Positions 1 through 32,000 of a DNA stretch of 32,000 nt are shown in pieces. Source of the DNA: Candidatus Methanoperedens sp. (GTDB lineage Archaea > Halobacteriota > Methanosarcinia > Methanosarcinales > Methanoperedenaceae); contig JAPZAR010000027.1 of NCBI GenBank assembly GCA_027460535.1, positions 150,001 through 182,000 on the forward strand, in the 5' to 3' direction. The notes under the pieces are model-generated. The model saw only the letters and a program-made list of their open reading frames with translations. It had not been told where the DNA came from and searched no databases. The translations under genes were made by a program, and so were the position numbers. How positions within the stretch are numbered: the first letter of the stretch is position 1; each line of letters opens with the position of its first letter.

Positions 1-348
1 TACAATATTAGTGGCCACCACACTGCCGAGAGCTATTTTAGATAAAGTGCTTTCCTTAAAACCTTCAACTACCCCAAAATCAACTCCCTCATTGGCGAGC
101 TCATCCATAGCTGATACGAGATTATTGTCATGTGAGAATTTTACAAGTTCGCTCCCTGTAACACCTATCACCACATCAGCGCCAGCCCGGGCATGTTTCC
201 ATGTATCCGTGTCCGGCGTGTTTACGCTATGCTCCTGCATGTGTTTTACTGTTCCCACAGAACCATATTCTTTTAAAGCCTTTACAAGCAGTTCAACAAG
301 TGTGGTTTTTCCGGATTTCTTATAGCCTATGACCGAAATTATTCTCAT
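1..348 (-). CDS. mobB: MobB-like molybdopterin-guanine dinucleotide biosynthesis adapter protein (3' end cut by window edge)
   Basis: My own minus-strand translation from the ATG at 348-346 reads MRIISVIGYKKSGKTTLVELLVKALKEYGSVGTVKHMQEHSVNTPDTDTWKHARAGADVVIGVTGSELVKF... It has the P-loop GYKKSGKTT and the size and pattern typical of MobB. The frame stays open to position 1, so it is absent from the ORF track. The listed + ORF 11..325 is its antisense shadow. Confidence 0.7.
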   Translation of the reverse strand, partial: MRIISVIGYKKSGKTTLVELLVKALKEYGSVGTVKHMQEHSVNTPDTDTWKHARAGADVVIGVTGSELVKFSHDNNLVSAMDELANEGVDFGVVEGFKESTLSKIALGSVVATNIV

Positions 349-398
349 GAACCGAAACCTCATTTATGGCAGGTGCATCTTCAAAGCACTATTCATAA

Positions 399-2123
399 CT
401 ACATGGACTCAGGCGCAGTAATCCCGAGCGTATCGAGAGCATTTGCAAGCACGATACGGGAACAATCCACAAGCGCCAGGCGTGCAGTTCTGAGTTCTGG
501 CTCGGCGCCCAACACTGGAATATACCTGTAGAACTGATTGAAAGCATCCGCGAGTTCTCTTGCGTATATGGCAACAAGATTTGGTTTCAATTCACGCGCT
601 GAATTATCGATAATACTCCCGAAACTTGCCAGTTTCTTAATGAGCGCGATCTCCTGTTCCTCGAGGAGAATATTCGGGTCGTAATTCTCATAGGTAATGC
701 CTTCCGCCTGTGCATTCTTCAGGATACTGCACGCCCTTGCATGGGCATACTGGATAAAGGGCGCCCCCTGCTTTTCAAAGTCCAGAGCTTCCTTCCAATC
801 AAAAGTGGTTGCCTTTTCGGGTGAGACACGGATAATATCGTATCTTACGGCACCTATGCTCACAAAAGCTGCCACCTTTTTCTTGAATTCCTCATCGGTC
901 TCCGGGCGCTTTTTATTTACTTCTTCATACGCGGCTTTCTCAACCTGGTCTAGGAGTTCATCCGCCGAGATGAAAACGCCGCGCCGGGTGCTCATCGAAC
1001 CTTCCGGCAGCGACACGAACTCAAAGATAACAATTTCCGGTTGCGTTAAACCCAGGATACCGAGGACGGCTTTAAGCTGCGAGGAAATGAGCTTATGGTC
1101 AGCCCCGAGAATGTCGATCATCCTGTCGCAATGGGATGCCTTCCATTCATGATAAGTAAGGTCGCGTGTGGTATAGAGAGAGGTCCCGTCGGATCTCTGT
1201 ATCACCAGGGATTTCTGGATCCCTTCATTTTTCAGGTCAACCATGAGAGCCCCGTCCTTGATATCTGCCCGGCCTGTCTCTTTGATGCGCTCTATCATCC
1301 TGTTGACCTCTCCAGAGCGTACGAACCTGGATTCCCATACGAATTTATCATGATGGATATTAATGCGAAGTAGTGATTCTTTTATTCCCTCCATTGCTGC
1401 TTCAATAGCATCCTTGAATTTTCCAATTATCTCATGGTCGCCTGTCTCATACTTTTTCATTAACATGTCAACTTCAGGCGAGTGCTCTTTTTCATCAACG
1501 AGTGATTTGTTAGCATTGATATAGACCTCTGCTATGGCATGGTCTTTCTTTTTGGTATCATCGAATTTGAAGTTCGAAAGTCCCCAGACCACCACCGCGA
1601 TCTGCCTTCCCATATCGTTTATGTAATACTGGGTCTCAACATCGTAGCCCGCGCGTTTCAATATCCGGGCAAGGGTATCACCTATCACGGAGTTCCTTAT
1701 ATGGCCTATGTGCAGCGGGCCATCGGGGTTTGCCGATGTATGCTCGAGGATTATTTTTCCCCTGTTACTGAGAGTTCCAAACTCCTCCCGTTCAAGCAGA
1801 ACGCTCAAAACCGTTTCATTGAGGAAGGGACGGCTCACAAAAAAATTGATATACGGACCTTTCATTTCCGCCCTGTCGACATAGGAATCCGGCGGTATTT
1901 TGATATTCGTATAAATTATTTCACTTATCTCTTTTGGGCTTCGCCTGTATTTTGGAGCCAGCTTGAATGCCACGGAAGATGCAATGTCTGCATGAGGCGA
2001 ATCACTTAAAGCTATATCTTCTGTTTCAAACCCTGCTTTCTCCAGAGCTATCGATAAAATCGACGATACCTCATTCTTGAACTTTAGAAACATAAACAGG
2101 GCTAACATACAAGCCAAGTACAT
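399..2123 (-). CDS. argS: Arginine--tRNA ligase (arginyl-tRNA synthetase)
   Basis: 574-aa ORF with class I aaRS signatures (SANPDGPLHIGHIRN = HIGH motif; MSTRRG = KMSKS-type motif) and a C-terminal DALR-like anticodon-binding region (ALIKKL..., RLALV...). The true start may be an internal Met (2108 or 2093), because an A/T-rich TATA-like box lies only about 15-20 nt upstream of 2123. Confidence 0.95.
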   Translation of the reverse strand: MYLACMLALFMFLKFKNEVSSILSIALEKAGFETEDIALSDSPHADIASSVAFKLAPKYRRSPKEISEIIYTNIKIPPDSYVDRAEMKGPYINFFVSRPFLNETVLSVLLEREEFGTLSNRGKIILEHTSANPDGPLHIGHIRNSVIGDTLARILKRAGYDVETQYYINDMGRQIAVVVWGLSNFKFDDTKKKDHAIAEVYINANKSLVDEKEHSPEVDMLMKKYETGDHEIIGKFKDAIEAAMEGIKESLLRINIHHDKFVWESRFVRSGEVNRMIERIKETGRADIKDGALMVDLKNEGIQKSLVIQRSDGTSLYTTRDLTYHEWKASHCDRMIDILGADHKLISSQLKAVLGILGLTQPEIVIFEFVSLPEGSMSTRRGVFISADELLDQVEKAAYEEVNKKRPETDEEFKKKVAAFVSIGAVRYDIIRVSPEKATTFDWKEALDFEKQGAPFIQYAHARACSILKNAQAEGITYENYDPNILLEEQEIALIKKLASFGSIIDNSARELKPNLVAIYARELADAFNQFYRYIPVLGAEPELRTARLALVDCSRIVLANALDTLGITAPESM

Positions 2124-2168
2124 AATTTTTTCTTAAATTTATACAATGAGATTGGTAACTAATATGAT

Positions 2169-2200
2169 AACAATGTTGATTTGTTGTGAACATTGTTGAT
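2169..2200. promoter_or_regulatory. Two copies of a palindromic box AACAWTGTTGAT in the argS / nrdH-nrdD divergent intergenic region (candidate operator)
   Basis: aacaatgttgat (2169-2180) and aacattgttgat (2189-2200) start 20 bp apart. Each has an AACA-N-TGTT palindromic core. They are flanked by a second direct repeat, tggtaacWaat, at about 2153 and about 2208. No protein partner is identifiable. Confidence 0.25.
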
Positions 2201-2304
2201 AAACTACCTGGTAACAAATTAATAATTTATTATATTCAAACTTGGTTTGGAAAACCATTATATGCCTTGAAATGCACTTCTCTCTTTTACTAGGAGACGC
2301 AGCA

Positions 2305-2562
2305 ATGCAAGACATCCTGATCTACTCTACCAAAAATTGTCCAAATTGCAGGGTACTAAAGCAATTTATTGAAAAAAAGAACATACAATACAAAGAGGTA
2401 GACATGGCTACACCCGCAGCGCTCACTGAACTTCGGATCAACGGCGTATTCACGATGGCTGCGCCGGTGCTCCAGATAGGTAATAAGTTCTATACGACCG
2501 GTGATCTATTCAGCCAGGACAGGATCGACCAGAGCAAGCTGGAAACACTCCTTAAAACTTAG
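2305..2562 (+). CDS. nrdH: NrdH/glutaredoxin-like small redoxin (CxxC)
   Basis: MQDILIYSTKNCPNCRVLKQFIEKKNIQYKEVD... has the thioredoxin-fold CPNC motif and a size of about 85 aa. An AGGAG box lies 6-10 nt upstream of the ATG at 2305. The ORF track starts earlier, at the TTG at 2242. The gene sits directly upstream of nrdD. Confidence 0.75.
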   Translation: MQDILIYSTKNCPNCRVLKQFIEKKNIQYKEVDMATPAALTELRINGVFTMAAPVLQIGNKFYTTGDLFSQDRIDQSKLETLLKT

Positions 2563-2612
2563 TCAAACATTTTCCGGTAAGCACGGTAGACATTAAAAAG
2601 GAGGAATGTCAG

Positions 2613-5006
2613 ATGGGTAAATATATCGAGGTTCAAGCATCGAATCTCATAGAAGAAAATAAGGAAGAGCTGGCGTACGCGTTGAAAGAGGCGCGCCAGT
2701 CTCTCGAAAGCCAGGGGAGAAACAGGGCGGCAAGAGATATCCAGACCATCCAGAAAACGCTTGGAGGCTATTCTGTCTCCGTAATACCCAAAGTCAGGAC
2801 AACGGACGGACACCTGATGGACTGGGACAGGAACACCATAATCAAACAGCTTTTGAAAGAAACAAAGCTGAGCGAGCAGTTCCACGGAAAAGCATCCATC
2901 ACAGAAGAGGAAGCCAGGGAAATAGCGAAGGAAACTGAGAAACGAATAAAAGATATGGGCGTAAAATTCCTGTCAGGCCCGCTTGTGCGTGAACTGGTCA
3001 ATATAATACTTCTTGAACGCGGTCACACTGAATGGCGGAATATCTCAACGAGGGTTGGCACACCGGTTTACGATGCCTATAAGATAGACATGGGCACGGG
3101 TTTTGAGAAAAACGATAATGCCAACCTGCAGGAGAACGCCGAAACCTCCCATAAAAAGAAAGCGGATAAGATGAGCAAAGAGCAGTACCTTCTCATGGTG
3201 CCGCCGAAACTTGCGGATGCGCATCTTAACGGCGATATTCACATCCACGACCTGGAATACCTCGGAACACGCGCCTTCTGCCAGGACTGGGACCTTCGAT
3301 ACTTCTTCTACTACGGTCTCATGCCCGATGGCAGCGGAACAAAAGCAAGCGTGGCTGGACCCGCTAAAAAAGCCGAGGTTGCCATACTGCATGCAGTGAA
3401 GGCTCTTGGCAGCGCGCAGACAAATTTCGCGGGCGGCCAGGGATTCTATAATTTCCTCACTTTCATTGCACCTTATTTTGAGGGCATGACCTACGGCGAG
3501 ATAGAGCAGCTCATGCAGATGTTCGTTTATGAAATGACACAGATGATGGTGGCCCGGGGCGGACAGCTGGTCTTTTCCTCCGTCCAGCTCTCCCCCGGCG
3601 TCCCCGGATTGTGGCGCGACAAACCTGTGGTTTACAAAGGGAAGGTCTTTGACGGCAAGCAGGCACCTCTGCGCACATACGGCGAGTTCGAGCGCGAGGT
3701 GCGCCTGAGCTTTGAGGCATTGATGAACGTGATGCTGAAAGGAGATTACTGGGGGAAACCCTTCAACTTCCCCAAACCCGAGATAAGCATAGAACCCGAC
3801 TTCATGGTCGAGGACGAGGAATACAACCGCATGCATCCAGAGCTTCTGAGCTACGACGAACTCTATACCAAGGCGTTCGAGCTTGCTGCCAAGTACGGAG
3901 CGCCGTATTTTGATAACCAGCTGCCCGAGTACCGCGGCGCTGGGAAGGGCATAAGCTGCTACCAGTGCTGCGCCTATAACTTCTCTTCTTCCAGCGAAAA
4001 GGACTCGGAGTTCGAGGACAAGCTGTATTTCAGGGACGGAAAGCATTTCTCGATGGGCGCCTGGCAGGTCGTTTCGGTTAACTGCCCGCGCGCTGCTTAC
4101 AAGGCGCAGAAGGACGATGATGCGCTCTTCGGGGAGCTCAAGAATCTGATGGACCTGAGCATTGAACTCTTCAAGGTGAAGCGAAAGTGGATGGACATCA
4201 TAATCAAGAACAACAGGATGCCCTTTGCCACGCAGAGACCCAAGGACCCGATAACCATGGGCAAGGGCGAGATCGCCGTGGATATGAAGGGGCTCGTGTA
4301 CACCATAGGCGTTGTCGGGATCAACGAGATGGTGCAGTACCATACGGGCAAGCAGATCTATGAGAGCGATGATGCGCGCCGACTCGCCATCAGGGCGATG
4401 TTCGAGATGAAGTTTTACGCGAAGGAACTCTCACAGAAGCACGGTATGGAGATAGCCCTCGCAAGAACACCTGCCGAGACAACAGCGCAGCGCTTTGCAG
4501 TGTCGGATCTGCTGCACAAGGAATACAGGAAATGCGCAGAGCCCATAATCAAAGGCAACGTACCCGAGGCCCTGGCACGCATACATGAGACGCGCGACCT
4601 CCCGGTGTATTACACCAACGGTACGCACGTGCCCCCGGGCGCCGATGTGTCGCTCCCCCAGCGCATCAAGCTTGAGGAGACCTTCTTCCCCATAGTGGAC
4701 GGGGGCAACATACTGCACATCTGGTTAGGAGAAGCTGCGCCAGACCCCCACGGGCTCAAGGAGTTCGCCATGAACATAGCCAAGAACACGCAGGTGGGTT
4801 ATTTTGCATTCACGAAGGACATGACGGTGTGCATGGATGATTTCCATGTTGCTTCCGGTTTGTTGGAGGAATGCCCCAATTGCGAGAGTGAGAATGTGGA
4901 GCATCTTAGTCGTGTTACTGGGTATATACAGGCTGTTTCTGGATGGAATGAGGGAAAGAAGCAGGAGCTGAAGGACAGGAAGAGATACGGGGTGGGAGGG
5001 ATGTGA
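2613..5006 (+). CDS. nrdD: Anaerobic (class III) ribonucleoside-triphosphate reductase
   Basis: 797 aa. It has an N-terminal ATP-cone-like segment and a large glycyl-radical enzyme barrel. The C-terminus has a Zn-ribbon plus glycyl radical motif (CPNCESENVEHLSRVTGYIQAVSGWNEGK). A GGAGGA RBS lies upstream. Confidence 0.95.
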   Translation: MGKYIEVQASNLIEENKEELAYALKEARQSLESQGRNRAARDIQTIQKTLGGYSVSVIPKVRTTDGHLMDWDRNTIIKQLLKETKLSEQFHGKASITEEEAREIAKETEKRIKDMGVKFLSGPLVRELVNIILLERGHTEWRNISTRVGTPVYDAYKIDMGTGFEKNDNANLQENAETSHKKKADKMSKEQYLLMVPPKLADAHLNGDIHIHDLEYLGTRAFCQDWDLRYFFYYGLMPDGSGTKASVAGPAKKAEVAILHAVKALGSAQTNFAGGQGFYNFLTFIAPYFEGMTYGEIEQLMQMFVYEMTQMMVARGGQLVFSSVQLSPGVPGLWRDKPVVYKGKVFDGKQAPLRTYGEFEREVRLSFEALMNVMLKGDYWGKPFNFPKPEISIEPDFMVEDEEYNRMHPELLSYDELYTKAFELAAKYGAPYFDNQLPEYRGAGKGISCYQCCAYNFSSSSEKDSEFEDKLYFRDGKHFSMGAWQVVSVNCPRAAYKAQKDDDALFGELKNLMDLSIELFKVKRKWMDIIIKNNRMPFATQRPKDPITMGKGEIAVDMKGLVYTIGVVGINEMVQYHTGKQIYESDDARRLAIRAMFEMKFYAKELSQKHGMEIALARTPAETTAQRFAVSDLLHKEYRKCAEPIIKGNVPEALARIHETRDLPVYYTNGTHVPPGADVSLPQRIKLEETFFPIVDGGNILHIWLGEAAPDPHGLKEFAMNIAKNTQVGYFAFTKDMTVCMDDFHVASGLLEECPNCESENVEHLSRVTGYIQAVSGWNEGKKQELKDRKRYGVGGM

Positions 5007-5210
5007 TGATGAAGTGGATTGACAAATTAATTGCAATCCTTGCCACAAATAATGCAACTGGACGGTTCCGTCAAATTGGTCTTTGCAAGAATGAGGACCG
5101 AAACATGAGCAAAAGTCAATCGCTAAAAAGAAACAATGGAAGAACAGTTACGCCTGCATGTATACCGCCAGAACCCATGACACACAAGATGCGCGTAAGG
5201 GAGAGGTAAG

Positions 5211-5609
5211 ATGAATATCCGCCGACATAGAGCCATCCGGTTAGTTTCGGTTTTTATTCTTCTTAGTCTGTACGGTTTTACTCTACTGACTACAAGAAGT
5301 ATAGGTAGTGCCCCACCGTCCACACCTGTTGTAACACAGTCAGGTTCTTCTCCGTCCTATACAGATCTAACAACCCAAGTCAATAATTTGCAGAGCCTGA
5401 CAGATTATTACAAAAATCAGACGCAGTATTATCAAAATCTATATGAAAATGAATCACCGAACACCTCCAATAAAAATGTTAACGAAATTCGAGATAACAT
5501 AGTCACAATAAATCAAAATATTCTTCAGGTTAATCAGAATATAGAAGCTATTCAAAATAATATATTTAACTCTAATCAGTTCCTTTATACGAACTTAAGA
5601 TATACATAG
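5211..5609 (+). CDS. Hypothetical membrane-anchored/secreted Asn/Gln-rich coiled-coil protein
   Basis: N-terminal hydrophobic segment (LVSVFILLSLYGFTLLT), followed by N/Q-rich heptad-like sequence. A GGAGAGG RBS lies upstream. The gene is AT-rich. No recognisable family. Confidence 0.45.
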   Translation: MNIRRHRAIRLVSVFILLSLYGFTLLTTRSIGSAPPSTPVVTQSGSSPSYTDLTTQVNNLQSLTDYYKNQTQYYQNLYENESPNTSNKNVNEIRDNIVTINQNILQVNQNIEAIQNNIFNSNQFLYTNLRYT

Positions 5610-5627
5610 AAAGAAAGAATAAAAAGA

Positions 5628-6596
5628 ATGAAAAATGAAAAAATTCAAGAGCAAGTTGTCATAAAATTTTTAAAGGTTTTCAAATATGCTTTATTGTTTT
5701 CGCTCTCAATATACCTGATTACATCTGCTTGGGTTCCCACTTTCTTTGATCTTATTTATGGCGAAGAAGTTATTAATCATGCTATGGCAAGATACATAGC
5801 GAATACTACCGACCCAGATAAGAAAGCTTTAGCAATAATGGGATGGGAAAAACAATACTTTTACAATCCATATTCACTCTATAATCCAAACTCTACCGCG
5901 CAGAAATTTGGAATCTTCAATGTAAATGGAGATTATAGATTGTTTGGAGCTCGACCGGCTCCCGTTTCTTGGATAATCTACTCGAGATTGGCAAACTGTG
6001 AAGAATATGCACGAGTTTTTGTTACTATGATGAACAAAGCGGGTATAGAATCAAGGTTAATCACTGCACCTGGAGAAGATCATGCTTGGGCCGAATACAT
6101 GCACGATGGTTACAGAATCGCTGTAGATCCTTCCCAAAACTATGTAATCGGAAGTCATAAAAGAGAATTTGAAAAGATTATGAGTGTGAAATTCTCGTAC
6201 CTAGAGGCGATAGATCCGCAAGGCAACAAAATAGATGCGTCCGATGAATATATCAAAAGAGGCAATTTAACTATTGTTGTTCTTGATAATGGGAAGCCAG
6301 TTAGCAACGCACAAGTTATGATTCAGAATCCATATTTGATGGAAAGTAGAAGTGACAGATATAAAAAACCAATTCCAGTGCTCCTAAAATCAACGGGAAA
6401 TGAGGGAACTGCTTCTTTTAAACTTGGATATCAAAAATACAATGTAACTGTGAGAGTAAATCACATATACTTACTAGATTCAGTGTACCAAAAAAATGTT
6501 ACAGTTAAAAATGATAAAGAAAATGTATTGGATTTTAATTTGGAAGATGATGAAAAAAATAATGAGTTATTTATATCAAGGATATATGAAAGTTAA
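5628..6596 (+). CDS. Transglutaminase-like (Cys-His-Asp) domain protein with N-terminal TM segment
   Basis: LANCEEYARVFVTMMNKAGIESRLITAPGEDHAWAEYMHDGYRIAVDPS matches the transglutaminase-core pattern (C..[FY]A ... G[IV]..R ... HAW.E ... D). An N-terminal TM helix and a C-terminal beta-rich region are also present. Confidence 0.65.
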   Translation: MKNEKIQEQVVIKFLKVFKYALLFSLSIYLITSAWVPTFFDLIYGEEVINHAMARYIANTTDPDKKALAIMGWEKQYFYNPYSLYNPNSTAQKFGIFNVNGDYRLFGARPAPVSWIIYSRLANCEEYARVFVTMMNKAGIESRLITAPGEDHAWAEYMHDGYRIAVDPSQNYVIGSHKREFEKIMSVKFSYLEAIDPQGNKIDASDEYIKRGNLTIVVLDNGKPVSNAQVMIQNPYLMESRSDRYKKPIPVLLKSTGNEGTASFKLGYQKYNVTVRVNHIYLLDSVYQKNVTVKNDKENVLDFNLEDDEKNNELFISRIYES

Positions 6597-6689
6597 TATT
6601 TTTATGGATAGTAAAATTCATGCCATTTTACCAGAAGCGTCGGACATTAATCTCCATATATTTATAAATAACTGGTGCAACCTTGTTCC

Positions 6690-6866
6690 TGCGCCGACAG
6701 CGAGCCTGCCCCGCGCAGGTCATGTGCAGACCCGGCACAATAAATCTGCGTTCATCCACGGTTCGTTTTTTGTGGAAGCTCCGGCACACCATCGTTGCGC
6801 AAACTTGCTATATGCGCACATTCCGAAATTCGTTGTCTTTGCGACCTTTGCGTTCTCTGCGATGAG
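6690..6866. repeat. Compact copy of the GC-rich intergenic repeat family (see 12821..13420)
   Basis: tgcagacccggcacaataaatctgcgttcatcc (6725-6757) matches tacagacccggcacaacaaatctgcgttcatcc (12883-12913). The segment acggttcgttttttgtggaagc matches gcggttcgttttttgcggaagc. The 3 x 9-bp run gtctttgcg/acctttgcg/ttctctgcg (6835-6861) matches 13074-13100. Confidence 0.7.
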
Positions 6867-7193
6867 AAGATTAACTCCGCAATGCACACCAGGAGAGCAA
6901 AATATTCATAGACTAAACAAAGCGACAGAGATGACAAAAATGACAACACCGCCGGCGAGCGGCAGGATCAAAGTACATCCGCTGATTACAATATTTCATC
7001 CGCACTGTGAATACTTTCACATCCCTCTCCAAGAATATAATAACAAGCTAACATAGACATATGCAAAATAACCCATAATCATGCCCTCAGATACACCCCT
7101 CAGTACATTCATCAAATCGAAATATGGCTCGCTATTTGAGGAGTGTCTCAGCGCGGTTCACCGGCTCATAGTTGTTATGGAGGCAAAGAACTG

Positions 7194-8507
7194 ATGGCAA
7201 AACACATGCATGAAATCCGCGATCCACTGCACGTTTTCATTCGCCTCGATTCGGATGAGAGGAAGGTACTTAATTCTCGTCCATTCCAGCGCCTCCGATA
7301 TATTCATCAGCTTGGTTTAACGTATCTTCTATATCCAGGGGCAACCCATAGAAGGTTTGAACACTCGCTGGGTGTTATGGAATTGGCTGGACGGGTCTAT
7401 GATACTGTAACTGAGCCATCCAATATATTCCATGAATCCGTTAGAAGTGTCGTACCTGCACACAATTCATATGAACATACATATTGGCGCCGGGTTCTTC
7501 GCATGGCGGCTCTATGTCATGATATCGGGCACTTGCCGTTTTCCCATACAGCCGAAGAATATCTGCTTCCTGATGGTTGGGATCATGAACGTCTCACTTT
7601 AGAGATTATCAGAAGCGAGGAACTGGAATCTATTTGGAAGGAGATCAAGATACAATCAGATGATGTTGCAAAACTTGCCGTAGGTCCCAAGAAATATAAG
7701 GATTCTTCTTTCACGGATTGGGAGGCAATTCTTTCTGAAATAATCGTGGGCGATGCTTTTGGGGTTGACCGAATGGACTACTTGATACGAGATTCTCACC
7801 ATGTGGGAGTAGCTTACGGAAAGTTCGATCATTACCGACTTATTGATACTATGCGTATTCTACCCAAAGAAGAGGATGGTTCTGCAGAACCCGCCCTTGG
7901 CATAGAAGAAGGCGGTTTGCACTCAGCGGAAGCACTGGTACTGGCAAGATACTTTATGTATACACAACTATACTACCATCATGTCAGGCGGATCTATGAT
8001 ATTCATTTGAGAGACTTCCTCAAGAAATGGTTCCCCAACGGATACTTACCCATCGAGATCGAGGAACATCTACGGATGACAGACAACGAAATATCAGTAG
8101 AGTTATTTAAGGCAGCCAGAGACGAAAAACATCCAGGACATGATCCAGCGCGACGTATAATTAATCGAGAGCATTTCAGATTGTTATATCAGAGGAACCC
8201 TAATGATATCGTAAAAAATCCCGAAGCTGGCAAATTAATCTTCGACGAGGCATGCAAAAAGTTCGGTGAGGCAAATGTGAGATATGATACCTACAAGCAA
8301 AAGGGTAGTGGTCTTAACTTTCCCGTACTGCTCTCTATAGATGGCCGCATATCATCATCCCTGGCAATGTCGGAGGTATTAAAGACTGTTCCCATCGTCG
8401 CAGTAGATTATGTCTTTATCAATCCTGATTATCGAAAAGAGGCTGAAAAATGGTTAAAAGAAAAGCGTGAAGCTATAATTACAAAGAAGGAGGGCGAAAA
8501 AATATGA
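7194..8507 (+). CDS. SAMHD1/EF1143-type HD-domain phosphohydrolase (putative dNTP triphosphohydrolase, COG1078-like)
   Basis: Motifs RFEHSLGV, CHDIGHLPFSH and DRMDYLIRDSHHVGV line up with the H...HD...D metal site of SAMHD1-like dNTPases. The ATG at 7194 has a GGAGG box 8 nt upstream. The ORF track starts at the GTG at 7143. Confidence 0.8.
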   Translation: MAKHMHEIRDPLHVFIRLDSDERKVLNSRPFQRLRYIHQLGLTYLLYPGATHRRFEHSLGVMELAGRVYDTVTEPSNIFHESVRSVVPAHNSYEHTYWRRVLRMAALCHDIGHLPFSHTAEEYLLPDGWDHERLTLEIIRSEELESIWKEIKIQSDDVAKLAVGPKKYKDSSFTDWEAILSEIIVGDAFGVDRMDYLIRDSHHVGVAYGKFDHYRLIDTMRILPKEEDGSAEPALGIEEGGLHSAEALVLARYFMYTQLYYHHVRRIYDIHLRDFLKKWFPNGYLPIEIEEHLRMTDNEISVELFKAARDEKHPGHDPARRIINREHFRLLYQRNPNDIVKNPEAGKLIFDEACKKFGEANVRYDTYKQKGSGLNFPVLLSIDGRISSSLAMSEVLKTVPIVAVDYVFINPDYRKEAEKWLKEKREAIITKKEGEKI

Positions 8508-9046
8508 AAAGATTACAGCGTGATGCTGTTATATTATCGTTAATAGAAAATCTCAGGGCAAAAGGAAGCTGGTGCGGAGAAACCCACATTCAAAAGGCAA
8601 CATATTTCATTCAGGAACTGCTTAGGGTTCCTCTAGAATTTGATTTTGTTCTGTATAAACACGGTCCGTATTCATTTGATCTGAGCGATGAGCTAACAGC
8701 CATGCGGGCAGATGCGATCCTCAAGTTACAACCCCAACCACCACCTTATGGCCCCAGCTTTATTCATAGCATTGGTAGCAAATTAATAAAAAAGCGTTAT
8801 CCAAAAACTTTGAAAAAGTACAATCCAATGGTGAAATTCGTTGCAAATAAACTTGGAGATAAAGGTGTTACAGAGCTTGAACGTTTAGCTACAGCGCTTT
8901 ATGTGACTCGTGAAATAAATACGGACAATAGTATTGAATCCAGGGCACAATGTATCCATAAGCTCAAACCTCATGTTTCTCTGGATGAAGCACGTGATGC
9001 TGTCAGGGTAGTTGATACGTTCATTGAAGAATCGAGTGACGTATAA
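8504..9046 (+). CDS. Panacea/DUF4065 (SocA/GepA)-like small protein, translationally coupled to the HD gene
   Basis: Its start overlaps the HD gene stop (ATGA, 4-bp overlap). The segment THIQKATYFIQELLRVPLEFDFVLYKHGPYSFDLSDEL resembles the DUF4065 core pattern (KLQKLLYfaQ ... F.aWkyGPv...). The assignment is from memory of the family consensus, not from an HMM run. Confidence 0.45.
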   Translation: MKRLQRDAVILSLIENLRAKGSWCGETHIQKATYFIQELLRVPLEFDFVLYKHGPYSFDLSDELTAMRADAILKLQPQPPPYGPSFIHSIGSKLIKKRYPKTLKKYNPMVKFVANKLGDKGVTELERLATALYVTREINTDNSIESRAQCIHKLKPHVSLDEARDAVRVVDTFIEESSDV

Positions 9047-9083
9047 ATGGAATAATTGCCGGAAAATATATGTATGAAATATT

Positions 9084-9179
9084 TCACAACTCCCCCTTAA
9101 ACGCCCTGTCCAGCACAGCCGGCAGCAGCGCATCCAGTTCGGCGCCGGTTTCTTCCTGGAGGCGCCTGAGCGCGTCCAT
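9084..9179 (-). pseudogene. Orphan 31-codon remnant resembling the conserved C-terminal helix of type I R-M specificity (HsdS) subunits; also the left end of a repeat copy
   Basis: The minus strand reads MDALRRLQEETGAELDALLPAVLDRAFKGEL*. A second copy of the tail (..LPAVLDRAFKREL*) ends at 12821. The shared DNA is ctccc..aacgc.ct.tccagcacagccggcagc. The HsdS resemblance (..LLPsILdkAFkGEL C-termini) is from memory. Confidence 0.3.
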
Positions 9180-9233
9180 CTTGTTTGCAGTGCATCGAAG
9201 TATTCGATGATAATAGGAACCACTTATCTATAA

Positions 9234-10157
9234 TTAAAGATGGTTTCCTATATGAGCAACCAAGATTTTGCCCTTATCTATGTTAGGCTTTCCCTCATGA
9301 AAATAAATTCTATTATAATAAAAATGCGTGTCACCTGTTGAGTCGCTTTTACTAAGTTTGAGGTGTGGTTCACAACAAACCTGAACTGGGTTTGAATTAT
9401 CATCAGTAAATACAAAAGTCAACGCTGGCTTCTTGTCTGCATTACCCTCAAGTGAGGCATCAACATTGCACTCAGAGGAAAATCGTCTTAGAGTTTCAAC
9501 AAGATCGTATTTATTGCGATATGATTTGAATTTATCATTAAGTTGAGCTAGATTATAAATTATCGAACCAGCGAACCTTTCCAAACCCCCTTCTAATCTC
9601 CCAAGTGAGATTTCTACATGAGGATGAAAGTTTATCTGTGTAAAATATTTTCTTGCTTCATTATAGAAGTTCAGTTCATCTATAGGATTTTTTGCCAAAA
9701 AATACCTATGAAATTTATACCATTGTTCTTTTGTTTTAATGATAACCGTGGAATCGATTTCATGTTCATCAAGATTAATTGAATGCAAGATAAGTAAACC
9801 ATTTAAATTACTTCCGCTATTTGATTTTACGAGATCAACTACTTCTTGTTCATTCAAGTTACGCGTATTTGCACGATCAAGAAGAATCATAAAAGTCTTT
9901 TTTATATCGTGGGGAATGTTAATGGATATTTCAGGAGTAAATAAAAAATTAGAAATTGTATAATTTTGGTAAATCTCAAGATAATATATACTATCATTTT
10001 TGTATATACAATCTTCATTTATCTTGAATTTGGAATTATGTTCTTTTATGTATTTTATTGTGTTATTAAGTTCTTTAATTTGAGTAATCAAATTATCTAG
10101 AGTGATACCGTCTTTATAAGTAAAAGATGAGTTGAATAAAAATAAATCAGCCCTCAT
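9234..10157 (-). CDS. Hypothetical protein, third gene of the DUF262-ATPase operon
   Basis: 307 aa and very AT-rich. Its start overlaps the ATPase stop (ATGA). No family recognised. The C-terminal motif CEPHLKL...RIYFHEG...GKILVAHIGNHL looks like a conserved functional core. Confidence 0.6.
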   Translation of the reverse strand: MRADLFLFNSSFTYKDGITLDNLITQIKELNNTIKYIKEHNSKFKINEDCIYKNDSIYYLEIYQNYTISNFLFTPEISINIPHDIKKTFMILLDRANTRNLNEQEVVDLVKSNSGSNLNGLLILHSINLDEHEIDSTVIIKTKEQWYKFHRYFLAKNPIDELNFYNEARKYFTQINFHPHVEISLGRLEGGLERFAGSIIYNLAQLNDKFKSYRNKYDLVETLRRFSSECNVDASLEGNADKKPALTFVFTDDNSNPVQVCCEPHLKLSKSDSTGDTHFYYNRIYFHEGKPNIDKGKILVAHIGNHL

Positions 10158-11293
10158 TTCCTTCTACCTTCAAATATATCTGCCAAATCTTTTTCTTCTT
10201 GATCAAAGAATCCATAAGGCCAATTCGACAATTCAGCATTCTCATCCAAAGTAATATGTTGAATATTTGGGTTTTTGGATTTTTTATCAAGGCTAAAAAA
10301 GTTTATGGAAACTAAATCATTTGAAATTAATTTTTTTAAGGTAGCTATTCGTATTCCATTAATCACATGTTCGCTATGTGTTTCTACTATTACCTGAACA
10401 CCCGATGAAGCTATCTGCGCTAAAAACTGACCGATCCTGGATTGACCGCTTGGATGCAGGTGTGCCTCCGGATTTTCTACAATTAAAAGGCACCCCTCCT
10501 CAGCGATTAATCCGCTTACTATAATTGGGAGAACATATGAAATGCCAAAGCCTACATTGTTGGGATTTAAAGGTTTAGTATCTGAATAAGTTCTTCGTAA
10601 ATAATAACCCACCATGTTAATTTGTTGATATAGAGTAGTATTGATTTCGATACCCGGAATAATGTAATTTAGCCAATATTCAACCTGTTTATTTAGGTTA
10701 GGGACTGTTAATTCAACGTCATCAAATCTTCTTTTCTCATTAATTTTATATTCATTATTTTTTTCTATGGTATACCCTGTATACTCTCCTTGAAATCCAG
10801 TATTTGAAAATTTTTGATTGACGATATCTTGTCTGACTCTTGGTCCCAAGCGCTCTGCATTAAGATAATGAAACTCATTCTGATAAATTGATACTGCTTC
10901 ATTTCGATCGACAACTATTCCAACCCTTTGAAATTTTAACACTAATTCTGGACTTTTTTTTGACATTGAATATTTAAATGAGGCTCTTGATGGAGTTTTA
11001 TCATTTATGATAAAAGTTATATCTTCTGAGGTTGCATTTGAAGAAAGTACTTGTGAGGTATCTCCTAAATTCAGAAAATATTCATGATTCAATTGAATGT
11101 CAATTTCAGGGTAATCCTTTAGGTATTTATATTCTGACATTAATTTATCAATCGTTTGCCTAACAATTAGAAGTGCTTGTATCAATGACGATTTTCCCAC
11201 AGCATTTGATCCAGCTAGTATAGTTAGCCTATTTAGATTGATTGATGAGTCTAAGAAGCACTTAAAATTGTTTATAGTTATATTTTTAATCAT
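10154..11293 (-). CDS. ABC/OLD-like P-loop ATPase (AAA_15/AAA_21-like, possible DUF3696-type C-terminus)
   Basis: N-terminus MIKNITINNFKCF. Walker A is GSNAVGKSS. Walker B/D-loop is LLIVENPEAHLHPSGQ. The H-loop is VIVETHSEHV. The C-terminal WPYGFFDQ tail is also present. It overlaps the upstream DUF262 gene by 8 bp. Confidence 0.8.
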   Translation of the reverse strand: MIKNITINNFKCFLDSSINLNRLTILAGSNAVGKSSLIQALLIVRQTIDKLMSEYKYLKDYPEIDIQLNHEYFLNLGDTSQVLSSNATSEDITFIINDKTPSRASFKYSMSKKSPELVLKFQRVGIVVDRNEAVSIYQNEFHYLNAERLGPRVRQDIVNQKFSNTGFQGEYTGYTIEKNNEYKINEKRRFDDVELTVPNLNKQVEYWLNYIIPGIEINTTLYQQINMVGYYLRRTYSDTKPLNPNNVGFGISYVLPIIVSGLIAEEGCLLIVENPEAHLHPSGQSRIGQFLAQIASSGVQVIVETHSEHVINGIRIATLKKLISNDLVSINFFSLDKKSKNPNIQHITLDENAELSNWPYGFFDQEEKDLADIFEGRRK

Positions 11294-12704
11294 AACTAAC
11301 CTTCAAATTATCATCGATAATTTTTTTTACAATACTAAAGGTCAAATCAATTTTTTTCCGATCGTTTGTACCGACAGTAATAGCATCATTGAAACTTTGA
11401 TTAGAGTCCAATTGTATAGCAAATGGTTGTATAAGGCATCCTTGATTATTCTTTTTTGTAATTTCATTAAAATCATAATTATATAATAATATCGATAGAG
11501 TTGTAAATAATGACTTATTGATTAATTGTTTTCGCGCTTCAGGTTTAAGATGTTCGGATTTACATTTTCTAAAAGAGTAGTCTCCAAAAAGGTAGTAAGT
11601 AATATTCATTGCATTTAAGAACGCACTTTTTATTCCGTTTAATGTTAATTCACTTTCTCCTTTATTCAACAATTCTAGAGTATCATCGAGAAATTGGTCC
11701 ATATCTCCTTTATATTTTAGATTTTCATTTCCTAGTTCCTTAAGATAATAAAATCCAATGAATCTCATTACTAGTTCTTGATCTGCCATCCTAATCTTAC
11801 TAATACTTTCACCAGTAGTTTTCAAAAATTCCTTAGAATTGGAGAGATCTTTCAACATATTTCTCACGCGATAATTAGCCAAACAGTTACGAACTTCTTG
11901 ATTGTTCAGCGGTTTACCACCTGTATTGATACGTTTGAAGATTTCAAATTTGACTTTTGGAGGTGTCTGAGGGTCAATTATATTGAAAATTAATTGTGTT
12001 TGTTTTATTCTTCTAAGATATTTTGGATCCAAGCTTTTTGCCCCTTCTTTCTCAAAAAAACACCCGCTACAATCTTCTAAATATTCCAAATTTTTTAATT
12101 TAAATTCATTATTTAAATAATCTTTAATTACTGTAAGTCTTTGTACGCCATCAACCACCTGCAACATTCCTTTTTGATCCTGTGATAAATAAAATACAGG
12201 GAGCGGAATTCTTAATAAAATTGATTCAATTAACCTAGATTTTCTAGTAATATCAGTCCAAACAAAGTTCCTTTGAAAATCAGGAGATAAATCTAAATCT
12301 TTTTGTCTGCCTGTCATCATTTCAAAAACATAACTTATAGACATTGATTTAGTTTCAACCCTGATCAATTCTGGATCATAAGGCTGCGGTTCTTGATCGA
12401 CATCTGCCTCTTCTAACGTATCTTCAATCCCTGCAATTTCACTCTCTAATTTATTTTCTGCAATTGCAATTAAATTTCGCCGAAATTCTTCCTTTAATTC
12501 GTTATGAGAACTCGCTATTTTGTCTCCTTTTTTGATTGAATTAATTTGATTGTTTTTGTCAAGCTTGATGGATATTCTGTATTCATCATCGCTAAATCCT
12601 TCAACAAAGCCAGTCCATAATGTTTCATCAATGCTGCTCTTTTCTAATATCGCTTCTAATTTATTTTCTGAATCCGTTAGTTGAATATTTAGTTTCATGA
12701 TCAA
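11286..12704 (-). CDS. DUF262 (ParB-like nuclease/NTPase superfamily, GmrSD N-domain type) protein with ~130-aa N-terminal extension
   Basis: DLSPDFQRNFVWTDITRKSRLIESILLRIPLPVFYL....VVDGVQRLTVI matches the DUF262 pattern, including the DGQQR-type motif. No DUF1524/His-Me finger is visible. The start may be the ATG at 12698 rather than the TTG at 12704. Confidence 0.8.
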   Translation of the reverse strand: MIMKLNIQLTDSENKLEAILEKSSIDETLWTGFVEGFSDDEYRISIKLDKNNQINSIKKGDKIASSHNELKEEFRRNLIAIAENKLESEIAGIEDTLEEADVDQEPQPYDPELIRVETKSMSISYVFEMMTGRQKDLDLSPDFQRNFVWTDITRKSRLIESILLRIPLPVFYLSQDQKGMLQVVDGVQRLTVIKDYLNNEFKLKNLEYLEDCSGCFFEKEGAKSLDPKYLRRIKQTQLIFNIIDPQTPPKVKFEIFKRINTGGKPLNNQEVRNCLANYRVRNMLKDLSNSKEFLKTTGESISKIRMADQELVMRFIGFYYLKELGNENLKYKGDMDQFLDDTLELLNKGESELTLNGIKSAFLNAMNITYYLFGDYSFRKCKSEHLKPEARKQLINKSLFTTLSILLYNYDFNEITKKNNQGCLIQPFAIQLDSNQSFNDAITVGTNDRKKIDLTFSIVKKIIDDNLKVSYD

Positions 12705-12820
12705 TATGGGCCTTGAATTATATCAATAGTACAATAATTCATGTTTTTGAAATTATACTACATTTCAAAGTTATTAAACCTTCTTATTATATACTGCTTT
12801 TCCTTATTTCATTCATTTAA

Positions 12821-13420
12821 TTATAACTCCCTCTTGAACGCTCTATCCAGCACAGCCGGCAGCGAGCCCGTTCTACACCGGTACAGACCCGGCACAACAA
12901 ATCTGCGTTCATCCGCGTCATGCCCGGCAATATCTACAGCAATATCCACGTATTGCGAAGCAATACGTGTGTGCGCCCTCCAGAGGCGCGACTCTGGGCG
13001 CCTTCATCTGCGGTTCGTTTTTTGCGGAAGCGCCGCAGATTAATAAATTAGTCAATATAAAATTAATCCATCAATCTTTGCGATCTTTGCGTTCTTTGCG
13101 GTGATGTCCATGCTAACTTCCTGCGCCCCTCTCTCACCAAACCCCAGCCCCCTCCGCGCGCCTCCACTGGCGCAGCCGGCAGCGAGGCCGTGTTGCTCCT
13201 TTACAGACCCGGCACAACAAATCTGCGTTGTGTGACACGTATGGCGAAGCCATACGTGAATGCACCGCTCCGAAACCCTGCGGGTTCTCGACTCAGCATA
13301 CGCATATGGCAACGCCATATGCGGATACGCCCTCCCGAGGCGTGACTCGGGAGGCTCGCGACTCTGGGCGCCTTCATCTGCGGTTCGTTTTTCGCTAAAG
13401 CGCCGGACTTTAATTGTTCA
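12821..13420. repeat. Two tandem, diverged units of a GC-rich structured intergenic repeat family
   Basis: Unit 1 spans about 12821-13170 and unit 2 about 13170-13420. Shared blocks are cagccggcagcgag[c/g]ccg, tacagacccggcacaacaaatctgcgtt (12883 / 13202) and gcgactctgggcgccttcatctgcggttcgttttt (12988 / 13358). The units contain several perfect hairpins. Related copies lie at 6690-6866 and 9084-9130. Confidence 0.8.
13074..13100. repeat. 3 x 9-bp tandem repeat (atctttgcg atctttgcg ttctttgcg) inside the repeat unit
   Basis: Read directly from the sequence. A homologous triplet lies at 6835-6861. Confidence 0.8.
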
Positions 13421-13552
13421 TGATTTATAAAAGTATGCGCGCAACATAATTCCAGCTCCTCCTCAGGTGACACCTGCTTTTGAAATAACTCTTGAACATC
13501 TCTCCAATGCATTGAAGTTAATTTTATTAACTATCAGGAATATGTTTGCTTA

Positions 13553-13861
13553 ATGGAGTGTGGACATATGATTGATTCGATCTACGGAACCATTTTGGAA
13601 GTGGAAAGTGAGAACAAGGATGTTGAACGGGCGATCCCATCCGGGCTTGCCTTAAGAGTCTCAGTATCTATAATCATTTTCTTCGGCTGGCTGATCTTCG
13701 CTATTCTTTACATAACGTTTTTCTCTTCATCATTCAGCCTTACCCAAAACATAGCCATTATCCTTGTCGCATTGCTTGTGGGAGTAGCGATTCTTGGAGC
13801 GATGTGGGCCTCCTGGGGCATCAAGTTCGGTAAAGACTGGAAAGAGAAATGCTGTAAATGA
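13553..13861 (+). CDS. Hypothetical small membrane protein (2 predicted TM helices)
   Basis: Hydrophobic stretches VSVSIIIFFGWLIFAILYITFF and IAIILVALLVGVAILGAMWASW. No family recognised. The start could be the internal ATG at 13568. Confidence 0.45.
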   Translation: MECGHMIDSIYGTILEVESENKDVERAIPSGLALRVSVSIIIFFGWLIFAILYITFFSSSFSLTQNIAIILVALLVGVAILGAMWASWGIKFGKDWKEKCCK

Positions 13862-13965
13862 TCGCTTTATCGCCAACAGCGGATGCAGGGATTTTTCTTT
13901 CCCGGAAGACCTGATTTTCCAATACTTTAATTACTCTCCCCGACAATCAGGACAGGGGTAATAAT

Positions 13966-15015
13966 ATGAGTGACCTGAAAGACCTTTTGGAACGATTATC
14001 GAATGCTCACGGGGTTTCCGGATATGAGGGAAACGTGAGGCAGATCATTGAAGAAGAAGTAAGAGCTTATGTTGATGAGATCAGGACGGACAGGATGGGT
14101 AACCTGATCGCTACAAAACACGGCGGCTCTCCCGTTGTCATGCTCGCTGCGCACATGGATGAGATAGGCCTCATGATAAAATACGTGGACGAGAAAGGTT
14201 TTGCGCGCTTTACAAAGACGGGCGGATGGTTCGACCAGACGCTCCTTAACCAGAGGATGATACTGCACACAGAGAACGGCCCGGTTTACGGCGTGCTCGG
14301 CTCAAAGCCTCCTCATGCCATTAAAGAAGAAGATAAGAACAAGGTGATAAAAGCCGAGGACATGTTCATCGACTTTGGGGCAACGAGCAAAGAGGAAGCA
14401 GACAGGATTGGCGTGAAGATCGGGACTCCCGCCACCTCGGATGCTGAGTTCAAATCGCTCGGCAACGACAGGGTCACCGGCAAAGCTTTTGACAACCGTG
14501 CAGGCTGCGCGATGCTCATCGGGGCTCTTGCAGAGATGAAGGACGTTAAAGCGACTATCCATGCCGTATTTACAGTTCAGGAAGAGGTGGGATTGAAGGG
14601 GGCAAAGACAAGTGCCTTCGGATTGAATCCCGACGTTGCACTGGCCACCGATGTCACCATAACAGGCGACCATCCGGGCATAGAAAAGAAAGAGGCATCC
14701 ACCGAGATGGGAAAAGGACCTGCGGTTACTGTAAGTGATGCCGACGGCCGGGGCATCATCGTTCCCGAGCCTGTGTTGAAATGGCTTAAGGAAGCGGCAG
14801 AGTCAAACGGCATCCCCTACCAGCTTGAAGTGGGAAGCGGCGGAACCACGGACGCATCCGCGATACATCTCACCAAGGAAGGGATACCCACAGGCATAAT
14901 AAGCCCGCCATCGCGGTATATCCACACACCCGTATCAGTTATGAGCATGAGCGACCTTGAGAACGCCGTCAAACTTGTTGCCAGGGCGGTCGAGATTGTG
15001 GATAGGTTTTTCTAA
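13966..15015 (+). CDS. M42 family metallopeptidase (TET aminopeptidase / FrvX-like)
   Basis: 349 aa. Motifs LERLSNAHGVSGYE, AAHMDEIGLMI, DNRAGCA and FTVQEEVGLKGA are typical of M42 glutamyl aminopeptidase/FrvX family proteins. Confidence 0.85.
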   Translation: MSDLKDLLERLSNAHGVSGYEGNVRQIIEEEVRAYVDEIRTDRMGNLIATKHGGSPVVMLAAHMDEIGLMIKYVDEKGFARFTKTGGWFDQTLLNQRMILHTENGPVYGVLGSKPPHAIKEEDKNKVIKAEDMFIDFGATSKEEADRIGVKIGTPATSDAEFKSLGNDRVTGKAFDNRAGCAMLIGALAEMKDVKATIHAVFTVQEEVGLKGAKTSAFGLNPDVALATDVTITGDHPGIEKKEASTEMGKGPAVTVSDADGRGIIVPEPVLKWLKEAAESNGIPYQLEVGSGGTTDASAIHLTKEGIPTGIISPPSRYIHTPVSVMSMSDLENAVKLVARAVEIVDRFF

Positions 15016-15195
15016 TAAGAAGCGTATTTGAAAAGCTCACACTGAATCCGGTGATACAAATGAACAGAAGGGATCGCTTTATTTAACGATATAAGAATCC
15101 TGGATACGACCCTGAGAGATGGGGAACAGACACCAGGCGTTTCGCTCACGACCGAGAACAAGTTACTGATAGCAAGAAAAATTGACAGCATTGGA

Positions 15196-16572
15196 GTGGA
15201 TATCATTGAGGCCGGTTCTGCGATCACCTCGGAAGGCGAAAGGGCCTCTATCAAGAAAATAGCAGGTGAAGGCCTGAACGCCGAGATATGCAGCTATTGC
15301 CGTATCCGTAAGGAAGACATCGACAGCGCCCTCGGCTGCGACGTGGATTCCATTCATCTTGTGGTGCCAGTATCCGACCTCCATATCCAGCAGAAACTCA
15401 AAAAGGATCGTGAGGCCGTAAGAGAAATGGCCGTTGAGATGACGGAGTACGCAAAATCGCACGGATTGATTGTCGAACTCAGCGGAGAAGATGCATCCCG
15501 CGCAGACCTTGATTACTTAAAGACCGTTTACAATGCAGGAATTGATGCAGGCGCGGACAGGCTGTGTTTCTGTGATACCGTAGGTATACTTGTCCCGGAG
15601 AGAACTTATGAGATCTTCAGTGACCTGTCGCTGCTCAAAGCCCCCATAAGTATCCACTGCCACAATGATTTCGGGATGGCAACGGCGAATACGGTCGCAG
15701 CGCTCCGGGCAGGCGCGCATGAAGCGCACGTCACCATAAACGGTATCGGCGAGCGGGCAGGGAACACATCGCTTGAAGAAGTTGTCATGGTGCTTTATTC
15801 CTTATACAGATACAAAACCAAAATCGACCTGAAAGGACTTTACACCACCTCACGCCTCGTGAGCAGGTTGAGCGGCATCCCCGTGGCCCCGAATAAGGCC
15901 ATCGTGGGCGGGAACGCTTTCACCCATGAAGCAGGCATACATGTACACGGCCTTCTTGCGAACACAGCTACATACGAACCCATCACGCCCGAACTTGTTG
16001 GGCGCGAGAGGCGCATCGTGCTCGGCAAGCATGCGGGAAAAAGTTCGGTCGTGCTTGCAATGAAAGAAATGGGCATAGCTGCTACCGAAAAGCAGATCGA
16101 TGACATAGTGGATCGAATGAAGGAACTGGGTGACAAAGGAAAGCGCGTCACGGATGCAGACCTCCAGACCATTGCGGAAACGGTGCTTGGCATATACCAG
16201 GAAGCCAAGGTCAAGCTTGAAGAGCTCACGGTCGTTTCGGGAAATACAGTTATGCCGACTGCATCCATTCGCCTCAGCGTCAACGGCAAGCATGTGGTGG
16301 AAGCTGGCGTTGGAACTGGACCGGTTGATGCCGCCATCAACGCCCTGTATAAAGCCGTATCGGGCGTGGCAGATATCCATCTTGATGAGTACCATGTTGA
16401 TGCAATAACGGGCGGAACAGACGCCCTTGTCGAGGTCTGGGTGAAGCTCAGCAAAGGCGGAAAGACGATAACAGCCCGCGGCGCACGGACTGATATAATA
16501 ATGGCTTCCGTGGAGGCAGTTCTCGAGGGAATTAACAGGTTGATGCAGCAGGAACAGAAGAAGAGCCCTTAG
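15196..16572 (+). CDS. cimA: (R)-citramalate synthase / 2-isopropylmalate synthase family (CimA-like); homology continues upstream to ~15085
   Basis: Strong resemblance to methanogen CimA ([43 protein letters not shown]-terminal LeuA-dimer-like domain). The coordinates are the ORF-track GTG start. The same frame upstream encodes [37 protein letters not shown], which includes the essential DTTLRDGEQ motif, with no ATG/GTG/TTG in frame. See the finding at 15060-15196. Confidence 0.9.
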
Positions 16573-16656
16573 AAATATTTATTAAACATCAGTCTGTTTT
16601 ACTGAACCCGTCTAGAAAGATTGATATTATCTGGATTCATCAAACAGGTGAATAAA

Positions 16657-18336
16657 ATGACAAAACCCAAAATACCTGGCGCTAAGGCGGTTATAGAATC
16701 ACTTTACAAAGAGAATGTAGATGTCATCTTCGGCTATCCGGGCGGTCAGGTGCTGCCCCTGTATGATGAACTCTATGATGCTGACATAAGACATATTCTC
16801 GTAAGACATGAACAGGCAGCTGCGCATGCCGCAGACGGCTATGCAAGGGCTACCGGCAAAGCGGGTGTGTGCCTTGCCACCTCCGGACCCGGAGCCACGA
16901 ACCTCGTTACAGGGATAGCAACGGCCTATATGGATTCAATACCCGTTGTGGCAATAACCGGGCAGGTGCCACGGTCCCTCATAGGAAATGATGCTTTCCA
17001 GGAAGCCAATATCACGGGAATAACACTTCCCATAACAAAGCACAATTATCTGATCCAGGACACAAAGGACATCCCACGAGTATTCAAGGAAGCATTTTAT
17101 ATTGCACAGACAGGGCGCCCGGGCCCAGTTTTGATAGATCTGCCCAAGGATACCCAGACGGAACTCATAGAATTCGAATATCCGCAAGAAGTAAAACTGC
17201 GCGGGTATAAGCCAACCTACGCGGGAAATGAACAGCAGATCAAAAAGGCAGCATCACTTATCCTGAAGTCCGAAAAACCTATTTTCTACGTCGGCGGGGG
17301 GATCATTTTCTCGAATGCTACCGAAGAACTTCGTGCGCTGGCAGAAGGTATTATGGCGCCTGTCACAACGACCCTGATGGGCATGGGAGCCTTCCCGACA
17401 TCCCACCCCCTTTCTGTTGGGATGCTGGGTATGCATGGAACGAGGTATGCCAATTACGCGATCCAGGAATCAGATTTGATTATAGCCGTGGGCGTGCGAT
17501 TTGACGACCGCGTTACAGGTAAGATATCCGCCTTTGCCCCGAACGCCAAAATAATCCACATAGATATTGATCCAGCCGAGATAGGGAAGAACGTTCGGGT
17601 TGACATTCCGATCGTAGGAGATGCAAAGAACATCCTGAAAGCCCTTCTCAAATACGTTAAACAGGAACAGGTAAGAACAGACTCGTGGATCAAGAAGATC
17701 GACGGATGGAAAAAGGAATATCCGCTTTCATATAAGAAGGATAACTTTTTGCGCCCTCAGTTCGTGGTGGAGCAGATAAGTGAGATATGCCCCGATGCTA
17801 TAATTGTCACAGAGGTTGGGCAGAACCAGATGTGGGCTGCACAATTCTATAATTATAAAAACCCGCGCACCTTCATATCGAGCGGCGGTCTTGGCACAAT
17901 GGGCTATGGCTTCCCGGCTGCTATGGGTGCAAAGGTCGGAAAGCCTGAATCCACGGTTATCGATATTGCCGGTGATGGCTCTTTCCAGATGAACTCCCAG
18001 GAACTGGCGACGGTTGTCCAGAACGACATACCTGTGATCGTGGCTATCCTGAACAATGGCTTCCTCGGCATGGTGAGGCAGTGGCAGGAATTGTTCTTCA
18101 ACAGGCGCTATTCAGCTACGTCCCTTGAAGGCAGCGTGGATTTTGTTAAACTCGCCGAAGCTTACGGTGCATTGGGCCTGAGGGCGAAAAAGAAGGACGA
18201 AGTCAAGGATGTCATAAAGGAAGCAGTGAAATCTGAACGACCAACCATCATCGATTTTGTGGTCGAACATGAGGAGAACGTCTCGCCGATGGTCCCGGCA
18301 GGCGCGGCAATCAACGAAATACTGGATCTGGAGTGA
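16657..18336 (+). CDS. ilvB: Acetolactate synthase (acetohydroxyacid synthase) large catalytic subunit
   Basis: TPP-enzyme pattern (GYPGG, GPGATN, TPP-binding [14 protein letters not shown]...NN). The ATG at 16657 is preceded by AGGTGA. The ORF track starts at the TTG at 16621. Confidence 0.93.
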
Positions 18337-18342
18337 AGAAAA

Positions 18343-18846
18343 ATGAAACATACTCTTGCCGTACTTGTGGAAAATAGATCAGGTGTCCTGACACGGGTTG
18401 CGGGCTTATTCTCGCGGCGCGGGTTCAACATAGAAAGCCTGGCCGTCGGGGTCACCGAAGATCCCGATACCTCGCGCATGACCATCGTTGTGAGCGGGGA
18501 CGACCGCGTGCTTGAACAGGTTATGAAGCAGCTCAACAAGCTCATTGATGTAATACGCGTGAGCGACATCTCACAGGATGAAGCGGTTCACAGGGAGCTT
18601 GCCCTCATCAAAGTCGGCGTTGAACCATCCACTCGTGCCGAAGTGATGCAGATTGTGGACGTGTTCAGGGCAAAGATCGTGGACGTTGGAATAAAATCAC
18701 TTGTCGTAGAGGTAACGGGTGACGAGAGCAAGGTGAATGCGATGGAGCAGCTTCTGCGCCAGTTCGGGATAAAGGAAATGGTGAGGACAGGGAAAATAGC
18801 GGTGAACCGGGGTGCAAAAACGGTTCAATCCGAGAAACGGCAATAA
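18343..18846 (+). CDS. ilvN: Acetolactate synthase small (regulatory, ACT domain) subunit
   Basis: HTLAVLVENRSGVLTRVAGLFSRRGFNIESLAV is the canonical IlvH/IlvN ACT-domain N-terminus. The gene starts 6 nt after the ilvB stop. Confidence 0.92.
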   Translation: MKHTLAVLVENRSGVLTRVAGLFSRRGFNIESLAVGVTEDPDTSRMTIVVSGDDRVLEQVMKQLNKLIDVIRVSDISQDEAVHRELALIKVGVEPSTRAEVMQIVDVFRAKIVDVGIKSLVVEVTGDESKVNAMEQLLRQFGIKEMVRTGKIAVNRGAKTVQSEKRQ

Positions 18847-18901
18847 AGATTGAAACATTTATAACTATCAATGTAATCAAAAGGACAAAGGAGGATAAAT
18901 T

Positions 18902-19897
18902 ATGGTTAAAATATTTTATGACAAGGATGCGGATCTTGACGTATTGAAAAATAAAACGATCGCAGTTATCGGTTACGGCAGCCAGGGCGGGGGTCAGGCG
19001 CAGAACCTGCATGATTCAGGTCTTGACGTTGTCGTGGGTGCTAGGAAAGGCGGCGAGTCATGGTCACAGGCAAAGGCGGACGGACTTTCTGTCATGACAA
19101 TGTCAGATGCTGCTGAAAAAGGAGACCTTATACAGATGCTGGTGCCGGATGAGATACAGGGCGCAGTGTATTACAGTGAAATAGCACCACACATGAGCAG
19201 GGGCAAGACGCTGTGCTTTTCACATGGTTTTAACATCCATTATAACCAGATTGTGCCGCCCAAAGATGTGGATGTGATAATGGTGGCGCCAAAAGGCCCG
19301 GGTTTCCTGGTACGGCGCACTTACACCGAAGGTAATGGTGTTCCCGCGCTTCTCGCGATATACCAGGATGCCTCGGGGAATGCAAGGGATACAGGTATGG
19401 CGTATGCAAAAGGTATAGGGGCTACGCGTGCGGGTGTGTTAGAAACCACCTTTAAGGAAGAGACTGAAACAGATCTCTTTGGCGAGCAGGTCGACCTGTG
19501 CGGCGGGGTGACATGCCTGATGAAAGCATCATTCGAGACGCTCGTTGCCGCCGGATACCAGCCCGAGATAGCTTATTTTGAAACTTTCCATGAAATGAAG
19601 CTCATTATCGACCTGATCCATGAGGGCGGTTTGAGCAAGATGTGGTATTATGTTTCAAATACCGCTGAGTACGGAGGATTGACGGTCGGCCCGAAGATAA
19701 TCAACGAGCAGTCGCGCCAGGCCATGAAAGAGGCGCTGCGCAGGATACAGAGCGGCGAGTTCGCAAAGGAATTCGTGCTTGAGAGCCGGGCAAACAGGCC
19801 TGTGTTGAATGCCCTTGAGAGACAGGAGAACGAGCATCAGGTGGAGAAGGTCGGGAAAGAACTCCGCGCCATGATGCCATGGCTTAAAAAAGATTGA
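18902..19897 (+). CDS. ilvC: Ketol-acid reductoisomerase (class I)
   Basis: 331 aa with a Rossmann motif (GYGSQG) and typical IlvC blocks ([23 protein letters not shown]). An AGGAGGA RBS lies upstream. Confidence 0.95.
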
Positions 19898-19953
19898 ACA
19901 GATGGCAAAAATGCCATCCTTCTTTAAAAAATTCTGTTCTTTTTCTAACAATA

Positions 19954-20376
19954 TTATTTCGCGATTATTGTTCCAGTCATGGTTGGATGGATCGAACAAC
20001 CATAATTGAATGTCCCAGCTTGATCGAATGTGTGATTGAATGTCTCTCCCTGGCTGAGCGGCCCTGAATCGAAACCAGTGCCTGTTACAGTATGTGATAC
20101 CCCGCTGTCTTCCTGCGTCCAGACTACAGTTGTTCCTATTGCTATCGTCACCGTAGCAGGAACGAACGCAAAACTTTTGATTTCAACAGCCACTGGCTGT
20201 GCTGTCAGCGTTGGTGAGGCCGTTAAGGTTTGTGTAGGTGAGGCGGTCAACGTTTGTGTTGGCGCTGGTTGCGTTGTTGTCGGTTGTGACGTAGGCGTGG
20301 TTGTTGTACTCGGTCCCGCGCACCCGCTCAGCAATACAATGAGAACTAAAAATCCAATGACTAATTTCTTTTCCAT
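19954..20376 (-). CDS. Cupredoxin (plastocyanin/amicyanin-like blue copper) lipoprotein with Pro/Thr-rich linker
   Basis: Signal peptide plus lipobox-like LLSGC. The PT linker has a tandem TQTLTASP repeat. Type-1 Cu ligand pattern is H (SHTV) ... C-x2-H-x2-M (GCSIHPTM). Confidence 0.8.
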   Translation of the reverse strand: MEKKLVIGFLVLIVLLSGCAGPSTTTTPTSQPTTTQPAPTQTLTASPTQTLTASPTLTAQPVAVEIKSFAFVPATVTIAIGTTVVWTQEDSGVSHTVTGTGFDSGPLSQGETFNHTFDQAGTFNYGCSIHPTMTGTIIAK

Positions 20377-20513
20377 AATTATCCTCCCATATTTAAGTTA
20401 TGGATTCCAAGATAAATACATTTTTTAATTATCTGAATAGGATAATAATTAGATAAGGTTCAATTATCTTCCAGGTTCAGCGTGAGCCTTTGCCAGAAAT
20501 GGTTAAAAGATAT

Positions 20514-20888
20514 TCAAAGGGTGATTACGAGCTGCCCTTCTTCGCAGTACTGCAGCATCATGTCGGCCACTTCAAAGGAATGTATCATTTCCACTCCTTC
20601 GATCAGTTCGTTCTGCTCAAAACCGATCATTGCAGATGCCAGCTCGCAGCATTTGAACTTTACTCCAAGTTCCATGCATTCCATGACGCGCTCGTCATAC
20701 GGAGGCGCCCCGCGCTTCCCTTTTTTGCCAAGGATTACTCCCATCGGACCCCAAAGCACCACGACGACGTCAAGATCCTTCTTTCGGTAATATTTGGCAA
20801 AGCGCAGAATTTCCATGGGGCTTGTGCTCTCATAGACCATGTTCTTGAGGAAAAGGAGTACTTTTGTGACCTTATTTTGAGGCATCAA
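20514..20888 (-). CDS. DsrE/DsrF-like family protein
   Basis: 124 aa. It has the alternating beta-alpha pattern (KVLLFL...VVVVLWGPMGVIL....CCELA) seen in small DsrE-like proteins. Family assignment is by eye only. Confidence 0.45.
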   Translation of the reverse strand: MMPQNKVTKVLLFLKNMVYESTSPMEILRFAKYYRKKDLDVVVVLWGPMGVILGKKGKRGAPPYDERVMECMELGVKFKCCELASAMIGFEQNELIEGVEMIHSFEVADMMLQYCEEGQLVITL

Positions 20889-21007
20889 ATGTATATTTTG
20901 AGAAGAGATGTATTTTAAGGTATCTGCACAAGATTGAAACTGTCTGATCGGCTTTCTTCATTGACTCAAGAAAGCTTTATTATGTATGCATTGCATACAA
21001 ATAAGAC

Positions 21008-21313
21008 ATGACAGAAGTAAGCGTATCTGCAAGGATTCCAGATGACGTATTTAAAGAACTTGAATCCTTTATGAAAGAAGAATCCCTTGAAAAATCTGCC
21101 TCAATAAGGAAATTGCTTGCAGAAGGGTTGCAGCATTGGAAAGAGGAGCGTGCGCTGAAATTATTGGAGGAGGGAAAAGTGACTTTTTTAAAAGCTGCGC
21201 AAATGGCAGGACTTTCTGTATGGGATTTCGCTGATCTTGTACGTGAAAAGGGGGTAGTCTGGGTCAAATCAGAGAAATTTGTGGACTCTGACATTAAAAA
21301 GGCGCTCCAATGA
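21008..21313 (+). CDS. RHH/UPF0175-family antitoxin-like protein
   Basis: The N-terminus is CopG/RHH-like (IPDDVFKELESFMKEESLEKSASIRKLLAEGL). The C-terminus is a UPF0175-like HTH (KVTFLKAAQMAGLSVWDFADLVREKG). The 3' end overlaps the next gene by 4 bp. Confidence 0.7.
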   Translation: MTEVSVSARIPDDVFKELESFMKEESLEKSASIRKLLAEGLQHWKEERALKLLEEGKVTFLKAAQMAGLSVWDFADLVREKGVVWVKSEKFVDSDIKKALQ

Positions 21314-21816
21314 AGCCTCTGATTTTTGATGCCACACCCCTGATTTACCATGGGAAGGCGAACCTCATTGAAAAAGTGAAACGTTTTCCTGAAGATAAAT
21401 ATACAACGAAATCTGTTTATAGAGAGGTTGTGGAGAAAGGAAAAAAAAGTGGAAAACCGGAGGTTTTTTTGATAGAATCTCTCTTCAAAAAAGATGAAAT
21501 TAAAATAAAAGACCCTTCCAATAAAAAATTTGTAGAACATCTAAAAGAAAATCCTAAAATCCATGAAGCTGATGTTGATGTTCTTGCATTAGCTTATGAA
21601 TTAAAGGGCATCGCGCTGATGGATGATGAAGAAGCAAGAGGTATGGCAGAAATAGAGGGAATAGAGCATCATGGGACTATCTATCTGCTTTTGAGAATGA
21701 GGAAACTGAAATTGCTCACGAAAGAGGAGGCTGTCGCTGGTCTCAATGAGATGATACGTATGGGCTGGAGATGTTCCACGGAGCTATATGCACGGATATT
21801 GATGGAGATAAAGTGA
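21310..21816 (+). CDS. PIN-like (DUF3368/COG2405-type) nucleic-acid-binding protein, putative toxin partner
   Basis: 168 aa with an N-terminal IFDATPLI (PIN acidic residue context) and later EADVDVLALA and DDEEAR acidic motifs. The UPF0175 + DUF3368 gene order is canonical. Confidence 0.6.
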   Translation: MKPLIFDATPLIYHGKANLIEKVKRFPEDKYTTKSVYREVVEKGKKSGKPEVFLIESLFKKDEIKIKDPSNKKFVEHLKENPKIHEADVDVLALAYELKGIALMDDEEARGMAEIEGIEHHGTIYLLLRMRKLKLLTKEEAVAGLNEMIRMGWRCSTELYARILMEIK

Positions 21817-21844
21817 TAAAAGTATCACTATTTGTCAATAGAAA

Positions 21845-23119
21845 TCATTCAGCCTTTCCCGTCATCTCCTCCAGCAATTCCTTCGCCCTGTCAGCCCTGA
21901 CCTTTCTTTCCTTCACCATTATCTCAGCTATCTTATCAACCAGATCCCCGGTAGCCCCTGCCTGTATCGCCACGTTCCTTGAATGAAGCCCCATATGCCC
22001 CCTCTGGATTCCTTCAGTTGCGAGCGCGCGCATGGCTGCGAAATTCTGGGCTAGGCCAAGCGCCGCGAATACCTCGCCCATTTCCGTGGCAGTCTTGACG
22101 TTGAGTATCTTTACTGCAGCCCTCGCTATCGGATTGGTCTTCGTGGCGCCTCCCACAAGACCCACTGCAATCGGCATCTCTATCGTGCCAACGAGGTCGC
22201 CCTCCTCATTTTTCTCGTAGGCTGAAAGCGGCCTGTAAATTCCGCTGCGCGATGCATAGACGTGTGCCCCGGCCTCGATTGCGCGTGTGTCGTTGCCCGT
22301 GGCAAGGACTGCAGCGCTCACGCCATTCATTATACCTTTGTTATGCGTGGCTGCACGATACGGGTCGCCTGCCGCAAAATGATACGCTGCAAGGATGCCA
22401 TCAACGACCTCTTCGCCACCTATGGCTTCTCTCGTGAACACTGCTTTTGCCCGCATTATTCTTTTGTCAGCAAAATTCGAGATTATCCGAAGATACACGC
22501 GCCCTCCAGTCAGCTCCTCCAGATAAGGCGCCACTGTTTCAGCCATTGTATTTACGGCATTGGCGCCCATGGCATCACGGCAATCCACTATCAGATGGGT
22601 GATAACCATCTTCCCACCCGGTGTATCGATAACCCTTACTTCCACATCTTTTGCGCCGCCGCCGAACTTCACGAGCACTGGGTCCACCTCGTTCGCGCGC
22701 CTTATTATCTCATCCTTTTTCTCAAGTATCCTCATCCTTGCACCGTTGGGGTCGGCGATTTCCACGGCCTGTATCTGTCCGATCATCACAGGGCCCGTAC
22801 TGCTCGTGGTGAACCCTCCACACTCGCGCGCCATCTTGGCGGCGTTGCTGGCAGCGGCTATCACCGAAGGTTCTTCGATCGCCATTGGAATGAGGTAATC
22901 CTTCCCATTGATCAGGAAATTGACAGCCACGCCCATGGGCACTTCCATGACGCCGATGAGGTTTTCAACCATGCGGTCAGCCGCATCCAGTGAAAGGGCG
23001 CCTGTGGCGCTGATGCATGATGATTCCTCGCCTGTGAGTTCTGCAAATTCTGATACGAGCTTGAGTCTTTCCTTTGGGCTTAGCTTATAGAAACCTGAAA
23101 TTTTGGAAGTTTTGGTCAT
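21845..23119 (-). CDS. hmgA: Hydroxymethylglutaryl-CoA reductase, class II type
   Basis: 424 aa. ENLIGVMEVPMGVAVNFLINGKDYLIPMAIEEPSVIAAASNAAK, DAMGANAVNTM, VGLVGGATKTNP and TEGIQRGHMGLHSRN match class II (P. mevalonii / A. fulgidus type) HMGR blocks. Confidence 0.92.
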   Translation of the reverse strand: MTKTSKISGFYKLSPKERLKLVSEFAELTGEESSCISATGALSLDAADRMVENLIGVMEVPMGVAVNFLINGKDYLIPMAIEEPSVIAAASNAAKMARECGGFTTSSTGPVMIGQIQAVEIADPNGARMRILEKKDEIIRRANEVDPVLVKFGGGAKDVEVRVIDTPGGKMVITHLIVDCRDAMGANAVNTMAETVAPYLEELTGGRVYLRIISNFADKRIMRAKAVFTREAIGGEEVVDGILAAYHFAAGDPYRAATHNKGIMNGVSAAVLATGNDTRAIEAGAHVYASRSGIYRPLSAYEKNEEGDLVGTIEMPIAVGLVGGATKTNPIARAAVKILNVKTATEMGEVFAALGLAQNFAAMRALATEGIQRGHMGLHSRNVAIQAGATGDLVDKIAEIMVKERKVRADRAKELLEEMTGKAE

Positions 23120-23327
23120 AATACCCTCAAATGGAATTAAAACATCGGAGATGTATAAATAGATTTTCGGCTGGTGATCTTATCATTTGGTCAGTCAAAG
23201 GCGGGCCAAAGATGAACAACGGTGAGAGCAGATTCGTTAATAGTGGCATTCCGATTACTCGACATGCAGTTTTCGAGTTTCGAAATGTATATATTGAGAG
23301 AACATTATTAGAAGAAAGCCCTCTCAT

Positions 23328-23401
23328 GGGCTGGTAGCTTAGACAGGCAGAGCGTCGGACTCTTAATCCGACGGCCGTGGGTTCAAATCCCTCCCAGCCC
23401 G
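23328..23401 (+). tRNA. tRNA-Lys (anticodon CUU)
   Basis: Hand-folded cloverleaf of 74 nt. The acceptor is GGGCTGG/CCAGCCC, the D-arm GCTT..GAGC, and the anticodon arm TCGGA-CTCTTAA-TCCGA (CTT). It has a 5-nt variable loop and a T-arm GTGGG-TTCAAAT-CCCTC with one U-U mismatch. The discriminator is G and no CCA is encoded. Confidence 0.85.
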
Positions 23402-23677
23402 CTGATTTTTACGAAAAATCAACTAAGATGAGTATCGATACTCCTATATCCAAATGGAAGTATTACAAAATAAATGAGGACGCAGTTTTTGTATTAAAAG
23501 GCTCCAATAAGTTCTGGTCACAATTGTTTGTTTCTTCAGCACAATGGTTCATGAACATTTTCTAATTTGTTCATCTAAAATCTCATCTCTCTATTTTCGT
23601 TCCATCGACAGCTTAATATATGATAATAAAATAACATTAAGCTGTTAATTATTTTAACAATCACGGAGTGGTGTGAT

Positions 23678-24103
23678 ATGAAAGAAGAAAAATTGAAAAA
23701 TGATGAATCAATATCTGAACAACTTGAGAATAATAAGGACATAGAAGAAGCCAAAGCTATGTTGAAAGAATTAAAGATGGATGAATTAAATAAATACGAA
23801 GATGTTTTAAAAACTGTTCGCAATATTTTTCCCAATCTTGATAAAATTCTTACTCCGTTTGAAATAATTGATGCACTCGGATTAGTTGATATTGCTAAGG
23901 AAGGTTGTCAAGCGTGTCAACATTGCCAATTATGCCAAAATTGTAATACATGCCAGACATGTAATTCGTGCAACACTTGTCAGTTACAAGCACATGGAAT
24001 TTTTGAAGGAGTTCCTAGGCCTGCAGATTATTTAGCCAGGCTTCAATTAATTCAAATATTAAAAGTTCTTAGCAAGCATATTCCAATTGATAGGGAGAGT
24101 TAA
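23678..24103 (+). CDS. Cys-triplet-repeat peptide (candidate RiPP precursor)
   Basis: 141 aa. Residues 77-102 are CQACQHCQLCQNCNTCQTCNSCNTCQ, giving nine Cys at exact i+3 spacing, each followed by Gln or Asn. It has a charged helical N-terminal region of about 75 aa. A GGAGTGGTG RBS lies upstream, with a TATA-like ttaatatatgataataaaa at about 23614. Confidence 0.7.
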   Translation: MKEEKLKNDESISEQLENNKDIEEAKAMLKELKMDELNKYEDVLKTVRNIFPNLDKILTPFEIIDALGLVDIAKEGCQACQHCQLCQNCNTCQTCNSCNTCQLQAHGIFEGVPRPADYLARLQLIQILKVLSKHIPIDRES

Positions 24104-25247
24104 ATGCGTGTATATAGAATCCCTCAGTCTTGGTTTAACTAATAATTGCAATTTAAATTGTTCTTATTGCTTTGAAGGTAAAAAGAACAAATTGACTATG
24201 TCGGTTGATACTGCAAAGAAATCAATCGATTGGCTATTTCGGAATGATGTTTCAGGGCCTGTCAGTAAGGTAGATATTTCCTTTTTTGGAGGAGAACCTC
24301 TACTCGAAATGAACACAATTAAGGAGATAATTATATATGCTCGTGAAAAAGCTGAATTAATCGGAAAAGAAGCCAACTTTTCAGCGACAACAAATGGTGT
24401 TCTTTTTGATAAAGAAATTGCAGAATACTGGATTGAAAATAACCTTGGGATACTTTTGAGCTGTGATGGAATAAAAAAAGCTCATGATATCAGCAGAAAG
24501 TCTCAGTCAGGAGAGGGATCTTTTGATCTTGTTGAAAAGAACTTTGATAATGTACTTTCATTAAACAAGGGAAAAGAGGTTAGGATGACATATACTCCTC
24601 ATACATGTAAATATATAGCTGATGGAGTGCAATATTTGAGCAATTGCGGTTTTGAAAGTATTTCCGTTTTTCCTTCCGAAGAAATGAAATGGACTGATCA
24701 AGACTTACTTGCCTGCGAAGAAAGTTTTTACAAAACAGGTGAATTCTTGGTAAATGCTCTTGAAAAGAATATTACTTTAATTATAAATCCTATCTCAAAT
24801 CGATTAAAATCATTATTAAATGAAGATACCAAAGTTTTGAATAATGAAATGTGTGGAGCAGGACGAACCTACGTAGGAATTGGCGTTGATGGAACCATAT
24901 ACCCATGCCACAGATTTGCATCTCATAATAATTTTTCTGGAGCATATCCTATAGGTAACATAATTAACGGTCTTGACGAGATAAAACGGATCCCCTTCCT
25001 AAGAATGAAAAAAAACCTACTGCTGGGTTGTGACATTGAATGTGATATATGTAGTCTTCATGGTAATTGCACTGGTGGCTGTATGGCTGCTAATTATGAT
25101 GTAACAGGTCATTTAACTCTAAGACCAAGGTCATTAAGATTTCATGAAATGATTTGGGATAATGTAGCGAAATCAATGATCGATTACTTTAAAGAAAATA
25201 ACTATGAATCTTTTCGAGAAAAAATTCTTGGATCTAAGGGAATGTAA
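24087..25247 (+). CDS. Radical SAM enzyme with C-terminal SPASM domain (anSME/peptide-maturase family)
   Basis: CNLNCSYC (Cx3Cx2C) near the N-terminus. SPASM signature CGAGRTYVGIGVDGTIYPC ... CDICSLHGNCTGGC (Cx2Cx5Cx3C). An alternative GTG start at 24108 lies 4 nt after the peptide stop and is preceded by GGGAGAG. Confidence 0.88.
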   Translation: MIGRVKCVYIESLSLGLTNNCNLNCSYCFEGKKNKLTMSVDTAKKSIDWLFRNDVSGPVSKVDISFFGGEPLLEMNTIKEIIIYAREKAELIGKEANFSATTNGVLFDKEIAEYWIENNLGILLSCDGIKKAHDISRKSQSGEGSFDLVEKNFDNVLSLNKGKEVRMTYTPHTCKYIADGVQYLSNCGFESISVFPSEEMKWTDQDLLACEESFYKTGEFLVNALEKNITLIINPISNRLKSLLNEDTKVLNNEMCGAGRTYVGIGVDGTIYPCHRFASHNNFSGAYPIGNIINGLDEIKRIPFLRMKKNLLLGCDIECDICSLHGNCTGGCMAANYDVTGHLTLRPRSLRFHEMIWDNVAKSMIDYFKENNYESFREKILGSKGM

Positions 25248-25510
25248 CGAATTTGCTGAAACTTCTATAATGTGAAACAAATATTATAGGAGTTGAGGGG
25301 ACGTGACGAAATATTCACAAAAGAGCAAACAAGAACATGGTTGAGGGAAAACAATCTGAAGGACGGAAAAAGCATTGTTTTAACAATTGCAACCTGCCTG
25401 TGGTCCACTATTCGTTGAATTGTTCTATTTCCTTATTTCCATATTATTAGTAAATTATGCTGTATTTAATTAAAACGGTTTTTTTTGGGCTCAGCCAGCA
25501 CTTCATCTCA

Positions 25511-25560
25511 TAATCCGACCGCCGTGGGTTCAAATCCCTCCCAGCCCGCTATTGATTTTT
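25511..25560 (+). repeat. Direct repeat of tRNA-Lys 3' half (att-like), preceded by a degenerate tRNA-like 5' stub (25487-25510)
   Basis: See the mobile_element entry. After a 3-bp insertion (att), the downstream gattttt is also shared. The 62-nt gggctcagcc...cccagcccg segment lacks a D-arm and cannot fold as a tRNA. Confidence 0.75.
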
Positions 25561-25587
25561 CAGATAACTATTCAAAGAGAATAGAGA

Positions 25588-25827
25588 ATGAGTATAGATG
25601 CTTTTGAGAGACTGCCAAGATTGAAATATCTCCACCGAAAGGATAATAAAAACCAATCTCAGCTGCTAAACACCTTTTCTAAATTCGCCGGAAAAAGAGA
25701 GATAACACAGCACCCGCAGCATTTTCCTGGATACATGATAAAATCAAAAAAAGGAGATGAACTAATATATCTATTGTTAATTCGATTAAAAAGGATAAGT
25801 GGACTTCCAGCTAACATTTGGGGATAA
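25588..25827 (+). CDS. Hypothetical small protein (weak call)
   Basis: 79-aa ORF with no recognisable motif. Its first codons (atgagtatagat) echo atgagtatcgat at 23428, downstream of the intact tRNA. Confidence 0.2.
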   Translation: MSIDAFERLPRLKYLHRKDNKNQSQLLNTFSKFAGKREITQHPQHFPGYMIKSKKGDELIYLLLIRLKRISGLPANIWG

Positions 25828-25892
25828 TTTCCTATGCGTAGAAAAAATAAAAAATAACTTGCCGGACATTAATTTTATATAACCTTTGGGAT

Positions 25893-27686
25893 TTAATGTC
25901 TTCTCACCGTCAGCATTGTACTGCCACTCATTCCTCCATAGGTTGCATTGATTATAGTTGTTCCTGATGACAAGGCTCTGGCTAAACCAGTAGTAGCAGA
26001 TATTGTGGCTACCCCAGGATTTGAACTTGCCCAGGTGGCAAGGTTTGTTATATCTACTGTCGTTCCATCCGAATATTTCCCTGTTGCTCGATACGATAGT
26101 TTGGAGCCTATCGATATTGTGCGATTTGCCGGAGTCACTGAAATTGATACCAGAGTTGGAACAGTTGGAACTATAACTGTTATATTTGCATTATGAGTGA
26201 ATGAACTATTTGCGCCGGTCACTGTAACTGTATAAATCCCGGCAGCAGCAGTGGAGGAAACTGATATCGATAGTGCTGATGTGTTAAGACCTCCTGAGTG
26301 TATTACAAGTGAAGAATGGCTGAGATTAGTGGTTAAATCAGATGGATTAGATAGTGTTAATGAAACCGTGTCGCTGAATCCGTTAAGCGATGTTACAATT
26401 ATATTCGCAGTTCCCAGGGCCCCATTTTGGATTGTCAAAGTAGACGGCGAGGCTGAGATTGAGAAGTCAGCCGTTGCGGCCGCATTATAATTAACTGTGA
26501 GAGGACTGCCTAGACCAGTAACATAATCATAACCCGTCGTTGCAGTGCAATAATATCCACAAAGTCCATTTGTTCCGCTTAGTATATCTCTAAAATAAGA
26601 TGGATAATTTACTGATTTTGCATTTTGATAAAAGTTATTATTTGATGTAGAAAGTCCTACAGATTGGATTGCTGCCCATTGAGGTGCACCTGCGCTTGTT
26701 CCACCAACCGCCAACCACCCCCCGTAACCATATGTATCATACACCGATACTGGTGAATTCTGATAATCAGCGTTGTATGAAACATCAGGCACAGCACGTT
26801 TGCCATTTGTACGTGGTACGCCAAAGTTGATTTGATAAGACGGCTCAGTTTCATATACGCTCAGGCCTCCTCCACTTCCACTCCAGGCAGTCTCTGAAAC
26901 AAGCGAGCCACCGCTGAAAGTGAGACTGGTTCCACCAACTCCGACTACGTTTGATGAGACAGCAGGCCATAGCACACCCGCTCCTCCATCTCCAGAGGAG
27001 GCAAAGAATGTTATTGGTGCTCCATTAAGGCTCGTAAAATATGGATCAAAACTGGATTCTCCGGAAAACTCTCCTCCACCCCAGCTCATTGATATTGCCA
27101 CAACATCCGAGCGGCGCCGGGCATAATCAACTGCCGCGAGAAGATCATTTCCGCTGTTACTATTTGCTTCAACCAGAAGTATCTTTGCATTTTGTGCAAT
27201 TGCATGAGCCCATTGGGTATCAAGTGCTATCTCAAGTCCCCAACCACTGTCTGTAGGAATACTTGGCGACATCATATGTTTTTCAAAACAACCATTCGAA
27301 GTCGTGCATTGAGGCAGACCGAATGCACTGCTGAACACATTTAAATCACTTTCAACGTTCGGATCATCAAAAGCATCAATAATTGCAATTGTTCCGCTAC
27401 CTCCTGATGGAGGAAGATTATATACTGTTTTAATTTGCGCCGGGGAAAGAGGTGAAGCGATTGCTGGGCTAAGACCTCCACGAACATGGACTGGTGGTTG
27501 CGCTGACCAATTATGTGGAAACACATCTGGCAATATCCGTGGCGCATCTCCTTTTGAATGGCTTTCCGAGGCTGTGGCAATTGGGACTCCTGCAATGAGT
27601 ACCTGTAATATAAACGATACAGCGATGAAAATAGTGAACACTCGTGTTTGAATTTTTGTTTTTACCATTGTTTTTCGACCTGCCAA
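25893..27686 (-). CDS. Secreted S53 (sedolisin/kumamolisin-like) serine-carboxyl peptidase with C-terminal Ig-like (Big_2) domains
   Basis: Signal/TM segment FTIFIAVSFILQVLIAGVPIATA. Sedolisin blocks are GLEIALDTQWAHAIAQNA (E..D), ISMSWGG and GGTSAGAPQWAA (catalytic Ser). The C-terminal VSISVTPANRTISIGSKLSYRATGKYSDGTTVDITNLATWASSNPGVATI is a Big_2 pattern. Confidence 0.8.
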   Translation of the reverse strand: MAGRKTMVKTKIQTRVFTIFIAVSFILQVLIAGVPIATASESHSKGDAPRILPDVFPHNWSAQPPVHVRGGLSPAIASPLSPAQIKTVYNLPPSGGSGTIAIIDAFDDPNVESDLNVFSSAFGLPQCTTSNGCFEKHMMSPSIPTDSGWGLEIALDTQWAHAIAQNAKILLVEANSNSGNDLLAAVDYARRRSDVVAISMSWGGGEFSGESSFDPYFTSLNGAPITFFASSGDGGAGVLWPAVSSNVVGVGGTSLTFSGGSLVSETAWSGSGGGLSVYETEPSYQINFGVPRTNGKRAVPDVSYNADYQNSPVSVYDTYGYGGWLAVGGTSAGAPQWAAIQSVGLSTSNNNFYQNAKSVNYPSYFRDILSGTNGLCGYYCTATTGYDYVTGLGSPLTVNYNAAATADFSISASPSTLTIQNGALGTANIIVTSLNGFSDTVSLTLSNPSDLTTNLSHSSLVIHSGGLNTSALSISVSSTAAAGIYTVTVTGANSSFTHNANITVIVPTVPTLVSISVTPANRTISIGSKLSYRATGKYSDGTTVDITNLATWASSNPGVATISATTGLARALSSGTTIINATYGGMSGSTMLTVRRH

Positions 27687-28041
27687 TAGTTTATATCCGC
27701 TTGTTTGCTATATAATAATGCTGGTCATTAACCACGTTCATGAAGAAGCCAATTGGAAACTGAAATCCCTGGGTTCTTCCACCAGTCATTACTCTGAGTT
27801 TAAAAATCTAAATTAAACATATTATACCCAATTTTCTTAAAAATATATATTCGTCATGAACCAGCCAGATTGGAATTCCAGGGAATCGGGGAGATGCTCA
27901 GAGGGCTGTATTATTCAGATAAATTGATTGTTTCTTTTCCATCAGACGCAAGGCAACGTATTGATTGAATAATTTTTTGCCTGTATCTTAACTTAGCCTA
28001 ATTTATATAACCTGAATAAAAAATAAAAAGAGTAAAGTCTT

Positions 28042-29496
28042 CTAATTTGTTATCTTTACTCTTTGTTTCATCAGTTCTTCTTCTATGTCCACTCTTGGCG
28101 CGTTCATTGTAATGGGACTATATGCAATTACCGCTGCATCCTGAGCCAGGATGTCTTTAGTAGCAGGATCCAGCAATTGCACATAGTGCACAAGAGCAAA
28201 AGGTGACGAACCCCAATTACCTACCGGGATCGGAATTGTATGTGTCTTGTTATATCCGGCTGGTAATGAAGCCTTTGCTTTAGTAACCCATTTATTAGAT
28301 TGAGGAACTCCTATGTACCACTCGAATGCCACAGGATTGGTTGTTGGATTGGTTATATTAAGAGTGACCATCATTGTGTCGCCTGTAGAATAGCTGGATT
28401 TATCTGTATTGATCGAAACAACATAGGGAGGCAACTGTCCATAATGAAGAAGACGATTATCGCTAAGTGTCACCCAAACATCATCGGACCCACTCCCCCA
28501 AACTGCATTAGCTGGAGGAATAGCCCCAAATGCTGTGATATTCTGCCAGATCGATCCATCAAAATGATAAACACGCCCGCTTGTCCACCGATCACGCCAA
28601 CCAACGACATAAATATCATTCTTGCTTGATCCCCATATCCCTAATGCTGTCCCGGCATAAGAACTCCCGTAGCCTGGTGGATCGCTAAGGACTGTTCCAT
28701 ATTTACTTCCCCATGAACCAACTTTACTTCCAGGATAAGTTTCATTGAATCGCCAGACACGGATACCATTTACGAAATTATTGCTTCCGGCTGCATAGAG
28801 ATGGAGTAATCCCATATCATCTCTCATTCCCCAAGCGTCGTAAATATCACAGAAATCAAAACCTCGATAAAAAGTCCACGTATTTCCGTCCCAAAGCCAG
28901 TGACCCCAACAATCAGTTACATAGATTTCATTCCTGCTGACATAAGCTAATTGATCACTCCAGCTATCGCCAAAAGAACCACTTTCGACTTTCCAGGCAG
29001 TTCCATTATATCTAAGAATTGTACGAATGCCAGTTCCAGTAATAAATGTCGCATATACATTCCCATATTCTCCTCCAAAATCATAAAAATACCCTTGAAT
29101 TTCTCCAGGAGGAGACTGTTCGATCCAGTTTAACCCATTATAATGGTATATAATAGGTTTATTTAAAGCAGAGTTATAACCCGAAGCAAATATATCCGAA
29201 GGACCTGTTCCAAATATACGTCCATTGCTAATTCCCGGAAGGTTAAGCTCCTGGCTCCATATTCCCCCATTCAAGTGGTAAAGGAAAGACCCCGTCGTAC
29301 TCTCCACCCAAACATAGAGATTGTCTGGTTGGTCTGTCCAGAGTTTTCCGAGCGTTGCCCCTTCAGGCAAACCGGGAATGGTCACAAAATTCCAAGTTGA
29401 TGTAATTTCAGTAGCTTGTGCTGGGATACTGATTACTAACAAAAGCAAATATATTATGCCAAAGTTTATACAGTGAGTCCGCAAATTAAATTTCAA
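28042..29496 (-). CDS. Secreted beta-propeller repeat protein with C-terminal Ig-like domain (unknown function)
   Basis: Signal peptide INFGIIYLLLLVISIPAQA. About 7 repeats of a [IV][WY].[ST]G....[IV][YW]....G.[IVL].[HR][YF][ND]G..W blade-like motif. The TTG start at 29496 is preceded by GAGGAGG. The ORF track extends to 29589. Confidence 0.65.
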   Translation of the reverse strand: MKFNLRTHCINFGIIYLLLLVISIPAQATEITSTWNFVTIPGLPEGATLGKLWTDQPDNLYVWVESTTGSFLYHLNGGIWSQELNLPGISNGRIFGTGPSDIFASGYNSALNKPIIYHYNGLNWIEQSPPGEIQGYFYDFGGEYGNVYATFITGTGIRTILRYNGTAWKVESGSFGDSWSDQLAYVSRNEIYVTDCWGHWLWDGNTWTFYRGFDFCDIYDAWGMRDDMGLLHLYAAGSNNFVNGIRVWRFNETYPGSKVGSWGSKYGTVLSDPPGYGSSYAGTALGIWGSSKNDIYVVGWRDRWTSGRVYHFDGSIWQNITAFGAIPPANAVWGSGSDDVWVTLSDNRLLHYGQLPPYVVSINTDKSSYSTGDTMMVTLNITNPTTNPVAFEWYIGVPQSNKWVTKAKASLPAGYNKTHTIPIPVGNWGSSPFALVHYVQLLDPATKDILAQDAAVIAYSPITMNAPRVDIEEELMKQRVKITN

Positions 29497-29666
29497 ATTT
29501 ATTCCTCCTCTAACCAATTTCAAACCCGTTTTTAATAAGACAACTATCTTAATAAAAAATACTTGCCCCAGACTTACTAATGCAATCACATTGATAAAAG
29601 TTTCGATTTATTTAGTTGTATAGATCAGACATTTTCCTGTGGTGAGTACCGTTTCAAGTTTTTCAA

Positions 29667-29813
29667 TCAATTCTTTCCCTGCGACCTGCACATGCCCAGT
29701 AATGATGCAATATACTGATAATTCTCAGTTCCATTTTCTGAACGGAAACATCCAATGATCTTTCGCATTATCACATGCTCTCGCATAGAGATCATGAGCC
29801 TTGAAATATCAAA
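29667..29813 (-). pseudogene. Possible transposase C-terminal remnant (IS66-like pattern)
   Basis: The minus-strand fragment FDISRLMISMREHVIMRKIIGCFRSENGTENYQYIASLLGMCRSQGKN* resembles the E..R....RK......S..G.......SL..T.K..G.(N/D)P region of IS66-family TnpC. It is flanked by stops in all frames. Weak and from memory only. Confidence 0.2.
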
Positions 29814-30084
29814 TCATATTACTAGCCATTGCAAGCTCAGGATTACGAATCTCTGAATTGTTATATGCTGATATTGATAGAAAGAATAGAATGCTGTCAC
29901 CTCAATCTCATGAAGGTAAGTACTGAAAGAGATTTAAGAGAAAGCAAGCTAAAGATTTTGGCCTAATCAATCTTTATCTGCCATCCAACTCTTGTTCCAG
30001 ATGGCTTTTTACCAGCTTAATTCAGACTTGGATCCCGGAAAGATTGAAAAGGATTGTACAACAACATATAGCGGCATTTCGAGT

Positions 30085-31443
30085 TCAAGAAAAGGAACTC
30101 AATATCTTCCCGTTCTTGAATAGTGTTATTCTTCCCCCACTCTCGGACACTACTATTCCAATCGCTTTTGTTGCCATTGTCATGGCTGCCACTGAAAAAT
30201 GCTTGGTTCCTAAACCTTTGGGGATATCGACCATACTCGCATCTGCCGTTAGGAACCGGCATGCCGCTTCCACTAAACCATCACCACCTATCACGAAGAC
30301 ACCATCCAATTGAGCCAGTTCCTTGATGGTATTACTGAATTCAGGATCGGTAATCATTCGCTCTTTTTTAGGGATTCCTTCAACCGGATTATGGATCAAC
30401 TGCTTTGATCTGGCCAGTACGTCCTTTGAGTTTCCAATTATGAAGGCAGTGCCAACAGGTTTTCCTTCTCTTCCTTCTCTGGATATCTCAACAGCAATAT
30501 TGAAAACAGACTCTAAAACAGGAGATTTAATATCAGCGCCCGATATTATCTTCTCCACTTGGCTCGATATATTCATATTTTCTTTCCTTTGGATGAAATA
30601 TTCAAGACCCGGTGCATTGAGCATCTCTTTTTTGTCTTTTTTTTCTGTTTCCAGGATCCCGGCAAATTCAGATTTCACCTGTTGCCCTATACCTAATAAA
30701 AGTCCACCCAAATCCGGTGTTGTTTTATTATCCTCCGGTCCTATCACATCTTCCCTGACTTTGGGCACCTCTTCCTTTATTTTCAATTTATCCATCGCAG
30801 ATGCAGCTTTAATACGTAATTCATGGGATGGATGGTTGCTCTGAAGGTATGATAAAATATCGTACGCATCTTCAACGATTGTTGGATCTTTATCTGCGAT
30901 ATTTTTTATTATCTTGCATGCATAGATTCTTTCGTCCAGATTGAGACCATTTAAAGCCAGATTCAATTCTCTTGTATGGCCTTTAAAGAATTCAGGGTGA
31001 AGTATGGCAATAGATCCGAGGAGATAATAAGCATTTTCTCTAACAGTTACGTTCATATTTCGAAGACTTAAAAGCAATCCAGGAACTGCAATGTTCATCT
31101 TTTCCGGATGTTTTTGATAGATCTTGTGCATGATTTCAAGGGTCTTCAGGATTTCACCTGTATGGAGGTCTTTTTGCAGGCAGCTCGCAATTAGATTTAC
31201 GGAGTCTGATATTATTCCTGTGTCTTTATCAGCGACAACATTTAAGGCCGAGATGGCAGATTTGAAAGATATTGTATCAAATTTCTTTAAAATAGATATG
31301 AGTGACCCCGCTGTTTCCGGCACCAGAGATGGTTCTTTATTGAGTATTTCACTGAGATTGATTATATCGGTTCCACTTGCCGTGCCTCTTTCGATCTTTC
31401 TGATTATGCTTTGGGCTTTTTTTTTCGGGTTATTAAGCAACAA
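30085..31443 (-). CDS. HEAT/ARM-repeat protein fused to a DisA_N (diadenylate cyclase, DAC)-fold domain with non-canonical motifs
   Basis: The C-terminal LDGVFVIGGDGLVEAACRFLTADASMVDIPKGLGTKHFSVAAMTMATKAIGIVVSESGGRITLFKNGKI aligns to the CdaA/DisA DAC core. The motifs are DGV instead of DGA and GTKHF instead of GTRHR. The N-terminal ~230 aa have HEAT-like repeats (NVTVRENAYYLLGSIA, ERIYACKIIKNIADKDP). Confidence 0.7.
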   Translation of the reverse strand: MLLNNPKKKAQSIIRKIERGTASGTDIINLSEILNKEPSLVPETAGSLISILKKFDTISFKSAISALNVVADKDTGIISDSVNLIASCLQKDLHTGEILKTLEIMHKIYQKHPEKMNIAVPGLLLSLRNMNVTVRENAYYLLGSIAILHPEFFKGHTRELNLALNGLNLDERIYACKIIKNIADKDPTIVEDAYDILSYLQSNHPSHELRIKAASAMDKLKIKEEVPKVREDVIGPEDNKTTPDLGGLLLGIGQQVKSEFAGILETEKKDKKEMLNAPGLEYFIQRKENMNISSQVEKIISGADIKSPVLESVFNIAVEISREGREGKPVGTAFIIGNSKDVLARSKQLIHNPVEGIPKKERMITDPEFSNTIKELAQLDGVFVIGGDGLVEAACRFLTADASMVDIPKGLGTKHFSVAAMTMATKAIGIVVSESGGRITLFKNGKILSSFS

Positions 31444-31671
31444 TATTTACCTCTCAGCAAATTATGCTACTCCTCGTTAGAGTATAAAAGTTTTGACATA
31501 GCTGCTGTCTTTTCCGGTCCGGTTATACCGATTATTTTTTGAATGGTTCCCTTGGGATGCGATGGGCATGTGGGGATTCAGTCCCGCCACGCAGGTCTAT
31601 ACTTCCCTTGAAACGATCGCGGCGAATGGTACCGCCTCTTGTGGGGATGTTAAAGGAAAGAGGAAAATAAT

Positions 31672-31797
31672 TCAAGGCCACACCGCTTTTATGATATCGA
31701 ATTCTGGAATTACATAATAATAGAATACTGCCAGAACTGCTGCAGCTGCGATTATTTCTGCAATTATCACGAGAATTCCTGCCTTACCTCCGGACAT
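31672..31797 (-). CDS. Possible 41-aa single-TM micro-protein
   Basis: My own translation reads MSGGKAGILVIIAEIIAAAAVLAVFYYYVIPEFDIIKAVWP*. A GAGGT box lies 6 nt upstream of the ATG. The ORF is below the ORF-track length cut-off. Confidence 0.3.
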   Translation of the reverse strand: MSGGKAGILVIIAEIIAAAAVLAVFYYYVIPEFDIIKAVWP

Positions 31798-32000
31798 ATT
31801 AGACCTCTTTACCAAGTTGGAATGTTATTTCTTATAACTATATATTTATGTGAATATTTATAACTTTCTAATCCAACGATTGTAATTCATCCCGGTCCTA
31901 CATTAACTTATATTGTAAACATAAACTGCGTCGTTGTAGAGAGCTCCTTCCGTATCTTCAACAAATGTGGATAATAAATCGTCATGGAATCCCTCTCCTC

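Follow-up and report, generated by a model that had tools for sequence, protein, structure and literature searches.

The 32,000-nucleotide stretch of Candidatus Methanoperedens DNA analyzed here (the window) contains two overlapping genes that we read as a mobile, toxin–antitoxin-like and probably antiviral module, in which a small protein resembling the C-terminal domain of DarG would restrain a SAMHD1-like dNTPase; we place the probability of this reading at about 0.5. The upstream gene encodes a 437-residue HD protein, the proposed effector or 'toxin' of the pair, and the downstream gene encodes a 180-residue protein, the proposed restraint or 'antitoxin'. The preliminary description of this DNA had arrived at a toxin–antitoxin-style reading as well; the enzyme, the pairing, the antitoxin-type fold and the defence context stand, but the likeness of the partner to Panacea that it noted is remote. 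The features of the pair, with the evidence for each in brackets, are:

7179–7183, forward strand: GGAGG, Shine–Dalgarno-like motif 10 nt 5′ of the HD ATG (sequence reading; putative role)
7194–8507, forward strand: HD-domain protein, 437 aa (open reading frame; Pfam PF01966 and PF19276; PDB sequence matches)
8489–8493, forward strand: GGAGG, Shine–Dalgarno-like motif within the 3′ end of the HD gene, 10 nt 5′ of the partner ATG (sequence reading; putative role)
8504–8507, forward strand: ATGA stop/start overlap, in which the partner ATG (8504–8506) overlaps the HD stop TGA (8505–8507)
8504–9046, forward strand: 180-aa 'YwgA-like' protein (open reading frame; AlphaFold2 model; Foldseek; DarG HMMs)

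The HD protein is a SAMHD1-type hydrolase homologue

An alternative GTG start at 7143 would lengthen the HD open reading frame; the ATG at 7194 is favoured by the N-termini of homologues (MxKxxHEIRDP). By its sequence, the 437-residue protein is a homologue of the SAMHD1/EF1143/Aq_1910-type (d)NTP triphosphohydrolases (COG1078 type). It matched the Pfam profiles PF01966 (HD; 37.9 bits, cut-off 22), which the preliminary description had put forward as a check, and PF19276 (HD_assoc_2; 54.3 bits, cut-off 23.1). The nearest solved relatives in a sequence search of the PDB were 2HEK (E 2e-55), EF1143 (2O6I; E 5e-31) and SAMHD1 (E 1e-24), and the profile of the HD family matched 2HEK at 5e-72, EF1143 at 8e-41 and SAMHD1 at 1e-32. 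The full motif set of SAMHD1 and EF1143 that had been claimed for the protein (RFEHSLGV, HDIGHLPFSH and DRMDYLIRDSHHVG) was found in its entirety.

The motifs R-x-x-H, HD..H....H, W.HE, D[KR].DY...D and R...Y.H were aligned with those of 2HEK, EF1143 and SAMHD1 and are invariant in 25 HD homologues, as are the individual metal, catalytic and substrate positions (R54, H57, H109-D110, H113, H118, H131, D192, R193, Y196, D200, R252, Y260 and H262). In SAMHD1, we take the counterparts to be R164, H210, H215, H233, K312, Y315, D319, R366, Y374 and H376, and R193 is a K to R change relative to that enzyme. The active site, as read from these residues, is intact, and the protein would be expected to have dNTPase activity. 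Its identity as a Dgt-type or anti-phage dGTPase was considered and rejected, with scores far under the cut-offs: TIGR01353 gave 35.8 bits (cut-off 152.35), NF041026 gave 18 bits (cut-off 400), and the PADLOC dGTPase model covered residues 19–124 only, i.e. the N-terminal ∼100 residues.

The 180-residue partner resembles the toxin-binding domain of DarG

The AlphaFold2 model of the partner has a pLDDT of 94.4. When it was compared with the PDB using Foldseek, the sole significant solved fold was the C-terminal domain of DarG in complex with DarT (7YK3_B/D, E 1e-4, probability 1.0, TM 0.70/0.67; the runner-up had an E of 0.47). This was in agreement with profile searches, in which residues 6–159 aligned with positions 164–311 of 329 in the DarG HMMs (PADLOC, E 7.9e-10; NCBIfam, E 9e-9, with 35 bits against a cut-off of 250), and with the comparison of the partner-family profile to the PDB, in which 7yk3_B came first (E 0.0059) and the QK..YF and GP[FY]S motifs were aligned. 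The partner also has an invariant WCGETH.QK motif. An H-G-P-[FY]-S motif is almost invariant in the family and aligns with Y-G-P-Y-S of DarG; a G-P-V-type signature motif of Panacea proteins is needed for neutralisation (PMC8832971). We identify the 180-residue protein as a free-standing homologue of the C-terminal domain by which DarG binds its toxin, and the predicted model supports its placement in an antitoxin-type fold. The N-terminal half of the model is winged-helix-like, and its weaker Foldseek matches are MarR and PadR regulators.

The relation to Panacea is remote. A DUF4065 consensus had been recognized in the core of the protein, and the residues quoted for it (GETHIQKATYFIQ...FVLYKHGPYSFDL) are present, but no Pfam family matched at E ≤ 0.1, so the consensus is a resemblance rather than a database match. 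The HMMER search with PF13274 (DUF4065/Panacea) that the preliminary description proposed gave no match at E ≤ 1 for the window protein, nor did it match ten longer or more distant relatives, and direct membership of PF13274 was rejected. Among 130 partner relatives, SocA_Panacea was the sole recurring Pfam family, weakly (PF13274 matched eight at E ≤ 1, the best at E 0.0025, all under the gathering threshold), and PMC13621843 states homology between DUF4065 and the C-terminal domain of DarG, with an E of 1e-3 that it calls 'marginally significant'; it is on these sub-threshold matches and this published homology that the link rests. A search of the BFVD library of viral structures with the model returned nothing at E ≤ 0.001 and nothing labelled Panacea, only weak partial matches to uncharacterised Sulfolobus virus proteins, and no solved Panacea structure was found for fold comparison. 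Since the window protein fails PF13274 and had no Panacea-labelled match among viral structures, function can be transferred from Panacea only indirectly.

The Pfam search found no enzyme domain in the partner, nucleotidyltransferases included, and no macrodomain. The net charge of the partner family has a median of −1, and the window protein carries +4. In the title of a reference in PMC13621843, the C-terminal domain of DarG appears as an ssDNA mimic that blocks DarT; as the partner family is not acidic, this mechanism of inhibition cannot simply be carried over, and 'ssDNA-mimic' inhibition was set aside. Close homologues are labelled by JGI as 'uncharacterized protein YwgA' (partner) and 'HD superfamily phosphohydrolase' (HD protein). 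The 'YwgA' family comprises ∼3,800 clusters at 90% identity in a word-indexed search and ∼2,000 clusters at 50% identity in an exhaustive search, and our literature search found no published function for YwgA.

The two genes form an obligate and asymmetric pair

The overlap of the HD stop codon with the partner start codon that had been reported is read directly in the window as ATGA, and the intergenic gaps in homologous pairs range from 0 to 104 nt, mostly <30 nt. The partner is present in 75 of 75 metagenome loci that were selected by the HD protein and have room downstream (a sample limited to HD proteins with ≥57% identity); of 80 genome loci selected by the partner, 74 have sequence homologous to HD immediately upstream in the same orientation. 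The gene-neighbourhood survey called for in the preliminary description came out in favour of conserved pairing, and it supports an obligate pair whose translation is coupled. Distance matrices for the HD and partner proteins are correlated (r = 0.78, n = 111).

The linkage is asymmetric. In three loci (L002, L003 and L054) the partner is intact and the HD gene is deleted, truncated or internally deleted, and in five others (L034, L055, L063, L070 and L079) the partner is kept and the HD gene is absent, giving ∼8 loci in all; among the 75 HD-selected metagenome loci (at least 57% identity), no close HD gene without a partner was seen. Such asymmetry, with orphan partners and never orphan HD genes, is typical of toxin–antitoxin pairs, and the adjacent, co-oriented and conserved genes with an ATGA overlap have a type II-like layout. 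In the toxin–antitoxin-like reading, the HD protein would be toxic and the partner would inhibit it directly.

The pair is probably mobile and is associated with defence loci

Homologues of 51–92% identity occur across Methanosarcinales, Methanothrix, Methanomicrobiales and >10 bacterial phyla; in the genomes of 185,579 species searched, only 533 stretches encode a close relative. Among cultured bacteria, the pair occurs in Geobacter argillaceus ATCC BAA-1139 (L075), Desulfacinum infernum DSM 9756 (L051) and Desulfobulbus alkaliphilus DSM 24258 (L060). The GC content of the pair is 0.40–0.44 vs 0.47–0.55 in flanking core genes. Carriage by phages or plasmids is essentially absent: there was no phage match, the plasmid search gave one weak match (26% identity) that adjoins a family-B DNA polymerase, and 7 of 2.9 million IMG/VR contigs carry the homologue. 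The window features that surround the pair are:

2613–5006, forward strand: nrdD, anaerobic ribonucleotide reductase (assigned by reading the translation, with no profile scan behind it)
6693–6865, no strand assigned: repeated intergenic element, upstream copy (repeat families D1–D3)
9087–9227, reverse strand: C-terminal fragment of HsdS, type I restriction-modification specificity subunit (translation; Methylase_S similarity)
9234–12704, reverse strand: Menshen operon, complete NsnABC, GC ∼0.30 (PADLOC; GC profile)
9234–10157, reverse strand: NsnC (PADLOC, E 3e-76)
10154–11293, reverse strand: NsnB (PADLOC, E 9e-111)
11286–12704, reverse strand: NsnA (PADLOC, E 1e-115)

In Methanoperedens-type relatives, nrdD is the conserved upstream anchor of a variable region; the DNA of this region is syntenic between the window and four related loci (L001, L002, L003 and L006), so that the pair occupies a syntenic site downstream of nrdD in five Methanoperedens-type genomes, the window included. 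A housekeeping COG1078 copy at a syntenic position had been named in advance as an outcome that would speak against the toxin–antitoxin reading; the syntenic site exists, but in two of the five genomes the HD gene has been deleted and the partner kept. As a nucleotide-metabolism gene that is syntenic with the pair, nrdD itself counts against an immune reading.

The operon next to the pair, correctly described earlier as a DUF262 operon, encodes the Menshen system NsnABC in full and lies between the copies of a 39-nt direct repeat (9088–9126 and 12825–12863; repeat D4). Between the operon and the pair is the HsdS fragment, which over 33 aa is 76% identical to the C-terminal end of a Methylase_S protein. 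The intergenic element at 6693–6865 recurs at 12850–13113 and 13170–13414, and its copies bracket the accessory stretch. The placement of the pair 'between repeat copies' is roughly right, in the sense that related repeat sequence is found at 6693–6865, 12825–13113 and 13170–13414. Sequence related to this repeat is also present in L003, L004 and L005.

Among relatives, 17 of 80 genome loci have the pair placed between HmaA and HmaB, and in 18 of 80 metagenome loci from an independent sample HmaA/HmaB homologues stand on either side of it, so that each sample shows Hma embedding in ∼21% of its loci. A search of the window for Hma remnants gave none; in L006, remnants of both HmaA and HmaB surround the copy next to nrdD, an intermediate, decayed state. 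Genes located between hmaA and hmaB are mostly defence or unknown genes, not metabolic ones (10.1101/2024.01.29.577857). Further neighbours among relatives are defence-type AAA ATPases, MADS proteins, DpdF and methylases of types I, II and III; others are housekeeping genes (KdpA, topoisomerase, UvrA and EngA), and in ∼60% of loci no defence gene can be recognised among the neighbours. The accessory placement proposed at the outset is borne out by the Hma loci and by Menshen in the window, which support an accessory and defence-associated pair.

Proposed mechanism and alternative explanations

Because the pair often resides inside anti-virus defence loci, it is probably a 'locked' nucleotide-depletion immune module. 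The two genes would act as one mobile, toxin–antitoxin-like unit. Unrestrained, the HD triphosphohydrolase would deplete dNTPs and halt DNA synthesis, and the coupled downstream protein, as a relative of the DarG C-terminal domain, would bind the enzyme directly and so keep it inactive. The module would move horizontally between archaea and bacteria and settle in defence loci, often inside Hma. Infection may then remove or override the small protein and thereby free the dNTPase, the presumed trigger of release, and antiviral nucleotide depletion would be the most likely role. A bolder version, which we advance tentatively and consider somewhat less than an even bet, is that HD–YwgA is a widespread antiviral system of archaea and bacteria in which a stand-alone protein of the DarG-C-terminal-domain/Panacea superfamily serves as an infection-sensitive lock on a SAMHD1-like dNTPase. 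It would be the first nucleotide-depletion effector gated by a protein antitoxin, and solo viral homologues (L083 and L084) would be copies of the lock that serve as counter-defence.

These genes could instead serve housekeeping control of the dNTP pool, as an ordinary dNTPase with a 180-residue regulatory or assembly subunit that works functionally with nrdD; their presence in defence loci would then be incidental, as variable regions gather many kinds of genes. The position of nrdD upstream of the pair in the window and the four syntenic loci fits this explanation, as do the strong conservation of both proteins (mean pairwise identity of 60% for HD and 49% for the partner) and the housekeeping genes among the neighbours. 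The Bacillus ywfO–ywgA neighbours are regarded as ordinary chromosomal genes, which also counts against an immune role. In Firmicutes and in the minimal genome, HD proteins of the YwfO type are counted among the housekeeping proteins (PMC4993169), and a cell-cycle role has been described for a bacterial Dgt (PMC11071499). However, the loss of HD with retention of the partner in two of the five nrdD-linked genomes, the thin scatter of the pair over unrelated phyla of both domains, its lower GC content than core genes, its recurrence in the hmaA–hmaB slot in two samples and the Hma remnants around the nrdD-adjacent copy in L006 all argue against it, and we regard housekeeping as unlikely.

The remaining explanations differ from the preferred one in what the partner does or in what the cassette is for. 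If the partner acts positively, as a sensor, an activator or a subunit for targeting, it would switch on or direct the HD enzyme; through its winged-helix half it could bind a viral protein or nucleic acid, and the substrates of the enzyme might be nucleic acids or nucleotides other than dNTPs. The winged-helix-like half with its MarR and PadR matches, a charge unlike that of a DNA mimic and the family-B DNA polymerase beside the distant plasmid relative are consistent with such a role, and SocA, a Panacea protein, works as an adaptor for a protease and not as a simple inhibitor (PMC8832971). Against this, orphan partners occur and the reverse was never seen in the HD-selected loci, a pattern that fits an inhibitor and is odd for an activator, since loss of an activator would be harmless; the one strong match among solved structures is to a domain that binds and inhibits a toxin, and the HD active site retains the full set of SAMHD1 dNTPase residues. 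A positive role for the partner is thus quite improbable. The pair could also be a plain addiction cassette, without an immune role, that stabilises islands and mobile DNA, including the Hma and Menshen cassettes. Its toxin–antitoxin-like layout and asymmetry and its residence in variable regions bracketed by repeats would suit this, and many Panacea pairs are classical toxin–antitoxin systems (PMC8832971). The near absence of the pair from plasmids, phages and IMG/VR contigs speaks against it, and a position in the hmaA–hmaB slot rather than at cassette edges better suits embedded defence genes; moreover, toxin–antitoxin and defence roles can coexist. We give pure addiction little credence.

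Nucleotide depletion by SAMHD1-like enzymes is an antiviral principle common to animals and bacteria, and self-protection against such enzymes is only beginning to be understood (Clover, 2025). If the preferred reading, a restrained dNTPase in a probably antiviral module, is true, the pair adds another solution, a protein lock borrowed from toxin–antitoxin systems; it assigns a function to the 'YwgA' family, which is large and uncharacterised, brings an HD hydrolase into the range of the DarG-C-terminal-domain/Panacea fold, and adds a candidate immune system for methane-cycling archaea (Methanoperedens, ANME-2 and Methanothrix), in which few defence systems have been tested so far.

Comparison with known systems

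The pairing of an HD protein with Panacea is already on record as cluster T34 (pT33) in a supplementary table of Kurata et al. (2022, PNAS, Dataset S1), where an 'HD domain-containing protein (CDD YdhJ)' and a Panacea/DUF4065 protein form a predicted toxin/antitoxin pair. As judged from the Dataset S1 listing, T34 and the window pair share a COG1078-type HD gene followed on the same strand by a small antitoxin-type gene, with gaps in T34 of −4 (an overlap), 0, −17 and +23 nt. T34 is listed for five Firmicutes genomes only (Ammonifex, Desulfofundulus and Caldicellulosiruptor) and marked 'notest', with accessions such as WP_115792120/WP_115792121. Its partners were positive in a DUF4065 search, unlike the window protein, which PF13274 did not match. 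Close homologues of the window pair carry the COG names, given by JGI, of Bacillus subtilis ywfO and ywgA, which we take to adjoin each other in that genome. Our literature search found no functional study of YwgA/YwfO, of a DUF4065 and phosphohydrolase pairing or of a DarG and dNTPase pairing.

Like the candidate systems HEC-01 to HEC-09 embedded in Hma and the PDC candidates (Payne et al. 2024 preprint/PADLOC 2.0), the pair is implicated by 'guilt by embedding' between hmaA and hmaB. The PADLOC HEC models matched neither protein; for the partner, PADLOC gave a weak match to the N-terminal part of PDC-M19A (E 4.8e-7). Terms for HD, DarG and Panacea do not occur in that preprint or in those of its supplements that were searched, and terms for HD, dGTPase or DarG occur neither in the preprint nor in an archaeal-immunity survey; the Hma slot still holds an uncatalogued pair.

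With DarTG, the pair shares the fold and HMM matches of the DarT-binding C-terminal domain of DarG. The toxin gene comes first and the antitoxin gene second in DarTG, the same order as is proposed for the HD pair. The window pair differs in having neither a macrodomain nor DarT, with an HD hydrolase as the upstream gene, in its NCBIfam DarG score far below the cut-off, and in a partner family that is not acidic, in contrast to the ssDNA-mimicking domain of DarG.

On the effector side, SAMHD1, EF1143 and Aq_1910 (2HEK) have the HD fold and catalytic residue set in common with the window protein, and nucleotide depletion is an established antiviral principle, with anti-phage dGTPases as a bacterial example (Tal et al. 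2022). However, those enzymes work without a partner protein, under allosteric control by nucleotides. The two-gene anti-phage system Clover (Yamaguchi et al. 2025 preprint, PMC12265719) is similar in that its dNTPase, CloA, is toxic by itself and is kept in check by CloB, encoded by the neighbouring gene. CloB is a Pol-beta-type nucleotidyltransferase that makes the inhibitory p3diT, whereas the window partner, which has no enzyme domain, resembles a protein-binding antitoxin domain.

The HD gene and its overlapping partner gene

The SAMHD1/EF1143-type HD protein and its 180-aa 'YwgA-like' partner are encoded in an accessory stretch of the window that is organized as follows.

Features of the accessory stretch and its borders
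2613-5006: nrdD (anaerobic ribonucleotide reductase), preceded in the gene order by ArgRS
5211-6596, plus strand: two low-GC genes (GC 0.34-0.36) between nrdD and the pair
6693-6865: repeat element upstream of HD and partner
7194-8507, plus strand: HD ORF, 437 aa, ATG start at 7194
8504-9046, plus strand: partner ORF, 180 aa, ATG at 8504-8506
9087-9227, minus strand: C-terminal fragment of HsdS (type I restriction-modification), sharing 76% identity with a Methylase_S protein across 33 aa
9234-12704, minus strand: complete Menshen operon, NsnC/NsnB/NsnA (PADLOC E 3e-76, 9e-111 and 1e-115)
12850-13113 and 13170-13414: repeat copies downstream of the Menshen operon

The HD stop codon (TGA, 8505-8507) overlaps the partner start codon, and GGAGG is located 10 nt before the start of each gene. 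An alternative GTG at 7143 would give a longer HD ORF, but the N-termini of homologs (MxKxxHEIRDP) fit the ATG instead. Both ORFs, their overlap and every motif quoted for the two proteins in the preliminary description were found in the sequence. The window belongs to a Methanoperedens-type archaeon, and its DNA across the pair shares 89% identity with the nearest public locus, L001 of a Methanoperedenaceae genome.

The Pfam profiles HD, proposed earlier for this protein, and HD_assoc_2 match the 437-aa protein above their respective cut-offs. The closest solved protein by sequence is Aquifex Aq_1910 (2HEK; 2e-55 with the single sequence and 5e-72 with the family profile), and matches were also obtained to E. 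faecalis EF1143 (5e-31 and 8e-41) and SAMHD1 (1e-24 and 1e-32). In alignments with solved relatives, the four metal ligands and the catalytic and substrate residues of SAMHD1 are kept, and they are invariant in 25 homologs that are 65-93% identical to the window protein. We infer that HD very probably has (d)NTP triphosphohydrolase activity. A Dgt-type dGTPase identity was ruled out, as the NCBIfam and PADLOC models cover only the first ~100 residues and score far under their cut-offs.

The partner resembles the C-terminal domain of DarG

The partner belongs to a large family of well-conserved, stand-alone proteins of ~180 aa (3,775 clusters in a word-indexed search; 2,013 50%-identity clusters in an exhaustive one), whose members JGI labels 'YwgA'; a literature search for YwgA function found no paper. 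Two DarG models match the 180-aa protein through their C-terminal half, that of PADLOC with E 7.9e-10 (HMM positions 164-311 of 329) and that of NCBIfam with E 9e-9 (under the equivalog cut-off). Its AlphaFold2 model is confident (pLDDT 94.4, pTM 0.90), winged-helix-like in the N-terminal half and helical in the C-terminal one. The sole significant PDB fold found with Foldseek was that of 7YK3 chains B and D (E 1e-4, TM 0.70/0.67; next match E 0.47), which are the DarG C-terminal domain in complex with DarT. The top PDB sequence for a 130-sequence family profile was likewise 7yk3_B (E 0.0059), with the invariant motifs QK..YF and GP[FY]S aligned. Across the 130 members, PF13274 (SocA_Panacea) was the only Pfam family matched more than twice (8 members, best E 0.0025), and a 2026 paper (PMC13621843) describes homology, at a marginal E-value, between DUF4065 proteins and the C-terminal domain of DarG. 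A search of a viral structure library with the partner model returned nothing labelled Panacea. Based on these HMM, fold, profile and Pfam results, the partner is solidly DarG-C-terminal-domain-like and probably a remote member of the Panacea superfamily; membership in PF13274 itself fails, as the Pfam scan of the window protein gave no match.

Conservation of the pair and orphan partners

When genomes of 185,579 species were searched with the partner, an HD-homologous sequence was present directly upstream on the same strand in 74 of the best 80 of 533 matching stretches. In 80 metagenome loci retrieved with HD (at least 57% identity), the partner was found downstream, with gaps of 0-104 nt, in all 75 that had at least 300 nt downstream. 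The distance matrices of the two proteins correlate (r=0.78, n=111). Exceptions to the linkage run in one direction only, with the partner kept and HD lost or damaged: HD is reduced to its last 41 codons in L002 and to ~35 nt in L003, is internally deleted in L054, and the partner stands alone in L034, L055, L063, L070 and L079. This is the pattern expected if HD were harmful without the partner.

In L003, a 395-aa P-loop (AAA_22/KAP/STAND-like) ATPase gene (6711-7898) takes the place of HD, and in L079 (7502-9787) the orphan has the C-terminal part of an HmaA-like helicase on one side and a PRTase-CE protein on the other. On the Methanomethylovorans hollandica plasmid pMETHO01 (L081, 5998-6543), a 26%-identical relative of the partner directly follows a family-B DNA polymerase gene, which suggests that this fold also pairs with proteins other than HD. 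Two IMG/VR contigs carry solo homologs (47% identity) among virus-like genes (L083, 6001-6558; L084, 4425-5006), with no HD gene found beside them; L084 also encodes a YfbR-like HD 5'-deoxynucleotidase and a ClpB-like AAA protein. Speculatively, these solo homologs could be viral counter-defence against the HD enzyme. In the complete chromosome of Methanosarcina vacuolata (L169, 2112-5348), the pair (HD of 434 aa, partner of 185 aa, gap of 13 nt) is flanked by amino-acid permease and methyltransferase genes, near genes for a 1,078-aa CHAT-TPR protein and a ResIII helicase.

Genomic setting of the pair

Related 30-60-nt repeat pieces bracket the entire accessory stretch, beyond which lie an M42 peptidase gene and leu/ilv genes; L003, L004 and L005 contain similar ones. 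The two low-GC genes encode a 132-aa coiled-coil/Asn-Gln-rich protein and a 322-aa protein with a transglutaminase core and a CarboxypepD_reg-like domain. The HsdS fragment directly follows the pair. The Menshen operon has a GC content of ~0.30 (0.47-0.55 in core genes), and the 39-nt direct repeat that brackets it (9088-9126 and 12825-12863, 90% identical) suggests a recent cassette insertion. A second low-GC stretch (23000-25500, GC 0.33-0.36), with a radical SAM/SPASM gene (24087-25247) and a 141-aa ORF, may be another accessory insertion.

In 17 of the best 80 of 533 genome loci, the pair is enclosed by genes for a SNF2 helicase of ~1,140 aa and a DUF1156 methylase of ~980 aa, after which comes a DUF499 ATPase; all are tightly packed and co-oriented. 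PADLOC identifies these as HmaA (9e-165), HmaB (1e-130) and HmaC (2e-128), and HmaA/HmaB homologs flank the pair in 18/80 loci of the independent metagenome sample. Payne et al. (10.1101/2024.01.29.577857) showed that genes lying within Hma mostly belong to defence systems, several of which they validated; the terms searched for HD, DarG and Panacea are absent from the text and supplements covered, and PADLOC 2.0 has no model for the pair. Further genes right next to the pair encode AAA_15/AAA_21 ATPases (HEC-01A, NsnB and mad3 types), mad8, DpdF and type I, II and III methylases, and some neighbours are housekeeping genes. Members of the partner family, at 51-92% identity, are spread over Methanosarcinales, Methanothrix, Methanomicrobiales and more than 10 bacterial phyla, a distribution which means that the pair has evidently been transferred horizontally.

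As in the window, L001, L002, L003 and L006 have nrdD upstream of the pair or of what is left of it. In L006, from a Methanosarcinales genome, the Hma system has decayed around an intact embedded pair, and the order is nrdD, internally deleted HmaA remnant, HD, partner and HmaB fragment (remnants at 6362-6691 and 8549-8817). Because its pair lies between these remnants, the nrdD-adjacent copy probably descends from an Hma-embedded one whose Hma genes decayed afterwards; no trace of Hma was found in the window.

Proposed function and comparison with known systems

Translational coupling would ensure that the partner is produced together with the HD enzyme, which it would bind, blocking catalysis, allosteric activation or oligomerization. 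Infection would remove or out-compete the partner, and the ensuing dNTP hydrolysis would stop viral, and possibly also host, DNA synthesis. The proximity of nrdD could instead point to a housekeeping pair that adjusts the dNTP pool, but this is unlikely given the loss of HD in sister genomes, the patchy distribution across domains and the embedding in Hma. The partner could also be an activator or sensor, but the one-way orphan pattern makes this rather improbable. We give little credence to a pure addiction cassette. The preliminary description had proposed a Panacea/DUF4065-like protein gating a toxic dNTPase; the pairing, the accessory nature and the antitoxin-type fold stand, whereas formal Panacea membership does not.

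This idea is already on record in cluster pT33/T34 of Kurata et al. 2022 (PNAS; Dataset S1), a toxin|antitoxin listing from five Firmicutes genomes in which an 'HD domain-containing protein' (CDD YdhJ) comes first and a Panacea protein second, the genes being -4 to +23 nt apart. It is so far a line in a supplementary table, marked untested and without analysis there. The pair would represent a toxin-antitoxin arrangement in which a Panacea/DarG-type antitoxin is joined to dNTPase defence. The partner shares the fold of the DarG C-terminal domain, but the non-acidic net charge of its family lends no support to ssDNA mimicry of the DarG kind. In Clover (CloA dNTPase and CloB; PMC12265719), a defence dNTPase that is toxic alone is held back by the product of a neighbouring gene, though the restraint there acts through a nucleotide signal.

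Follow-up and report, generated by a model that had tools for sequence, protein, structure and literature searches.

Three overlapping minus-strand genes of a Candidatus Methanoperedens chromosome very probably make up an intact Menshen (NsnA-NsnB-NsnC) operon, carried there as a horizontally acquired AT-rich cassette. They lie in a window of 32,000 nucleotides, the whole stretch of DNA that was analysed. An earlier note on this DNA had proposed a candidate defence operon, which would either belong with Menshen/NsnABC, as an archaeal relative, or stand as a distinct system that its third gene defines, and had suggested a comparison with PADLOC. All three proteins fell into the described system. 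The NsnA model was matched nearly end to end (1.4e-115), the NsnB model over its full length (8.8e-111), and the NsnC model PDLC03899 from position 1 to 299 of 299 (3e-76), with three further NsnC models also matching. With profile matches of this extent for all three proteins, the third gene is nsnC and defines no system of its own; the first of the two proposals was borne out and the second was given up. The operon is thus a known system in a new host, and the loss of novelty leaves its likely function unaffected. The bacterial Menshen prototype is reported to have anti-phage activity and to lose it when the DUF262 gene is mutated (PMC12065111).

The three families also occur together elsewhere. 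Among 59 GTDB loci located with the NsnC profile, the gene order A-B-C was found in 41, and NsnB lay directly upstream of NsnC in 52. NsnA was not detected in 18 of the 59 loci, 9 of which are cut by a contig end. Bacillota loci (e.g. Lysinibacillus and Paenibacillus) were among the NsnC homologues and aligned over nearly the full length.

Operon layout and base composition

The ORF list gave exactly three minus-strand ORFs, at 11286..12704 (472 aa, TTG), 10154..11293 (379 aa) and 9234..10157 (307 aa). The gene callers of five independent assemblies start nsnA at ATG 12698, which gives a protein of 470 aa. As read before, neighbouring genes overlap, nsnA and nsnB by 8 bp (11286-11293) and nsnB and nsnC by 4 bp (10154-10157, ATGA), and a GAAGGT ribosome-binding-like motif was found 5-12 nt ahead of each internal ATG. 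These overlaps and the internal GAAGG motifs suggest that translation of the three genes is probably coupled. The longest stop-free stretch reached 472 codons, while 300 shuffles of the segment gave a mean of 86 and a maximum of 145, indicating that the three ORFs did not arise by chance. All motifs quoted in the earlier note were present in the genes to which it had assigned them (FQRNFVW, VDGVQR, GSNAVGKS, LLIVEN, ETHSEH, WPYGFFDQ, CEPHLKL, RIYFHEG and ILVAHIGNHL). Judging solely from the intact ORFs, the conserved motifs and the AT-rich upstream DNA, the operon may well be expressed in its archaeal host.

The AT-richness noticed at the outset was confirmed: G+C was 0.29-0.32 over 9.5-12.5 kb and 0.45-0.55 in the flanks, or 0.309 for the operon versus 0.491 for the core flanks. 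AT-richness as a mark specific to the archaeal host was considered and rejected, because 42 of 43 related loci likewise have an operon richer in AT than the DNA beside it.

Table 1. Features of the operon and its borders, with positions in the window.
Feature	Position	Strand	Description
nsnA	11286..12698	-	470 aa from ATG 12698; the TTG two codons upstream (12704) is the mechanical ORF start
Extra N-terminal domain of NsnA (aa 1-90)	12429..12698	-	strands 2-7, 13-20, 27-32, 41-46, 52-57; helix 65-89
nsnB	10154..11293	-	379 aa; ABC-type ATPase (AAA_15) with DUF3696 tail
nsnC	9234..10157	-	307 aa; two-domain predicted effector
NsnC N-terminal alpha/beta domain (aa 1-~232)	9462-10157	-	from AlphaFold2 model
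NsnC C-terminal small helix-plus-sheet domain (aa ~233-307)	9237-9461	-	invariant C262, E263, H265, R283, H306
GAAGGT, ribosome-binding-like motif	11299..11304	-	inside the nsnA 3' end, 5 nt ahead of the nsnB start codon; putative role in coupling
GAAGGTAGAAGGA, ribosome-binding-like motif	10159..10171	-	inside the nsnB 3' end, immediately ahead of the nsnC start codon; putative function
Presumed promoter region	12699..12824	-	AT-rich, with TATA-like stretches, e.g. TTGATATAATT ~20-30 nt before the ATG
hsdS 3'-end remnant	9091..9211	-	just downstream of nsnC; ends in MDALRRLQEETGAELDALLPAVLDRAFKGEL and a stop; 81% identity with the corresponding end of the intact L088 hsdS
Second, shorter hsdS-tail remnant	12825..12863	-	just upstream of nsnA; ends in LPAVLDRAFKREL and a stop

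hsdS remnants on both sides of the cassette

In the nearest relative, L088 (85% DNA identity), Menshen immediately follows a type I restriction-modification operon. An intact hsdS (Pfam Methylase_S) precedes nsnA there, and the same hsdS remnant as in the window follows nsnC. Here the AT-rich cassette is bracketed by a 39-nt direct repeat (90% identical; 12825-12863 and 9088-9126). The 16-mer CAGCACAGCCGGCAGC occurs at just two places in the window, both within the hsdS-tail repeats, with 0 expected by chance. Pfam gave no match for the short hsdS-like remnants; aligning them with the intact L088 hsdS established what they are. On this evidence, the cassette was once linked with a type I restriction-modification operon. 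An empty site, that is, the same strain without the cassette, was sought with the exact protein sequences of the M42 peptidase and the 180-aa neighbour, and none was found; contigs break at repeats. One metagenome scan with the GC-rich repeat returned two contigs only. Loci L080-L082 and L088 are close metagenomic relatives.

Persistence in archaea

Five assemblies, made from different samples, carry the identical operon sequence. Three other archaeal chromosomal sites (L006, L009 and L071) hold related cassettes whose NsnA and NsnB are 67-74% identical, and these archaeal loci form a clade nested among bacterial Menshen systems. Persistence at these sites argues for maintenance in archaea. 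IMG/VR viral contigs yielded only NsnA relatives at a distance (36-43% identity), with no carrier among archaeal viruses.

The cassette could be a silent or decaying passenger, a Menshen system from bacteria that is unexpressed or does not function with archaeal transcription and viruses. Such a passenger would agree with the G+C of 0.31 against 0.49 in the host, although bacterial Menshen systems normally show this AT bias too, and with the loss here of the type I restriction-modification genes of the nearest relative, of which hsdS remnants alone are left. We consider it unlikely, given that the three ORFs are intact with all catalytic motifs kept, that samples of different origin carry the same sequence, and that related cassettes sit at the other archaeal sites.

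An intact, horizontally acquired Menshen operon is the reading that we retain. We further propose, tentatively and with considerable doubt, an archaeal Menshen lineage that acts in Methanosarcinales against archaeal viruses or other foreign elements; its members would be the window, two genomes of Methanosarcinales and an archaeal-looking contig from a metagenome. In this lineage the cassette might dock at the conserved hsdS 3' end, leaving hsdS-tail direct repeats on both sides, and nsnA might be exchanged independently of nsnB-nsnC.

NsnA, the predicted sensor

NsnA is predicted to be the sensor. The Pfam search found GmrSD_N (DUF262; 8e-23) as its sole domain and no DUF1524, in agreement with the earlier description of a DUF262 protein that lacks the DUF1524 nuclease half. 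The motifs QRxxxW, DGxQR and FxxxN appear as FQRNFVW (aa 141), VDGVQR (aa 182) and FKRIN (aa 254), and these ParB-DUF262 motifs were invariant or nearly so across 43 homologues. The protein consists of a five-strand sheet with a long helix (aa 1-89), a ParB-DUF262 domain (~105-275) and a helical ParBDB-like domain (~276-470). Its AlphaFold2 model (pLDDT 87) is all-helical over aa 266-464, and the best Foldseek matches were BrxU 7p9k (E 1.5e-4), SspE and ParB. PADLOC gave PD-T4-2_A (1.9e-36) as a secondary match.

The PADLOC NsnA profile match begins at aa 71 of the 472-aa ORF (~aa 69 from ATG 12698), so that the N-terminal domain is left uncovered. This domain was modelled with a pLDDT of ~90 over aa 1-70, and W28, L18, I61 and F72 are conserved among the 43 homologues, bacterial ones included. 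The PS-BH sensor domains of type II Menshen are described as a 'curved sheet followed by a helix' (PMC12065111), a topology that the modelled N-terminus appears to fit. The Menshen prototype does not carry this extra sheet-plus-helix domain, and NsnA therefore looks 'type II'.

NsnB, the predicted signal transducer

NsnB is predicted to be a signal transducer that holds and regulates NsnC. Pfam detected AAA_15 (7e-29) and DUF3696 (1.4e-11). Menshen NsnB proteins are recognised by EN in place of DE in Walker B, GxG in place of SGG, and an H motif (PMC12065111); NsnB here has LLIVEN (EN) at aa 269, GFG (GxG) at aa 248 and ETHSEH at aa 304, together with the Walker A motif GSNAVGKS at aa 28. The PADLOC runner-up was HEC-03B (3.8e-39); AriA (3.7e-34) and GajA and PtuA (1e-14 to 1e-20) were also matched. 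A Toprim domain was not found in the Pfam search, and the GajA profiles were matched only partly.

NsnC, the predicted effector

The AlphaFold2 model of NsnC was of high confidence (pLDDT 94, pTM 0.90). The protein had been described as having no recognisable domain, which holds for Pfam and NCBIfam, where the full protein had no match, but not for PADLOC, where its own profile is covered completely. Its C-terminus had been called conserved-looking, and the 44-sequence alignment indeed showed five invariant residues (Table 1). Three of them form an H265-R283-H306 triad within a confidently modelled helix-plus-strands domain. PB-BECR1, the commonest Menshen effector domain, is described as a helix and an antiparallel sheet that carry a His-Arg-His triad, and such domains of Menshen NsnC proteins are assigned to the RelE/YafQ-type RNase superfamily (PMC12065111). 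For the N-terminal domain of Menshen NsnC proteins an inactive PIN-like fold is proposed. The N-terminal alpha/beta domain here has no invariant acidic tetrad, as judged by the same alignment and the model.

As the earlier note had suggested, the NsnC model was searched with Foldseek; the full model had no match with E <0.1 in PDB or BFVD. The non-significant matches were of the PIN/FEN type, namely VapC11 (E ~2), phage RNase H and 5'-3' exonucleases (E 0.3-1). An HMM of the C-terminal domain found nothing in PDB sequences, nor in Pfam at E up to 10. Another PADLOC NsnC model, PDLC03879, matched NsnC solely from aa 156 on. From its numbering beside the NsnA and NsnB models, our guess is that PDLC03879 represents the prototype NsnC; if so, the partial match suggests a different inPIN family for the NsnC described here.

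Proposed mechanism

A sensor-transducer-effector model with a predicted NsnB4-NsnC2 complex has been put forward for Menshen (PMC12065111). By analogy with the Menshen literature and related systems, NsnA would bind invading DNA via its ParB-DUF262 NTPase, helical DNA-binding and extra N-terminal sheet-plus-helix domains, and DNA-bound NsnA would activate the NsnB ABC ATPase. NsnB, a predicted tetramer, would hold NsnC by its DUF3696 tails, and ATP binding or hydrolysis by NsnB would release NsnC or switch it on. The C-terminal His-Arg-His domain of NsnC, a proposed RelE/YafQ-like (BECR) RNase, would then cut RNA, and this cleavage may destroy viral transcripts or shut down the infected cell.

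A DNA-targeting, restriction-like action, as by GmrSD, BrxU, SspE or the OLD/Gabija nucleases, appears quite improbable in place of RNA cleavage. BrxU and SspE are the closest structures to NsnA, but NsnA has no DUF1524/His-Me nuclease; NsnB matches the GajA, AriA, PtuA and Old profiles (1e-14 to 1e-34) and older reviews class the Menshen ATPase as an OLD-family protein, but NsnB has no Toprim domain. The sole candidate catalytic centre is the NsnC His-Arg-His domain with its RNase assignment (PMC12065111). A new three-gene system with a novel third gene, having no more than the DUF262 and ABC ATPase modules in common with Menshen, is hardly credible, since the 307-aa protein, for all its lack of Pfam, NCBIfam or significant Foldseek matches, matches four PADLOC NsnC models, has homologues behind NsnB in 52 of 59 loci, Bacillota included, and bears the triad of the commonest Menshen effector domain.

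Comparison with known defence systems

An intact Menshen operon remains the preferred reading. The prototype from Solibacillus silvestris StLB046 (PMC12065111) has the same three genes in the same order, and all three PADLOC profiles are matched here. The likeness extends to a ParB-DUF262 domain followed by a helical DNA-binding domain, an EN/GxG ABC ATPase ending in DUF3696, and an NsnC of two domains, the C-terminal one bearing the His-Arg-His residues. Apart from the N-terminal domain of NsnA and the suggested inPIN family of NsnC, the difference lies in the archaeal host, whereas the available part of the comparative survey of 1997 loci describes Menshen in bacteria only (PMC12065111).

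The DUF262-DUF1524 type IV restriction enzymes GmrSD, BrxU and SspE share with NsnA a DUF262 NTPase sensor, its three motifs included, and a helical DNA-binding domain behind it. They combine DUF262 and the DUF1524 His-Me nuclease in one polypeptide, whereas the C-terminal half of NsnA is helical and the effector is a separate protein, reached via an ATPase. Septu (PtuAB), PARIS (AriAB) and Gabija (GajAB) also have an AAA_15-type ABC ATPase that is thought to hold and regulate a toxic effector, and the predicted NsnB-NsnC arrangement resembles their complexes (PMC12065111). Unlike in these systems, NsnB is without Toprim, the effector is neither HNH nor Toprim, and a separate DUF262 sensor protein is present. 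In OLD/GajA, AAA_15 is fused to a Toprim nuclease, while NsnB (379 aa) ends in DUF3696 instead. In HEC-03 an ABC ATPase occurs together with a PIN-domain protein, echoing the PIN-like N-terminus proposed for NsnC. The scores for PD-T4-2 and HEC-03 fall 70-80 orders of magnitude short of those for the Nsn models, and both systems lack the three-gene architecture.

Significance

The operon represents no new kind of system and no new mechanism, and routine use of PADLOC or DefenseFinder would identify it. It illustrates in compact form the way such cassettes travel: AT-rich, beside a type I restriction-modification operon, bracketed by hsdS 3'-end remnants, and mosaic between the sensor gene and the transducer-effector genes. 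It also extends the reach of Menshen to archaea, beyond the bacteria to which the available part of the dedicated comparative study confines its description (PMC12065111), and does so in the methane-oxidising Methanoperedens, a host group that currently draws interest for its viruses and extrachromosomal elements.

The AT-rich cassette encodes a Menshen system

The overlaps of 8 bp and 4 bp between three minus-strand genes, described in an earlier note made from the sequence alone, were seen in the ORF listing. Gene callers in five independent assemblies placed the nsnA start at the ATG at 12698, giving a protein of 470 aa, and a GAAGGT-type ribosome-binding-like motif was found 5' of both internal ATGs (nsnB and nsnC). 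The operon was more AT-rich than the core flanks, as had been claimed, with a G+C along the operon of 0.29-0.32 versus 0.45-0.55 in the flanks (0.309 for the operon and 0.491 for the core flanks). The longest stop-free stretch reached 472 codons, and since shuffled sequences (n = 300) averaged 86 codons and never exceeded 145, an open stretch of this length in DNA this AT-rich is far beyond chance.

Features of the cassette, its surroundings and related loci
Feature	Position	Strand	Locus	Context
nsnA ORF	11286..12704	-	window	ORF listing
nsnB ORF	10154..11293	-	window	ORF listing
nsnC ORF	9234..10157	-	window	ORF listing
hsdS-tail remnant, 121 bp	9091-9211		window	immediately 3' of nsnC
hsdS-tail remnant			L088	immediately 3' of nsnC
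hsdS-tail remnant, 39 nt	12825-12863		window	immediately 5' of nsnA
GC-rich repeat copies	6693-6870, 12864-13113, 13150-13420		window; also L086, L087	
Menshen relative			L006, Methanosarcinales MAG	aEF-1alpha, aEF-2, S7, IS110 transposase
Menshen relative			L009, Methanosarcinales MAG	MTHFR
Menshen relative			L071, metagenome contig, archaeal-looking neighbours	MutS/MutL, cobalamin genes, DDE transposase fragment

All three proteins matched the PADLOC Menshen models, NsnA (1.4e-115) and NsnB (8.8e-111) nearly end to end and NsnC (3e-76) over profile positions 1-299 of 299. The runner-up matches were PD-T4-2_A (1.9e-36) for NsnA, and HEC-03B (3.8e-39) and AriA (3.7e-34) for NsnB. Pfam found AAA_15 and DUF3696 in NsnB and GmrSD_N (DUF262) alone in NsnA, in agreement with the proposed DUF262 gene lacking DUF1524; it gave no match for NsnC, and NCBIfam gave no specific model. 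Because the NsnC match covers the full profile, the 307-aa protein, previously regarded as unknown and without a recognisable domain, is identified from its sequence as NsnC. Of the two possibilities raised before, an archaeal relative of Menshen is upheld by the three matches, and a distinct new system defined by the third gene is ruled out by them. Menshen has been described before, and this locus would be recognised by standard software.

The window proteins also shared all the detailed hallmarks defined for Menshen NsnA and NsnB (PMC12065111). NsnA carries QRxxxW (FQRNFVW), DGxQR (VDGVQR) and FxxxN (FKRIN), while NsnB carries Walker A (GSNAVGKS), an unusual Walker B with EN replacing DE (LLIVEN), GFG as the GxG where SGG otherwise stands, the H motif (ETHSEH) and the DUF3696 tail. 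Every motif quoted in the earlier note was found in the sequence.

Predicted structures and a proposed mechanism

In the AlphaFold2 model of NsnA, built on 43 homologues (pLDDT 87), the N-terminal part (aa 1-89) consists of a sheet of five strands and then a helix of 25 residues; the DUF262 core comes next, and the C-terminal half is all-helical. Its nearest structures in Foldseek were BrxU (7p9k, E 1.5e-4), SspE and ParB N-domains. The N-terminal domain is not covered by the PADLOC NsnA profile, whose match begins at aa 71 of the scanned 472-aa ORF, or about aa 69 when counted from the ATG, and it is kept in homologues from Bacillota, Nitrospirota and others.

The highly confident NsnC model (pLDDT 94, pTM 0.90) showed an alpha/beta domain (aa 1 to ~232) and a small C-terminal domain of one helix (240-246) and five strands. 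Residues invariant across 44 homologues include C262, E263, H265, R283 and H306. The commonest Menshen effector domain, PB-BECR1, has a His-Arg-His triad in a RelE/YafQ-like RNase fold (PMC12065111), and the invariant His-Arg-His of NsnC appears to be this triad. The C-terminal domain profile matched nothing among PDB sequences and Pfam. Foldseek of the whole model against PDB and BFVD gave nothing significant; weak, non-significant matches were of PIN/FEN type (VapC11, phage RNase H, 5'-3' exonucleases). The N-terminal domain has no invariant acidic tetrad across the 44 homologues, which fits a candidate inactive PIN-like domain.

Drawing on the literature for each step, we propose that NsnA would sense foreign DNA via its DUF262, helical DNA-binding and extra N-terminal domains. 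NsnB, an ABC ATPase and predicted tetramer, would clamp the NsnC N-terminal domain between its DUF3696 tails and couple ATP binding or hydrolysis to NsnC activation or release, and the His-Arg-His domain may then cut RNA, either viral or, in an abortive-infection manner, that of the host. The bacterial prototype no longer protects when its DUF262 gene is mutated. The cassette may be a silent passenger in the archaeon, but its intact motifs, its identical sequence in five assemblies and the fact that related cassettes have persisted in other archaea speak against this. Restriction that targets DNA is disfavoured as well, as Pfam found neither DUF1524 nor a Toprim domain.

The cassette is bracketed by hsdS remnants and is mosaic

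The nearest relative, on ENA contig L088, showed 84.9% DNA identity across window positions 9084-12701. Immediately upstream of its cassette is a type I restriction-modification operon (hsdR, hsdM, a DUF1016 gene, hsdS), in line with the report that Menshen is often linked to restriction-modification and BREX systems (PMC12065111). In L080 (ENA contig_9038; NsnA 66% identical), the cassette lies within a BREX locus, between a PglX-type methyltransferase and later genes, with genes for a ParE toxin and a transposase nearby.

The L088 hsdS C-terminus, ...VDALRRLQAETGAELDALLPAVLDKAFKGELV, recurs at three places (see table), so that direct repeats of the hsdS 3' end flank the window cassette on both sides; the window no longer holds the restriction-modification genes. 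We infer that a Campbell-type insertion, guided by homology at the hsdS tail, would produce this pattern. DNA identity to L088 was mosaic: most of nsnA stood at 70-80% (one 150-nt segment at 0.87), nsnB, nsnC and the tail reached 84-95%, and the switch falls close to the nsnA/nsnB junction; protein identities were 72%, 87% and 87% for NsnA, NsnB and NsnC. This mosaic would fit a sensor gene that was exchanged separately from the transducer-effector pair.

Neighbouring elements of the island and of the wider window

A dispersed GC-rich repeat of about 250-330 nt with internal hairpins (e.g. CACGTATTGCGAAGCAATACGTG) lies between the island modules, and two tandem copies separate the cassette from core genes. 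The hsdS-tail remnant overlaps the first bases of the repeat (GCACAGCCGGCAGCGAG), and independent assemblies of the window strain break at the repeat copies. Two otherwise unrelated metagenome contigs (L086, L087) hold several copies each, and Rfam gave no match at the gathering threshold.

A gene pair convergent with nsnC, 7143-8507 (+) / 8504-9046 (+), overlaps by 4 bp. Its first member codes for an HD + HD_assoc_2 protein that gave weak dGTPase-like matches, and the 180-aa product of the second weakly matched the DarG antitoxin C-terminus (PADLOC 8e-10, NCBIfam 9e-9) and PDC-M19A. As this slot in L088 holds a different pair (a 251-aa protein and a DUF488 protein), the module seems to vary within the same island and may be a further defence or toxin-antitoxin pair. 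The products of the AT-rich gene pair at 5211-6596 (+; G+C 0.34-0.36) are a 132-aa protein without a family match and a transglutaminase-core protein of 322 aa; with 68% DNA identity to the far end of the L088 island, the pair is a conserved part of the island.

At ~21005-21816 (+), a VapBC-like UPF0175 + PIN/DUF3368 toxin-antitoxin pair was found, whose PIN protein matched PADLOC candidate PDC-S70 (2e-14). In the region 23328-25247, a second AT-rich patch (G+C 0.33-0.36) comes after tRNA-Lys (CTT; 23328-23402). It codes for a 141-aa protein without a family match and for a radical SAM/SPASM protein, and may represent a further island, integrated at a tRNA gene. The weak similarity of the latter protein to viperin models is probably due to the generic radical SAM core.

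Menshen in an archaeal host

The rest of the window carries chromosomal housekeeping genes (arginyl-tRNA synthetase, anaerobic ribonucleotide reductase, M42 peptidase, branched-chain amino acid synthesis, HMG-CoA reductase), and an identical NsnC occurs in "MAG: Candidatus Methanoperedens sp." (GCA_027460495.1). A scan with the NsnC profile, covering one genome for each GTDB species, found 59 loci, the majority from Bacteroidota and two from Methanosarcinales MAGs (L006, L009). The three families do co-occur elsewhere, in the order NsnA-NsnB-NsnC in 41 of the 59; NsnB was directly upstream of NsnC in 52, and no NsnA was detected in 18, nine of them cut by a contig end. In 42 of 43 related loci the operon again exceeded its flanks in AT content, so the bias is not host-specific. 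Two Vibrio phages and 30 bacterial plasmids also carry DUF262 + DUF3696 pairs.

L006 and L009 showed 67-68%, 73-74% and 51-53% identity to the window in NsnA, NsnB and NsnC, and together with L071 they occupy three chromosomal sites, all other than the window's. A survey of 1997 Menshen loci speaks of bacteria only (PMC12065111) and our literature search found no paper reporting Menshen in archaea; we therefore count the archaeal host as new. The hsdS-tail bracketing and the mosaic structure are further new points. In a neighbour-joining tree of NsnB, the window, L006, L009 and L071 formed one clade nested in bacterial sequences, next to metagenomic loci and then Arcticibacterium and Cytophagales. 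The simplest reading of this tree is that Menshen passed from bacteria and then spread among Methanosarcinales.

Follow-up and report, generated by a model that had tools for sequence, protein, structure and literature searches.

Results

The window, by which we mean the whole 32,000-nucleotide stretch of Candidatus Methanoperedens sp. DNA analyzed here, contains a low-GC islet of approximately 2.1 kb (23403..25486) in which the only genes of any size, both on the forward strand, encode a cysteine-repeat peptide and a radical SAM (rSAM)/SPASM enzyme. The islet was delimited by a drop in GC content, from 0.44-0.58 in the flanks to 0.30-0.36 inside, and by comparison with relatives that lack the insert. 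Its left boundary is an intact tRNA-Lys(CUU) (23328..23402, forward strand; ARAGORN; Rfam RF00005, 67.2 bits), the integration target, which is present in identical form in 13 metagenome contigs. The right boundary (25487..25550, forward strand), identified by direct repeat D1 and alignment A4, is a decayed copy of this tRNA: over 44 nt (25507-25550) it shares 95% identity with the 3′ portion of the tRNA, the D-arm region is shorter by 11 nt, and the anticodon loop is mutated. A 23-mer of the repeat occurs twice, against 0 expected occurrences, and neither ARAGORN nor Rfam called the right-hand element as a tRNA. The first-pass annotation had described a tRNA-flanked islet; the insertion and one genuine tRNA-Lys were borne out, while the right-hand tRNA proved to be a remnant. 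No integrase gene was found within the islet. At one related locus (L097) the intact tRNA is joined straight to the right-flank sequence, and at two others (L103 and L104) the HMG-CoA reductase/tRNA-Lys synteny is kept and the cassette is absent. The peptide sequence recurs on 7 contigs, and the three among them whose context was read share this neighborhood; the locus is also present in the Methanoperedens enrichment samples SRR20964297 and SRR20964299. The islet is a horizontally acquired insertion at tRNA-Lys.

The precursor protein gene (23678..24103 including the stop, forward strand), defined from the list of open reading frames, its homologues and alignments A1 and A2, encodes 141 aa. 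A charged, leader-like N-terminal region (residues 1-76; 23678..23905) precedes the core (residues 77-102; 23906..23983), a (C-x-x)9 repeat with the sequence CQACQHCQLCQNCNTCQTCNSCNTCQ, and this is followed by a C-terminal follower region (residues 103-141; 23984..24100), which was delimited from the alignment consensus and a predicted helix. The nine cysteines of the peptide occupy residues 77, 80, 83 and so on to 101, and each is followed by Gln or Asn, exactly as the first-pass annotation had reported. Given nine cysteines in 141 aa, the chance of a single perfect period-3 run is about 2.5e-12, and the chance that all nine post-Cys residues are Gln or Asn is about 3e-10, taking the Gln plus Asn frequency outside the core as the base. 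A scan of all six frames of the window found no other (Cxx)≥3C run. TRF found no DNA tandem repeat, and the codons are mixed (TGT/TGC, CAA/CAG and AAT/AAC), which rules out a tandem repeat or slippage as the source of the cysteine period and indicates that the period is a feature of the protein. The core contains no Asp or Glu, its residues at i+4 from the cysteines are Gln or Asn, and it is nearly devoid of aromatic residues. An AF2 model, built from a 10-sequence input, of low confidence (pLDDT 52) and used for helix positions only, predicted helices at residues 3-31, 37-50 and 54-74 of the leader and 115-133 of the follower. Searches of Pfam, NCBIfam and PDB with the peptide and the family profile gave chance-level matches only (CUE, Nif11, RNase G and PsaC), none of them consistent across family members, and we found no published description of the family and nothing relevant on Methanoperedens RiPPs in the literature. 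This agrees with the initial impression that the core lies outside the named RiPP classes. Purine-rich, Shine-Dalgarno-like stretches precede the starts of both genes (GGAGTGGTG and GGGAGAG), and a T8 run lies downstream of the rSAM gene; a scan for sigma-70 promoters and terminators was uninformative for an archaeal host.

The peptide stop codon (TAA, 24101-24103) is followed closely by a GTG at 24108, from which the enzyme gene (24108..25247, forward strand) encodes 379 aa. Two starts had been considered possible, this GTG and a TTG at 24087. Since eight orthologues start with MY/F-V/I-x-S at the position of the GTG, and the NCBI gene call likewise gives a 379-aa product, we take 24108 as the true start. 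The enzyme carries the CX3CX2C motif of the radical SAM [4Fe-4S] ligands (CNLNCSYC, 24147..24170), which aligns with CNLRCKYC of CteB, and matched PF04055 with 45.1 bits (cut-off 29.5), PF13186, the SPASM model, with 21.9 bits (cut-off 21.5), and also PF13353. In the region 24852..25082 it has CGAG...GTIYPC and Cx3Cx2Cx5Cx3C, comprising the SPASM cysteines C256, C274, C315, C319, C322, C328 and C332 (386-aa numbering), which were identified from the invariant columns of alignment A3 and from the CteB SPASM alignment. These seven residues and C126, within LSCDG, are all invariant within the enzyme clade. The searches therefore upheld the earlier reading of a radical SAM enzyme with a complete SPASM signature.

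We next placed the enzyme among the known SPASM maturases. Its clade is discrete, with 44-65% identity inside and a fall to ≤34% beyond. The best NCBIfam match was the PapB family model NF047865, with 275.3 bits for the window enzyme and 271-288 for its orthologues, below the cut-off of 340; because relatives with different substrates also obtain ~270-290 bits, this score cannot pinpoint PapB-type chemistry. The PapB-type model (275 bits) was followed by those for the nif11 rSAM (185), SCIFF maturase (181), QhpD (171) and CXXX-repeat maturase (156), with much lower scores for the sactisynthase RumMC (80) and anSME (92), and the orthologues ranked the models in the same order. None of the curated NCBIfam cut-offs was reached: the SCIFF maturase model TIGR03974 gave 180.7 bits against a cut-off of at least 425, with no significant NCBIfam match for the peptide, and the CXXX-repeat model TIGR04115 gave 155.7 against 350, the cysteines here having a period of 3 and not 4. 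Among solved structures, the closest was the SCIFF thioether synthase CteB (5WGG, E=1.5e-36), with both the CX3CX2C and the SPASM cysteines aligned. This alignment begins only at CteB residue 96, and the RRE domain is absent from the window enzyme. The sequence comparisons thus place the enzyme in what appears to be the thioether-forming branch of the SPASM maturases (PapB, SCIFF/CteB, QhpD and nif11-type). An anaerobic sulfatase maturase was considered and rejected, since TIGR03942 gave 91.8 bits against a cut-off of 349 and the anSME structure 4K37 only E=4.5e-9; clustering with these enzymes had been named beforehand as an outcome that would speak against a peptide maturase. A defense-system or phage origin was also rejected, as PADLOC and PHROGs yielded generic rSAM matches only.

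The peptide family was recovered only by an exhaustive phmmer search of 1.84e9 representative proteins, which gave 13 matches, ~11 of them (137-169 aa) genuinely belonging to the family; a word-indexed search had returned the query alone, and its profile version 5 proteins. Related loci were sought with the rSAM alignment as the query. A peptide homologue adjoins an rSAM orthologue in 10/10 loci with readable context (the window, L001/L002, L003, L004, L005, L006/L007, L087, L095, L109 and L110), and the orthologues at these loci, where measured, are 50-62% identical to the window enzyme. We infer an eleventh pairing, of P0130 with P0007, as both come from ENA and from a single 1869-bp contig. 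This bears out the expectation that peptide homologues would co-occur with the enzyme clade, and the opposite outcome, widespread peptide homologues without an adjacent rSAM, was not seen at the loci with readable context. The order of the genes is rSAM then peptide in L087 and L109, and the other order also occurs, which favors a functional linkage over merely inherited synteny. An all-against-all blastp of the neighbors at 7 loci revealed no conserved third gene, whether a discrete RRE, a protease or a transporter, in line with the earlier remark that the pair is the sole cargo of an islet with no protease or exporter. A sedolisin-type peptidase (25893-27686) was rejected as a missing protease, as it is encoded beyond the islet, on the other strand and in DNA of host-like GC, and no peptidase of this type was found among the neighbors at the other loci.

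In all, the family amounts to roughly a dozen clusters in ~15 billion proteins, and a search of 185,579 GTDB species representatives gave a single close homologue. The named hosts are bacterial (Zixibacteria, WOR-3 and Myxococcota), and other loci have bacterial-type genes. The first-pass annotation had proposed an archaeal system; the genome is archaeal, but because the named relatives and the genes at other loci are of bacterial type and the archaeal copy was acquired as an insert of low GC, the family is not archaeal in origin. Peptide and enzyme together make up a conserved functional unit, a very rare and mostly bacterial two-gene family. A sister rSAM (P0010, 44% identity) is accompanied by a peptide that has Asp/Glu downstream of its cysteines, including CSWAD (CX3D), and no CxxC repeats, and a Thermococcus relative of the enzyme adjoins CX3D-repeat peptides.

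We then investigated which features of the peptide are conserved across the family. In the leader, L6, P52 and P60 are invariant and G68 is near-invariant in the family alignments, the region has the conserved motif F/Y-P-x-I/F-D...L-T/S-P-x-E-I/L, and the residue preceding the first cysteine is always Gly, Ala or Ser. In the core, the last six cysteines and Q102 are invariant and Q87 and T100 nearly so, while the follower contains a conserved amphipathic helix, R-x-Q-L-x-Q-x4-L-S, and S132 is near-invariant. When triads were counted from the C-terminal end of the core (triad 0) in up to 11 family members, the post-Cys residue was Gln in 11/11 at triad 0, Asn in 8/11 at triad -1, and Gln, Asn, Glu or Asp in 11/11 at triad -2. 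At triads -3, -5 and -7 it was Gln in 7/10, 9/10 and 7/8, respectively, and Gln or Glu in 8/10, 10/10 and 8/8; Glu or Asp occupies single post-Cys positions in some members. Family-wide, Gln, Asn, Glu and Asp account for 70% of post-Cys positions compared to 9% of third positions of the triads, and in the N-terminal triads that have no cysteine at i-4 the post-Cys residue is Pro, Leu or Phe. Hence the period-3 cysteines and the position-specific Gln/Asn/Glu that follow them are conserved throughout the family, while the Gln or Asn after every cysteine that had first drawn attention to the peptide holds for the window copy but not for the family.

Discussion

Our findings identify a self-contained two-gene cassette, and we consider it reasonably probable, by analogy with the related enzymes, that the peptide is modified by the neighboring rSAM/SPASM enzyme, which lacks an RRE domain, and that the reaction forms thioethers. 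The peptides are most likely a new family of precursors, modified by a multi-thioether maturase that resembles those of ranthipeptides. In this substrate, a helical leader of ~76 aa and a helical follower of ~39 aa would enclose the (Cys-x-x)9 core of 26 residues. By analogy with PapB, SCIFF/CteB, QhpD and the nif11-type enzymes, a core cysteine thiol would be held on an auxiliary Fe-S cluster, the 5′-deoxyadenosyl radical would take a side-chain hydrogen from a nearby residue to give a C-S thioether, and this step would be repeated many times along the core. The best candidates for the acceptor would be the conserved Gln/Asn/Glu that follow the cysteines; a period of 3 puts one of these at i+4 from each Cys(i), which is the CX3D spacing of PapA overlapped into a ladder. 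Lacking an RRE domain, the enzyme probably recognizes its substrate through the conserved leader and follower helices of the peptide together with its own clade-specific C-terminal helix. The product may remain intracellular and uncleaved, because no protease or exporter is conserved; SCIFF peptides are thought to have this fate, and QhpC does. The cassette itself reached the Methanoperedens genome through the insertion at tRNA-Lys.

A further possibility, which we put forward tentatively and regard as unlikely, is that overlapping thioethers from Cys(i) to Gln/Asn/Glu(i+4), up to eight in the window peptide, create an interlocked ladder or rod within an uncleaved protein of ~140 aa that is recognized independently of an RRE through its flanking helices. 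Because some post-Cys positions in the family are not Gln, Asn, Glu or Asp, most members are unlikely to form such a ladder in its entirety.

Comparison with known systems places the cassette near several of them. The SCIFF system (ScfB/CteB) likewise has a Cys-rich core and is a two-gene cassette of peptide and rSAM without a dedicated protease or exporter, but SCIFF precursors are of ~45 aa with six cysteines and no fixed period, compared to 141 aa and nine cysteines at a period of 3, and CteB has an N-terminal RRE of ~95 residues. QhpD is an rSAM/SPASM enzyme that forms several Cys-to-Asp/Glu thioethers in QhpC, a small protein that is retained and uncleaved; the 171 bits of the window enzyme lie under the 453-bit cut-off of the QhpD model, dehydrogenase subunit genes are not nearby, and the substrate sequence is unrelated. 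The CXXX-repeat (TIGR04115) and Cys-every-fifth CefA/CefB (NF038107) families, for which we found no paper, are named rSAM/SPASM maturase families whose targets also have cysteines at a fixed period, and the TIGR04115 model, matched from position 3 of its 359 positions, has no N-terminal RRE region, like the window enzyme. Their periods are 4 or 5, the enzyme gave 156 and 75 bits against cut-offs of 350 and 600, and the present family is set apart by its 140-aa precursor, in which conserved helices flank the core at either end. The period-3 system is therefore a variant alongside these period-4 and period-5 families and not a separate category.

The likeness to PapA/PapB (freyrasin, a ranthipeptide) extends beyond the best NCBIfam match to a repeated Cys-containing core and a polar residue at i+4 of Cys(i), where PapB bonds Cys with an Asp (at its beta carbon) or a Glu (at its gamma carbon) that lies C-terminal in CX3D (PMC9413430, PMC12373016). 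However, PapB is described as relying on an RRE domain and on a leader that is short (PMC9413430, PMC12373016), compared to one of ~76 aa plus a follower here, the CX3D units of PapA are discrete and not overlapping, and PapB has needed a carboxylate as acceptor until now (PMC12373016), while the candidates in the window core are Gln/Asn and the CX3D/E carboxylate of PapB substrates does not occur there. A precedent for an amide acceptor, likened here by its described chemistry, is the rSAM enzyme NxxcB, which forms a thioether between Cys and the beta position of Asn and also accepts Gln (PMC9389541), although in NxxcA, a short streptococcal peptide linked to quorum sensing, the acceptor precedes the Cys, at i-3.

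Several observations nonetheless run counter to thioether formation. The similarity of the enzyme is only to a broad superclade, and the window core offers PapB-like chemistry amides alone. Typical RiPP precursors are far shorter, and the C-terminal helix of the present ones is conserved; RRE domain, protease and transporter are all absent; and the peptide model is of low confidence.

The same pair and substrate could instead undergo a different radical chemistry, namely sactionine formation (alpha-carbon thioethers), oxidation of Cys to formylglycine or another product, epimerization, or C-C/C-O cross-linking with Gln/Asn/Ser/Thr. SPASM enzymes are known for all these reactions, the sactisynthases are divergent in sequence (PMC10288494), and the failure to reach any curated equivalog cut-off, together with the lower yet significant NCBIfam scores obtained with the models for sactisynthases, cyclophane synthases, DynA and anSME, leaves room for such a reaction. 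We nevertheless think it unlikely, given that PapB, SCIFF, QhpD and nif11 models score ~2-3 times above those for sactisynthase, anSME and cyclophane enzymes, that the core has almost none of the aromatic residues needed for cyclophanes, and that the position-specific conservation of Gln/Asn/Glu fits side-chain acceptors. The target motif of anSMEs, C/S-x-P/A-x-R, is also absent from the core. A role as a metal or Fe-S binder, in which a metallothionein- or polyferredoxin-like rod works with the rSAM as a cluster or electron donor and is not cross-linked, seems to us improbable. Overlapping CxxC motifs are classic metal ligands, and a long protein with conserved helices at both ends and no partner for cleavage or export would suit this role, but the weak matches of the family profile to the PsaC Fe-S protein and zinc-finger domains (E=0.18-0.9) include no significant PDB match, and the ferredoxin-type CxxCxxCxxxCP spacing is absent. 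Metal binding alone would also leave unexplained the strict co-occurrence with a SPASM enzyme and the Gln/Asn/Glu beside the cysteines, and the partner of the sister enzyme is a Cys/Asp/Glu peptide without CxxC repeats.

Finally, the archaeal cassette might be an inert relic of horizontal transfer that has lost its integrase and is neither expressed nor functional. The GC content of 0.30-0.36 against ~0.45-0.55 in the host, the missing integrase, the decayed right-hand att copy, the related contigs without the cassette and the single close homologue among the GTDB representatives are all consistent with this. Both reading frames are intact, however, all catalytic cysteines are kept, the peptide recurs across several contigs in the same neighborhood wherever it was read, and the Shine-Dalgarno-like stretches and T8 run are in place, making such a relic very improbable in our judgment.

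If the thioether chemistry holds, this compact two-gene system would produce thioether cross-links in a regular array denser than any proposed so far, and it would use amide side-chain acceptors, which the engineering workhorse PapB does not. If the ladder were also true, it would add a new acceptor type to this branch of enzymes and a new cross-link topology, as a modification at the level of a protein and not of a secreted peptide. The RRE-less enzyme may in addition reveal how SPASM maturases recognize long helical substrates, and the family is unlikely to be found in RRE-based mining of rSAM RiPPs, for example in the RRE-associated dataset of PMC10288494. Members of the family are extremely scarce, and they matter for chemistry and enzymology rather than for ecology; for ANME-2d, the islet records gene flow in the form of a recent, bacterium-like acquisition at a tRNA-Lys site that is variable between related contigs.

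The Cys repeat and its adjacent radical SAM gene

Each of the nine cysteines of the 141-aa window peptide (23678..24103, +; stop codon 24101-24103) is followed by Gln or Asn, and all nine lie at an exact period of three (residues 77, 80 and so on to 101; 23906-23983, +), as the first-pass annotation had described. An identical database entry, from Candidatus Methanoperedens sp., is annotated as a hypothetical protein. For a 141-residue sequence with nine Cys, a single perfect period-3 run would arise by chance with a probability of ~2.5e-12, and no other (Cxx)nC run with n of at least 3 was found in any frame of the whole 32-kb window. The Cys-repeat feature is real and non-random. TRF detected no DNA tandem repeat at the Cys core and synonymous codons are mixed within it, indicating that selection for the period acts on the protein.

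A word-indexed search with the peptide recovered the query alone. When 1.84 billion representative proteins were searched exhaustively with phmmer, 13 matches were returned, of which ~11 (137-169 aa) are clear homologues. Clustered at 90% identity, each of these homologues stands alone or with one other sequence, which makes the family very rare; among 185,579 GTDB species representatives there was only one close homologue. The peptide and radical SAM (rSAM) genes are adjacent in every locus with readable context, namely the window and the related loci L001/L002 (a diderm bacterium with LptF/G), L003, L004 (Zixibacteria), L005, L006/L007 (WOR-3), L087 (Myxococcota), L095, L109 and L110. The order is rSAM, then peptide, in L087 and L109, which indicates that the linkage has survived rearrangement. 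We infer a pair also from the proteins P0130 and P0007, both from ENA and both on a single 1869-bp contig. An all-against-all blastp of the neighbouring genes at seven loci found no conserved third gene. Peptide homologues are thus not widespread without an adjacent rSAM gene, a pattern that, according to the first-pass annotation, would have refuted its proposal, and the core idea of that annotation, a peptide modified by its rSAM/SPASM neighbour, holds as far as computation goes. Our best description of the peptides is a new and very rare family of precursors ("Cys-every-third") for an RRE-less, ranthipeptide-like rSAM/SPASM maturase, and the family is mostly bacterial.

Anatomy of the peptide family

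The family alignment revealed a leader-like region with a Lys-rich N-terminus (KKLKK) and the conserved motif F/Y-P-x-I/F-D..L-T/S-P-x-E-I/L; the residue ahead of the first Cys of the core is always small (G/A/S). Members carry 9-13 Cys, most of them in one period-3 run of at most 11; several have one or two additional Cys right behind this run, and in three the repeat is interrupted by one frame break. The core-terminal C-N-T-C-Q-K is nearly invariant, and the follower consists of a variable linker and a conserved amphipathic helix (R-x-Q-L-x-Q-x4-L-S). AF2, run on a shallow alignment, placed helices on both sides of an unstructured core at low confidence (pLDDT 52), and we draw no more than this from the model.

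When triads were counted from the C-terminal end of the core, the residue after Cys was Q in 11/11 sequences at triad 0, N in 8/11 at triad -1 and Q/N/E/D in 11/11 at triad -2, while at triads -3, -5 and -7 it was Q in 7/10, 9/10 and 7/8, and Q or E in 8/10, 10/10 and 8/8, respectively. This residue is variable at triads -4 and -6, and is P, L and F/V/A in the most N-terminal triads. Family-wide, Q/N/E/D make up 70% of the post-Cys residues compared to 9% at the third triad position, which is 55% Ser/Thr. Gln or Asn after every Cys, as originally noted, is therefore a property of the window copy but not of the family, and the window peptide is an extreme case of a position-specific pattern.

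Domain content and placement of the enzyme

The downstream ORF could start at TTG 24087 or GTG 24108. Since eight orthologues begin with M-Y/F-V/I-x-S precisely at the latter position and NCBI annotates a 379-aa enzyme at this locus, the gene was taken as 24108..25247 (+). Its sequence encodes the radical SAM cluster motif CNLNCSYC (24147-24170, +) and the SPASM cysteines (24852-25082, +), with a clade-specific conserved C-terminal helix behind the SPASM domain (RPxxxRxHExIW..VA.S..DYF), and in Pfam the protein scores above threshold for Radical_SAM and Fer4_12 and just above it for SPASM. Among solved structures, CteB (5WGG; E=1.5e-36), a SCIFF thioether synthase, is the nearest; it aligns from its residue 96 onwards, and just 13 enzyme residues precede the first cluster Cys, indicating that the enzyme has no N-terminal RRE domain.

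Against NCBIfam, the enzyme scored 275 bits with the PapB family, a model that spans the catalytic core only and also yields ~270-290 bits for relatives with other substrates, and 185, 181, 171, 156, 92 and 80 bits with the nif11-peptide rSAM, SCIFF maturase, QhpD, CXXX-repeat maturase, anSME and RumMC sactisynthase families, respectively. None of these scores reaches the curated cut-offs, and the orthologues behave alike. Owing to the scope of the PapB model, we place the enzyme in a thioether-maturase superclade and not in PapB itself. Its close relatives form a discrete set at 44-65% identity, the next ones being at <=34%.

A strain-specific islet at tRNA-Lys

The cassette had been called tRNA-flanked, which is correct on the left, where tRNA-Lys(CUU) at 23328-23402 is the sole true tRNA, but the right element (25487-25550) is a decayed tRNA-Lys copy whose last 44 nt are 95% identical, with 11 nt of the D-arm region gone and CAT as its anticodon loop. 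GC content is 0.30-0.36 between the copies versus 0.44-0.58 outside. On the metagenome contig L097, the intact tRNA abuts sequence that lies 3' of the window's decayed copy, and this contig represents an unoccupied site, although the similarity spans only ~82 nt; in the contigs L103 and L104, HMG-CoA reductase (92% amino-acid identity) is followed by tRNA-Lys and the cassette is absent. Together, these data indicate that the 2.1-kb islet is a strain-specific insertion at tRNA-Lys, and the cassette was recently inserted into the Methanoperedens chromosome. No integrase was found in the islet, and PHROGs and PADLOC contributed nothing.

Small ORFs beginning MSID... occur at both junctions (23428-23565 and 25588-25827, +), so that the duplication reaches ~50 nt beyond the tRNA 3' end; L097 has the same ORF start (VSIY...) right behind its intact tRNA-Lys, and the 79-aa junction ORF gave no family match. 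On L101, another metagenome contig, an unrelated rSAM/SPASM gene (794-2127; 27% identity to the window enzyme) lies ~95 bp after an identical tRNA-Lys, probably by coincidence. Downstream of tRNA-Lys, the Methanoperedens-like contig L104 carries short arrays of the 10-nt unit ATCTGCGTTC (151-184, 1583-1636 and 2330-2383). The genes around the islet are chromosomal housekeeping genes (leuA-like, ilvB, ilvC, HMG-CoA reductase) and, just upstream of HMG-CoA reductase, overlapping UPF0175-family and PIN/DUF3368 genes (21008-21816, +) that look like a toxin-antitoxin pair. About 340 bp past the right islet end, on the opposite strand, a 597-aa protein (25893-27686, -) has a kumamolisin/sedolisin-like (S53) region at residues 80-400 (PDB 1SIO, E=2.8e-16) followed by Ig-like Big_2 domains; no sedolisin-type peptidase lies beside the cassette at other loci, and this gene is thus probably unrelated to it.

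Proposed chemistry and alternatives

Characterised enzymes of the PapB/NxxcB/CteB/QhpD branch join Cys by thioethers to side-chain carbons, the acceptor being Thr for CteB and Asp/Glu for QhpD. PapB joins Cys to an acceptor C-terminal to it in CX3D, through the beta carbon of Asp or the gamma carbon of Glu (PMC9413430, PMC12373016); NxxcB uses the Asn beta carbon and also accepts Gln, and CteB forms a gamma-thioether (PMC9389541). By analogy, the enzyme would install multiple Cys-to-Gln/Asn/Glu thioethers on the core, and we consider thioether formation on the peptide rather probable. With a period of three, every Cys at position i has, at i+4, the residue that follows the next Cys, the same spacing as in PapA, here overlapped, and the post-Cys Gln/Asn/Glu may be the acceptors. 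The invariant Gln after the last Cys, the lack of Q/N/E/D in the first triads, where the i-4 position holds no Cys, and the pairing of Cys with downstream Asp/Glu in two related systems (P0010 and Thermococcus) are consistent with this choice. The i+4 register and the link count are guesses, and a complete ladder is not possible in all family members. The most unusual reading, an uncleaved small protein whose amide side chains carry an interlocking ladder of thioethers, is unlikely.

The enzyme reaches no equivalog threshold, which would leave room for another type of radical reaction on the peptide, though we consider this unlikely. A metal- or Fe-S-binding rod without covalent links is less probable still: it draws on the CxxC pattern and non-significant PsaC/zinc-finger matches and nothing else, and does not account for the conserved Gln or for the peptide being so strictly paired with an enzyme of maturase type. 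That the cassette in the Methanoperedens genome is an inert relic of horizontal transfer is the least plausible of these readings, since both ORFs are intact, all catalytic residues are kept, and the same peptide sequence occurs on 7 contigs, with an identical neighbourhood in all three that were read.

Related Cys-repeat systems

Cys-repeat proteins of other architectures also occur beside enzymes of the thioether-maturase superclade. The NCBIfam-named target families have Cys periods of 4 (CXXX-repeat) and 5 (Cys-every-fifth), in contrast to the period of three described here. In Bathyarchaeia (Candidatus Bathycorpusculum; L056 2329-3843 and L078 12-1205), proteins of 397-504 aa with C-terminal parts of dense mixed CxxxC/CxxC repeats, rich in Gln/Glu, lie immediately upstream of rSAM/SPASM enzymes scoring 212 bits on the PapB model, and seem to be related, at protein size, to Cys-repeat maturation systems. 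On L091 (3306-5203; also L092 and L093), the 221-aa P0134 has CxxC repeats at both ends and directly follows a 410-aa rSAM gene, in which an in-frame TGA at the expected site of the conserved YPCHRF suggests recoding of TGA as a sense codon, in a genome or a phage. A literature search found no papers on the CXXX-repeat or Cys-every-fifth families.

The peptide upstream of P0010, which at 44% identity diverges most within the rSAM clade, has five Cys 6-9 residues apart, each followed downstream by Asp/Glu (CSWAD included), and a C-terminal helix (L094 3-494); it may be intermediate between substrates of the CX3D type and those with Cxx repeats. In a Thermococcus MAG (L018 5707-7504), two short CX3D-repeat peptides and then a multi-pass membrane protein come after a 485-aa rSAM/SPASM enzyme whose ~97 extra N-terminal residues may form an RRE domain; this looks like an archaeal PapA/PapB-like system.
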